Positions 1-64,000 of a stretch of 64,000 bases of DNA are shown piece after piece. The notes below the pieces were generated by a model that was not told the DNA's origin, searched no databases, and worked only from the letters and a program-made list of their open reading frames with translations. The stretch is from the NCBI RefSeq assembly GCF_963921235.1, contig NC_086097.1, forward strand, positions 155,994,001-156,058,000, written 5' to 3'. The position numbers were made by a program, and so were the translations under genes. The stretch is from Mobula hypostoma. Lineage: Eukaryota. Position 1 is the first letter of the stretch. Each line of letters starts with the position of its first letter.

Positions 1-530
1 TGTTTCCTGCAGTTGCCTGTTATCTCTCTGCAGATTTGCTCTTCCAATTCTCGTTGACTATTGGGTGGTCTGTAATACAATCCCACTAATGTGGCCATAC
101 CTTTCCTGTTTCTCAGCTCCACCCATAAGGACTCAGTAGACAAGCCCTCTAATCTGTCCTGCCTGAGCACTGCTGTACTATTTTCTCTAACAAGCAATGC
201 TACTCCCCCATCTTTCATTCCTCTGCCTCGATCACATCTGAAACATCGGAACCCTGGGATATTAAGCTGCCAGTCCTGCCCCTCCTGTAGCCAAGTTTCA
301 CTAATTGCTATAACGTCATAATTCCACGTGTCAATCCACGCCCTCAACTCATCCGCCTTCCCCGCAATACTCCTAGCATTGAAATATATACACCTCAGAA
401 GATTTTTACCACCATTCACAACCTTTCTATTAGCGGATTTGCTTGAACTTTTAACATCATTTATTTTCACCTCAGCCACACTGTCAGCTCTGGCACTCTT
501 GTCCCCATCCTCCTGCAAATCTAGTTTAAA
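1..530 (-). CDS. CR1 ORF2 N-terminus (APE endonuclease), -1 frame relative to ORF1, no AUG before the catalytic motifs; truncated by window edge
   Basis: Manual translation FKLDLQEDGDKS...LRCIYFNARSI...DVIAISETW...GLYYRPP, with no stop down to base 1. Confidence 0.85.
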
Positions 531-1456
531 GCCTCCTCAATAGCACTAACAAACCTCTCTGAAAGGATATTGGTCCCCCTGTAGTTCAAGTGTAACCCGT
601 CTCTCTTGTACAGGTCCCACCTACCCCAGAAGAGGTCCCAATGATCCTGAAATCTGAAACCCTGCCCCCTACACCTGTTCCTCAGCCACTTGTTCATCCT
701 CCAGAGCATCCTATCCCTACCCTCACTGGCACGTAGCACAGGTAGCAATCCTGAGATTACCACCCTTGAGGTCCTGCTTTTCAACTTCCTACCAAGCTCT
801 CTATACTCACTTTCCAGGACCTCCTCACTCTTTCTTGCTATGTCATTGGTACCGATGTGCACCATGACATCTGGCTGATCACCCTCCCACTTCAGAATGT
901 CATGCAAGTGATCAAAGACATCCTCGACCCTGGCACCCGGGAGACAACAAACCATCCTGGATTCTCTGTCACGACCACAGAACCTCCTATCTGCACCTCT
1001 AACTATCGAGTCCTCTATCACTACCGCTCTCCTCTTTCTACCCCCTCCCTTCTGCACTGCAGAGCCAGACTCAGTGCCAGAGATCCAGCTACTGCAGTTA
1101 GTCCCAGGTAAGTCATCCCCCACAACAGTATCCAATGCAGTATACTTGTTGTTGAGGGGAATGGCCACAGGGGAACCCTGCTCTGCCTGCCCTTTCCTCT
1201 TCCCTCGCCTGACAGTGACCCAATTTCCTGTCCTCTGCTCCTTTGGCGTAACTACCTCCCTGTAGCTACGACCTATAATCTCCTCATTCTCCCGAATGAT
1301 CCGCAGGTCATCCAGCTCCTGCTCCAGTTCCCTAACGCGGTTTGTCAGGAGCTGCAGCTGGATGCACTTCTTGCAGGTGTCGTTGTCAGGGACACCGGAG
1401 GGCTCCCTGACTTCCCACGTCCTGCAAGAGGAGCATTCCAACATCCTGCCTGACAT
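521..1456 (-). CDS. CR1 ORF1p: CxxC...CxxC zinc finger, coiled coil/leucine zipper, SGNH/GDSL esterase-like domain
   Basis: CSSC...CKKC, LQLLTNRVRELEQELDDL, and esterase blocks EDS (GDS-like), PGA, GTND, DGLH. Likely start is MSGRML at 1456 (track ORF starts at 1483). Confidence 0.88.
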   Translation of the reverse strand: MSGRMLECSSCRTWEVREPSGVPDNDTCKKCIQLQLLTNRVRELEQELDDLRIIRENEEIIGRSYREVVTPKEQRTGNWVTVRRGKRKGQAEQGSPVAIPLNNKYTALDTVVGDDLPGTNCSSWISGTESGSAVQKGGGRKRRAVVIEDSIVRGADRRFCGRDRESRMVCCLPGARVEDVFDHLHDILKWEGDQPDVMVHIGTNDIARKSEEVLESEYRELGRKLKSRTSRVVISGLLPVLRASEGRDRMLWRMNKWLRNRCRGQGFRFQDHWDLFWGRWDLYKRDGLHLNYRGTNILSERFVSAIEEALN

Positions 1457-1557
1457 TCTCTCTACTCTAAACAATCTGAACAAAAAACTTACCGGAACCT
1501 ACCCTGGCCTCTGCCTGTTCTCGCCGAAGCCTGTTGAACCAAAGCCGTCCCACTCTG

Positions 1558-2105
1558 ATGAAAACAGACAGGATCTCCCAGTAGCCACCCACTTCAACTC
1601 TGCCTCCCACTCCCATTCAGATATGTCCATACATGGCCTCCTCTACTGCCATGATGAGGCTAAACTCAGATTGGAGAAGAAACACCTCATATACCATCTA
1701 GGTAGTCTCCAGCCCCTTGGTATGAACATAGAATTCTCCAACTTCCGGTAATTCCCTCCCCCTCCCTTCCCCTATCCCTATGTCACCCTGCCCCCTCCCC
1801 CAGTTGCCTATCACCTCCCTCATGGTTCCGCCTCCTTCTACTACCCATTGTGTTTTCCCCTATTCTTTCTTCACCTTTCCTTCCTATCACCTCCCTGCCT
1901 CCCCTTCCCCCACCCCTTTATCTTTCCCCTTACTGGTTTTTCACTTGGAACCTACCAGCCTTCTCCTTCCCACCCTTTCCCCACCTTCTATATAGGGCCT
2001 CTGCCTCTTCCCTCTACAGTCCTGACGAAGGGTTCTGGCCCGAAACGTTGACCGATCTTTTCCACGGATGCTGCCCGACCTGCTGAGTTCATCCAGCGTG
2101 TTGTG
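1558..2105 (+). mobile_element. Penelope-like element 3' end: GIY-YIG endonuclease C-terminus, pyrimidine-rich 3' UTR and pLTR
   Basis: PVATHFNSASHS...RLEKKHLIYHLGSLQPLGMNIEFSNF* ends at 1751; C/T-rich tract; hammerhead core at 2016-2054. Confidence 0.88.
2016..2054 (+). ncRNA. Minimal type I hammerhead ribozyme in Penelope pLTR
   Basis: cagtc-CTGACGA-agggttctggccc-GAAA-cgtt-gaccg: CUGANGA and GAAA core, GGG/CCC stem II, palindromic ACGU stem III, GUC/GAC stem I. Confidence 0.8.
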
Positions 2106-2444
2106 AGGAGTTGAGTGTTGTTGTGAAACTCAAACTAGATTTTAGTATGTACGTTACTCATAAGTAAATGTCACTTTATTAAATATTCCATCACTTTACT
2201 GAAGATTGGGGATAGTCTATTGGGGTGCTAATTAGGAAGATTGGACTTGATTTGCTGGTTGTGAATGGAGCATACCAAGGCCACTGCATTGTCAGGTGGA
2301 TCACCAGAGCTATAACTGTACTAGAAGATTTTGGTGAGAGTTCCAGTTTGTTCTGTGACACACCTTCTGCAGTACAGTTAGGATTTTGCCTGGTAACATT
2401 GCCTTTTCTGCATCCAGAGAGAAAACATAAAGCGTGCATGAAGT

Positions 2445-2800
2445 AGCAGCAGGAGCAGAGCAGTCGACACCACAAGTCTGCACTGCTGTTCAACAGGAAC
2501 GGAGCCCATCTTCTACCGCAGTAAGAGTTTTCTGCCCTATTCCCATATTCCTTGTTTTCTCCGATATACAAAAATCCATTAATGAGTGTTTTAAATATAA
2601 TCAATGATTGAATTTGCACAGCCCACCTGGGTAAAGAATTTTAAAGATTTATGACAAAAGTGAAGAAATTTCTTCATTTCAGTTGTGCCTAACCTACTGC
2701 TTATTTTGAGTCTACAACTCCTACCTCTACACCCTTCAGCTGGGGAAAGTATTCTCCTTGCATCCTCACTCTCAAGCCTTCTAAGTAATTTATTTGCCTC
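2445..2800 (-). mobile_element. Old degenerate CR1 3' fragment
   Basis: Resembles the reverse complement of better-preserved CR1 3' ends in the window, for example 22450-22785. Confidence 0.5.
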
Positions 2801-3809
2801 AGTAATTTTACAATATCATGTAGGATGAATTGAATTTGATTTAGATAGTCTTCTAAATCTTAGAATGCCAGAATGCCAGAAAGAAGCTGAAATGGATCAT
2901 CCACTTGACATTTCTGGATTAAGAGAGTTTAATTACCTTAATTTTGTCTTTAACTCTAATGTTTTGGGTCCTGACATTGTTCAGGATAGGAATATTCTTA
3001 AAGCCTCTCCATCAGTTTGCTATTTAATATTCACCTCCATTTACAGCTTGATGTGGCTAGACTGCATATACTTTGATTATGGAATCATTTAATTCTGCCC
3101 ATTGCAGGTTTTCTTTCTGCTCTTTAGCAGGCGTGCTGTTGTGTGTTGCAGCTTCACATCATTTTCAGTTATGTCTGGCTCTCCTCCTTGTACACCTGTT
3201 TTTATCCCTCACTGAACTAGCATTGCCCCCTCCCAACTCAATTGCAATGGAGAGTAAAGGATATAAAGTCACTTCTGCTGCTGCTGTTGGTACACCATTC
3301 TCCTGGTTACCCAGATTTGAAATGTCAGACCTGTTCTGAATGTATTCAATTTGGCATTTTTATCATGCACAGAAAAAAAAGATGAAGAATATCCTCAATG
3401 TGAAGTTGAGACTTAGTCTCTATATAGGTTATATCACAGATATATTATTTGCAACAGGTAGATTGATGGAATTAGGTTATGTAGCTTACCATGCATGTTC
3501 CTGTGCTCACTAACCATTGCAGACCCAGTCTTCGTTGCCAGGCCAACCTTATTGATAGACATTGAAGCCTCACATCAATAATTCATTCAATGCCCTTACT
3601 TCTTTCAGTGCTTCTTCCAAAGATTGCTTAACACAAAGGAGTTAGTCCATCAGTTGATGGAGGATGGTAGATGTTAATCAGGAGGATGTTCTCTTTTCTA
3701 CGTTTGATCTGCTGTCCAGGCAAAGGATTTAAAAATGAATCCCAGGAATCATGGTAAAATTAGTCAGCTTCATTATGTAGCTTTATTAGCCTTTGTAGTA
3801 TCCAAGACA

Positions 3810-4172
3810 TCCTCAGGGAGTGGTGCCTCAGAAAGGTGACCTCCATTTAGGACTCCCATAGCCCAGGACATGCTCTCTTCTCATTGCTACTATCAAGAAG
3901 GAGGTCAGAATCCTAAAGGCACACACTCAACGATTCAGGAAAAGCTTCTTCCCCTCTGCCATTCGATTCCTGAATGGACATTGAACTCATGAATACTACC
4001 TCACTATTTTAAAATTCCTTTTTGCACTATCTTTAATTTAACTATTTAATATACATATATACTTACTGTAATTGATTTACTTATTTTTTCCTATATTATC
4101 ATGTATTGCATTGTACTTCTGCTGCTAAGTTAACAAATTTCACAACATATGCAGGTGATATTAAACCTAATA
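3810..4172 (+). mobile_element. Rex1/Babar-like LINE 3' fragment
   Basis: Decayed C-terminus resembling HPGHALF..LPSGRRYRSL..RFRNSFFPSAIR, followed by an AT-rich 3' UTR; related to 14640-15234. Confidence 0.65.
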
Positions 4173-4964
4173 TCATGGCGAGAGGGTCTTAAAAATGTAA
4201 TGACTGAAGATCATAATGCACACTGCCTTCATTCACCAACAAATTCTCATCTGCAGTCCCCGGCTCCCTGCATCCATCCAATCTTTTTGTTGACGGTCAC
4301 TTTCTGAAATAAAAAGAAGCAATAAAAAATAATTTGCACTGACAGATCGGGAGGGGTTAAGAACTGTAATTCACCTTTGTAGTTCTGGGATTGAGGGGTA
4401 AAAATGTACCTGCATTTTTGTCATGTTTCCTGAAAATAATTAACAGGATTTTTGCAGCATTTTTGCCTTTTGGTTATTTTTTTGTCAACCACATGAGGTC
4501 CCTCCATGCCCAGAAGATTTCTCAGCTGTGTGGGTGGTAACGTTGTGGCAACACGCACTACAAACACCCACGTAAATGTTAAGAGTTGGCCACTGATGAC
4601 GCATCTCGCAAATCTCTTTCTTTCTTTCTTTCAGTGCCCATATATAACACCTCTCTCTGAATGCAGTGCACTGCCATAAAACAAGTGACATCTCCTCTGA
4701 ATAATTATAAAAAGGGAAATTCATGCACATATTTCTGCTTGTGCCTGTAGTTCAAACCTCAATATTTCTTTCTCGGTTTTAGAGGACCTGACTCAATCTG
4801 CATCATGGAACCATAAAGATCATTTAAAAAGAACAATTTATTCATCAGATGTATAGTCTGGTGACTGAGCTGTCAGAGGGATGTCTTTAAACTGGAAAAG
4901 GTACTGGAGAGATACAGAAAGATCTCATTAGGTTTGGGGAGTGTTTTATTATAAGACTCAATAG

Positions 4965-5312
4965 GCTTTCTCCCAGGGCTGAAATGGCTAACACAAGGGA
5001 GCATAGTTTTAAGGAGTTTGGAAGCAGTTACAAGGGGTATGTCAGAGATAAGTTTTTAACACAAAGAGTGGTGTGTATGTGGAATGCAGTATGTGGAATG
5101 CTGGCAACACTGCCAGCAACGGTGGTGGAGACGGATACAATAGGATCATTTAAGAGACTCCTAGATAGGTACACAGAGCTTAGAAAAATAGAGTGCTATG
5201 CAGTAGGGAAATTCTAGCCAGTTCTAGAGTAGGTTATATGTTCGGCACAACATTGTGGGCTGAAGGGCCTGTAATATGCTGTAGATTTCTAAGTTCTATG
5301 TTCTATGTTCTA
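4965..5312 (+). mobile_element. CR1 3' end with (TTCTATG)n tail
   Basis: TREHSFK..FLTQRVV..W..FKRLLD C-terminus; tail ttctatgttctatgttcta. Confidence 0.88.
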
Positions 5313-7560
5313 ATTCTGGATCCACAAAGCAAGGTCTCCTTGGATCCCATGCCTCCTTACTTTCTGAATGAGCCTTGCATGGGGAATCTTATCAAATGTC
5401 TTATTGAAATCCATGTGCACTACATCCATTGCTCTACCTTCATCAATGCTTTTTGTTACAGCCTCAAAGAATTCAATCAGACTCATAAAGCATGACCTGC
5501 CCTTGACAAAGCCATGCTGATTATCACTAATCAGATTACGTCTCTCCAAATACTCATAAATCCTGCCTCTCAGGATCTTCTCCAACAACCTGCCCACCAC
5601 TGAAGTAAGACTCACTGGTCTATAATTTCCTGTGTTATCTCTACTCTCTTTCAAGAAAACAACATTTGCAACCCTCCAATCCTCTGGTACTTCTTCCGTC
5701 CCTATTGATGATGCAAAGATAACCGCCAGAGACTCAGCAATCTCCTTCCCACAGTAACCTGGGGTATAACCCACCTGTTCCTGGTGACTTATTTAACTTA
5801 ATGCTTTTCAAAAGCTCCAACACATCATCTTTCTTAATGTCTGAATGATCTAGCACCTCAGTCCACTGTAAGTCATCCCTACAATTGCCAAGGTCTTTTT
5901 CCCGGTGAATACTGAAGCAAAGTATCCATTAAGTACCTCCGCCACCTCCTCTGACTCCATGTACATGTTTCCACTATCACACCTGATTGGTCCTATTCTC
6001 ACATGGCTCATCCTCTTGCTCTTCAGATACTTGTAGAATGCCTTGGGGTTTTCCCTAATACTGCTCGCCAAGGCCTTCTCATGGCCCCTGCTAGCTCTCC
6101 TAATTTCATTCTTAACCTCCTTCCTGGCAAACTCTATCAGTACCTAGTTTCTTGAGCTTTTCACAAGCTTTTTTTTCTTCTTAACTAGATTTACTGCAAC
6201 CTTTGTACACCATGGTTCTTTTACCCTACCATCCTTTTCCTGCCTCAATGGAACGTACCTATGCAGAACACCATGCACGTGTTCCCTGAACATTTGCCAC
6301 ATTTCTGCTGTGCACTTCCCTGAGAATATCTGTCCTCAATTTATGCTCCCAAGTTCCCACCTAACAGCATCATATTTCCCCCTACCCTAATTAAATGCGT
6401 TCCTAAATTGTCTGTTCCTTTCCATCTCCAGTGCTATGGTAAAGGGGATAGATTTGTTTCACTACCTCCAAAATGCTCTCCCACCAAGTGGTCTGACACC
6501 TGACCAGGTTCATTTCCCAATACCAGATCAAGTACAGCCTCTCCTCTAGTTAGCTTATCTACATATTGCATCAGGAAACCTTCTTAAACACACCTAACAA
6601 ACTCCACCCATCTAAATCCCTTGATCTAAGGAGATGCCAGTCAATATTAGGAAAATTAAAATCTCCTATCACTACAACCTTATTATTATTACACCATTCC
6701 CGAATCTGCCTCTCTATCTGATCCTTGCTGTCCCTGTTACTATTGGGGAATCTATAAAAAAACACCTAGTAGTGTTATTGCCCCCTTCCTGTTTCTGACT
6801 TCCACCCACACTGCCTCAGTAGATAATCCTTCCATGACCTCCTCCTTTTCTGCAGCTGTGACACTATCCGTAATTAGCAATGCCACGCCTCCACCTCTAT
6901 TGCCTCCCTCCTTGTCCTTTTTGAAACATCTAAATCCTGGCATGCTTAGCATGCTCTCCACTACCTGACACTCTCCCTTCCCTTTCCTAACAGTCACCCA
7001 ATTATCTGTCTGCTGTGGCCCCGGTGTGACTATCTACCTGTAGCTCCTATCAATCACCTCCTCCCTAACAAGCCAAAGGTCATCGAGCTGCAGCTCCAAT
7101 TCCCTAACTCGGTCTCTAAGGAGCTGTGGCTAAATGCACCTAGTGCAGATGTGGCCATCAGGAAGGCTGGAAGACCTCCTGGCATCCAACATCTGACAAC
7201 CAGAGCAGAAAAATGGCCTTGCAGTCATACCCACTATTCTTAAATTAGAGGAAAAAAGAGATATGAAAGTAACTTACTTCCTTACCTCGCCTTAGCCCAT
7301 CCTCGCCGAAGCCCCGATGAGCCTAAGCCCTACTACCCTGACTCATGCTCCTTTGAGAACTGCTCCACTAGACAGTGACTCCCTCTTATCCTGGAACTTT
7401 CACAGCAGCCTTGCACAATGACAAGATACTGTGTCTGTGCACTTTCCACAATCGAATCTCCCACTGAAAGAAACTCATCGCTTTTTAAATCTTCTCAGCG
7501 GCTTTGCGCGATGGTGAGCTACCACATCTGCACATTTCTCCCAATTGAATACTCCTGAAA
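5313..7560 (-). mobile_element. Decayed CR1: 5' UTR, internally deleted ORF1, APE and N-terminal RT; 3' end missing
   Basis: ORF fragments GNYRPVSLTSVVG, QHGFVKGRSC, GDFNFPNIDW, GGGVALLI; ORF1 remnant about 6960-7230; 5' UTR motif at 7302-7329. Confidence 0.88.
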
Positions 7561-8689
7561 TAGCTGAGTTGTTAATGATAGCCAAATAGCTTTGTGCACA
7601 TTATTCATTTTATCTCTTTATTTAAGATTTGTATAATTATTGGAATTTATATTTTTACATGTCCGTGGTGAGATTAAAACTTGGATCTCTGAACTGGTTG
7701 CTCAGGTCAAAGTAGTAGCCCAGAAAGGCAAACTAGAAAGTCTCCTATATGGATTGGACGAGCTGCATAAGGAACAACCCTACACATACTGTATTTAAAC
7801 CTTTGTTTCAAAGAAGAATAAATCATAAAGAATAACATTTGCTGAGCTGAGCAAGTTAACCGATTTTACTTAGATTTCCAACAAGAAAAGGACCTTTACT
7901 CGAATATTTTGTTGAGTTGATGTCCAGGACATCTACAAAGAAGTTCACTTCAATATTTTCATTTAAATTGTGTGAAATTAATCTTATATCCACCACTCAC
8001 AATCTTCAAGATTAATTTATACTTGTAAAAGTGCAGTTTAATGAAATATAAGGATCAGAAAGTCTAAAAATACACACGGTATTTAAAAAATGGTACTATG
8101 CCAATACATGTTACTTTGTGGTATTCCTTCCCTCAAGCATTCAAAAGCTACTACCTCACCTTTCCTTTGCAAGACTGGTTATGTGACTGTCCAGCTGCAG
8201 TGATTCTAACAGGAATGTCTACATAATTATGTAAACAGCTGCAAAGAAGATTTTGAAGTAAGTGGAGCTTGTGATGGTGTACTAATTTCAACAGAATTTC
8301 ATGATGGCAGAATTTTGAAATATGCTAAAAGGCTAATTATTTATTAACATACTATTATCAAGATAAATGAATGGAACACCCTCAAAGTTTGAGGTTCTAA
8401 AACTGAAATTGTTTCTCAGATAAATCTCCTGATAAGTAATATCTGAGCTTCATTTATTTTGAACATGACTTGATCATTCTATCTGAATGTCATGAGCCAT
8501 ATTTCATGTTCTTCATCGAATGAATAGTGATGCAGAAAACTATCCACGTTGACTGTGTAGGTTCTTAAGCAGAGTGGTTCTCTAATTCAGCACCTTATCT
8601 AATGGGGCAAAGACATCAAACACCTCTGGGAGCAGATTGAGAAACAGAGAGGCTATTCAGACTTAAGAATCCTCATTTAGTAATTCATA

Positions 8690-9080
8690 AGGACATAATA
8701 AAATAAGAACCGGAATAAGCCTCTTGGCCCCAAAATCCTGAACCACCATTAATCATCTCATCTCCTTTTTCAAAACTATATCCACCTCTTGTTTATTTGC
8801 TTCCAGTGATCTAGTCTTCAGTGCCCTTTGGGGCAGAGAATTCTAGACATTCACCACCCTTCACAAAAATTCCTATACTTCTCAATTTTAAAGGATTACC
8901 TGTTTACCTTGTAAATTTGCCTTCCCACCTGAGATGTTTCAACAATTAGAAATTTGTTGACGTTTACCCTGTCATGAACTGCCACCCCCAGGATCTGTAT
9001 GCTTAAGATCACACATTCACTTTTCTACACCGCAGGATGAAAATCTACTTTCTTTAGCCAGTCTTCCAAATCCCAATATT
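8690..9080 (-). mobile_element. Old CR1 3' fragment
   Basis: cataaggacataa tail (reverse complement) and CR1 3' UTR similarity. Confidence 0.55.
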
Positions 9081-9199
9081 GATAGAAATGGATATTTTGA
9101 CTGGTAGTCTCATGCTTTTTGGAGTCTTCGATAGGAAGCTGCAAGGACTATATTTTCCACAAGCAATGAAGTTCAGCTGGACTTTGGTACTTCATTTTA

Positions 9200-9590
9200 A
9201 TGCTTTGTTTAGCCAGTTACCTTATATCAGTTGTAGGAGAATAATTGGAGAAGATTGTTAGAAACAGCACTTAGTCATATTTAGAAGAAACATCTAAACA
9301 AGGACTTATGCTTTGGATTTTCTGTCTCACAAATTTAATTGAGTATGTTGAGGTCATGACCAAGATGGATGCTAGGGAGTGGAAAGGGTTAGCACAATAC
9401 ATATTGCCTGCATGGACTTGAGCAAAGATGTGAGAAGATCCCTTTTGGCAGGCTCATCCAGAAGATTAAGTCACATGGGATCCATAGTGAGTTAGCAAAT
9501 TAGTTCAAAAATGAGCTTCATCACAGAAGACAGTGGGTAATGATGGAGAGGTGCTTTACTGACTGGACTTCTGTGACTAGTGGCATTCTG
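9200..9590 (+). mobile_element. Old CR1 RT fragment
   Basis: Degenerate sequence resembling PVxLTSVVG, DxSKAFDK and WxxVTSG. Confidence 0.6.
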
Positions 9591-9607
9591 GAAGAAAAAT
9601 ACATGCA

Positions 9608-12600
9608 TAGGACATGGGGAGGAGGGGTAACAAGGTCTGGCAAAGTGAGTTCAAGGAGTTAGGTGCTAAGTTAAAGGATAGGGCCTCCAGGGTTGTGATA
9701 TCAGGATTACTACCTGTGCTACATACTAGTGAGGCCAGAATTAGGAAGGTCTTACTATTTAACACATGACTAAGGAGATGGTCTTCAGGTTTTTTGAATC
9801 ATTGGGCTCTCTTCCAGGGAAGGTGAAACCTGTACAGAAGAGATGGTTTGCATTTAAACTGGAGGGGGACTAATATCCTAGCAGGAACGTTGCTTGTGCT
9901 ACACAGTGGGGAGGGGTTAAACAAGAGCTGCAGGGGGATGGCAACCAAAGTGTCAGAACAGACAGTGGAGTGGTTGTGAAGAAAGATGTTGAAACCTCAG
10001 GCAAAGTCAGATGTCAAAATGTTGAGCATGGTGGGACTAATATTCTGAGCTGTGCAAGTAGTACTGTAAGAAAGGCAAATGAATTTAGGGCATGGGTCAG
10101 CACATGGAATTATGATATTGTAGCCATTAGGGAGACAGAAAGAGTAGGACTGACAGCTCAAGGATCTGGGGTTCGTTGTTTTAGACATGGTAGAGTGGGA
10201 GAGAATAAAAAAAGTGGGGGGGGGTGGCATACTGATCAAGGAAAATGTCATGGCAGTTCTCAGTCAAGACAGGTTGGAGAGTTCATCTAGTAAAGCGTTA
10301 TGAGTAAAAATGAGGAATAAGAAACATATGACATTATTAATGGGATTATATTACAGACCACTCAACAGTCCATGGGATTTAGAGGAACACATTTGCAGAG
10401 AGATTGCTGACTGTTTCAAGAAACATAAGTTTGTGATTGTCGGTAATTTTAACTTTCCACATATTAACTGGGAAATGTGGAAAAGGGTTGGATGGGAATG
10501 AGTTTGTCAATTATGTTCAGGAAAGTTTCCTTAATCAGTACATAGAAGTCCTAACTAGAGAGAGCACGATACTAGATTTTCTATTAAGGAATGAGACAGG
10601 GCAGATGACAAAAGTTTGTGTTGTGGAACACTTTGCATGTAGTGATCATAATGCAAATAGTTTCAAAGTAAGTATGGAAAAAGGTAGGTCTGGTCTGCGG
10701 GTTGAGATTCTAAATTGGAGACAGGCCAATTTGATGGTATCAAAAAGGATCTGGCAGGTGTGGATTGGGACAGATTGTTTTCTGCCAAAGTCATATATGG
10801 TAAGTGGGAGGCATTCAAAAGTGAAAATCTCAGAGTACAGCGTTTGTATGTTCCAGTCAGAATAAAAGGGAAGGATGACAGGTTTAGGGAGCCTTGATTT
10901 TCGAGGATATTGAGGCCTTAGTTAAGAAAAAAAAGGAGATGCAGGTATAGGGAGGTAGGAATAAATGAGGTACTTTTGAATGAAGGAAAGGTGAAAGAGA
11001 ATCCTAAGGGCTTCTATAGATATATTAGGAGCAAAAGGATAGCAAGGGACAAAATTCATCCTTCGGAAGTTCATAGTGGTAAGCTATGCATGGAGCCGAA
11101 AGAGATGGGGAGACCTTAAATGGATTTTTTTCCATTTGTATTTACTTGGGAGATGGACACAAAGGCTATATAAATGAGGCAAATCAGCAGCCAGGTCATG
11201 CACCCTATACAGGTTACAGAGGAGGAGGTGTTTGCTGTCTTGAGACAAATTAAGGAGGATCTTGCTTTGTGGATCCTGAATTGGCTTGCTCACAGAAGAC
11301 AAAGGGTGGCTGCGGATGGTTTGTATTCTGCATGGAGGTCAGTGACCAGTGGTGTTCTGCAGAGATCTTTTTAAGGACCCCTCCTCTTTGTGATTTTTAT
11401 AAATGACCTGGATGAGGAAGTAAAAGGGTGGGTTAGTAAGTTTGCTGATGACACAAAAGTTAGGGGAGTTGTGGATAGTCTGGAGGGTGGTCGGAGGTTA
11501 CAGCAGGACATCGATAGGATGCAGAACTGGACTGAGAAGAGCCAAATGAAGTTCAACCCAGGTAAGTGTGAAGTAGTTCAAATTTGAAGACAATATAATA
11601 TTAATGATAAGACTCTTGGCGGTGTGGAGGATCAGAGAAATCTTGGGGTCTGTGTGTATAGGACACTCAAAGCTTCTACTCAAGTTCGCAGTGTTGTTAA
11701 GAAGGCGTATGGTGTGTTGGCCTTCATCAGCCATGGGATTGAGTTCAAGAGCTGTGAGGTAATATTACAGCTAATATAAGACCTTATTTAGACCCCACTT
11801 GGAGTACTGTGTTCATTTCTGGTCACCTCATTACAGGAAGGATGTGGATACTATAGAGAGAGTGTAGAGGAAATTAACAAGGATATTGCCTGGATAAGAA
11901 AGCATGCCCAGTGAACTTGGCCTTTTCTCCTTGGAGCAATGGCGGATGAGAAGTGACCTGACAGAGGTGTTTAAGATGATGAGAGGCATTGATTGTGTGG
12001 ATAGCCAGAGGCTTTTTCTCAGGGTGAAGTGGCTAACATGAGGGGGCATAGTTTTAGGGTGCTTGGAAGTAGGTACAAGGGGGATTTCAGAGGTTAATTT
12101 TTCACACAGGGAGTGGTAGGTGCATGGAATGCACTGTCAGTGAAGGTGATAGAAGTGGATACAATAGGGCCTTTTAAGAGACTCTTAGACAGGTAAAATA
12201 GACGGCTATGCAGTAGGGAAATATTAGGCAGTTTCTAGAGTAGGTTACATGGTTGGCACAACATTGTGGACTTAAGGACTTATAATGTGCTTTAGATTTC
12301 TATATTTCTATGTAAATCCCCAGGGCCTGACAAGGTGTTCCCTCAGACTCTGTGGGAGGATGGTGCAGAAATTACAGAGGCCCTTGTAGAGATATTTAAA
12401 GTATTCTTAGCAAGAGGCGAGGTGCTGGAGGATTAGGGGATAGTTGATGTTATTCCATTTCTTTTAAGAAAAGCTCTAAGAATGTCAGGAAATTATAGGT
12501 CTGTGATTCTGACATCAATAATGGGGAAGTTATTGGAAGATACTTATAGGGACAGGATATATAAGTATTTGGGTAGACAGGAACTGATTAGGGATAGTCA

Positions 12601-13715
12601 ACATGGCTTTGTGCATTTTAGGTTGTGTCTATCCAATCTTACAGAGTTCTTCGAGGAAGTTACTAGGAAAGTTGATGAAGGCAGGCAGTGAATATTGTCT
12701 ACATGAACCTTAGCAAGGCCTTTGACAAGGTTCCGCTTGTGACTAGTGGAGTGCTGCAGAGATCAGTGCTGGGTCTACTATTGTTTGTCATCTATATCAA
12801 CATCTGGATGATTATGTGGTGAATTATTTGTGGATGACACCAAGGTTAGGGGTGTAGTGGACAGAGAGGAAGACTACCAAAGCTTGCAGTGGGATCTGGA
12901 CCAGCTAAAAAAATGGGCTGAAAAATGGCAAATGGAATTTAATACAGATAAGTGTGTGGTGTTGTACTTTAGGTTTTACAAGGTGTATGGTGGGGGACTG
13001 AGGAGTACAGTAGAACAGGGGTATCTGAGGATACATATCCATAAATCCTTGAAGGCAGTGTCACAGGGAGACAGGTTCATAAAAGGAAGCTTTTGACACA
13101 CTGACCTTCATAAATCGATATACTGAGTATGTGAGTTGGGATTTATGATGAAATTGTATAAGATGTTGGTGAGGCCTAATTTGGAGTGCAGTTTTGGTCA
13201 CCTACTTATAAGTAAGTTGTAAAAAAGATTGAAGTAGTGCAGAGAAGATTTACAAGGATGTTGCCAGGACTTGAGAACCTGGGTTATTGGGAAAGCTGGA
13301 ATGGGTTTGGACTTCATTCCCTGAAACATAGAAGACTGAGGGGAGATTTGATAGAGGCATACAAAATTACAGGGGTTATACATAGGGTAAATGTCAGCAG
13401 GCTTTTTCTACTGAGGTTGTGTGAGACTACAACAAGAGGTCATGGGGTAAAGAGGAAAGATGGAATCTTCAAGGGAGATGTGACGGGGAAACTCTTCACT
13501 CAGAGCGTGGTGAGAGTATGAAATGTGCTGCCTGTGCAAGTGGTGAATATGGTGTCAATTTCAAACATTTAGAGAAATTTGGATAGTTATATGCTTGGGA
13601 AGGATATGGAAGGTTACATTCTGGAAGCAGGTCAATGGGAATGGTTGAATTAATGGTTCAGTAAGGACTAGTACCAAAGGTACCAAACTAGTACTAGTTC
13701 TGTGCTGTTGAGACC
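9608..13715 (+). mobile_element. Decayed CR1 (ORF1 esterase end, ORF2 and 3' end), interrupted by a second CR1 at about 11254-12312
   Basis: SRVVISGLLP-like esterase at 9680-9720; APE fragments (STWNYDIVAI, GLYYRP, GNFNFP); host sequence is contiguous across the insert (LRQI..|KSPGPD). Confidence 0.88.
11254..12312 (+). mobile_element. 5'-truncated CR1 nested in CR1
   Basis: Starts at DLALWILNWL, contains KFADDTK, ends tttctatatttctatg. Confidence 0.85.
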
Positions 13716-13719
13716 TCTG

Positions 13720-14640
13720 TAATAATAATTTGGATGAAACTATAAGGTGTCTGATCAGTAAGTTTGTCGTTGGCACAAAAATTGATACAGCTGTGAATAG
13801 CGAGGAACGTACAGGGGGATGTAGATCAGTTGGAAACTTGGGTGGTGAAATTGTACATAAAGTTTTATCTAGGCAAGTGAGAGGTGTTGCTTTTCATGAG
13901 GGCAAGTGCAAGATAAAAGTATACTGGACACTTAACAACACTGATGTGCTGAGAGAACTGGGAGTCGAAGTCTACAGCTTCCTAAAAGGGGCAACACGAG
14001 AAGATAGACACAGAGCATGCCTGCCTTCACTGGTTTGGGCATTTAGTATAAAAGTTGAGAAATCATATAGTAGCTATATAAAACTTTGGTTTAGTTACAT
14101 TTGGAGAACTGCGTGCAGTTCTGGTCACCATAATTCAAAAAAAGATGAAGACTTTAAAGATGGTGTAGAAGAGGTTCATCTACATTTTGTGTTAATTGGA
14201 GTGTATTAGTTATAATAAGAGGCTTTACAAGCTTGTGAGTTACCTCTGGAGAGGTGGTGGCTGAAGGGATGATAGAAATTTATAAAATTATGAGATGCAC
14301 AGATACATCAGATAGTTAGTCTTTTACCCCAGGGTGGAAATTTCCGATAGTAAAAGGCATAGATTTAAGAAGAGCGGGGAAAATTTTAAAGTAGATTTAT
14401 GCAGCATTTTTTTTAAACACAGTGAGTGGTAGTTGCCTGGAATATACATCCAGGAGAGATTGTATAAATGGATGCAATCACCATGTTTAAGAGGCATTTA
14501 ATTAGACATCTGAACAGTCAGGAAAGTGAGAAATACAGGTCAGGTGCAGACAGATGGTATTAGTTTAATCTGCACCATGGTCAACACAGAGACTGTGGGC
14601 TAAAAGACCTATTCCAGTGCTTTTGCTATCCATGAAGCAT
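13720..14640 (+). mobile_element. Old CR1 RT/3' fragment
   Basis: ISKFVVGTK (a decayed SKFADDTK) and a degenerate 3' region. Confidence 0.7.
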
Positions 14641-15234
14641 GTGGAATGGAAACACCAAAGTCCTTGAACAGAAAATCTCACAAAAGTAATGGATATGGTC
14701 CTGTCCATCAATTGTAAAGCCTTCCCAACAGTAAGAGCACATCTACATGGAACACAGTTGCAGGAAGGCGGCATCCATCATCGGGGACCACCTTCAGCGA
14801 GGACATGTTCGCTTTTCACTACGACCATCAGGAAGAAAATACAGGAAGCTCAAGACTCACGACCACCAGGTTCAGGGACTGTTACTACCCCTCAAATATC
14901 AGGGTCTTGAACCAAAGTGGATAACTTCACTGAACTTCACTTGTCCCAGCGCTGAGCTATTCCCACAGCCAATAGACTCACTTTCAAGGAGTCATCATCT
15001 CATGTCCTCAATATTTATTGTTTATTTATTTATTATTACTATTTTCTTGCTTTTGTATTTGCAGTTTGTTGTCTTCTACACTCTGGCTGAATGCCCAAGT
15101 TAGGCAGTTTTTCATTGATTCTGTATGGTTAGTATTGTATAGATTTATCGAGTATGCCCACAAGAAAATGAATCTCAGCATTGTTTATGTCGACATATAA
15201 GTACTTTCAAAATAAATTTACTTTGAACTTTGAA
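14640..15234 (+). mobile_element. Rex1/Babar-like LINE 3' end
   Basis: CRKAASIIGDH..GH..FSLRPSGRKYR; tail aataaatttactttgaactttgaa. Confidence 0.72.
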
Positions 15235-15334
15235 GTAGATTTCTTCAGACCTACAGCATAGAAAGAGACTTACCTTTAAGAGGGTAAACTCCTCGTAAAT
15301 CTAACTTGTGTCCTCTCCAATTTAATGACCTTCC

Positions 15335-16040
15335 TTAGAGTCATAAAGAAGTACAGCACAGAAACAGCTCCTTTGTTCCATCTATTCCATACTAAACCAT
15401 GTAAGCTGCCTACTCCCATAGACCTGCACTGGGACCATAGCCCCCCATACCCCTACCATCTATCTTCCTATCCAAACTGCTCTTCAGCGTTGAAATCAAA
15501 CTTGCATGCACCACTTGTGCTGGCAGCTTATTCCACACTCACATGACCATCTGAGCGAAGAAGTCTCCCTTAAACTTTTCACCTTTCCCCCTTAACCCAT
15601 GTCGTCTAGTTGTAGTCCCACCCAACCTTAGTAGTAAAAGCCTGCTTGCATTTACCTTATCTACACCCCTCATAATTTTGTATACCTCTATGAAATCTCC
15701 TCTCAATGTTCTACGTTCCAAGAATGAAGTCCTAACCTGTTCAATCTTTCCTTATAACCCATATCCAGATCCTCCAGATCCAGCAACATTCTTGTAAATT
15801 TTCTCTGTACTCTCTCAACCTTGATTACTTCTCTTCTGTAGGTTGGTGACCAAAACTGTACACATTACTCCAAATCAGTCCTCACCAATGGCCTACCTAA
15901 CTTCAACGTAAAATCCCATCTTCTGTACTCAGTACTTCCATTTATGAAAACCAATCTGCCAAAAGCTTTCTTTATGGTCCTATCTACCTGTGATACTACT
16001 TTCAATGAATTATGGACCTGTATTCACAGATCCCTTTTTA
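15335..16040 (-). mobile_element. CR1 3' fragment
   Basis: ERRTLRGDFIEVYKIMRG ORF fragment and CR1 3' UTR. Confidence 0.82.
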
Positions 16041-16934
16041 TATCATGATGACCATAACTGTATGCAGTGTTCCAAATGTGCCCTTCCAACATCCTATCTG
16101 CTGTTAACATCCCAACTGCTGCTCCTTTGTGCTTCTGATCCAGAAAGAGTGTCCTAAAGGTGTTCTGAAGCAGTTACCCTTAGCATGAAATTTTTCCCAA
16201 GATTTTGACCTGGGTCAACAAGATTTAAGCTAGTATGTGAACTTTGCAAATCACCATGCTCTATTAAATTTGAAATTCAGATGGTTTGGGTTGGATTAGA
16301 TATTTTAAATAAAACAGAAACCAGAAACATGCAGGAAACATTGATTAGACATTTATTTTAGATTCCTGCAGTTTTCTGCTTTGGGATTGAATTTTTAATT
16401 TTTTTTTTCAAAACTTGTCCACTCTATCCAATTATTTTAGTGCCGATAAGATTCACAGGGTGAAGTCAAATTAATTAACAGAACTAAACCATTGAAAGAT
16501 ATTAAAAGTCAAAATAAAGGAATAAAAATATTCTTTGTCAATTCCAGTAAATCGTGCTTTTTGTCTCTTTTGCCTTCTAAGTGTTCTACTCTTTGGGTCT
16601 TGTCCCATTATGTGATTTTTATAATTTATCACTATTGCAAATGCTTTGATGGAATAAAGATTATCGGCTATTTTTTCAAATTAATGAACAGCTGTGATAC
16701 ACTTAGGGAATGTTGTGCTTGTGCTCATTATTTTACCAAAATGGATGCCTGAACTTTGAGCAATTTGCAAACCATTCTGAGCAGGCTCTGCTACAAATTA
16801 GTCCATGGCTAAGCATGGAGGTCAGGAATCACCAGGATGATTTATAACTTCTTAATATTATACCTCACAATGACTCAACAAATTTATTGACTGAACTGGT
16901 GACGTAAACTGATGATAATGATTTAGCTCAAAGT

Positions 16935-17345
16935 TTAGACATTGAAGAGTACAGCACAACAAGAACAGGCATTTTGATCTATAATGTTGTGGCAAACTGA
17001 TTACTAATTTTAATTATATAATAATTCAATAATTAACAATTAATTAACTAATTAAACTAATCCCTTCTGCTTTCACAAGGCTTATTTCTCGGCATTCTCT
17101 GCACATTCATGTACCTATCTAAAAGCCTCTTAAATGTCTGCCATCATATTTGCCTCTTCTGTCACCCCCTGGCAGTGCAACTTAGGCATCCACCACACTT
17201 TACATAAAAAAGATTGGCCACTTATCTCCTTTCAGCTTACCTGCTCGCGCGTTAAATACATGCCCTCTTATATTAGAGATTTCAAGCTCTATCTATGTCT
17301 CTTATAATCTTATAAACTTCCATTAGGCCTTCCCTTTATCCTCCA
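16935..17345 (-). mobile_element. Old CR1 3' fragment with an AT-rich (TAAT-type) expansion at about 17000-17060
   Basis: CR1 3' UTR similarity (gtacagcaca...aacaggc...atgttgtg). Confidence 0.6.
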
Positions 17346-17468
17346 GACTCCAGCATCTTATTTTGTCACACTGTTATATTTTGATTTTACACTCTTATCA
17401 TGATTTGTAAGCAGGAACATGGACTCAGGCTCTCTGCTAACCTGTTACATGTCCGTTAACACTGCTTC

Positions 17469-17643
17469 ACAAACAAGAGAAAATCTGCAGATGCTGGAAA
17501 TCCAAGCAACACACACAAAATGCTGGAGAAATTCAGCACCTCAGCAACGTCTATGGAAAAAAGTGCAGTCAACGTTTCAGGCCGAGACTCTTCAGCAGGA
17601 CCCTTCTGGCCTACTGAGTCCTCCAGCATTTTGTGTGTGTTGC
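17469..17643 (-). mobile_element. Palindromic Penelope-derived mini-element (inverted partial pLTRs) with hammerhead remnant
   Basis: 23-bp perfect inverted arms at 17506-17528 and 17621-17643; minus strand gtc-CTGCTGA-agagtctcggcct-GAAA-cgtt-gactg at 17566-17601; flanking near-direct repeat aacact(g/a)cttc. Confidence 0.8.
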
Positions 17644-17959
17644 ATGAACACTACTTCCTACCTTTGCACTTCTGCAGTCAACCATTGTGTTTGCCAGTCA
17701 TTTTGCATTTCTAACAATGCTTTCTGATAAATAAGCAAAAGTCAGCGCAAAACCACAGCAGCAGCCGAAACTTCGATTCCTCTACACATATGACCATCTA
17801 CTTCTAGGCTGACAACTTTATGCAATGGCCCATTTGGAGCTGCAACAGTGTCAGATGTTATAAGTTTGCCTTTTTGAACTCAGAGTGAGAGATCAGGTTC
17901 AAATCAGGAGCTCACCATGCTTGTCAACATTTTTAAAGTGTATTAGCTTAAAAGATCTG

Positions 17960-18245
17960 GGGCACCACCATGTCCTCTAGCAAAGCTCCAATTACCCAGT
18001 TCAACCTCAAGCTTCAGTCCTGTGTGACGTTTCTGCATTCTCCACAAAGATTTCCTCTGGATGCTCTCTTTTTGTCCAAAATGCGAAAGGCGTAAAGGTT
18101 TCTGGGTTAACTGGCCACAGTAAATTGTCTCTGGCATAGTGATAAATGTAGAATCTAGAGATGGGAATGAAGAGGGAATGGAATTAATGTAGGATTTGTG
18201 AAACAGCTGCTTGAAGATATTGTTTCTTTGCTGAATGTTTCTATG
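17960..18245 (+). mobile_element. Degenerate V-SINE-like (HE1-type) SINE
   Basis: Core resembling tttcctccgggtgctcc..tt..c, then ttaactggcc..taaattgtc; CR1-like tail. Confidence 0.5.
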
Positions 18246-18489
18246 TGTTAGTTCTTCCTGGTTTGAATTTAAAAAGGTGTAATAAAATGTTAAAATAAAA
18301 TTGTGCTGATATTGTTGATGGAGCACTTTTGATTTGAATATGTTAAACAGCTGACCACAGGTCACCTGCCTTCTATCACATGTACAAATCATTTGACACA
18401 TCCCTAAGAATAAACAGCAAGGAGTTGCTTTCGGTGATTACAGCTAGTCATGTTGATTTTAAGTTCTGCTGCCATTTTAAGTAAGATTG

Positions 18490-19285
18490 AGGAGCTTAGG
18501 AGGAGACAAGAGCGCCTCATGGCATCTCCTTTGCTTGCATCTTCAGAAACAGCTCTATTTCCATTTTTAATATCTCTATTTTCCCTTTCAGGATCCATTC
18601 AGGAATTACATGCTGACTTTGGTTCTTTGCAGGAATGGGACCCGCTGTCAGGGTTTCATGACTGGCCGTTATTCGACATGCCAAGGGTGTGGCCTAAGAG
18701 CTCAGCTCACCTTCAGCGGGCCGAGATTCCATGGCTCTGGAGATGGGCGGATCGAAGGTCGGTGTCTCGGCAGAAGATCAGTGTGTAGTGGAAGTTGGAA
18801 GATGTACGGCTGTGTGCCCAGAGACCTGAAATCTTTAGGCACAGAGCTCGGAAAAAGCAACACAACGGACTTTTAACATCACAAACCAGTGAGTTGTTTG
18901 TTATGGCTCCCCACTTGCTGTGAAATGGAGACATCTCTTTCTCCCTTATTAGGGAGAGAGCCTGTGGTATGTCGAATACCAGGTGAATGAATTATCTTTG
19001 GGGTACTGGAAGTCTGTGTCTTTGCTGTTGCTTTGCTTCACGCTTGAGTGCTCAGTCGTGGGTGCTGATGCTTTTTTTTGCTGGTGGGGAGAGGGGGATC
19101 GTTGCTTGCTGCCACTTACACTGGGAGGGAGAAGAGCTGGGGGTACTTTGGGGTTCTAACATTTAACTGTCAGTTATTCTTTGGGGGCACTCCTCTGTTT
19201 TCATGAATGGTTGCAAAGGAAAAGCATTTCAGGATGTATATTGTATACATTTCTCTGATATTAAATCTATCTTTGAAACCTTTGA
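18490..19285 (+). mobile_element. Unclassified non-coding retroelement, probably LINE-derived and non-autonomous
   Basis: CpG-richer body with a 3' end (gcatttcagg.tgtatattgtatacatt...attaaa..ctttgaaacctttgaa) similar to the Rex/Babar-type ends in this window. Confidence 0.5.
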
Positions 19286-20148
19286 AGATTGCAATGTATC
19301 TTATTAAGTTAATATTCAATGAATAGGTTAAGCTGGTGGACAGTGAAGTATTGTTTGAATATGTTAAGCATTCATGAGCTGATGCTGTCAAAAATTAATT
19401 TTTCTTCATGAACTATTATCTTCTATTGGCCCTGATCCACATGTATCCTGATATAATAAAGCACAAAAGCATCTGTACTAAAAACTTAAGATCACAATTT
19501 GTGGAAGGAAAAAAAAGTCATGTTCTGGATGTTATTACACAAAACTGATTATTCCTTTGGAAAAATCCTAACAATAAGAAGTGGAAACCATTTGTGTCCA
19601 CAAATGATACTGCTTTTCACAGAACATATTGCCTTCAAGACAATTTGGAGATTTTGAAGCTTATTTTAAGAAAACTTAGAACATATCAAACAGATATTTA
19701 ATCATGGAGCAGACAAGTTGTAACAAAAGCGATCACAAGATTTTGCTAAATTGCTAGATCTGGTGAATCAGTATTTTATGTCTCACATTTAAGTATCAGA
19801 ACTGTATATTTCTCTTACAGACATAGTGCAAACATTTTTCCAGTAATTGTTTGACTGCAATCTGTGAGTTTTTAACCAGTCCTGTAAAGCCTAAATTTTG
19901 TTTTGAACCTGGTTCATGATCTTTAGTACTGTGTGAATTTATTTAGAAGAAAGTCTAAGCTGATTAAAAAGAACAGTTTCACTAAAAATCTGATTTTTAA
20001 TAGTTATTAATAAATAGAATGTATTATTTCTATTCCATCGCCTACCTGTCATTAATCTAATATTGTGCTCCAGGCTACTTTTTCTGTGTATAGAGCTCTG
20101 AGCCAGTCAAGTTGTCTTTCAATAGCTTGAGTGCTGAAAAAAAATCCA

Positions 20149-20762
20149 GTTCTGGAAGCCAGTTTTTTCAACAATTTCTAAAGCACTTGAAATTAATCTA
20201 CAACCTAATAAATTAACTGGGCTTTTTGGAATAATTCCTCAAAATATTCATGGTATTTCTGTGTCTGACCAACATGTTATTGTTACATTGATAGCTAGGA
20301 GGGCCATTTTGTTGAAGTGGAAGGATACATCAGCTCCCACTTTGTCACAATGGTTCTCTGAAGTGATGCTATGTCTTAGTTTGGAGAAAATTAGAAGTCG
20401 AACCTTTGAAACTTTATTTGATTTTGAGAAAAGGTGGGGCTCATTTGCTCGTTATTATCATTTGATCTAATTGGTAGATTTTTTCCACGATCTAATTGTA
20501 AATTTTTTGGTATATTTTCTTATCTTGCTGGCAGTTTGATGTTTATTTTTAGAAGCTTTTTGTATGACGCATGGCTCCGGGGTTGTACCCCTAATGGGTT
20601 TCTTTCCCTCACTTTTTCTGCTTAGTAGGTTTTTTTCGTTATCACAATTTTTTTTCAGTTTTTAAGATAATGTCTTTTTTGAGACATTGTAAGTGTTGTT
20701 ACTTCAATGTACTTGTGTTATTTCTTTTGTATAATATAACAATATAAAGATTTGAAAAGAAA
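20149..20762 (+). mobile_element. 5'-truncated L1 (ORF2 C-terminus, 3' UTR, A-rich tail); different family from the full-length copy
   Basis: FWKPVFSTIS...LIARRAILLKWK...PTLSQW...LEKI...KRW, homologous to the C-terminus of the 51919 ORF; flanks gaaaaaaaatcca and gaaaaacatcca look like a decayed TSD. Confidence 0.85.
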
Positions 20763-22255
20763 GAAAAACATCCATGTATACACTGTTGGTAGAGGAGAAA
20801 GCCAATTGAACAAAGTGTAAGTGGTGAAACAAAAATGGAAGGATTGTTCATTGTTACAATGCAAAAATTGTGGAGCTCATGTTGTGCTTTAACAAAGAAG
20901 TCTGTGTGACCAATACAGTTGCACATGTAAATTTTACAAGGAGACTCTTTGAAAGTTCTTAAAGATTCAGGGATCTCCAGATCATTACCCAATTTTTAAT
21001 TTTTAATGATTACTTCATTCTGAAAGAACAATGGTATAGCTGCTTTCCCTGTTTTTAACAGAAGACAATTGAGTTTTCCAGGATTTAGGGAATGTTAACT
21101 GAAATATATTTTGAATATATAAGCGGAAGGAGTTCTCTGCCCCTGTGTTCACAAAAATCAAGTTTCTTTACCTGGGCAATAACCTAACACCACCTCATGA
21201 CACAAACTATTCTCTGATTTATTACCTTCTCCTCCCTCACTAAGCTCAGAAAATCCTGCCTTGGACAACCTCAAACAATGACATCATGATTTTCTGCCCC
21301 TGATTAATGCTGGCTACCTCATCCCTGAGTGCTATCTGGCCACCTGACCAATGTTTTACCATCAGACCACCCATTGGTTCCTACTGACTATGACGTGCTA
21401 ACCTTCCAATGACCACCTTCTAGTTTCAACTGCCATCAGATCCTCCAACCACTATGTCAGATGAAGGTAGAGAGAAAAGAATACTCTGACGTTTTCTAAT
21501 TGGATAGCCAGGCATAACTGCATATAAGCAGATGATGAGGGATGCAGATAAGAATATTGACAATACAAAAGGAAGTGTAATTCTGAAATATTGCTCCACA
21601 CTACATTGAAAAATGAAAAAAACTAAACACCATGCTTAGCCAAGACAGATCCATCTGTTTCTGAACTAAAACATATTATTTGATAATTCAGGCTAGAGCC
21701 AATCCTCGAGCATGTTGTGAAAAATAATTTGGCCATACTGATGAAGTAATTATGGGACAATCATTGTATTTGTTCTTCTTTAGATGTTATGACACCTCAA
21801 ACTGTGTAAGTTTAAGATTTAGCTCTGACATTATAACTTCATGAAGCATGGACTGAATTTTGGCATACTTGTCACTTGGCAACAATTGGAAATTATTAGA
21901 TGGTCATTATCCTTTATATGAATAGAAAATTAAATATTTGTCCTTCCATATTCAACTTCATGTTTCTGTGCAATATATCTCAGACTCTGATATTGTTTCA
22001 TGGAGATATTTGGGTTCATAGCCTGCACACAATAATAGCCCAAACTGAAGAGGTGACTCATTCATCTGAATAAAATATACACTCACACCTGCCTAAATTC
22101 CTTCAGTAATTTCTCTGCCATTAGTTGTTAGTATTTTCTCTTAAAACTTTTAATCAGAAAGGCCTTGGCTGGAGACACAAGAGACTGCAGATACAGAAAC
22201 CAGGAGCAATAAACAATCTGCTGGAAGAACTCAACTAGCCTGTCCACATCTATGG

Positions 22256-22785
22256 GCCCCTTATCTTAGAAAGGAAGTGCTGAAACTGGAGAGGATTCAA
22301 AAGAGGTTCATGAAAATCATTCCAGGATTGAATGTCCTGTCATATGAAGAGCGTCTGATGGCTCTGGGCCTGGATTTGCTGGAATTCAGAAGAATGAGGT
22401 GTGATTTCATTGAAACCTATCAAATGGTGAAAGGCCTCGATAGATGGATGTGGAGAGGATGTTTCCTACAGTGGAAGAGTCTAAGAACAGTGGACAGTCT
22501 CAGAATAAAGGGTGTCCTTTTAGAACAGAGATTAGGGGGAATTTCTTTAGCCAGAAAGCACCAAATCTATGGAATTCTTTGCCATAAACAGCTGTGGCGA
22601 GTGTTTTGATGTATATTTAAAGCAGAGGTTGACAGATTTTTGATTGATCAGGGCATGAAGGGATACAGGGAGAAGACAGGATATTGGGGCAGAGAAGGTA
22701 ATTAGATCAGCTGTGATGAAATGGCAGAGCAGACTCGATGAGCCAGATGGCCTAATCCTGCTCCTATATCTTATGGTCTTATGGA
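22256..22785 (+). mobile_element. CR1 3' fragment with (TTATGGTC)n tail, inserted into a minus-strand Penelope pLTR relic (about 22172-22830)
   Basis: LERIQKRFMKIIPGL ORF; left flank resembles 17470-17555 and right flank resembles a decayed reverse-complemented hammerhead. Confidence 0.78.
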
Positions 22786-22959
22786 AAGCAACTGTTGATT
22801 CTTCAGGTGGAAAACCTGTTTCAGAACGACAGCTCTTGAAGATACCTGTGGGTTCGCAATATATTACAACATTTCCTCAATAAGTAGAAAGCAACACCAC
22901 TTTATACTGCAGTATTGTCTACCTCTAAACATTATTTTTAAACACTTTGTTACACAACG

Positions 22960-23206
22960 TTAGTCAGAGAGTGGTGAATCTGTGGCATTCGTTGCTACAA
23001 GCGGCCATGGAGACCAAGTCATTGGGTATATTTAAGGCAGAGGTTGATAGGTTCATGATTTGTCAGGGAATGAAGGGATATGGAGAGAAGGTAGGAGATT
23101 GGGGCTGAGAGGAAAAATGGATCAGCCATGATGAAATGGCAGAGAAGACTTGGTAGGCAAAATTGCGTAATTCCTGTTCCTATATTTTATGGTCTTATAT
23201 CTTATA
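22960..23206 (+). mobile_element. Short CR1 3' end
   Basis: QRVVNLW...FKAEVDRF; ttatggtcttatatcttat tail. Confidence 0.8.
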
Positions 23207-23815
23207 AGGTCAGATTGAATTGCAAAACTTGTTTTATAAAAAATATTCATGAATAGTTATGGACCTATTTTGAGAATGACACTGTAAGTTTCCTTCAAGA
23301 TGAAACATAGAAAGCCTGAAGCTATTTGACAGCGAGTGTGTTCAGCAATGTCAGACCTGTCAGCTTGGCTCCTATACCATTCAGTTGAATGTCCTTAATC
23401 AGTTGACATTACACTGACTATTCATTGGTCATTTTGAGGCAGCAAGATGTGATTTTTCATTAAATAATTTGAATTTCGAGTAGTCATTGTATGATTTCAA
23501 ATGGAATGAAAAAGCATCTCTTCCATATATTGTTTATTAAGTCCTAATAAATTAGAACATTATCACAGAATAAAAGTGATTTTATGTGCTTCAAGCCAAT
23601 TAAAAAAATATTGACCTTCTGACCTTGGAGAGATGCCCAGCTGTTTAAACCACCTATGCATGTCAGAACATTGCACTTCAGGTTTAATTGCTGGAGGTAA
23701 AATGACAAGACTTTCACTATTATTTTATGTAAATTGAATATTGTGAACTGGATTTTCTTCTTGGTTTTGACAATTTACACATGACGGAGAAGAAGTTGAT
23801 GCAATAGTATTAGTG

Positions 23816-24286
23816 AGTGCGTGAGGCCTCTGCGGGTCAGGGTCCAACATGGAATTTGCATCCTTCCTGTCTAGGTACATAAGCCTCGTCAGTTCAATAC
23901 TGCTAAGGAATAGCAGAGACTGCCTTAGGGACTCCAGCTCCTGATTTTTGCCTCGGGGTTTACTCTTGAAGTTTTTCCCTTGAGTGGGTATAACTGCAAG
24001 GCAGCAAAGGTTTGAGATAAGAGTTTTTCTTCTCCGAGATGAGCGGTCAATCATGGCTGATGAGCCCCATCAGCCCGAAGTGACTGGTTTTACCTGCCTT
24101 TATCCCTTCTCCTGTCAGTAGAAATGGTTCCACCCGGCTTAGTAGCTAAGCCACATGTGAAGGCCAGGAGCTGGAATTAGCTGTCAGAGGCTATTTGAGT
24201 CGCATGCCACATGCCACTGAGAACATTTTATAGGTAGTGGGAGCTTGTCTCCACTCCCAGTCCCAGCTACAACAACCTGAAGGAAC
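23816..24286 (-). mobile_element. Non-autonomous RTE-like retroelement with 14-bp TSD
   Basis: caatagtatt(a/g)gtg at 23802-23815 and 24287-24300; minus-strand motif ctcggagaagaaaaactct...tcaaacc resembles RTE 5' UTRs (from memory); (CTCA)-like tail. Confidence 0.65.
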
Positions 24287-24339
24287 CAATAGTATTGGTG
24301 TATAATTGCATTGTTACCAATGACATAGCTGGGACTTGC

Positions 24340-25409
24340 CCCACCATTACTTATTTTTCATGTGTTAAAATGCATTCATGGGATTATGGTGGGATATTCC
24401 AGTTAGGTTATTTTTGCATTTTAGCTTGGGTTATACAGTTATCCACTTGTAATCTTGTGGGTCACTCTGACGGTAACCAGGGTGTATATTAACCACCTCC
24501 CCGGGTATGTATGCTCATCACATTGGTGCCAGGAGTGGGATTAGATATTGACAGTGATATTGTAGAGCTATGACATCAGATGGAATGCCTTAAGATCCGG
24601 AGAATAAGTCAAGGGACTGAGTGGTATACATCCCCCATACACTTGGGCTGGTCTCCCGAAGGTGGGATGCCAACCCGGAGGAGAACCTGGGAACCAAGCA
24701 TTGTGTCTTCCCAAGGAACTCTGATGGGGTGAGCATGCCCAGGCTCTGCAACCCAGGGCACACGGTTGAGTGCATCACCTACCTCCCTTGTGGCCCATGC
24801 CAGAAGAAGGGACTATTCTCCAAGCTGCACTCATGCTGCACTGGGATCGGTTGGCACCATATTGGCCCTTGGCCACCACCAACCCAGCAAGGCTGAAGGA
24901 AGGAAGTGACTTTCCGGGTGCCCTACCTTTTGTCTCACCAGCCAGTGCCTACCCTTGAGGGGCTCCAGACACCACCCTGCGCCCAGTCGGCAGCATCGAC
25001 CATCACCACCAGGACTCTTGGATTCTGGGGTTGCTGGGGATGGCTGATCTCTCAGGTGGGAGCAGTGCGGTGCTCTGGGGGCATGCTGGACAGCTTACCC
25101 CAGCACTCCTGGTGGCCAGCACTACTTATTGTTGTGTTAAAATGCGTTTGTGGGATTATGGTGGGATATTCCAGTTCACTTATTGCTCCATTTTAACATA
25201 GGTTATACAGTTATTCGCCTGTGTGTTTGTGGATCACACTGACTGTAACTGGAGTGTGTAATAATCACCTTCCCCATCTGTATGTGACTGAAGGAGTTCT
25301 CTCCCCAGGTCATAGTGCTCAGTCTGCTCTTGTTCTTGTCACAATAGAACTGGCTGTTGAGATAAACAAGCTTCTCTCGTCTGTCGTCATGGACCGAATG
25401 CTCGCCACA
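24340..25409 (+). mobile_element. Small two-LTR element (TRIM-like or deleted Gypsy) with tRNA-Leu PBS
   Basis: Direct repeats at about 24340-24522 and 25111-25409 (gtgttaaaatgc..tgggattatggtgggatattccagtt), both ending atgctc..caca; TGGTGCCAGGAGTGGGAT at 24524-24541. Confidence 0.75.
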
Positions 25410-26229
25410 ATAGTATTAGCATACAATATCATAACATTAACTAAAAAGGAGTGATGTTATCTTAACAAGTTCAGCTGTTATTGGTAACAATACTAATGCT
25501 GAGCCAGAGAGGGCCCAGTTTTGCACTCTTATTACTGAAATGAAATGTCAAATAAATGAACGTGCTCAAGTCAGCAGATTAGGACATGTGGAATCCCTTC
25601 TAGTCAGTGCTCTCAATATGTAGATGGAATTAATCTAAGCCCTACAAAGGTTTAATCAATGGTACTACATCATAAATATTGAAATGTAGCTGGAAGTCTT
25701 ACTGAAGGACAAAGCTCATGATGGTTTAATTGATTGCAGCTTCTTTAAGCACTCTGCTGTGGTATGTTGAAGAGACATTAACAGTAATAATTCACCTGCT
25801 AGAGTGAAACTGCAGAAGAGATGGACTTCAGAGCTAGAAGCTCCCACTGCTGCTTCCTTCAACTCCAACTAGATGCTTTGTAAGTTCCTCATCGTTGTTC
25901 AAGGAGAAAAGTGAGATAAACCAGATGTTTGGAACACAAAGCACAAAAAATATCACAAGAGCTAAAAAATGAAACAACAATAAAAAATGAAACATCAAAA
26001 ATGCAAAGTTAAACAAAATGCAGCTAAATCAATTCTGATAAAGTCTTTCAGTACAGAGCAAGCCCAAATTTATGTTAGATCGTAAAAAGTTTCAGCATCA
26101 GCTTTAAACTATCTCAAGGTGTACTCAAAGAAAAAATATGGCATAAAAAAGCATTTTAATTAAAGATATGAACACAATGTAAATTACTATTCAGCTTAAC
26201 CATTCAGATTTAAAAGAAATTTCTGGACG

Positions 26230-26760
26230 ACATGTAATGCTCAAAACTTCCTGGCTGCTTGCCTTCCCTGTCTCCTTTAACAGAATGTACATATATCCCT
26301 CAAAGCTCAGCTCAATGAAGTACCCATCGGATGTCTCTTATATCTATTTTTACCCATACTACAACTTTAGTAGCTCTTTCCCAATACCAGCTACTTTACC
26401 CATTATATTTCCCAGGAACTTCCTCTCTTAAACCAATGGCCCGAGTTCTAGACACCACCATCACAGGAACATGACTCATGCAACATACAATTTCGATGCT
26501 GTTCATAATTTTATATACCTCTATCATATCACTTCTGTCTCCTTTGCTCCACAGAAAAAAGACTGAGTCTATCTAATCACTCTGTACCCCCCAATCCAGG
26601 CAACATCCTTGTGAATCTTTACTGCACTCTCTCCAGCTTATTTACGTCTTTCCTGTAGTGCAACATTTTATACAACTGCAAGACATCACAAGTCATGTAT
26701 TTATTACCTCACCTAATGTCACATGCTCTCTTTAATATCCTGCCTGCAACTGGTTCAATT
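26230..26760 (-). mobile_element. Old CR1 3' fragment
   Basis: atccaggcaacatccttgtgaatct (reverse complement of RFTRMLPG). Confidence 0.65.
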
Positions 26761-27175
26761 TTCATGCACTGGTTACTCTTCTCACATATTCTGCAATTAA
26801 TCTTTGGATATAATTTCTAGTTCCCAGTGATTCAGTTTTGTAACTTTTCATTGTTATACGTTTATGGCCAGAATATAATCATGTTCATGCACAAAGAATA
26901 AAGAGCGCTATGTTACAGCCATTGAATATGAGTAGTGGAAATGGCAATTACATGCATTGTGCAATAGCCTCATTAATTATTCATACATTGTATTGATTAA
27001 GCTGCATTCTCTGTGGCAAAGATTATTGACCACCTGCCTATAAAAATATTGCTGAGAAATTATTTTTAAATTATTTTGAAGAGTGAACACTAAAAGGAGA
27101 AATTGTGCTATAAACTTTGATCTGTTGGAATATTAGTAATTTATTCAGAACTTTTGTTATTCTGAGTGGTCTTCC

Positions 27176-27485
27176 TGTCAGGCCTGCCTATGCCGGCTCC
27201 TCCTAGAGGCCATCCAACTAACAAGAGACACCTGCCACTCATTTGTAACTCATCACCTGCAGCCTATTTAATTCCAGCTCTCATTTGGGGTCTTTGTTTA
27301 CCTATGGAGCTAGCCTCAACTAGTTGTGTCTAGCCTACAGTCACCTTGTTGTACTTAGTAACTTCTCTCTTGTTTGTTACTCCTTGCTGCTTCTTGTTTT
27401 ACAGTTTATTGTTAAAGTTATTACTCTCTGATTAGTTGTCTCTGGTACTTTGCATTGAGTCAAGCCTCTTCTACAGTTCCTGACA
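27176..27485 (+). repeat. 5' LTR of the Gypsy element
   Basis: TGTCAGG...CCTGACA termini, internal tatttaa, followed shortly by a degenerate MDPA-type gag start (ttgaccctgcagag). Confidence 0.75.
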
Positions 27486-28708
27486 GGATGGGTGAATTGA
27501 CCCTGCAGAGTACGCTCACCAAAAGGACGTTGTCCACCAACACCAGAACATGATCCAGAAGCAGCAGGAAACCATTGACCATCTGCATGTCAATCTCAGC
27601 CAAATATCTGTTTCAATACAGCAATCTTGCTCCTGTCAGCCTCCTCCCTCAGATTCTGGTGGCCAAGTACTTTGATGGATCCCCATCCAAATGCTGCAAC
27701 TTCCTTTCCCAGTGTGTCTTACTTTAAGCTCGAATGCAGATATGCTGTTGGACCACCTGCCTGCATTGTTAGTTGACTTCATCTTGTGGGAACAGAGGAC
27801 CCTCTCTGCCCCACCAAATTCCCACAAGACTTCCATGAATTTGCCATCGCCTTCAGTAAAGGAAAGCCTGCAACCTGCCATCTCACAGGCAACATTACTG
27901 CATGATCAACCTCATCCCAGACACCATCTCTCCCCAGGGTCATCTGTTCTTCCACCCCCCCAAGAAGTAAGCCACGAATGACGACATTGCTGAAGCACTA
28001 CTGCATGACTTCAGTCAACCATCTCAGTCCTCAGCTGGTGCAGCATTCTTCCTTGCCAAGAAGAAAAATAGGGGTCTTTGTCCTTGCATTGTCTATTGTG
28101 GACTTAACAAAATTGCCATTAAGAACTGCTATCCTCTCCTCTCATCTTCACCAAACTGGACATAGGGAGTTTGTACAACCAGATCCACATTCCCCAAGGG
28201 GATAAGTGGAAGGTGGAGTTCATAAACACCCACTGGCCACTACAAATACTTATTGATGCCTTTTTGACTTTCCAACAGTCACTAATGAGATCATCCACGA
28301 CATGTTACACAGTTATGTATTCATCTACCTTGACGACATCCTTATCTTCTCCAAGGACCCCCAGACCACACTTGTCATGTCCATTTGGTCCTTCAGTGTT
28401 TCCTTGAAAACCAACTGTACTGTAAGTTAGAAAAATGCCTGTTCTACATCCCAGACACTTCCTTCATTAGGATGTTTCACCCCAAGGCTTAACTATGGAC
28501 TCAGAAAGTGTGTTCTATTGTTGAATGGAAACAACCACGCATCCTCGTACAGCTACAGCACATTTTGGGCTGCTTCAACTTCTACCACCATTTCTCAGAA
28601 ACTACAGCCAAATTGTAGCTCCTTTCACCTCCCATACCAAGTTATCTACCTTATGGATAACCTGGTCTTCTGCTGTGAATCACATTTTTATTTTGAAGAG
28701 CTCAAGAG

Positions 28709-29351
28709 CATTTACTTCAAGGGGAATAGAATATAAAAGCAAGGAGATAATGCTGAGGCTTTATAAAACACTAGTCAGGCTGCACTTGCATTATTGTCAA
28801 CAGTTTTGGACCCCATATCTCAGAAGTGATGTGTTGTCATTGGAGAGAGTCTGGAGGACATTTACAAGGATGATTCTGGGAATGAAGGGGTTAACATATG
28901 ATGAGTGTTTGGCAGCTTTGGGCCTTTCCTCACTGGTATTTAGAAGAATGCAGGGGGGATCTCATTGAAATCTCCTGAATGTTAGAATTTTTAGATAAGG
29001 TGGATATAGAGAGGATGTTTCCTATGGTGGGGGGGGGGGGGTATCCAAAACTAGAGGGCACAACCTCAAAATTGAGGGGCGACCTTTTTTAGAACAGAGG
29101 TAAGTAAGATTTTTTTTATCCAGAGAGTAGTGAATCTGTGAAATGCTCTGCTAAAGACTGTGGTGGAGGCCAAGTATGTTGGTATATTTAAAGCAGAAGT
29201 TGATAATTTCCTCATTAGTCAAGGCATCAAAGGATATGGTGAGAAGGCAGGTGTATGGGGTTGACTGGGATCTGGGATCTGCTATGATGGAATGGTAGAG
29301 CAGACTTGATGGGCTGAATGGCCTAATTCTGCTCCTATGCCTTATGGTCTT
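28709..29351 (+). mobile_element. CR1 3' fragment inserted in Gypsy pol
   Basis: AFTSRGIEYKSK...; Gypsy FEELKR|CFTT is split here, with aagag duplicated at 28704-28708 and 29352-29356. Confidence 0.88.
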
Positions 29352-30849
29352 AAGAGATGCTTTACCACCCCTCCCATTCTCTGCCTCTGACCGCCTCCAG
29401 ACCTTTTGTGGTAGAGGCGGACACATCTGCCATGGATGACGGGGTCATCCTTTTCCAATGAGGATGGGATGGGAAGACATACACTTGAGCCTTCTTCTCA
29501 CGCAAGTTCAACTCTACACAGCACCATTATAGAACTGCAGACTTGCCATTAAACATGCCTTGGAGGAATGGAGACATTGGCCAATGGGGAAACAGTGAGT
29601 CTTTCCTGTCGTGGGCTGATTAACAGAACCTCTCATTCATATAGCAGACCCACTAACTCAACCAATATCAGGCTTGCTGGCCCTCTTTTCCAAGGAATTG
29701 TACTTCACCTCCTACTGATCTGGTTCCAAGAACACTATAGGGGAAACCCTGTTATGATAGTTTGACCCAGCTGAAACTGAGTTTGACCTTTGGCCCATCA
29801 TTCCATCCTCTTAGGTCCACGCCCTGATCATCTGGGACCTTGAGAATCAGATCCAGCAGGCCCTACAACATAAACTTTCTCCAGCCAACACTCATGAAAC
29901 CCATATGTTCATGCCAGCATCTGTACACTCTTAAACTCTAGAGTGGGCCCACTCCTCATCCCTCTCCAGCTATCCAGGTGTACAATGGACTCTGGATTTT
30001 CTGCAACACCAGTTCTGGTGGCCCGCCATGAATGCAGATGTGTGTCAACACATCACTGCTTGCCTCAATGTGCCCAGTCCAATTCTTCCAACCAGTGGCC
30101 TTCTGGGCTCCTGTGACCCTACTGATCCCTCAACGACCATGGTCCCACATCACCATGGATTTCGTCATAGATATGTCACCTTCTGATGGGGCTATGGTGA
30201 TCATCACAGTACTGGACTGTTCTCCAAGGTGGTCCTCTTCATTGCCATCCCCAAAATTCTGTCAGCTGCTGAGATGGAGGACCTGGTTCTCCAGCAGGTA
30301 ATTTGCTTCTAGTGTTTCTTCAGGACATTGCTTTGGACCAGGGTTCACAACTTGCTCCTGTTTCTGGCAAGCCTTCTGTTTCCTCCTCCACTACTCAGTG
30401 AGTTTGTCCTCTGGGCATCATGCGCAGGCCAATCAGCAAGTGGAGAAGTTTCTGCAATGCTTTGTTGCCTCTAACCTTTCCACAGGGAAGAAGTATCTGC
30501 TCTGGGCCAAACTGTCTGACAATTTACATACTTCCTCTGCCACAGATATGCCACCCTTTGGAGAGCTTCATGGCTACCTACCCCCTTTTGTACCCCACAG
30601 AGGAGCCATTTGGGGAGGTCCTGTCTACCAGGATCCTGGTTTGAAATAAATGCTCTTGTGCTCATCAAAAGCGTGATCCACAGCAGATGACCAGGTTATC
30701 CATGAGGTAGGTGACTTGGTGTGGGAGGTGTGAGGAGCTACCATTTGGCTGTAGTTTCCAGTAAATGGCAGTAGAAATTGCAGAAGCCCAAAATGCACTG
30801 TAGCTGTATGAGGGTATTCAACAGTGGAACACACTTACTAAGTTTATAG

Positions 30850-33363
30850 GTCCCCTGGTAGCAGCAGAGATACAGTTAGCAGATTGGGAGGCAGATTTTG
30901 GAAAGGTCAAAAATAACAGGGTTGTTATCATGGGTGACTTTAACTTCCCTAATATTGATTGGCACCTGATTAGTTCCAAGGGTTTAGATGGGGCAGAATT
31001 TGTTAAGTGTGTCCAGGATGGATTCCTGTCACAGTATGTGGACAGGCCGACCAGGGGTTATGCCATACTAGATCTAGTACTAGGTAATGAACCGGGTCAG
31101 GTCACAGATCTCTCAGTGGGTGAGCATCTGGGGGACAGTGACCACTGCTCCCTGGCCTTTATAATTATCATGGAAACGGATAGAATCAAAGAGGACAGGA
31201 AAATTTTTAATTGGGGAAAGGCAAATTATGAGGCTATAAGGCTAGAACTTGCGGGTGTGAATTGGGATGATGTTTTTGCAGGGAAATGTACTATGGACAT
31301 GTGGTCGATGTTTAGAGATCTCTTGCGGGATGTAAGGGATAAATTTGTCCCGGTGAGGAAGATAAAGAATGGTAGGGTGAAGGAACCATGGGTGACAAGT
31401 GAGGTGGAAAATTTAGTCAGGAGGAAGAAGGCAGCACACATGAGGTTTAGGAAGCAAGGATCAGATGGGTCTATTGAGGAATATAGGGAAGCAAGAAAGG
31501 AGCTTAAGAAGGGGCTGAGAAGAGCAGGAAGGGGGCATGAGAAGGCCTTGGTGAGTAGGGTAAAGGAAAACCCCAAGGCATTCTTCAATTATGTAAAGAA
31601 AAAAGGATGACAGGAGTGAAGGTAGGACCAATTAGAGATAAAGGTGGGAAAATGTACCTGGAGGCTGTGGAAGTGAGCGAGGTCCTCAATGAATACTTCT
31701 CTTCGGTATTCACCAATGAGAGGGAACTTGATGATGGTGAGGATAATATGAGTGAGGTTGATGTTCTGGAGCATGCTGATATTAAGGGAGAGGAGGTGTT
31801 GGAGTTGTTAAAATACATTAGGACAGATAAGTCCCTGGGGCCTGACAGAATATTCCCCAGGCTGCTCCACGAGGCGAGAGAAGAGATTGCTGAGCCTCTG
31901 GCTAGGATCTTTATGTCCTCGTTGTCCACGGGAATGGTACCGGATGATTGGAGGGAGGCGAATGTTGTTCCCTTGTTCAAAAAAGGTAGTAGGGATAGTC
32001 CGGGTAATTATAGACCAGTGAGCCTTACGTCTGTGGTGGGAAAGCTGTTGGAAAAGATTCTTAGAGATAGGATCTATAGGCATTTAGAGAATCATGGTCT
32101 GATCAGGGACAGTCAGCATGGTTTTGTGAAGGGCAGATCGTGTCTAACAAGCCTGATAGAGTTCTTTGAGGAGGTGACCAGGCATATAGATGAAGGTAGT
32201 GCAGTGGGTGTGATCTATATGGATTTTAGTAAGGCATTTGACAAGGTTCCACACGGTAGGCTTATTCAGAAAGTTAGAAGGCATGGGATCCAGGGAAGTT
32301 TGGCCAGGTGGATTCAGAATTGGCTTGCCTGCAGAAGGCAGAGGATGGTGGTGGAGGGAGTACATTCAGATTGGAGGATTGTGACTAGTGGTGTCCCACA
32401 AGGATCTGTTCTGTGACCTCTACTTTTCATGATTTTTATTAACGACCTGGATGTGGGGGTAGAAGGGTGGGTTGGCAAGTTTGCAGATGACACAAAGGTT
32501 GGTGGTGTTGTAGATAGTGTAGAGGATTGTCAAAGATTGCAAAGAGACGTTGATAGAATGCAGAAGTGGGATGAGAAGTGGCAGATGGAGTTCAACCCGG
32601 AGAAGTGTGAGGTGGTACACTTTGGAAGGACAAACCCCAAGGCAGAGTACAAAGTAAATGGCAGGATACTTGGTAGTGTGGAGGAGCAGAGGGATCTCGG
32701 GGTACATGTCCACAGATCCCTGAAAGTTGCCTCACAGGTGGATAGGGTAGTTAAGAAAGCTTATGGGGTGTTAGCTTTCATAAGTCGAGGGATAGAGTTT
32801 AAGAGTCACGATGTAATGGTGCAGCTCTATAAAACTCTGGTTAGGCCACACTTGGAGTATTGTGTACAGTTCTGGTTGCCTCACTATAGGAAGGATGTGG
32901 AAGCATTGGAAAGGGTACAGAGGAGATTTACCAGGATGCTGCCTGGTTTAGAAAGTATGCATTATGATCAGAGATTAAGGGAGCTAGGGCTTTACTCTTT
33001 GGAGAGAAGGAGGATGAGAGAAGACATGATAGAGGTGTACAAGATAATATGAGGAATAGATAGAGTGGATAGCCAGCACCTCTTCCCCAGGGTACCACTG
33101 CTCAAGACAAGAGGACATGGCTTTAAGGTAAGGGGTGGAGAGTTCAAGGGGGATTTTGGAGGAAGGTTTTTTACTCAGAGAGTGGTTGGTGTGTGGAATA
33201 CACTGCCTGAGTCAGTGGTGGAGGCAGATACACTAGTGAAGTTTAAGAGACTACTAGACAGGTATATGGAGGAATCTAAGGTGGGGGCTTATATGGGAGG
33301 CAGGGTTTGAGGGTCGGCACAACATTGTGGGCCAAAGGGCCTGTACTGTGCTGTACTATTCTA
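30850..33363 (+). mobile_element. Young 5'-truncated CR1 (APE C-half, RT, 3' UTR); ORF2 pseudogene
   Basis: ORFs 30930-31610, 31607-32416, 32429-33052 and 33065-33310 tile ORF2; frameshifts at about 30907 and 31600; stops at 32414 and 33050; tatag duplicated at 30845-30849 and 33364-33368. Confidence 0.95.
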
Positions 33364-33959
33364 TATAGTTAAGCCTTGGGATGAAAAGTCCTAAACCAGG
33401 AAGGAAGTGTCTGGAATGTAGAACAGGAAACACTGAAGGACTGGACGGACATGACAGATATGGTCTACAGGTCCTTAGAGAAAATAAGAATGTCAGCAAG
33501 TTAGGCACACATACCTGTGTAGCATGTCGTGGATGATCTCATTAATGAAGGCTTGGAAAGTCCAAAAAGCATCTCCAAGTATTTGTAGTGGCCTGTGGGT
33601 GCTATGAACACCATCTTAGCTGCCAATCATTCCTACTGTTGCCAGGCTAACCGCTGTCAATGCCCAGCCAGACCATCCTGGTCCAGGGACCATGACTGGC
33701 TGTCCACTCTAGATCTGCCCCTGTGCACTGACTTCTGCATGCTCTCTCCGGTTCATTGGTGCCATCACATCAACCCAGTCACTTAACACTCCAGCTACCA
33801 CTGTGGCTCAGGATCACAGCTGCTTGCTACTGCCTCAAACCCCACTCAGCTCCTCTGAGCTTACACCTCTGGAACCTCGGGTGGCGGAAGGTGGTCCAGT
33901 GTACATGGTTCACCGGTTGATAGATTCACGTCCTCATGGACATGGTCGACTGGGAAGCA

Positions 33960-34330
33960 TACATTTGTCCATTACTTTTGGTTCATATCCCTCCAAACAT
34001 TTCCTATCTACAAACCTGTGCGAGTGTTTTAAGTGTAATTGCACCTGTCTCTCCACATCCCCTGACTCCTTGTTCCATATCCCTAAACACCTTTCAATTA
34101 TTACTCTTTCCCCTTTCATCTTTAACTTGTGCCTCTAGTTTAAGACTCCTTAAATCTTGAAAAAGATTGTGACTTTTCTCTATCTATTCTCATGATTTTT
34201 AAATATCCCTTTAAGTTACCCCTCAGTTCCCTTCTCTCAAGGAAAAATGATTAAAGCCAATTCAGTTTGTCCTTTAACTTAAGTCCTCAGTCTCAGTAAC
34301 ATCCTTGTGAGTATTTTCTGCACCCCTCTA
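33960..34330 (-). mobile_element. Old CR1 3' fragment
   Basis: Degenerate reverse complement of the CR1 C-terminus (taacatccttgtga...ttctgcacc). Confidence 0.6.
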
Positions 34331-35469
34331 GCCATATTTGGAATGAGTTAATAGAAACTGGCAAATATAAAAAGATATCAAATGCTGCAGAACCAGTATC
34401 ACAACTTGCTGACATAATCTGCAGTGGTCTGAAGTGGGGAATGTTGTTTGCTTGGACTTCCAATAAGTTTCAATAATTTTTCACAAATTAAAATAGGAAC
34501 TTGGTATTTATTGTAATGATGAAGTGTTCAGTGGTGTTCATGTATATGTTACATACTATGACACTTGTATAGATAGTTTATCTACATAACTTATACGAAG
34601 GTATCTCTCCCATAATGGAAAAAAGTGTAGGTAAAATTTTGAGTTCTCCTTGCATAATTATTAATTTTCATGTTGCTTATGTTAACTACATTAAGCCATA
34701 AGCTCAATGATTCATGGTGACGAAAGGTATTTTATTATTTCATGTTTAGCAGTTTATTATGGTCATTAAAGTAATGTGTTCCAGTAACTGATTTCAAAGA
34801 TAGATGATTTGTTAAAAGCCTCAAACATTTCACACTTCTTTCAAAATATCATACTTGTAAAGGAAATTATGAATACATTGCTTATGCACAGAAAATTACA
34901 GCCAGTTAACACCTGAATGTTTAGATTAAACCTTGTTCTATCAAGTAATTGACAATCGACATTCTGAGTCAATTAATTTAATTTTGAGGAAGTTTCAGTT
35001 TGGAAAACGATTGACATTTAATTGAATGAAAATTTTGTTCTGCGTCAGATCCTCCTGCAGGTCCTATATATAAAGTGTGTGCAACTTAATTAACAGGAGA
35101 GGTGATAACCTCCTTTTATAACTACCATCATGATTTGTCACAGAAAGTACTTGCTTTCATTCTGATTTGTTTAACAACTTCAATGCCATTTTTTTTGAGT
35201 TTTAGTTAAAAACCATAATATTCAAATACATTACTGTCAGGAAAATTACAGAGTATACTGTGGATGTTTCAACAGTCACATGCCTTGATCATATTAACTG
35301 CATAGTTATCCAATTTCCACATGTAAAATGGATCTGGCTTGACCTAGCTGATGACCTGACACCCTGACTTGAAATATAGATTAGAGTTTTGAGGGATTAT
35401 TGAATTGATATTGCTTATTTTGAAAGAATTAAGGTGCATCTAAAAGCATACCACCCAAGCTGTAAAATG

Positions 35470-37590
35470 CATAGAAACATAGAAATCTGCAGCAGATTAC
35501 AAGCCCTTCAGCCCACAATGCTGTGCCAACCATATAGCCAACTCTAGAAACTGCTTAGAATTTCCCTACAGCACAACCCCCTATTTTTTCCAAAACTCCA
35601 TGTACCTATCCAAGAGTCTCTTAAAATACCCTGTTGTATCCACATCTACCACCATCACTGGCAGTGCATTCCATACACCCACCACTCTCTGTGTGGAAAA
35701 ACTTAACTCTAACATCCCCCCTTGTACCTACTTCCAAGCACCTTAAAACAATGCTGCCTAGTGGTAGCCATTTCAGCCTTGGGAAAAGGCCTACGGCTAT
35801 CCACACGTCAATGCCTCTCATCATCTTGCACCTCTATCATATCACTTCTCATCCTCTGTCGCTCCAAGGAGAGAAAGCCAAGTTCACTCAAGCTATTCTC
35901 ATTAGGCATGCTCTCCAATATCCTTGTTAATCTCCTCTGCACTCTCTCTGTAATATCCATATCCTTCCTGTAGTGAGGTGACCAGAACTGAGCCCAGTAC
36001 TCCAAGTGGGGTCTAACTAAGGTCCTGTCTAGCTGTAATATTACCTAATGACTCTTGAGTTCAATCACATGGTTAATGAAGGCCAACACACAATACGCTT
36101 TCTTAACAACACTGTCAACCTGCGCTGCAGCTTTGAGTGTCCTATGGACATGGACCCCAAGATCTCACTGATCCTCCGCACGGCCAAGGATCTTACCATT
36201 AATATTATATTCTGCCTTCAAATTTGACCTACTGAAATAAGCCACTTCACACTTATTTGGGTTGAACTCCATCTGCCATTTCTCAGCCCAGTTCTGCATC
36301 CCATCAATGTAGTGCTGTAATCTCTGTTAACCCTCCAGACTATCCACAGCACTCTGACCTTTGTGTCATCAGCAGACTTACTAACCCACCTTCTACTTCC
36401 TCATTCAAGTCACTTATAAAAATCACAAAGAGGAGGGGTCCCAGAACAGATCCATATGCAAAGATACTAAATAGCAACCATATGGAACTCTGCAGAATAC
36501 CAAGCATCAACAACCACACTTTGCCTTCTGTGGGCAAGCCAATTCTGGATTCACAAAGCAAGGTCTCTTGGATTCCATGCCTCATTACTTTCTGATGAGC
36601 CTTGAATGGGGAACCTTATCAAATGCCTTACTGAAATCCATATATACTACATCCACTGCTCTACCTTCATCAATGTGTTTTGTTACATCCTCAAACAATT
36701 CAATCAGGTTTGTAAGACATGACCTGCCTTTGAAAAAGCCATGGTGATTATTCCTAATCAGTTTACGTCTCTCCAAATGCTCATAAAAACTACCTCTCAG
36801 GATCTTCTCCACCAAATTGCCTACCACTGAAGTAAGTCTTGCTGGTCTATAATTTCCCGCATTATCTCTACTCCCTTTCTTGAACGGGGGACAACATTTG
36901 CTGCCTTCCAATCTTCTTCCTATTGATGATGCAAAGATCATCGCGGGAGGTTCAGCAATCTCCTCCCTCTCTTCCCAGAGTAGCCTGGAGTACATTTCAT
37001 CCGAACACAGCGAATTATCTAACTTAATACCTTTCAAAAGCTCCTGCACATCTTCTTTCTTAATGTCTGCACATTCAAGCATTTCAGTCCTCTGTAAGTC
37101 ATCCCCACAATTGCCAAGGTCCTTTTCACTGGTGAATACTGAAACAAAGTATTCATTAAGTGCTTCTGCTACTTCCTCCAGCTCCATGCACGTGTTTCCA
37201 TTATCACTCCTGATTGGTCCTATTCTCACCCGGCTCACCCTCTTGCTCCTCACATACTTGTAGAATGCCTTGGGGTTTTTCTTAATCCTGCTCAACAAGA
37301 ACTTCTCATGGTCCCTTCTAGCTCTCCTAATTCCATTCCTGACACACTTGTAATTTTCTAGAGGTCTGTCATTGCCTAGTTTTTTGAACCTTTCATATGC
37401 TTTTCTTTTCTTCTTAACTAGATTTTTCTACATCTTTTGTACACCATGGTTCTTTTACCCTACCATCCTTTCCCTGCCTCAGTGGAACGTACTTACGCAG
37501 AACACCTTGCAAATGTTCCTTGAACATTTGCCACATTTCTGCCATGTGTTTTCCTGAGAACATCTGCTCCCAATTTATATTCCCAAGTTT
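35470..37590 (-). mobile_element. 5'-truncated CR1 (ORF2 RT region and 3' tail), decayed
   Basis: 237-aa ORF 36585-37298 (NPKAFYKY..GNYRP..DFSKAFDKVPH); catagaaacatagaa tail. Confidence 0.92.
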
Positions 37591-38571
37591 GCAGTGGCAC
37601 TACTGAAACAAGTATGTGTAGCTCTCAGCTTCTGTTGGCTGCGTAAGTCTAGGGAAGACAAATGACTAGACAAACACAAATGTAGATAAACTATCTGTTT
37701 TTGATATTTGTCCAGGAAAAATGCATATGACAATTTTTAGTGATCCAATGTATGAATGTCAGGATATCAGGGGACATTTTAGGGAAAGTAATACTGTTCC
37801 TTAATACAGAAGTCAAGTATCACAAATCAAATTGTATTTTTTGAAGAAGTTCCAAATTTGCTACATGAAGTGCAGCCAGGCTTGTAGCAATAATGCACAT
37901 AACTCAATAATAATGGACAATAAAGTGGCTGTGCTGTAAGAGCAGTTTTCTGACCTACACACTTGAAAATTGATAAAATACTGCGTACCTGTATGCCCTG
38001 GGGATCTGATGATATCTTTAAAATGTATTTTGAAAAATCACCTACTCTACGCTATTTAATGTCTACTGAAGGAGTTGTTTTCTAGATCATAAACACAATG
38101 AGTTTTACATTAACGAAACGAGACAGGTACTGGATTAGACAATGAACCAGGTTTCTTTAAATCAAACTAGTATTAGTATCTCTGAAACTCGTGTCTGGTC
38201 ACAAACAGAACTAACAAATCCACAGAAAAATAACAAATGTAACCCCTTTGAGTCTGTATTTGCCCATAAGAACATTTGGAAGTGTTAGTTTTCAAGTAAC
38301 TGCTGGAAAGAAATCCAATCTCCAGCCTTACAATATTTCTATAAATCAGAAATTTTCCCCATCAAAGCAGCTTTTTGTATAAATTATTAAAACTTCAAAT
38401 ATGATAACATACATTTGAGATGACAGCGAATGAATTCACTGACCCAGCGGCATAAAAGAACTTTTGCAGAGTCACATTAGACAAAAAAGATTAGTTAAAG
38501 ATGATACAGTCATTTTGGAGTAACCGTATGTTAGGGGTGAATGGAGGAAGAGGGTGTACCAATGAAAAGTC

Positions 38572-39960
38572 TCAAAGTTCAAAGCACGTTTTTTTTATTG
38601 AAGTACATGTATGTCACCAAATACAACCTTGAGCTTCATTTTCTTGTGAACATACTCAATAAATCCATAGTAGGATAATAATAATAGAATCAATAAAAGA
38701 CCACACCTATTTGGGTGTTCAGCAGTGTGCAAAAGACAGCAAACTGTACAAATACAAAAAGAAGAAATAATAATGATAGTAATTAATTAAGCAATAAATA
38801 TCTAGAACATGAGATGAAAAGCCCTTAAAAGTGAGTCCACAGGTTGTGGGAACATTTCAATGATAGGGCAAATGAAGCTGAATGAAATTATCCCCTTTGT
38901 TTCAACAGCCTGATGGTTGAGGGGTAATGACTGTTTCTGAATCTAGTGGTGTGAGTTTTGAGGCTCCTATCCCTTCTTCCTGATGGCAGCAGTGAGAAGA
39001 GAGAATGGCCAGGGTGGTGAGAGTCCCTGATGATGGCTGTTGCTTTCCTTTGACAACAGATCATGTGCTCAATGGTGTGGGGGGGTGGGGGGGTCTATAC
39101 CCATGTTGGACTGAGCCATATCCATTACTTTTTGGAGAATTTTCCATTCAAGGTATTGGTATTTCAATGCCAGGCTGTGATGCGGCCAGTCAATATATTC
39201 TCCACTACACATCCATAGATGTTGGACAAAGTTTTAGATGTCATACTGAATCTTGGCAAACTCCTAAGAAAGTAGAGGCACTGCTGTGTTTTCTTCGTAA
39301 TTGTACTTATGTGCTGGGCCCAGGAAAGGTCCTCCAAAATGATAACAATGAGGAATTTAAATTTGCTGAGCCTCTCCACTTCTGGGCCCCTGGTTTCCTC
39401 CTCCTGAAGTCAATAATCAGCTCCTTGGTCTTGCTGACATTGAGTAACAGGCTGTTGTTATAGCATTGCTTAGTCAAATTTTCAGTCTCCCTCCGATATG
39501 CCAATTCATCACCACCTTTGATTCGGCCTACAACAGTGCTGATGGAGGTTGTGAAGAAAGCGTTGTTGTCAAACCTAATTGACTGGGGTTCACAAGTTAT
39601 GAATTTGAGGATCCAATTGCACAAGTATGTTTTGAGGCCAAGGTCTTGAAGTGTATTGATTAATATTGAGGGGTGCTGGTATTGAACACTGACCCTGCAG
39701 TTCATATCCTGATATATGCATCTTTGCTGTCCAGACATTACAGGGTTGAGTGAAGAGCCAATGATATGGGACCTGCTGTGAACCTGTTGCTCTGGTAGGC
39801 AAACTGGAACAGTTCCAAGTTGCTTCTCTGTTTCATCACCAACCTCTCAAAGCACTTCTTCACTGTTGATGTAACTGCCACTGGACAATAATCACTGAGG
39901 CAGGTTACTACATTCTTCTTAGGCACTGGTACGTGAAATCTGCTTGAAGCAGATTGGTAC
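38572..39960 (-). mobile_element. Rex1/Babar-like LINE (RT fragment and 3' end), decayed
   Basis: DYCPVAVTSTVKKCFERLV, QFAYQSNR, LNVSKTKELIIDFRR, DLSWAQH; (CTTTGAA)-type tail. Confidence 0.8.
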
Positions 39961-39989
39961 TTCAGAGTGATCTGACTTTTCTGAATCAA

Positions 39990-41282
39990 AATGGAGCAAT
40001 TGGGAAAATTTAAAACATATTCAAGGAAACCATGGAAGGGATTTCCATGAATGGAAATCATGCCAAACAAATCTGTTGGCATTCTTTGAGAAAATAACAG
40101 GTAGGATTGACAAAAATGAATCAGTGGATGTTGTGTACTTGGATTTTCAGAAGGCCTTTCACCAAGTTTCCGCACATGAGGCTGCTTAATAAAATCAGAG
40201 CCCATGGTATTGCAGGAAAGACACTAGCATGAAGTGAAGTTTGGCTAACTGACAAAAGGCAAATTATGGAGCAAAGGGGGCCTTTTCTTGTTGGCTGCCA
40301 GTGGCTAGTGGTGTTCCCCAGGGGTTCAGTGTTGTAACCACTTCTTTTCATGTTAAAGGTTAGTGATTTGGAAGATGGAATTGATGATTTTGTAGCCACG
40401 TTTGCAGATGATATGAAGATAGGTGGAGGGACGGGTAGTGTCGAGGAAGCAGAAGGACTTGGACAGATTAGGAGAATAGCCAAAGAAGTGGCAGATGGAA
40501 TGTAGTGCAGGGAAATGTATGTCATGCACTTTGGTAAAAGGGAATAAAATGTAAACTATTTTCTAAGGGTGATAAAATTCAAAAATTAGTGTGCAAAGTG
40601 ACTGGGAGTCCTCTTGCAGGATTTCTTAAAATTAACTTGTAGGTTGAGGTGGTGGTGAGGAAGGCAAATGCAATGTTAGAATATAGAAGCAAGGATGTAA
40701 TGCTGAGGATTTATAATGCATTGGTCAGACCACACTTGGAGTACTGAGAGTAGTTTTGGGCCCCTTATCTAAGAAAAGATGTATGATATTGGAGAAGGTC
40801 CAGAGGAAGTTCATGAGAATGATTCTGGGAATGAAAGGATTAACACGTGAGGAGTATTTGATAGCTCTGGGCTTGTTTTCACTGGAGTTTAGAAGGGTGA
40901 GGTGGGATCTCAAGGAAACCTATTAAATATTGAAAGGTCAAGATAGACTTGATGTGGAAACAATGTTTCTTGTAGTGCAGGAGTCTAGGACCAGAAGGCA
41001 CAGCCTCACAATACAAAGACATCTCTTGAGAACACAGATGAGGAGGAATCTCTTTGGGTGGAGTGTGGTGAATCTATAGAATTAATTTCCACAGACAACT
41101 ATAGAAGGCAGGTCCTTGGATATATTTAAAGCAGAGTTTGATAGTTTCTCGATTAGTCAGGACATCAAAGGTTACAGGGAGAAGGCAGGAGAATAGAGTT
41201 GAAAGGAATAATAAATCAGCCCTTATGGAATGGGCAGCAGCATTGATGGGCCGAATGGCCTGATTCTGCTCTATGTCTTATC
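39990..41282 (+). mobile_element. CR1 RT/3' fragment, decayed
   Basis: [25 protein letters not shown]-like segments and 3' UTR. Confidence 0.85.
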
Positions 41283-42262
41283 AAATTGTTCATCTATGCA
41301 TATGCTACAGATTTATTCACGAGCTTAAGCCCCTAAATTGAGGGAATAAATATGCTAAAGGTATCCGTAGAATAAAGTTTATAGATATAATAAACAATGT
41401 GAAGAAAATTGTGTTGTATATTTCCCATTGGTGTTAACCAATTTTATTTCAAATTCAAGTATTATCAAAAGTCTAACAAGTTGAGTTTATTGTCATATGC
41501 ACTGGTACATATATGCACAGGTGCAAGTATATCCTTCTTGAAGCAGCATTATAACAGCATGACATCAGAGACACAACATCCACAAGAAAAATATTTTTAA
41601 AATATGCATTGAGTGAAAAGTGCTCCAAATGGTCATAGAGTTGCTACACTAAGGTAGTGATTAGATTTGTGCAATTTGATTCAAGAACCGAATGGTTAAA
41701 AAGAAGTAGCTGTTCTTAAACCTGGTGGGTGCATTTCTTCAGACTTCCATACAAACAGGCTATCATACATGTGTCCACTTAAGAATAACAGCTATGAAAT
41801 ACTGACTATGGATGTAATAGGAAAAGCTGAATGCTTGGAGCCCAATTGGTTTAGTGGGAAATCCTACATTTTGAGACTATTTACAGGTTACCCTGTACTA
41901 CTACTGCATTTTATTAAAGTGAATTTCCATGCTTCAGATAAAGTAAATATGAATGTTAATGAATTTGAATCAGGAGAAAAATATATTGGGATTAGATTGC
42001 TTGGGAGCTTGGTGAGAGATCTAATTAAGCATTGTTATAGAGGGCACTGGAGGTTATTACATTCCACTAAATGTATGAGGAAAGATGTGGGTGGTTAAAC
42101 AATAGGAGTAGATAACTCAGAGGCATTAGTGAAAAGAAGTCCAGAGTGAAGAACAAGTGAGGGGTCTTTTAGATAATTCTAGACACATGTGATTGTCAAA
42201 AATTACTAGGAGTAGAATAGCGGCAGAAGATACTCTGCAAAAATCTTTAGAAGCCATATAAT

Positions 42263-42572
42263 GGTGGTGTGGTCATGCAGCTTATAGAGCAGATCGTTTA
42301 CAGTTCCAGTGAATCCATTTTGATTTTGATCTTGTATGCTGTTAGTAAGGAGCATGCACGTTCTTCCTCTGCATTTTGTCCAGGCACTCAGGTTTCCTTT
42401 CACTTCCCATCATCAATTATCAATTGATCATCAATTAATCAGCCACTATAAATTGTCCATAGTATGCAAGTGAGTGGAAAATAAAAAGTAAGATTATCTA
42501 AATTGATGGTTAAGCATTGACATCAACATGGTGGGTGGAAAAGCCTGTTTCCTTTTGTATAACTATGACTCT
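42263..42572 (+). mobile_element. Degenerate V-SINE-like (HE1-type) tRNA-derived SINE
   Basis: tRNA-like head, gcactcaggtttcctttcac core, taaattgtcc..agt, CR1-like tail. Confidence 0.55.
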
Positions 42573-43304
42573 AGTGTTCCTGGACAAGCAGGGAGGAATT
42601 TAGAGACAGTAAAAAAAGTTCCTCACGGACCAAGGGATCCAAAAATATCACAAAACATACATAGATTCAGTGATTTAGCCAGGCAAGGAACTATAAGCAA
42701 CACGGAGGATGACAGTTGATGATAGGGTATAAAGTAAGATCATTCCAGCACTTACTCTGTTTGTTTCTGCTGTGGTAGATTTAATTAATAGTATCCCATG
42801 TTTGGTTCCTTTTCTGGGTTTTGGTCTATGTTGATGGAAAAGAAGGTAAGCAGGAAGACTGAAGGAAGACAAGGAAGACAAAGAACCTGTAGAAACTGGA
42901 ATCTAGAAGTGAATCAAGATGCTGAAGAACTTGATGGGTTAAGCAGCATTTATGAAGGCAAAAGGTATAAGAGAACTGTTTTTTTTATTGAGACCCTGCA
43001 GTCTGAGAAAGGGAACCAGAACAATTGGCAGCATATAAATTATGCTGGGAGGTGCGTAATAGTGGTTTCTCAAAGTCATTTCTCTGTCTACCCATTCTTA
43101 TCTCTCTGGTTACAACTTATATATATCACCCTTTTTCCAAACCTTCTGCTTAACCCATTAATTTCTTACTGCTTTATGCTTTGTTCAAGATCAATAAAAA
43201 TATGCCTTCACACTTAAAGAGCAGTTGTCCACTTCGTAATATCTATTCTTGCATACTAGCTCATCAAAATTTCACTGACAAATATTATCATGTTGTATCC
43301 CTAA

Positions 43305-44200
43305 ATAAATGAATCAGTCAATCAATATGGCTCAACATTTAGAAGTGCTAATTCAATATCTGTATGATTTGTTACTGTTCACAGAGGCCCTGTATTTTTA
43401 GTCCAGTCCAGTTTATTGTCCAGGTGATTTCCCAGATATCTATAGTCCTGGATGACTTCCACATCCGTTCCCTTGATGGAGATGGGAATGCAGGATGTGT
43501 TCACCTTCCTGAAGTCAACAACCAACTCCTTTGTCTTAGTGATGTTGAGCTGCAGGTGATGAAACCCACACCCCTCAACAAAGTTGTCCATCACTCTTCT
43601 GTACTCAGCTTCTTGACTCTGGCTGATACAGCCCACAACTGTTGAATCGTCCGAAAACTTCTGCAGTTGGCAGGACTCCAGGTTGTATCTGAGGTCCAAG
43701 GTGTAGACAGTGAACAGGAAGGGAGACAGGACAGACCCCTGAAGTGCTCCTGTGCTGCTAACCACAGCATCTGATACACAGCTCTGCAATCTCACATATT
43801 CTGGCCGTCCAGACAGGTAGTCCGTAATCCAGGACACTTGTGGAGCATCCACCTGCATCTTCGCAAGCTTACTCCCTAGTACGACAGGTGATATGGTGTT
43901 AAAGGCACTGGAGAAATTGAAAAACATGATTCTCACAATGCTGCCTGGCTCATCCAGATGGCTGTAAGCCCATTGATGCAGGAAGATAATGGCGTCCTTG
44001 ACTCCAATATGTGGTTGGTAAACAAACTGCAGGGGTTACAGTGATGGATTTACAATGGCCCAGAAGTGTGTCAGAACCAGACTTTCTAATGATTTCATAA
44101 CATGTGTGGTCAAAACCACTGGTCTGTAGTCACTGGGCATAGTGGAACATGTTTCCATGAGTACTGGAACTAGGCAGGGTGTTTTCTACAATACAGGGAT
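43305..44200 (-). mobile_element. Rex1/Babar LINE RT fragment
   Basis: 185-aa ORF RIMFFNFSSAFNTI...GALQGSVLSPFLF...QKFSDDS...KTKELVVDFR. Confidence 0.85.
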
Positions 44201-44819
44201 AGAAATCAGACAAATGACAGTGAATAGAATAATCTGTAAATGTATTTCATAAACAAGAAAATGTCACAAGAAGCTTCAAGAAGAGTAGCACTGTTTCAGA
44301 ATTACTTCCTGCTGTACATTGATATGGAGGATAATTTAAATTAAAATTAACTCTGGCAGAGGTAACATTCTCATCCTTTAAGAAAGATTTGCTAGGTGCT
44401 TATTGGACAATTAAGAATCTTGTTGTATTTATGGGAAACATGGTAGTAATTCTGAGAATCAGTCACACCTTGATAAGGTTTAAAGACTGGGCTTCCTCCT
44501 TCAATGTGCATTACGAGAGTCATTGGTCGGAAGATGGAATTACTGAACCACTGATATTGGCTATGAAGGAAAACCTCCTAAATGTACAGTTAAAAGAGTA
44601 CCAGAAACAGAAGAAGGCATTTACATACTGAGGCAAGACATCTTTTATGGATGGATTCTGTTATCTAGGGAAAGCCAAATGAGATATGGAATTTGAGATC
44701 CAAGCAACAAAATAGGTATGTCAGTAAATTTTCAAATACATCTGAGTGCACAGCAAATGGAGAAGGGTACACCCTATCATAATACAATCTCTGTTCAGAT
44801 TCCATGTTTATTTGTAATT

Positions 44820-45300
44820 AACTAACAGCAGAATTAGGCCTTTTGGCCATTGAATCTGATCTGCCATTCCATCATGGGTGATTATTTTTTCCTCAATCCC
44901 ATTCCCCTGCTTTGTTTCTGTATTCCTTAACCATTTACTGATCAAGGACCTATTAATCTCTGCCTTAAATATACCCAATGACTTGACCTCTGTAGCCACA
45001 GATTCCACAATTTCACCACCTTTGGCTGAAGAAATTCTTCCTCATCTTAGGTCTAATGATACATCCCTTTGTTCTGAGGTAGTCTCTTTGCATCATAGAC
45101 TCTCCTATTAATGGGAACATCCTCTCTACATCCACTCTATCCAGCCTTTTTAGTATTTGGTAGGTTTCAATGAGATCTCATTCCTTCTAAACATCAGTAC
45201 AGGCCCAGAGCCATCAAATGCTCCTCATACATTAAGCCTTTCATTCTCAGATCATTCTTGTGAAACTCTTCTGTATTTGTCCTTAGATACAGGGCCCAAC
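44820..45300 (-). mobile_element. CR1 3' fragment
   Basis: SLGIFKAEINR and CR1 3' UTR. Confidence 0.8.
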
Positions 45301-45589
45301 AATATTGTTTAAGAAGGATAGGCAGTAATCTAAATGCAAAAGTAATGAAAAGAGTAAATGCAGTGAGATTGTATTCTTATCAACATGAAAAATTTTACAA
45401 ATATTGTCTGAATTATGTAGCTTCAAATGCAGAAACCTGTAGAAGATAATCTCTTTAGAAGCACAGCTAAAGACCAGAAGAGTCTGATCTTGGATAATGA
45501 AGATCACTCCACCTTTCTGGAGCAGGGAATAACTAGTGTAGTTTACGGATCAGGTTGAGGCATTTCCATGTGTGTTAGCTACCAGTGAA

Positions 45590-46745
45590 CCTGAATCATA
45601 TCAGGAAAGTCATATAACTGGACATGTAATCATCCTCTTTCTCCTTTCTTGATCTCTCTGTCTCCATCTCTGGAGACAAATTGTGTGCCGATATTTTTAT
45701 AAACCTACTGATTCCCATGATGATCTTGACTATACCTCTTCCTACCCAGTCTCCTGTAAAAATGTTATCCCCGTTTCTCAGTTCCTTTGTCTCCACCATG
45801 TCTGATCCCAGGAAGAGGATTTCCATTCCTGGTCTCTTTTCTTCAAAGAAAGGGGTTTCCCTTTCTTCACCATTGGTGCTGCCCTCACCTGCATCTCCTC
45901 CATTTCCCAGACATCAATGCTCACCCCATCTTCCTGCCACCTTAATAGGGATAGAGTTTCTCATCCTCACCTACCACCCTATAAATCTCTGCATCCAACA
46001 CACCGTTTTCCCAAATTCCACACCTGCCCATTCACCTTCTCCCTCAGTTCTTTTCAGGGACCCAAACAGTTCTTCCAGGTGAGACAACCCTTGAGCTGTG
46101 AATCTGTTGGAGTTGTCTATTGTATCCAGTGATCTTGATGCGGCCTTCTCTACACTGGTGAGACCCAGCATAAATTGGGGGACCTCTGCTCCATCCGCCA
46201 AAAATGAAATTTCCCAAAGGCCAGCAATTTCACTTCTTTTCCCTATTCCCATTTCAACACGTTGGTGCATGGCCTCCTCTTCCACTGTAATGAGGCCACT
46301 CTCAGGGTGGAGGAGAAACACCTGATATTCCATCTAGGTAGCCTCCAACTTGATGGCATGAACATCAATTTCTCCTTCCAGTAGATTTCTTTCCACCTCC
46401 TCCTTCCCTCTTCTTTTATTCCCCACTTTGGACTCTTACCTCTTCACCTGACCTGCCTAACACCTCCCCCTGGTGCCACTCCTTCTTTCCTTTCTCCTAT
46501 GATCCACTCTCCTCTCCTATCAGATTCCTTTCTCTCCAGCCCTTTAACTTTCCTACTTACCTCGTTTCACCTATCACCCTCTAGCTTGTCCCCCCTTCTC
46601 CCCCCACATTTATATTCCAGTATCTTCCCCCTTTCTTCCCACTCCTGATGAAAGGTCTCAGCCTGTAACATCAACTGTTTTATTTTCATTTCCACAGGTG
46701 CTGCCTGATCTGCTGAGTTCCTCTTGAATTTTCTTTGTGTTGTTA
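45590..46745 (+). mobile_element. Decayed Penelope-like element (RT C-terminus, GIY-YIG, 3' UTR, hammerhead relic)
   Basis: DIF.KPTDSH..L.Y.SS.P, GVVYCI.C..CGL.Y.GET, HLIFHLGSLQ.DGMNI; CTGATGA-aaggtctcagcct-GTAA at 46645-46668. Confidence 0.85.
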
Positions 46746-47499
46746 GTAGATTTCTCAAACATGATTTCTTTTTCATAAACCTATGTTGACTTTGTCTATT
46801 GCTGTTGAGAATTCTGAATTGTCCTCTTGTCACATTCTTTAGAAAAGACCTTGATATTTTCTCTATTATTGATATTAGGCTAACAAGTCAGCAATTCCCA
46901 GTTTTCTCTCTCTCTTTCCAAATAGTTGGGTTATATTTCCACTTGCAGGTCTGCAGAAACCTATCTATGATCAAGGGAATGTGGTTAGATGTCTGCAAAT
47001 GGATGCTGTATTTCCATGGCTATATACTTCAGTACTCTAAATGATCTTTGCGATACAGTGAATCATCATGGGAATCCAGAACTTGTTCTGAATTTTTAAT
47101 AAAGGAGAATAAAGTAGCTTATGTGAGAGAGTTCAAGAAACAGCTGAAATAATTTTGTGGACATACAACATGGAAGAGTTTCAGAAACCATCAGGTCAAT
47201 GGAAATAAAATTATAGAGCCACACAAACTACAGGTTCTGAATTATACTCAAGGGGAAATATTTAACTTGCTGTATAAAACCATAAAATATCATAGACAAA
47301 GATAGCCTGCTGCATTGCAAAACAATTACTCAAAAGAAAAAAATGGGTTGATATCAATAAGATGAAACTCTGTGTTAAAATAAAAACAGAAAACCAAAAG
47401 GTCTATCATCAGTACAGAACATGAGAGAATCCTCAAGGTCCTTTATGCAGGGACAGTCATCAAGGCACTTGCACTATTCCTATTCCCTCAGAAACTAGC

Positions 47500-48315
47500 A
47501 ACACAATTGGTGACCTGTGGTATTGTGGAGGGATCTGTTCTGGGACTTCTCCTCTTGGTGACTTTAAAAAATAACTTGGATAAGGAAGCAGGTTAGTATG
47601 TTTGTAGATAACATGAATGTCAGTGGAGTTGTTGATAGGGTAGAATATTGCTGAAGGCTACTAATGGACATTACCAGGATGCAGAGCTGTGCTGAGAAGT
47701 GATAGATGGAATTCAAGCCAGAAATGTGTGAAGTCATTTACCTTGGAAGGTCAAATTTGAAGGCTGAATACAAGGTTTACGGCAAGATTCTTAAAAGTAC
47801 AGGGAAACAGAGTGATCCACATGTGTAGATCCCTCAATTTGTTGCACAAGTAGATAGAGTTGTTGAGAAAGTGTATGGTGTATTGACCTTGATTGGTTGG
47901 GGGATTGAATTCATTCTCCTTGGAGTGGAGGAGAATGAAAGGTGATTCGATGGAGGTGTATAAGATGATGGGAGATATAGATTGAGAGGATATCCAGAGA
48001 TTTTTTTCCAAGGGCAGAACTGACAAATAAGAGGGGCATAATATAATGTGATTGAAGGAAAATATAGGGATGGTGTCATAGGTAAGTTTTTTTATACAAA
48101 GTGGTGGGTGCATGGAACATGTTACCAGAGTTAGTAGAAGCAGATAATTTAAGGACATTTGAGAAACTCTTAGAGAGGCACATTGATGATAGCAGTATGG
48201 TGTACTATGTCAGCAGGAATGGTTAGATTGACCTTAGAATAGGTTAAAATTTCAGCACAACGTCATGAGCCAAAGGTCCTGTACTGTGCTGGAGTGTTCT
48301 ATGTTTTAAGTTCTT
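47500..48315 (+). mobile_element. Old CR1 RT/3' fragment
   Basis: Degenerate GSVLG.LL, W.MEF.PE.CEV.. and 3' UTR. Confidence 0.75.
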
Positions 48316-49963
48316 TGTTAATATGTCAACAAGGAAGAAAAGAGTCCAAATGTTAGCAGAGCTACAACCTGAATCATAACAGAAGAGTCTTCAATTCAAG
48401 TACAGGAAAGTAAGTATTGTAGGAAAGTACATTACTAGTTCAATTAATTTGATCATAATCCTGATTATATAACACAGGCCAACAAATGTGAAGCTGCCCT
48501 TTATTCAACAGAAAATAGAAGGAGAGAATGCTGGCATTTCTCTTGGGAATCATGTGGAATGAACATGTGATCTCCAAAGTCAATTATTCTCATTAACAAT
48601 CACTGGCCAGGAGAAAGTGGTGAAATTCAGAACATGCTCCACAGAATTGTACTTTGCACATCCTTTGAACAGTAATAACACCTCTAGGGAAAGGATAACA
48701 GGTGCAAATATATCCTCGTAAAAACGATTGTTAGAGGTAGCGAGGGTGAAAGAGTTAGACGAGTCAAAATGCATAAGTAGATATGTTGCAAATTGATGAA
48801 TAGTCATATATTATGTTACAAAATGAAGAACTGACTAGGTATTGCGAGACTTGATAACATTCAATTTATGAGCACGCCTAAACAGAACTTCTTAGCTAGG
48901 TCTGCATTATTAGCACTAAGAGCTTCATATACAAGGACATATTACATAAGGTTATTGTTCTTCTCAGTGACAGATGAACAAGGCATCAGGTGAACATCGT
49001 GGATAGACTCAAAAGCTGTCTATCAGTTGTCTGTGAGATAGTAACGCTGTTTTCTTTTTTTTGTAATAAAAACATTAGTGTGTGGATATAATATATAGGA
49101 TCGATTGTTAACATTAAGGCTTTTTAATAAACTGGGAAAGGCTGTCCAAATGTATAATAATCAATATTATTAAATGAATAGAAACATAGAAAACCTACAG
49201 CACAATACAGCCCACAAAGCTGTGCCGAACATATTCCTACGTTAGAACTACTTAGGCTTTATCCATAACCCTCTATTTTCCTAAGCTCCATTTAGCCATC
49301 CAGGAGTCTCTTAAAGGACTCTATTGTTTCCAGCTCCACCACTGCCGCCAGCAGCCGATTCCATGCACTCACCACACTCTGCGTAAAAAACATACCTCTG
49401 ACATCTCCTCTGTACCTACTTCCATGCACCTTAAAACTATCCCCTCTCGTGCTAGCAATTTCAGCCCTAGGGAGAAGCCTCTGACTATCCACATGATCAA
49501 TGCCTGTCATTATCTTATAGAACATAGAACATAGAATAGTACAGCACAGTACAGGCCCTTCGGCCCACAATGTTGTGCCAACCCTCAAACCCTACCTCCC
49601 ATATAACCCCCCACCTTAAATTCCTCCATATACCTGTCTAGTAGTCTCTTAAACTTCACTAGTGCATCTGCCTCCACCACTGACTCAGGCAGTGCATTCC
49701 ACGCACCAACCATGAACCAAGGTAAAAAACCTTCCTCTAATAACCCCCTTGAACTTCCCACCCCTTACTTTAAAGCCATGTCCTCTTGTATTGAGCAGTG
49801 GTGCCCTGGGGAAGAGGCGCTGGCTATCCACTCTATCTATTCCTCTTATTATCTTGTACACCTCTATCATGTCGCCTCTCATCCTCCTTCTTTCCAAAGA
49901 GTAAAGCCCTAACTCCCTTAATCTCTGATCATAATCCATACTCTCTAAACCAGGCAGCATCTT

Positions 49964-50449
49964 GTTCACCAGATTGATTCCTGGGATGGCAGGACTTTCA
50001 TATGATGAAAGACTGAATGAATTAGGCTTATACTTGTTGGATTTTAGAAGATTGAGGGGGGATCTGATTGAAACATATAAAATCCCAGAGGGATTGGACA
50101 GGTTAGATGCAGGAAGATTCTTCCCGATGTTGGGGAAGTCCAGAACGAGGGGTCACAGTTTGAGGATAAAGGGGAAGCCTTTTAGGACCGAGATTAGGAA
50201 AAACTTCTTCACACAGAGAGTGGTGAATCTGTGGAATTCACTGCCACAGGAAACAGTTGAGGCCAGTTCATTGGCTATATTTAAGAGGGAGTTAGATATG
50301 GCCCTGGTGGCTAAAGGGATCAGGGGGTATGGAGGGAAGGCTGGTGCAGGAGTTCTGAGTTAGATGATCAGCCATGATCATACTGAATGGCAGTGCAGGC
50401 TCGAAGGGCCGAATGACCTACTCCTGCACCTATTTTCTATGTTTCTATG
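49964..50449 (+). mobile_element. CR1 3' fragment of another subfamily, inserted antisense into the young CR1
   Basis: FTRLIPGMAGLSYDERL ORF; tail ttttctatgtttctatg; host resumes at gtaaatctcc. Confidence 0.88.
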
Positions 50450-51918
50450 TAAATCTCCTCTGTACCCTTTCCAATGCTTCCACATCCTTCCTATAGTGAG
50501 GCAACCAGAACTGGATTCAGTACTCCAAGTGTGGCCTAACCAGAGTTTTATAGAGCTGCATCATTACATCGCGACTCTTAAACTCTATCCCTTGACTTAT
50601 GAAAGCAAACACCCCATAAGCTTTCTTAACTACCCTATCCATCTGTGAGGCAACTTTCAGGGATCTGTGGACATGTACTCCCAGATCCCTCTGCTGCTCC
50701 ACACTACCAAGTATCATGCCATTTACTTTGTACTCTAATTTGGGGTTTGTCCTTCCAAAGTGTACCACCTCACACTTCTCCAGATTGAACTCCATCTGCC
50801 ACTTCTCAGCCCACTTCTGCATCCTATCAATGTCTCTCTACAATCTTTGACAATCCTCTACACTACCTACAACACCACCAACCTTTATGTCATCTGCAAA
50901 CTTTCCAACCCAGCCCTTTACCCCCACATCCAGGTCGTTAATAAAAATCACGAAAATTAGAGGTCCCAGAACAGATCCTTGTGGGACACCACTAGTCACA
51001 ATCCTCCAATCTGAATGTACTCCCTCCACCACCATCCTCTGCCTTCTGCAGGCAAGCCAATTCTGAATCCACCTGGCCAGACTTCCCTGGATCCCATGCC
51101 TTCTAACTTTCTGAATAAGCCTACCGTGTGGAACCTTGTCAAATGCCTCACTAAAATCCATATAGATCACATCCACTGAACTACCCTCACCTATATACCT
51201 GGTCACCTACTGAAAGAACTCTATCAGGCTTGTTAGACACAATCTGCCCTTCACAAAGTCATGCTGACTGTCCCTGATCAGACCATGATTCTCTAAATGC
51301 CTATAGATCCTATCTCTAAGAATCTTTTCCAACAGCTTTCCCACCACAGACGTAAGACTCACTGGTCTATAATTACCCGGACTATCCCTACTACCTTTTT
51401 TGAACAAAGGGACAACATTCGCCTCCCTCCAATCATCCGGTACCATTCCTATGGACAACGAGGACATAAAGATCCTAGCCAGAGGCTCAGCAATCTCTTC
51501 CCTCATCTCGTGGAGTAGCCTGGGGAATATTCCATCAGGCCCCAGGGACTTATCCGTCCTAATGTATTTTAAATATATTTATTTTTATTGAAGGAATGAC
51601 ACAATACAGAATATATAATGGATTACATTTTCCTCCATTTTGCTTTAGTATCGTACCCCCAAAACAAACCTCCCCCCCACCCACCCTCCCCGAACATATC
51701 ATGGCAGCTAATATATCTACAACACAACAATTCACAAATACAAGTACGGACATTTCACAACCGTACCCCCACACTACTTCAATACGACAGCTCATACACA
51801 TCTGCAACATGTCAGATGATCCAAAATACACTCATATTTACAATTCATCAACCACCCTGTGAGGTAAATTATAAGTGTGTTAAATGGGAGGCAACTTCCT
51901 AAGTACAATCAAATGCCC

Positions 51919-54900
51919 TCAACTAGTAGGTAATTCCTTAAGACTCCCAAAATATGATAAGAAAGGTCCCCATTTTGAATAGAACTTTTTCACAGACCCC
52001 CTCAAAGTGAATTTAATCTTTTCTAATTTCAGAAAAAACATTACATCTTCTAACCAAGCAGCAGCAGTTGGGGGAGTGGCAGATTTCCAAACCAGCAAAA
52101 TTCTCCTACGGGCCAATAGCGATGTAAATGCAATGATATCCGACTGGCTTGCATTTAAACCCAAATCATCATCTGCCACACCAAATACAGCTATAAGTGG
52201 GCAAGGTCTCAGTGTCACCCCCAAAACCTCACTGATAATTTTAAAAACCAGTGCCCAATAGTCATCAAGCCGAGGGCATGACCAAAATGCATGTATTAAA
52301 CCAGCCGGAGAGAAGGAACACCTGTCACAGCCAGCGTCTGTCCCAGGGTATATGTCTGCCAGTCTGGCTTTACTTAAATGTACCCTGTGTAAAACTTTGA
52401 ATTGTATGAGCCCCAGTCTAGCACATGATGATGAGAAATGAACCCTATTCAATACTTTTGCCCAATATTCCTCCGCAAGGTCCATACCGAGGTCGTCCTC
52501 CCACCTACTCTTAGTTTTGTTTAGATCTTGAACTCCCAAAGACATCAGCTGAGAGTATAGTTCAGAAATCAGCCCCTTATTGTTAAAGCTAAGAGTGAAT
52601 TTTTCCCATAACATAGCAGGTGGTAGAACAGGAAAAGAGGGAAATTTTTCCTTGACAAAGTGGCGAATCTGCAGGTATTTAAAAAAATGATTATGCGGAA
52701 GGCCATACTTACCGCGCAGGTTATCAAAACTATCAAATATGTTATCAGTATACAAATCCTTAATGCGCATAAGACCATTCAAACCCCATTGTCTAAAAGC
52801 TGAATCGAATGTGGAGGGAGGAAATAAATGGTTTTTATGAATGGGGCCCAAAACTGAAGCTGATAGGAACTTATAGTGGCAGCGAAATTGATTAAGAATT
52901 TTGAGGATGGAGAGCACGACCGGGTTAGATGTGAATTGAGAGGATTTCAATGGTAAGGAAGAATACACCAAAGCTGGGAGAGACGAGGAGTGGCAAGATC
53001 GTGACTCAAGCAGGCACCAGATTATATCTGGCCGGTGAAGCCAAAATAATACTTTTTGAATGTTCGATGCCCAGTAATAATGAATAAAGCTGGGAAGACC
53101 CATTCCACCTATGTCACGACCTCTTTGAAGAATGCGCTTATTAACCCTTGGGACCTTATTTTCCCAAATAAAGGAGGTTATAGCTTGATCAACTGATTTA
53201 AAAAATAACTTAGATAAGAAAACTGGCAAACACTGAAACAAATAGAGAAATCTAGGAAGTATAGTCATTTTCACTGACTGAATTCTCCCAGCTATAGTAA
53301 GGGGTAAACTGCGCCATCTCTCGAAATCAGCCTTCATTTGGCTAACCTGAGGCCTGTAGTTAGCTTCAAACAGAGATGTAAAAGAGCGAGTAATATGTAT
53401 TCCTAGGTATACAAGACCATCTTGAGATAAAGGAAAGGGCAAGGATTCCTGTCGGATCTGTAGGGCCAAGTTATTAATGGGAAAGCATTTGCTTTTTTGA
53501 AAGTTCAGTTTATAGCCAGAGAAGGCTCCAAATTGACCTAATAATGACACAATAGCAGGACTACTACCTATAGGGTCGCTAACATAAAGTAAGAGGTCAT
53601 CAGCATATAGGGAAACACGGTGTTCCATGTCCCCTCTTATAACACCTTGAAATAATGTAGTTGACTTAATTGCAATAGAAAGAGGCTCAATTGCAATTGC
53701 AAAAAGAAGAGGGGACAGTGGGCAGCCTTGGCGAGTGCCACATTTTAATGGGAAATAGCCAGATCGAAAATAATTTGTCTGTATACACGCTGAAGGCGAG
53801 TGGTATAATAGCTTAACCCAAGCTATAAATATTCTGCCAAATCCAAATTTCTCCAAAACACTAAATAAATATACCCATTCCACTCTATCAAATGCCTTCT
53901 CCACGTCCAAGGCGATAACAACCTCTGGACTTGGAGAATCACTCAGTGAATAAACCACATCAGCCAGTCGACGGATATTAAAAAAAGAATAGCGATTTTT
54001 AATAAAACCTGTTTGATCATCTGAAATTATCTTGGGAAGGGGATGTTCTAAACGACATGCAAGCACTTTAGCCAAAATTTTCACATCTACATTCAAAAGT
54101 GAAATGGGGCGATATGATCCACATTGAGTCGGGTCCTTGTCCTTTTTAAGAAGTAGTGAAATAGCTGCCTGTGAAAGAGAAGGGGGTAAGGAGCCATTCT
54201 CCAAAGATTCCTGAAACACTTCTAGAAGGACCGGTGTGAGCTTATCCTTAAATTTCTTATAAAATTCTATTGGATAACCATCAGGACCTGGGGACTTACC
54301 ACTCTGCATAGCCATAATGGCATTATTAATCTCTTCCTGCCCAAGAGCCCGACCTAGGTTCTCCACTTCCTCTGGTTCAAGAGTTGGTATTTCCAAATTA
54401 TCTAAAAAACGTTCCATATTTGTTTTATCTGAGGGGAACTCTGAGGCATACAGAGAGGAATAAAAAGTTGCAAAGATGTTATTAATCTCTTTTGGATTGC
54501 TTGTCAAGTTCTGGTGCATGTCTCTTACCTGAGGAATAAGTCGTGATGCAGCTTGACGTTTCAACTGATGAGCCATAAGCCGGCTCGCCTTGTCACCATA
54601 TTCATAATAGAGGCCACGTGTCTTAAGAATTAATTGTTCTGATAGGTTTGTAGATAGAAGATTAAACTTCGCTTGCAAATCAACCCGACTTTTATATAAT
54701 TCCGCAGTGGGTGCCTCAGAATATTTTCTATCCAGGTCCCAAATAGATTTCAATAACACTTGCATTTCCTTCCTACGCTCTTTATTGGCATGTGAAGTAT
54801 AAGATATTATTTGACCCCTCAAGCAAGCTTTTAAAGTTTCCCAAAGTAAAGAGTACGATACCGACTCAGTTTTGTTAGTCTCGAAGAATGTGTCAATGTT

Positions 54901-55722
54901 AGCCGATATATAACTACAAAATTTCTCATTAGAAAGCAAAAGGGGGTTAAGTCTCCACAGAGGCCGTTCTCTAACGTTTAAAGGAAAACATAGGTCCAGT
55001 TTCACGGGCGAGTGATCAGATATAACTATAACAGTGTATTCAATTTGTCTAATCATAGGTATCAAGGAATTATCTATAAAGAAATAGTCTAGCCTGGAAT
55101 AGGAGTGGTGAACATGAGAGAAGAAAGAGAATTGCCTAACTGATGGATTCAAAAATCTCCAAGGATCCATATAACCATTTTGTTGCATAAACATCGAGAA
55201 GGCCTTTGCCATACCAGAAAATGTTCCCCTAGGGCAAGACCTATCAAGCAGTGGGTCAATAGCACAGTTCAAATCTCCGGAAAAGATTAGCTTATGTGTA
55301 TTCAGGTTAGGTATTAATGACAAAACCCTATTTGCAAATTGGACATCGTCCCAATTAGGAGCATAAACATTTACCAAAATAACAGGTATCTGAAAGAGAG
55401 AGCCAGAGACTATAATAAAGCGACCATTAGGGTCACTGATTACATCAGATGGTGTGAACTGCATTCTTTTGGTGATTAATATTGCCACCCCCCTGGACCT
55501 ACTATTAAATCTGGAATGAAAAACCTGACTAATCCATGCTTTACGAAGTCTATTATGGTCCTCCACTCTTAAATGTGTCTCTTGTAGAAATAGTATATCA
55601 GCTTTTAATTGTTTCAGATGTGAGAAAACTTTAGCTCTTTTAACCGGACCATTAAGCTCCTTTACATTCCAAGAAATAAACCTCACAGGGTGACCTCCAT
55701 CAGCTGCACTCATGTTAACCAT
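51919..55722 (-). CDS. L1 ORF2p: APE endonuclease, reverse transcriptase, CCHC zinc knuckle
   Basis: SWNV, LQETH, VYAPN, GDLN, SRLDY, SDH; RQGCPLSP, YADD; CDRC..H..C. Likely start is MVNMS at 55722 (track ORF begins at 55854). Confidence 0.95.
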   Translation of the reverse strand: MVNMSAADGGHPVRFISWNVKELNGPVKRAKVFSHLKQLKADILFLQETHLRVEDHNRLRKAWISQVFHSRFNSRSRGVAILITKRMQFTPSDVISDPNGRFIIVSGSLFQIPVILVNVYAPNWDDVQFANRVLSLIPNLNTHKLIFSGDLNCAIDPLLDRSCPRGTFSGMAKAFSMFMQQNGYMDPWRFLNPSVRQFSFFSHVHHSYSRLDYFFIDNSLIPMIRQIEYTVIVISDHSPVKLDLCFPLNVRERPLWRLNPLLLSNEKFCSYISANIDTFFETNKTESVSYSLLWETLKACLRGQIISYTSHANKERRKEMQVLLKSIWDLDRKYSEAPTAELYKSRVDLQAKFNLLSTNLSEQLILKTRGLYYEYGDKASRLMAHQLKRQAASRLIPQVRDMHQNLTSNPKEINNIFATFYSSLYASEFPSDKTNMERFLDNLEIPTLEPEEVENLGRALGQEEINNAIMAMQSGKSPGPDGYPIEFYKKFKDKLTPVLLEVFQESLENGSLPPSLSQAAISLLLKKDKDPTQCGSYRPISLLNVDVKILAKVLACRLEHPLPKIISDDQTGFIKNRYSFFNIRRLADVVYSLSDSPSPEVVIALDVEKAFDRVEWVYLFSVLEKFGFGRIFIAWVKLLYHSPSACIQTNYFRSGYFPLKCGTRQGCPLSPLLFAIAIEPLSIAIKSTTLFQGVIRGDMEHRVSLYADDLLLYVSDPIGSSPAIVSLLGQFGAFSGYKLNFQKSKCFPINNLALQIRQESLPFPLSQDGLVYLGIHITRSFTSLFEANYRPQVSQMKADFERWRSLPLTIAGRIQSVKMTILPRFLYLFQCLPVFLSKLFFKSVDQAITSFIWENKVPRVNKRILQRGRDIGGMGLPSFIHYYWASNIQKVLFWLHRPDIIWCLLESRSCHSSSLPALVYSSLPLKSSQFTSNPVVLSILKILNQFRCHYKFLSASVLGPIHKNHLFPPSTFDSAFRQWGLNGLMRIKDLYTDNIFDSFDNLRGKYGLPHNHFFKYLQIRHFVKEKFPSFPVLPPAMLWEKFTLSFNNKGLISELYSQLMSLGVQDLNKTKSRWEDDLGMDLAEEYWAKVLNRVHFSSSCARLGLIQFKVLHRVHLSKARLADIYPGTDAGCDRCSFSPAGLIHAFWSCPRLDDYWALVFKIISEVLGVTLRPCPLIAVFGVADDDLGLNASQSDIIAFTSLLARRRILLVWKSATPPTAAAWLEDVMFFLKLEKIKFTLRGSVKKFYSKWGPFLSYFGSLKELPTS

Positions 55723-56323
55723 ATCAAAAGACACACAGGGCCTACAATCCAAAACAGTGCGAGGGTATAAGTTGCACACAATAACGCACAATAAAAAGAA
55801 AGTCTGATCAATCCGTAACACACAAAAGAATAAACTGCCATGGTAATCCCCCAAAACACTCCCCCCACCCCTTTACACAAACAAAAAAACCCAATTAACC
55901 CCCGAAGCCTAGATCTACCTCCCCAATTGAGGATGATCGCAGGCAGTACCCAACAAAAAACTTGCAAGGCGTCCCCCATACAACCCAACTTTCAATCTAA
56001 TCTAGGGTGGCTCCCCTCCCTAAAATTTATCCTATCACTTATACTACCTTTAATATAACATATAGGCTAAAGATAACACAGGTCAAGCTAAGCATTAAAA
56101 ACAAAAAAAAACACACTGGGCAACACCCGAGATATAAATCCCAAATATTTACATTTTGCTGGTTGAAAGTTTTTGTTAATCAGTTTCGGCAGCATAGCAG
56201 TTCGACCCGATCGCGTTCCACAAATTAAACTGGAAAAAATGAACAAAGAAGTGGATTGTGAAAATTAACAGTTTGCTTCGGCATGAGGCCCCTTCAATGC
56301 TGCACGAATAACCTAAAAAAAAG

Positions 56324-57232
56324 TCATTGCTCTTCTCGTTCTTGTTCTCCCCAGCGTGAATGGTAAAACTCTTTGGCCGCCTCTGGTGTATGGAAATAAT
56401 GCTTTTCACCTTCATGCATGACCCGGAGCTGGGCAGGATACAAGAGGCCGAACCTGACCCCTTTCCCGTAAAGCAGGGATTTCACCTCCTTGAAAGCTGC
56501 TCGTTTTTTACCCAGCTCCGCACTAAAATCTTCATAAAAAAGCACGCGGTGTCCGCAGAAATACAGCTCCTGCTTCCGTCTGTTGATGATGCGTTGCTTA
56601 TCTTGAAAGGAGTGAAAGCAAACCAGGAACATTCTTGGTCTCGTTTGCTTGGCTCCAGAGGCACCGGATGGTTTACGTCCGACTCGGTGAGCACGCGAAA
56701 GTACGAGAGGACTTGGGAAAAAATCTGCCCCCAGCACTTCGTCAAAAAACTCGGTCATAAATTTAACAGGGTCCGAACCTTCCAAATTTTCAGGAATGCC
56801 GACCACTCTCAAATTAGATCTCCGCGACCGATTTTCGAGGTCATCAAGCTTTCCCTTCAGAACTGCGTTTTCGCTCTGCAACGCTGCAATGGCGGCTTCG
56901 GCGCTCACCAGTCGGTCATTGTAATCATTCAGGCCGTCTTCAACCTCACGAATGTGTTCGTCGTGTGTCTCGTAAGCAGACATAATTTGTTCCATGGTAG
57001 CAGTCACTGGTGATAATGCATCTTCAAGTTCTCTTTTTAGGGCAGAATGCACCGCTTGCGTCATGTCAGTAATAAGCACTAAACGAAGCCTCTCCAAGTC
57101 ATCGGGTAGGGCAGGTCCGGGACCAGCTCCAGCAGCGTGCAACGGCACCATTACTGTAACATCAGTCTGCTTGCTCGAGGCTTCGCTATCTTTTTCCCCA
57201 GCTTTACTTCGAAGGTACATTCTACTTGCCAT
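56324..57232 (-). CDS. L1 ORF1p (coiled coil, RRM, CTD; Transposase_22-like)
   Basis: KLDDLENRSRRSNLRVVGIPE, RAHR, RPR, FYEDFS, LYPAQL. Confidence 0.93.
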   Translation of the reverse strand: MASRMYLRSKAGEKDSEASSKQTDVTVMVPLHAAGAGPGPALPDDLERLRLVLITDMTQAVHSALKRELEDALSPVTATMEQIMSAYETHDEHIREVEDGLNDYNDRLVSAEAAIAALQSENAVLKGKLDDLENRSRRSNLRVVGIPENLEGSDPVKFMTEFFDEVLGADFFPSPLVLSRAHRVGRKPSGASGAKQTRPRMFLVCFHSFQDKQRIINRRKQELYFCGHRVLFYEDFSAELGKKRAAFKEVKSLLYGKGVRFGLLYPAQLRVMHEGEKHYFHTPEAAKEFYHSRWGEQEREEQ

Positions 57233-60200
57233 TTCAATGTCCAGCTATGTCCCGCGTTGTTCACAATGGTAAGTATCCAGTTATCTCGAGCATACGGTAA
57301 AGATAAATAGGTAGATTTTCAATAAAAATCGGGAGCCACACTCACACGCACCAACTCACTCCATACTCGACGCCGGAAGTCCTAATGTATTTTAACAACT
57401 CCAACACCTTCTCTCCCTTAATATCAACATGTTCCAGAACATCAACCTCACTCATATTGTCCTCACCATCATCAAGTTCCCTCTCATTGGTGAATACCGA
57501 AGAGAAGTATTCATTGAGGACCTCGCTCATTTCCAAAGCCTCCAGGCACATCTTCCCACCTTTATCTCTAATCTGTCCTACCTTCACTTCTGTCATCCTT
57601 TTTTTCTTCACGTAATTGAAGAATTCCTTGGGGTTTTCCTTTACCCTACTTGCCAAGGCCTTCTCAAGCCCCATTCTTGCTCTTCTCAGCCCCTTCTTAA
57701 GCGCCTTTCTTGCTTCCCTATATTCCTCAATAGACCCATCTGATCCTTGCTTCCTAAACTTCATGTATACTGCCTTCTTCCACCTGACTAGATTTTCCAC
57801 CTCACTTGTCACCCATGGTTCCTTCACCCTACCATTCTTTATCTTCCTCACCGGGACAAATTTATCCCTAACATCCTGCAAGAGATCTCTAAACATCGAC
57901 TACATGTCCATAGTACATTTCCCTGCCAAAACATCATCCCAATTCATGCCCGCAAGTTCTAGCCTTATAGCCTCATAATTTGCCCTTCCCCAATTAAAAA
58001 TGTTCCCGTCTTCTCTGATTCTATCCTTTTCCATGATAATGCTAAAGGCCAGGGAGCAGTGGTCACTGTCCCCCAGATGCTCACCCACTGAGAGATCTGT
58101 GACCTGACCCGATTCATTACCTAGTATTAGATCTAATATGGCATTCCCCCTAGTCAGCCTGTCCAAATACTGTGACAGGAATCTGTCCTGACACACTTAA
58201 CAAACTCTGCCCCATCTAAACCCCTGGAACTAATCAGGTGCCAATCAATATTAGGGAAGTTAAAGTCACCCATGATAACAACCCTGTTATTTTTGACCTT
58301 TCCAAAATCTGCCTCCCAATCTGCTCCTCTTTATCTCTGCTGCTACCAGGGGGCCTATAGAATACCCCCAGTAGAGTAACTGCTCCCTTCCTGTTCCTGA
58401 CTTCCATCCATACTGACTCAAAAGAGGATCCTGGTACATTACCTACCCTTTCTGTAGCCGTAATAGTATCCCTGGCCAGGAATGCCGCCCCTCCTCCCCT
58501 CCCCCTCCCATCCCTTTTAAAGCACTGAAATCCAGGAATATCGAGAACCCATTCCTGCCCTGGTGCCAGCCAAGTCTCTGTAATGGCCACTACATCATAA
58601 TTCCATGTATGTATCCAAGCTCTCAGTTCATCACCTTTGTTCCTGATGCTTCTTGCATTGAGGTACACACATTTCAGCCCTTCTACCTTACTGCCTTTAC
58701 ACCGTTTATTGCTCCGGGTCCCATCCCCCTTGCAAATTAGTTTAAACCCTCCTGAACTATGCTAGCAAACGTTCCTGCAAGGATATTGCTCCCCCTCAAG
58801 TTCAGGTGCAACCCATCCAATCTGTACAGGTCCCAACTTCCCCAGAAGAGATCCCAATGGTCCAAAAATCTAAAACCCTGTTCCCTGCACTAACTCCTCA
58901 GCCACGCATTCAACTGCCATCTCCTCCAATTCTTACCATCACTGTCACGTAGCAGTGGAAGCAATCCTGAGAACGCCACCCTTGAGGTCCTGTTCTTCAG
59001 CCTTCTGCCTCGTTCCCGTACTTCCTGCCTATGTCATTGGTACCAACATGTATCACGACTTCTGGTTGCTTTCCCTCTTGTACCAGGATGTCGTGCACCT
59101 GGTCAGAGACATCCCGGACCCTGGCACCCGGGAGGCAACAAACCATGCGGGTGTCCTTCTCACATCCACAAAATCTCCTGTCTGCTCCCCTGACTATAGA
59201 GTCTCCAATAACGACAGCTCTCCTCTTCTCCATCCCACCCTTCTGCACCACCGGGTCAGACTCAGTGCCGGAGGCCCTGCCACCATGGCTCACACCTGGT
59301 CGGTCGTCCCCGCCAACAGTATCCAGGACAGTAAACTTTTTATTCAGGGGGATGGCTACAGGGGTGCTCTGCACTACCTGTCTGCTCACCTTCACTTTCC
59401 CCCCTCTGACTGTCACCCAATGACCTGCTTCTGACAGCCTAGGTGTGACTACCTCCCTGAAGCTCTCATCTATGACTGCCTCATTCTCCCTTATGAGTCG
59501 AAGGTCAACCAGCTGCTGCTCCAGATTCCTTCCACGATCTTCCAGATCGCCCAGCCATAAGCACTTCTGGAAGATGTGACTCTGCGGGAGACGGGCGTTT
59601 CCCCAAGACTGCCACATCTCACATGAGAGGAACATCAACATCTCAGGAAACATTGTAAAGACTAACTGTGAGGAAGCTTGTCCTCCGCCTCTTCTCGTCG
59701 AAGCCTCTCGAGTCAAAGCCTCAAAGGTCCACTCCTTCACTAGCCCACTTACTCACTGGCCTCTATCAGGTCACCTCTCATTCTCTGACGCTCCAAGGAG
59801 AAAAGGTTCATTCAACCTATTCTCATAAGGCATGCTCCCCAATCCAGGCAACATCCTTGTAAGTGTCCTCTGCATCCTTTCTATCGTTTCCACGTCCTGC
59901 CTGTAGTGAGGCGACCAGAATTGAGCACAGTAATCCAAGTGGTGTCTGACCAGGGTCCTATATAGTAGCAACGTTACCTCTCGGCTCTTAAACTCAATCC
60001 CACAATTGATGAAAACCAATGCACCATATGCCTTCTTAACCATAGAGTCAACCTGCACAGCAGCTTTGAGTGTCCTATGGACTCGGACCCCAATATCGCT
60101 CTGATCCTCCACACTGCCAAGAGACTTACCATCAATGCTATATTCTGGAATCACATTTGACCTACCAAAGTGAACCACCTCACACATATCTGGGTTGAAC

Positions 60201-61064
60201 TCCATCTGTCATTTCTCAGCCCAGATTTGTATCCTACCAATGTCTCACTGTAACCTCTGACAGCTCTCCACAACATCCGCAACCTTTGTGTCATCAGCAA
60301 ATTTACTCATCCATCCCTCCACTTCCTCATCTAGGTCATTTATAAATATCACAAAGAGTAGGGGTCCCAGAACAGATCCCTGAGGCACACCACTGGTCAC
60401 CAACCTCTATGCAGAATATGACCGGTCTACAACCACTCTTTACCTTCTGTGGGCAAGACAGTTCTGGATCCACAAAGCAATGTCCCCTTGGATCCCATTC
60501 CTCTTTACTTTCTCAATAAGTCTTGCATGGGATACCTTATCAAATGCCATGTTGAAATCCATATACACTACATCTACGGCTCTACCGTAATCAATGTGTT
60601 TAGTCACATCCTCACAAAATTCAATTAGGCTCGTAAGGCACGACCTCCCTTTGACAAAGCCATGCTGACTATTCCTAATCATATTATGCCTCTGCAAATG
60701 TTCATAAATCATGCCTCTCAGGATCTTCTCCATCAACTTACTAACCACTGAAGTAAGACTCACTGGCCTATAATTTCCTGGGCTATCCCTACTCCCTTTC
60801 TTGAAAAAGGAAACAACATCCCCAACCCTCCAATCCTCCGGAACCTCACCCATCCTCATTGATGATGAAAAGATCATTGCCAGAGGCTCTGCAATCTCCT
60901 CCCTCCCACAGTAGCCTGGGGTACATCCCGTCCAGTCCTGGTGACTAATCCAACTTAATGCTTTCCAAAAGCTCCAGCACATCCTCTACCTTAATATCTA
61001 CTGCTCAAGCTTTTCAGTCTGCTGCAAGTCATTCCTACCCTCGCCAACATCCTTTTCCGTAGTT

Positions 61065-61715
61065 AGCATTCATGAATGTTAGCATTCATTTCAAGAAGTC
61101 TAGAATACAAGAGCGAAAATGTGATGCTGAGGCTTTATAAAGTGCTGGTGAGGCCTCACCTTGAGTATTGTGAACAGTTTTGGGTTCCTCATCTTAGAAA
61201 AGATGTACTGGCAGTGGAGAGAGACCAGAGGAGGTTCACAAGGATGATTCCAGGAATGAAAGGGTTTTCATATGAGAAACGTTTGATGGCTCTGGGTCTG
61301 TACTTGCTGGAATTCAGAAGGATGAGGGGGGATCTCACTGAAACCTTTCAAATGTTGGAAAGCCAAGACAGAGTAGATGCAGAAAGGATGTTTCCCATGG
61401 TGGGAGAGTCTAGGACAAAGGGGCACAGCCTCAGGATAGAAGGGTGCCCTTTCAAAACAGATGCGGAGAAATTTCTTTAGCCAAAGGGTGGTGAACTTGT
61501 AGAATTTGTTGCCACATGCAGCTCTGGAGGCCTGGTCGTTTGGTATATTTAAGGCAGAGATTGATAGGTTCTTGATTGGAATCCAGTCAAGAGAAGACCA
61601 GGAACTGGGGTTGAGGAGGAGATAGAGAAAAGGATCAGCCACAATTGAATGTCGGAGCAGACTTGATGGGCTAGATGAACTATTTCTGCTCCTGTGTCTT
61701 ACGGTCTATGGTTTT
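61065..61715 (+). mobile_element. CR1 3' fragment
   Basis: 134-aa ORF LAFISRSLEYKS...RPHLEYC...; ttacggtctatggt tail. Confidence 0.88.
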
Positions 61716-62137
61716 GAGGTTTTGGTTGCCTACAATTTTTTGGCACCTTTCATAATAAATAGACTTTCCACACTGAAATGGACCAAGGTCCCAGGTGATT
61801 TGTCCATCACTGATTTCTGGTATCTATCTGATAGAGGTAATAGAAGAAAGATAAATGTGGATTAGAATCTTCCAGGGATGGATAACAGTTTACTCAATGG
61901 CATAAATTCAGTATTTCCTATATCTCCATCAGGTAATACTTGTATGGGAAATAAATTGATAAGGCTGTGTGAAGGCAATCACACCGATTGATCGCATAGA
62001 CCACTACTGGCTGAATTGGAATATACGCTGAGAAGGTAATATGACTACAAGCATTGTGTGCTTGGGAACAAAATAGCAGAACATTGGTGGTGGTGTTTAT
62101 AGTGAGGAGGGTGGCCTCTGGCCCCAGAACAATATTG

Positions 62138-62490
62138 ATAGTCATAGTCATAGTCGTAGTCATACTTTATTGATCCCGGGGGAAATAGGTTTTCATTACA
62201 GTTGCACCATAAATAATTAAATAGTAATAAAACCATAAATAGTTAAATAGTAATATGCAAATTATGCCAGGAAATAAGTTCAGGACCAGCCTATTGGCTC
62301 AGGGTGTCTGACCCTCCAAGGGAGGAGTTGTAAAGTTTGATGGCCACAAGCAGGATGACTTCCTATGACGCTCTGTGTTGTATTTCAGTGGAATGAGTCT
62401 CTGGCTGAATGTACTCCTGTGCCCAACCAGTACATTATGTAGTGGATGGGAGACATTGTCCAAGATGATATGCAAGACATTGTCCAAAAC
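62138..62490 (-). mobile_element. Rex1/Babar LINE 3' end with (GACTAT)n tail
   Basis: ILDNVSHPLH...FSQRL...TERHRKS; cccccgggatcaataaagta followed by the tail at 62138-62164. Confidence 0.8.
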
Positions 62491-62591
62491 ATTGATCAAT
62501 TTGTAAGTTGGGCAGAATAATGGCAGATAGAACGTAATCTGAATAAATTAGAACTAATTTATTTTGGAAGGTCTAACAAAAATAGGAAATC

Positions 62592-63119
62592 CACTCAGTA
62601 GCAACTACTGGGTACACCTGCTTGTTATTGCAAATATCTAATCAGCCAATTATGTGGCAACAACTCAATGCATAAAAGCATGCAGACATGGTCAAGTGAT
62701 TCAGTTGTTGTTCAGACCAAACATTGGAATCAGGAACATCAGAATGTGGAATGATTTCTGTTGTCAGATGGGATGGTTTGAATAATTCAGAAACTGCTGA
62801 TTTTCTGAGATTTTCATGCACAACAGTCTCTAACATTTACAAAGAATCGTGCAAAAAACAAACAAAAAACATTCGGTGAGCAGCAGTTCTGTGGGTGGAA
62901 ATGCCTTGCTAATGAAAGAGGTCAGACGAGAATGGCCAATGTGGTTGAAGCTGACAGGAAGGCTACAGTAACTCAAATAACTACATGCTACAACAGTGGT
63001 TTGCAGAGAACATTTCTGAATGCAGAACACGTTGAAACTTGAAGTGGATGAGCTACAACAGCTGAACACCAAGAACATAGAGAAATGCATCCTGTGTCTA
63101 ATGAAATGGCCACTGAGTG
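62592..63119. mobile_element. Tc1/mariner non-autonomous deletion derivative
   Basis: Imperfect TIRs cactcagtagcaact... and ...aatggccactgagtg followed by TA; decayed HTH-coding remnant (SETADFLRFS.TTVS). Confidence 0.75.
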
Positions 63120-63123
63120 TATA

Positions 63124-64000
63124 TAGAAATAGAGAAAACCTACAGTACAATACAGGCCCTTCGGCCCACAAAACTGTGCCGAACATGTACTTACCTCAGA
63201 AATTATTTAGGGTTACCCATAGCCCTCTATTTTTCTAAGCTCCATGTGCCTATCCAGGAGTCCCTTAGAACACCCTGTCACATCCGCCTCCAACACCGTC
63301 GCTGGCAGCCCATTCCACACACTCACCACTCTCCACAGAAAGAACTTATCCCTGACATCTACTCTGTACCTACTTCCAAGAACCTTAAAACTGTGCCCTC
63401 TCATGCTAGTCATTTCAGCCCTGGGGAAAAGCTTCTGACTATCCACATGATCAATGCCTCTCATCATCTTGTACACCTCTATCAGGTCACCTCTCATCCT
63501 GCGTCGCTCCAAGGAAAAAAGGCTGAGTTCACTCAATCTATTCTCATAAGGCATTCTCCCCAATCCAGGCAACATCCTTGTAAATCTCCTCTGCACCCTT
63601 TCTATGGTTTCCACATTCTTCTTGCAGTGAGGCGACCAGAATTGATCACAGTACTCCAAGTGGGGTCTGACCAGGGTCCTATATAGTAGCAACATTACCT
63701 TCGGCTCTTAAACCTAAACCCACGATTGATGAAGGCCAATGCACCGTATGCCTTCATAACCACAGAGTCAATCTGCACAGCAGCTTTGAGTGTCCTGTGG
63801 ACTCAGACCCCAAGATCCTCCTGATCCTCCACACTGCCAAGAGACTTATCATTAACAATATATTCTGCCATCATATTTGACCTACCAAAATGAACCACTT
63901 CACACTTATCCGGGTTGAACTCCATCTGCCATTTCTCAGCCCAGTTTTGCATCCTATCAATGTCCTGCTGTAACCTCTGAAAGCCCTCCACATCACCCCT
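63124..64000 (-). mobile_element. CR1 3' portion, runs off the window end
   Basis: 160-aa ORF LYRTLVRPHLEYC...; tagaaatagaga tail. Confidence 0.92.

Follow-up and report, generated by a model that had tools for sequence, protein, structure and literature searches.

A conserved slippery heptamer at the end of CR1 ORF1 suggests programmed −1 frameshifting into ORF2

Introduction

How is the second open reading frame of a LINE translated when no AUG precedes its endonuclease domain? CR1 is the dominant LINE in many non-mammalian vertebrates, and the translation of AUG-less CR1 ORF2 appears so far to be without explanation. The question is posed at the very start of the window analyzed here, a stretch of 64,000 nucleotides from Mobula hypostoma (RefSeq assembly GCF_963921235.1, contig NC_086097.1, positions 155,994,001 to 156,058,000 of the forward strand), which opens in the interior of a CR1 LINE lying on the minus strand. 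An initial annotation of this DNA proposed that a −1 ribosomal frameshift fuses the two ORFs of the element. Here, we examine the junction in the window copy, in its relatives within the genome and in other lineages, and weigh frameshifting against other routes to ORF2.

The junction in the window copy

The ORF1 frame of the window copy spans 521-1498 on the minus strand; from its first ATG at 1456, the ORF (521..1456) runs to a C-terminus reading ...IEEALN*. A Cys-rich N-terminus, presumptively zinc-finger-like, and a stretch that looks coiled-coil-like, both labeled from sequence pattern, are followed by a domain matching the SGNH esterase family (PF13472, E 1.7e-10). The 3′ end of the frame reads GAG GCT TTA AAC TAG, such that TTTAAAC (530-524) abuts the stop codon (523-521). 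As the initial annotation had observed, this places U_UUA_AAC in exact X_XXY_YYZ register directly 5′ of the stop, which is TAG in this copy, TAA in other families and TGA in one published lizard consensus. A G-run at 504..513, a candidate stimulator, follows the heptamer after a fixed 10 nt spacer, and reads GGAGGATGGG in the window copy and GGGGG-NN-GGG in the families.

The −1 frame begins FKLDLQEDG... and stays open for 178 codons up to the window edge, matching the APE family PF03372 from residue 51; the earlier claim that it is open through the APE domain to the window edge is borne out. An AUG-less linker of 48 codons (387..530, minus strand) connects the slip codon with the first APE strand, and the APE domain itself (3..386) continues past the window edge. 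The first Met of the frame is codon 105, at position 218, downstream of YFN at codon 49 and SETW at codon 77, which we take to be catalytic APE motifs; here too the annotation read the sequence correctly. Stops close the frame upstream (537..548), although one that the annotation had singled out, a TGA three codons upstream of the slip site (539-537), is present in the window copy but is not a family trait, being TGG in 29/29 close copies. The family closes the same frame with a TAG six codons upstream of the slip site (548-546), so the private TGA leaves the argument unchanged.

The window copy is dead: beyond the window edge its ORF2 stops after 335 codons, and its G-run has a substitution. 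RT motifs following APE were recognized by eye in the 1039-aa ORF2 of a related copy, the window copy being broken earlier. The 3′ UTR is short and ends in TTTCTATG-type repeats, a microsatellite rather than poly(A). Homologs of the ORF1 occur in sharks, rays, chimaera, frog, reptiles and one bird, the nearest named ones being from rays, skates and sharks. Judged by these homologs and by a junction common to named CR1 consensuses, the element is an esterase-type CR1 LINE. Published vertebrate CR1 elements likewise have an esterase ORF1, an APE-RT ORF2, a short 3′ UTR and a microsatellite tail (PMC13343379, PMC4316615), and consensuses in the PMC13343379 supplement carry the same junction motif; the main texts of the two papers, in which neither "frameshift" nor "overlap" occurs, do not address how ORF2 is translated.

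Several other LINE copies lie in the window. A second, divergent CR1 family, with an ORF1 56-58% identical in protein, has the same heptamer followed by TAA at 58737..58746 (minus strand); this copy (58234-59752, minus) has a frameshift in ORF1 and a linker shortened in frame, to 27 codons versus 52. An older, decayed CR1 at 9611-10420 (plus) reads GGVKQELQGDG rather than GGFKLDLQGDG across the junction, the mutated heptamer of a dead copy. A near-intact LINE at 51919-57244 (minus), which we take to be L1-type from its ORF1 sequence, has a 306-codon ORF1 with coiled-coil matches, a spacer of ~450 nt and an unbroken APE-RT frame of 1317 codons. More decayed ORF2 fragments with APE or RT matches lie at 30804-33052 (plus) and 36585-37427 (minus). 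At another locus, L233, the CR1 is broken ~450 nt 3′ of the heptamer by unrelated sequence that resembles, by eye, the start of an LTR element.

Conservation of the heptamer

DNA and protein queries retrieved 225 loci from this genome, of which 195 could be anchored by the end of the esterase, with the last four residues left out of the anchor; 177 of the anchored copies belong to seven multi-copy CR1 families. TTTAAAC followed by TAR is found in 145/177, or by family in 33/35, 23/30, 23/30, 14/27, 19/20, 19/20 and 14/15 copies. That so many copies across seven families keep heptamer and stop shows that the site is not copy noise, and the copies that depart from it look like products of the decay of dead copies. 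In every family examined the heptamer adjoins the ORF1 stop, whether TAG or TAA, and the codon ahead of Leu is GCT, GGT, GAT or ACT. The chance rate can be gauged from the ORF1s of the window-copy family, in which a canonical heptamer falls in frame at 42 of 10,395 codon positions (0.4%). A teleost L2-type query retrieved nothing other than CR1 copies.

Beyond this genome, 45 loci were recovered by scanning metagenomes; 18 of these could be anchored and 16 reached the junction. The heptamer is intact in 12/16 and followed by TAR in 10/16, the deviants being four single decayed copies; several of these junctions match a swallow ORF1 best, and we refer to such junctions as bird-like. Seven family majorities and 12 single contigs (L121, L124, L133 and L152 being left out) form a comparison of 19 lineages, which are related and shark-heavy, such that the following counts are not independent. 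Agreement at the seven heptamer positions is 18, 19, 18, 19, 18, 15 and 16 of 19. The preceding codon is GCT, GGT, GAT, ACT, TCT or TGT, its third-position T recurring in 18/19 lineages. Nearby conserved codons vary freely, for instance an upstream Leu (CTG/TTG/CTT/CTC), an Asp (9:8) and an Ala (6:5:4), and in ORF2 codon usage TTA accounts for 18% of Leu codons and AAC for 32% of Asn codons. A protein constraint cannot fix TTA, AAC or the upstream third-position T; on these codon comparisons, the heptamer is under constraint at the nucleotide level. The expectation in the initial annotation that the motif should be kept at synonymous positions is therefore upheld, by the copy counts and by the lineage comparison alike.

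Published consensuses extend the range. In the PMC13343379 supplement, 18 of the 22 motif matches listed (23 in all) lie by context at an ORF1/ORF2 junction and four elsewhere, in a search that was keyed on the motif and so is blind to families lacking it. As we interpret the entries, the junction matches come from alligator, crocodile, bearded dragon (whose consensus has TGA as the ORF1 stop), frog, coelacanth, bowfin, chimaera, sharks, rays and eel-like fish.

The C-termini of ORF1 proteins provide a complementary view. In an alignment of 28 ORF1s sharing 25-46% identity with the first sequence, nine columns are invariant, L and N being two of them, although the sequences were picked as complete, with their ends known beforehand. 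An unselected set of 276 homologs includes 197 with a complete esterase end. Among these, DGLHL-type ORF1s have a terminal N in 113/142 cases and DGLHP-type in 2/55; the latter, mostly teleost L2-like, end two residues sooner without LN. The DGLHL-type endings comprise LN in 97, GN in 10, SN in 2, and KN, IN, FN and EN in one each. Because UUA, GGA and AAA encode L, G and K, the endings follow an XXY_AAC rule, with DNA available for the LN endings and the GN and KN endings known from protein only. U_UUA_AAC, G_GGA_AAC and A_AAA_AAC are listed among the most shifty heptamers (PMC5009743).

Two groups at the edges of this set deserve mention. Teleost L2-type esterase ORF1s (proteins P0095-P0138) end in TI, SI or TV instead of N, and such elements probably use another route to ORF2. 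Non-vertebrate-looking esterase ORF1s (P0182-P0269) end in GN, LN, KN, FN or SN, and the terminal N is invariant across 14 sequences of this group at 25-52% identity; scans of viral and prokaryote collections yielded no DNA of such invertebrate-like elements. Protein P0013, a shark-type CR1 ORF1 from a 4-kb contig, is filed at NCBI as a Pseudomonas aeruginosa SGNH hydrolase and is probably contamination by host DNA.

An open −1 frame with few start codons

The region between heptamer and first APE strand measures 48, 70, 66, 65, 108, 52 and 84 codons in the seven families, and most of these linkers cannot be aligned between families. Even so, in six families the median number of stops in linkers that remain in frame is 0 for the −1 frame and 4-11 for the two alternative frames. 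The slip frame contains the APE motif in 30/32, 13/22, 13/18, 2/7, 13/17, 18/19 and 10/13 copies per family, 2/7 being the value for the oldest, indel-riddled family, whose decay is too heavy for a frame test. In one copy the frame runs uninterrupted for 1039 codons, starting at the heptamer and reaching the ORF2 end. Upstream, the −1 frame is closed 1-5 codons 5′ of the heptamer in 6/7 families.

Start codons are scarce. Three families, that of the window copy included, lack any Met ahead of APE in 29/30, 13/14 and 10/10 open copies, and the remaining four have a Met within the linker. One family has UAAUG at the ORF1 stop in 23/23 copies, the AUG falling within six codons, and in 7/9 bird-like copies codon 4-6 of the −1 frame is an AUG (UAG-NN-AUG or similar). 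The other three families with a linker Met have it farther along the linker. An AUG overlapping or adjoining the ORF1 stop occurs in 0/33 copies of the window-copy family; near the stop it is absent or almost so in 5-6 of the seven families, and no near-cognate codon sits at a fixed position. An FK-encoding slip site in the −1 frame, with a stop at most five codons upstream and no AUG, implies either frameshifting or a non-AUG start.

A spliced start would be a further route. The ORF1 stop varies between TAG, TAA and TGA, which excludes a fixed 3′ splice site, and the junction has no pyrimidine tract. Assembled, mostly presumed-RNA contigs of many decayed copies contained no GT..AG joint at the junction among the 15 joints listed, with 166 more lying beyond that list. 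At the level of sequence, the refutation criteria named in the initial annotation speak in its favor, through the three AUG-less families and the variation of the stop; four families do have a linker Met.

Two further observations concern this region. Thirteen long matches that appeared to be natural in-frame ORF1-ORF2 fusions look like gene-model chimeras. When loci L238 and L239 are compared with L232, one family proves to have ~18 additional codons, in frame, separating the slip site from a second GDGN-like stretch; the stretch after this block is common to another family, and the block falls inside the first 50 codons 3′ of the heptamer. It looks, from sequence comparison, like the outcome of a recombination that preserved the frame and took place upstream of any AUG.

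The G-run and the search for a stimulator

The G-run begins 11 nt after the heptamer at a fixed position, and G occupies +10 to +13, counted after the first base of the stop, in 18/19 lineages. A folded structure in the G-rich 60 nt downstream, which the initial annotation had suggested looking for, did not materialize: no local hairpin or pseudoknot is conserved behind the heptamer, 17 of 18 z-scores against shuffles lying above −1.8 and one window reaching −2.9, as computed with a folding program that has no pseudoknot model. Only 1/16 loci contained a strict Watson-Crick complement to the core of the G-run. Recurrent upstream partners near −870 nt are probably proline codons, C-rich within a purine-rich strand, and were set aside, and a two-tier G-quadruplex appeared in the MFE fold of 3/6 families only, an inconsistent signal.

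Pairing with the 3′ tail of the element gave a mixed picture, in which pyrimidine-rich CR1 tails and a purine-rich strand inflate apparent pairing. Against bird-like tails taken from different loci, four bird-like junctions reached median pairing energies of −19.8 to −22 kcal/mol, beating all 8, 89, 120 and 72 ORF2-body windows, respectively; with shark-type tails the same junctions reached only −8 to −16 kcal/mol. Among six shark-type families with a tail, the family's own tail beat all 137 body windows in two, the window-copy family included, but not in the other four; when the tail windows were lengthened, 9-10 of 110 windows did at least as well as the tail of the window-copy family. With bird tails, shark-type junctions form pairings that are equally strong or stronger, and hence there is no reciprocal covariation between junction and tail. 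Pairing of the junction with the tail is only suggestive, a lead.

How, then, might the G-run act? By analogy with a known viral motif discussed below, action through a bound protein is a real possibility, though we would stop short of calling it probable. Pairing with the element's own 3′ tail, as the energies above hint, is a doubtful candidate; it is unlikely that the G-run is no stimulator at all, and a G-quadruplex-type contact seems more unlikely still.

Weighing the routes to ORF2

We consider it probable, on the grounds of the sequence pattern, that CR1 elements reach ORF2 through programmed −1 ribosomal frameshifting, the product being an ORF1-APE-RT fusion. The main competitor is termination-reinitiation, whereby ribosomes would terminate at the end of ORF1 and resume translation in the −1 frame, at an AUG or independently of one, to give free ORF2p, with the conserved motif and G-run serving as a reinitiation signal. 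The UAAUG family and the bird-like AUGs described above are in its favor, as are the established UAAUG coupling of the LINE SART1 (PMC2699510) and the AUG-independent initiation favored for mammalian LINE ORF2 (PMC5009743). What reinitiation leaves unexplained is the in-register X_XXY_YYZ heptamer, the upstream wobble T and the pattern of L, G or K before N; moreover, most families have no AUG nearby and no near-cognate codon at a fixed position, and the conserved CR1 G-run is located downstream of the stop, on the opposite side from known reinitiation signals. As the sole route we regard it as improbable. A compromise would have frameshifting as the ancestral route, with AUG-bearing lineages additionally making free ORF2p by reinitiation. 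Retention of the full heptamer and G-run in those lineages is consistent with such a history; the position of the AUG drifts, however (codon 4, 5, 6, 8 or none), alternating with TTG and TCG as expected of a coding linker. We judge this combination unlikely, while noting that it overlaps with the frameshifting explanation and does not exclude it.

The motif could instead be kept for some other cause, be it a C-terminal Leu-Asn, an RNA-binding signal or a splice signal, with ORF2 expressed from a spliced or sub-genomic RNA. The RNA data consist of assembled contigs of many decayed copies, which leaves splicing some room. A protein constraint is nonetheless unable to fix the codons in question, the active esterase construct of ZfL2-1 terminates at I302 (PMC3905857), and DGLHP-type ORF1s dispense with LN altogether; a splice signal is at odds with the varying stop and the lack of a pyrimidine tract. 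An explanation of this sort appears very improbable.

Under programmed frameshifting, most ribosomes would terminate at the end of ORF1, giving ORF1p. In a minority, the tRNA-Leu on UUA and the tRNA-Asn on AAC would slip back by one base onto UUU and AAA; these ribosomes would then generate a predicted junction peptide ...EALN-LDLQ or ...EAL-KLDLQ, and continue through the variable basic linker into APE and RT. The resulting ORF1-linker-APE-RT fusion of ~1,300 residues would amount to a few per cent of ORF1p, and slippage would set a fixed ratio of ORF1p to ORF2p, as for Gag and Gag-Pol. With no protease domain seen, the fusion would presumably stay uncut. A wider reading holds both that all esterase-type CR1 elements, from those of jawed vertebrates to the invertebrate-like G_GGA_AAC/A_AAA_AAC branch, make RT solely as a Gag-Pol-like fusion, and that the G-run, positioned at the mRNA entrance, is a new kind of stimulator, its reader being a protein or else the 3′ tail at a distance of 3 kb. 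We hold this reading as tentative at most, and doubt that it is true in full; were it true with the tail as reader, RT would be made only from RNAs with an intact end.

Relation to known systems

Viral −1 sites provide the closest parallel. Coronavirus U_UUA_AAC and retroviral G_GGA_AAC and A_AAA_AAC share with CR1 the heptamer class, the register and a location at the end of a structural ORF ahead of the polymerase ORF (PMC5009743, PMC3203594), and a published reporter plasmid has TTTAAACTAG as its slip site (PMC3203594). Unlike CR1, in which no such structure was found and a G-run follows a 10-nt spacer instead, viral sites have a local pseudoknot or hairpin 5-9 nt downstream; the absence of a recognizable protease domain also sets CR1 apart. 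Two viral precedents bear on the G-run. In PRRSV nsp2, the shift site is followed after 11 nt by an unstructured, protein-bound motif (PMC5009743), a spacing that the CR1 G-run shares, although the PRRSV motif is C-rich and the CR1 motif G-rich, the latter being a candidate for protein binding by spacing only. In BYDV, frameshifting involves pairing with a site 4 kb downstream (PMC5009743), comparable to a possible pairing with the CR1 tail, albeit one that lacks reciprocal covariation.

There is also precedent among LINEs. The Dictyostelium elements TRE5-A and TRE3-A need a −1 frameshift for ORF2, according to a review (PMC5911963), and are, like CR1, APE-type non-LTR elements; they are amoebal, belong to another clade and have a different ORF1. 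SART1, with its UAAUG coupling, and mammalian L1, with unconventional initiation, resemble CR1 in being bicistronic with low ORF2 output, but produce free ORF2p, and L1 has a spacer between its ORFs.

Programmed −1 frameshifting is itself well known; its placement in vertebrate CR1 LINEs is the proposal made here. The examined part of PMC5009743 does not mention CR1, and a full-text literature search found no proposal of frameshifting in CR1, the search having stopped short of the 1990s CR1 papers (Haas 1997, Kajikawa 1997), Kapitonov & Jurka 2003, the SART1, L1 and DRE primary papers and Repbase notes, where such a proposal may already stand.

The junction, as comparison of its sequences indicates, is a real and deeply conserved feature, from sharks to birds. 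If it works as proposed, it would contradict the view of animal LINE ORF2s as free proteins arising from reinitiation, and would place a lipid-binding esterase and a reverse transcriptase on one chain. It would also represent a natural frameshift site that operates without a local hairpin, conserved from sharks to birds, and the start of CR1 ORF2 would have to be redefined in annotations and retrotransposition assays.
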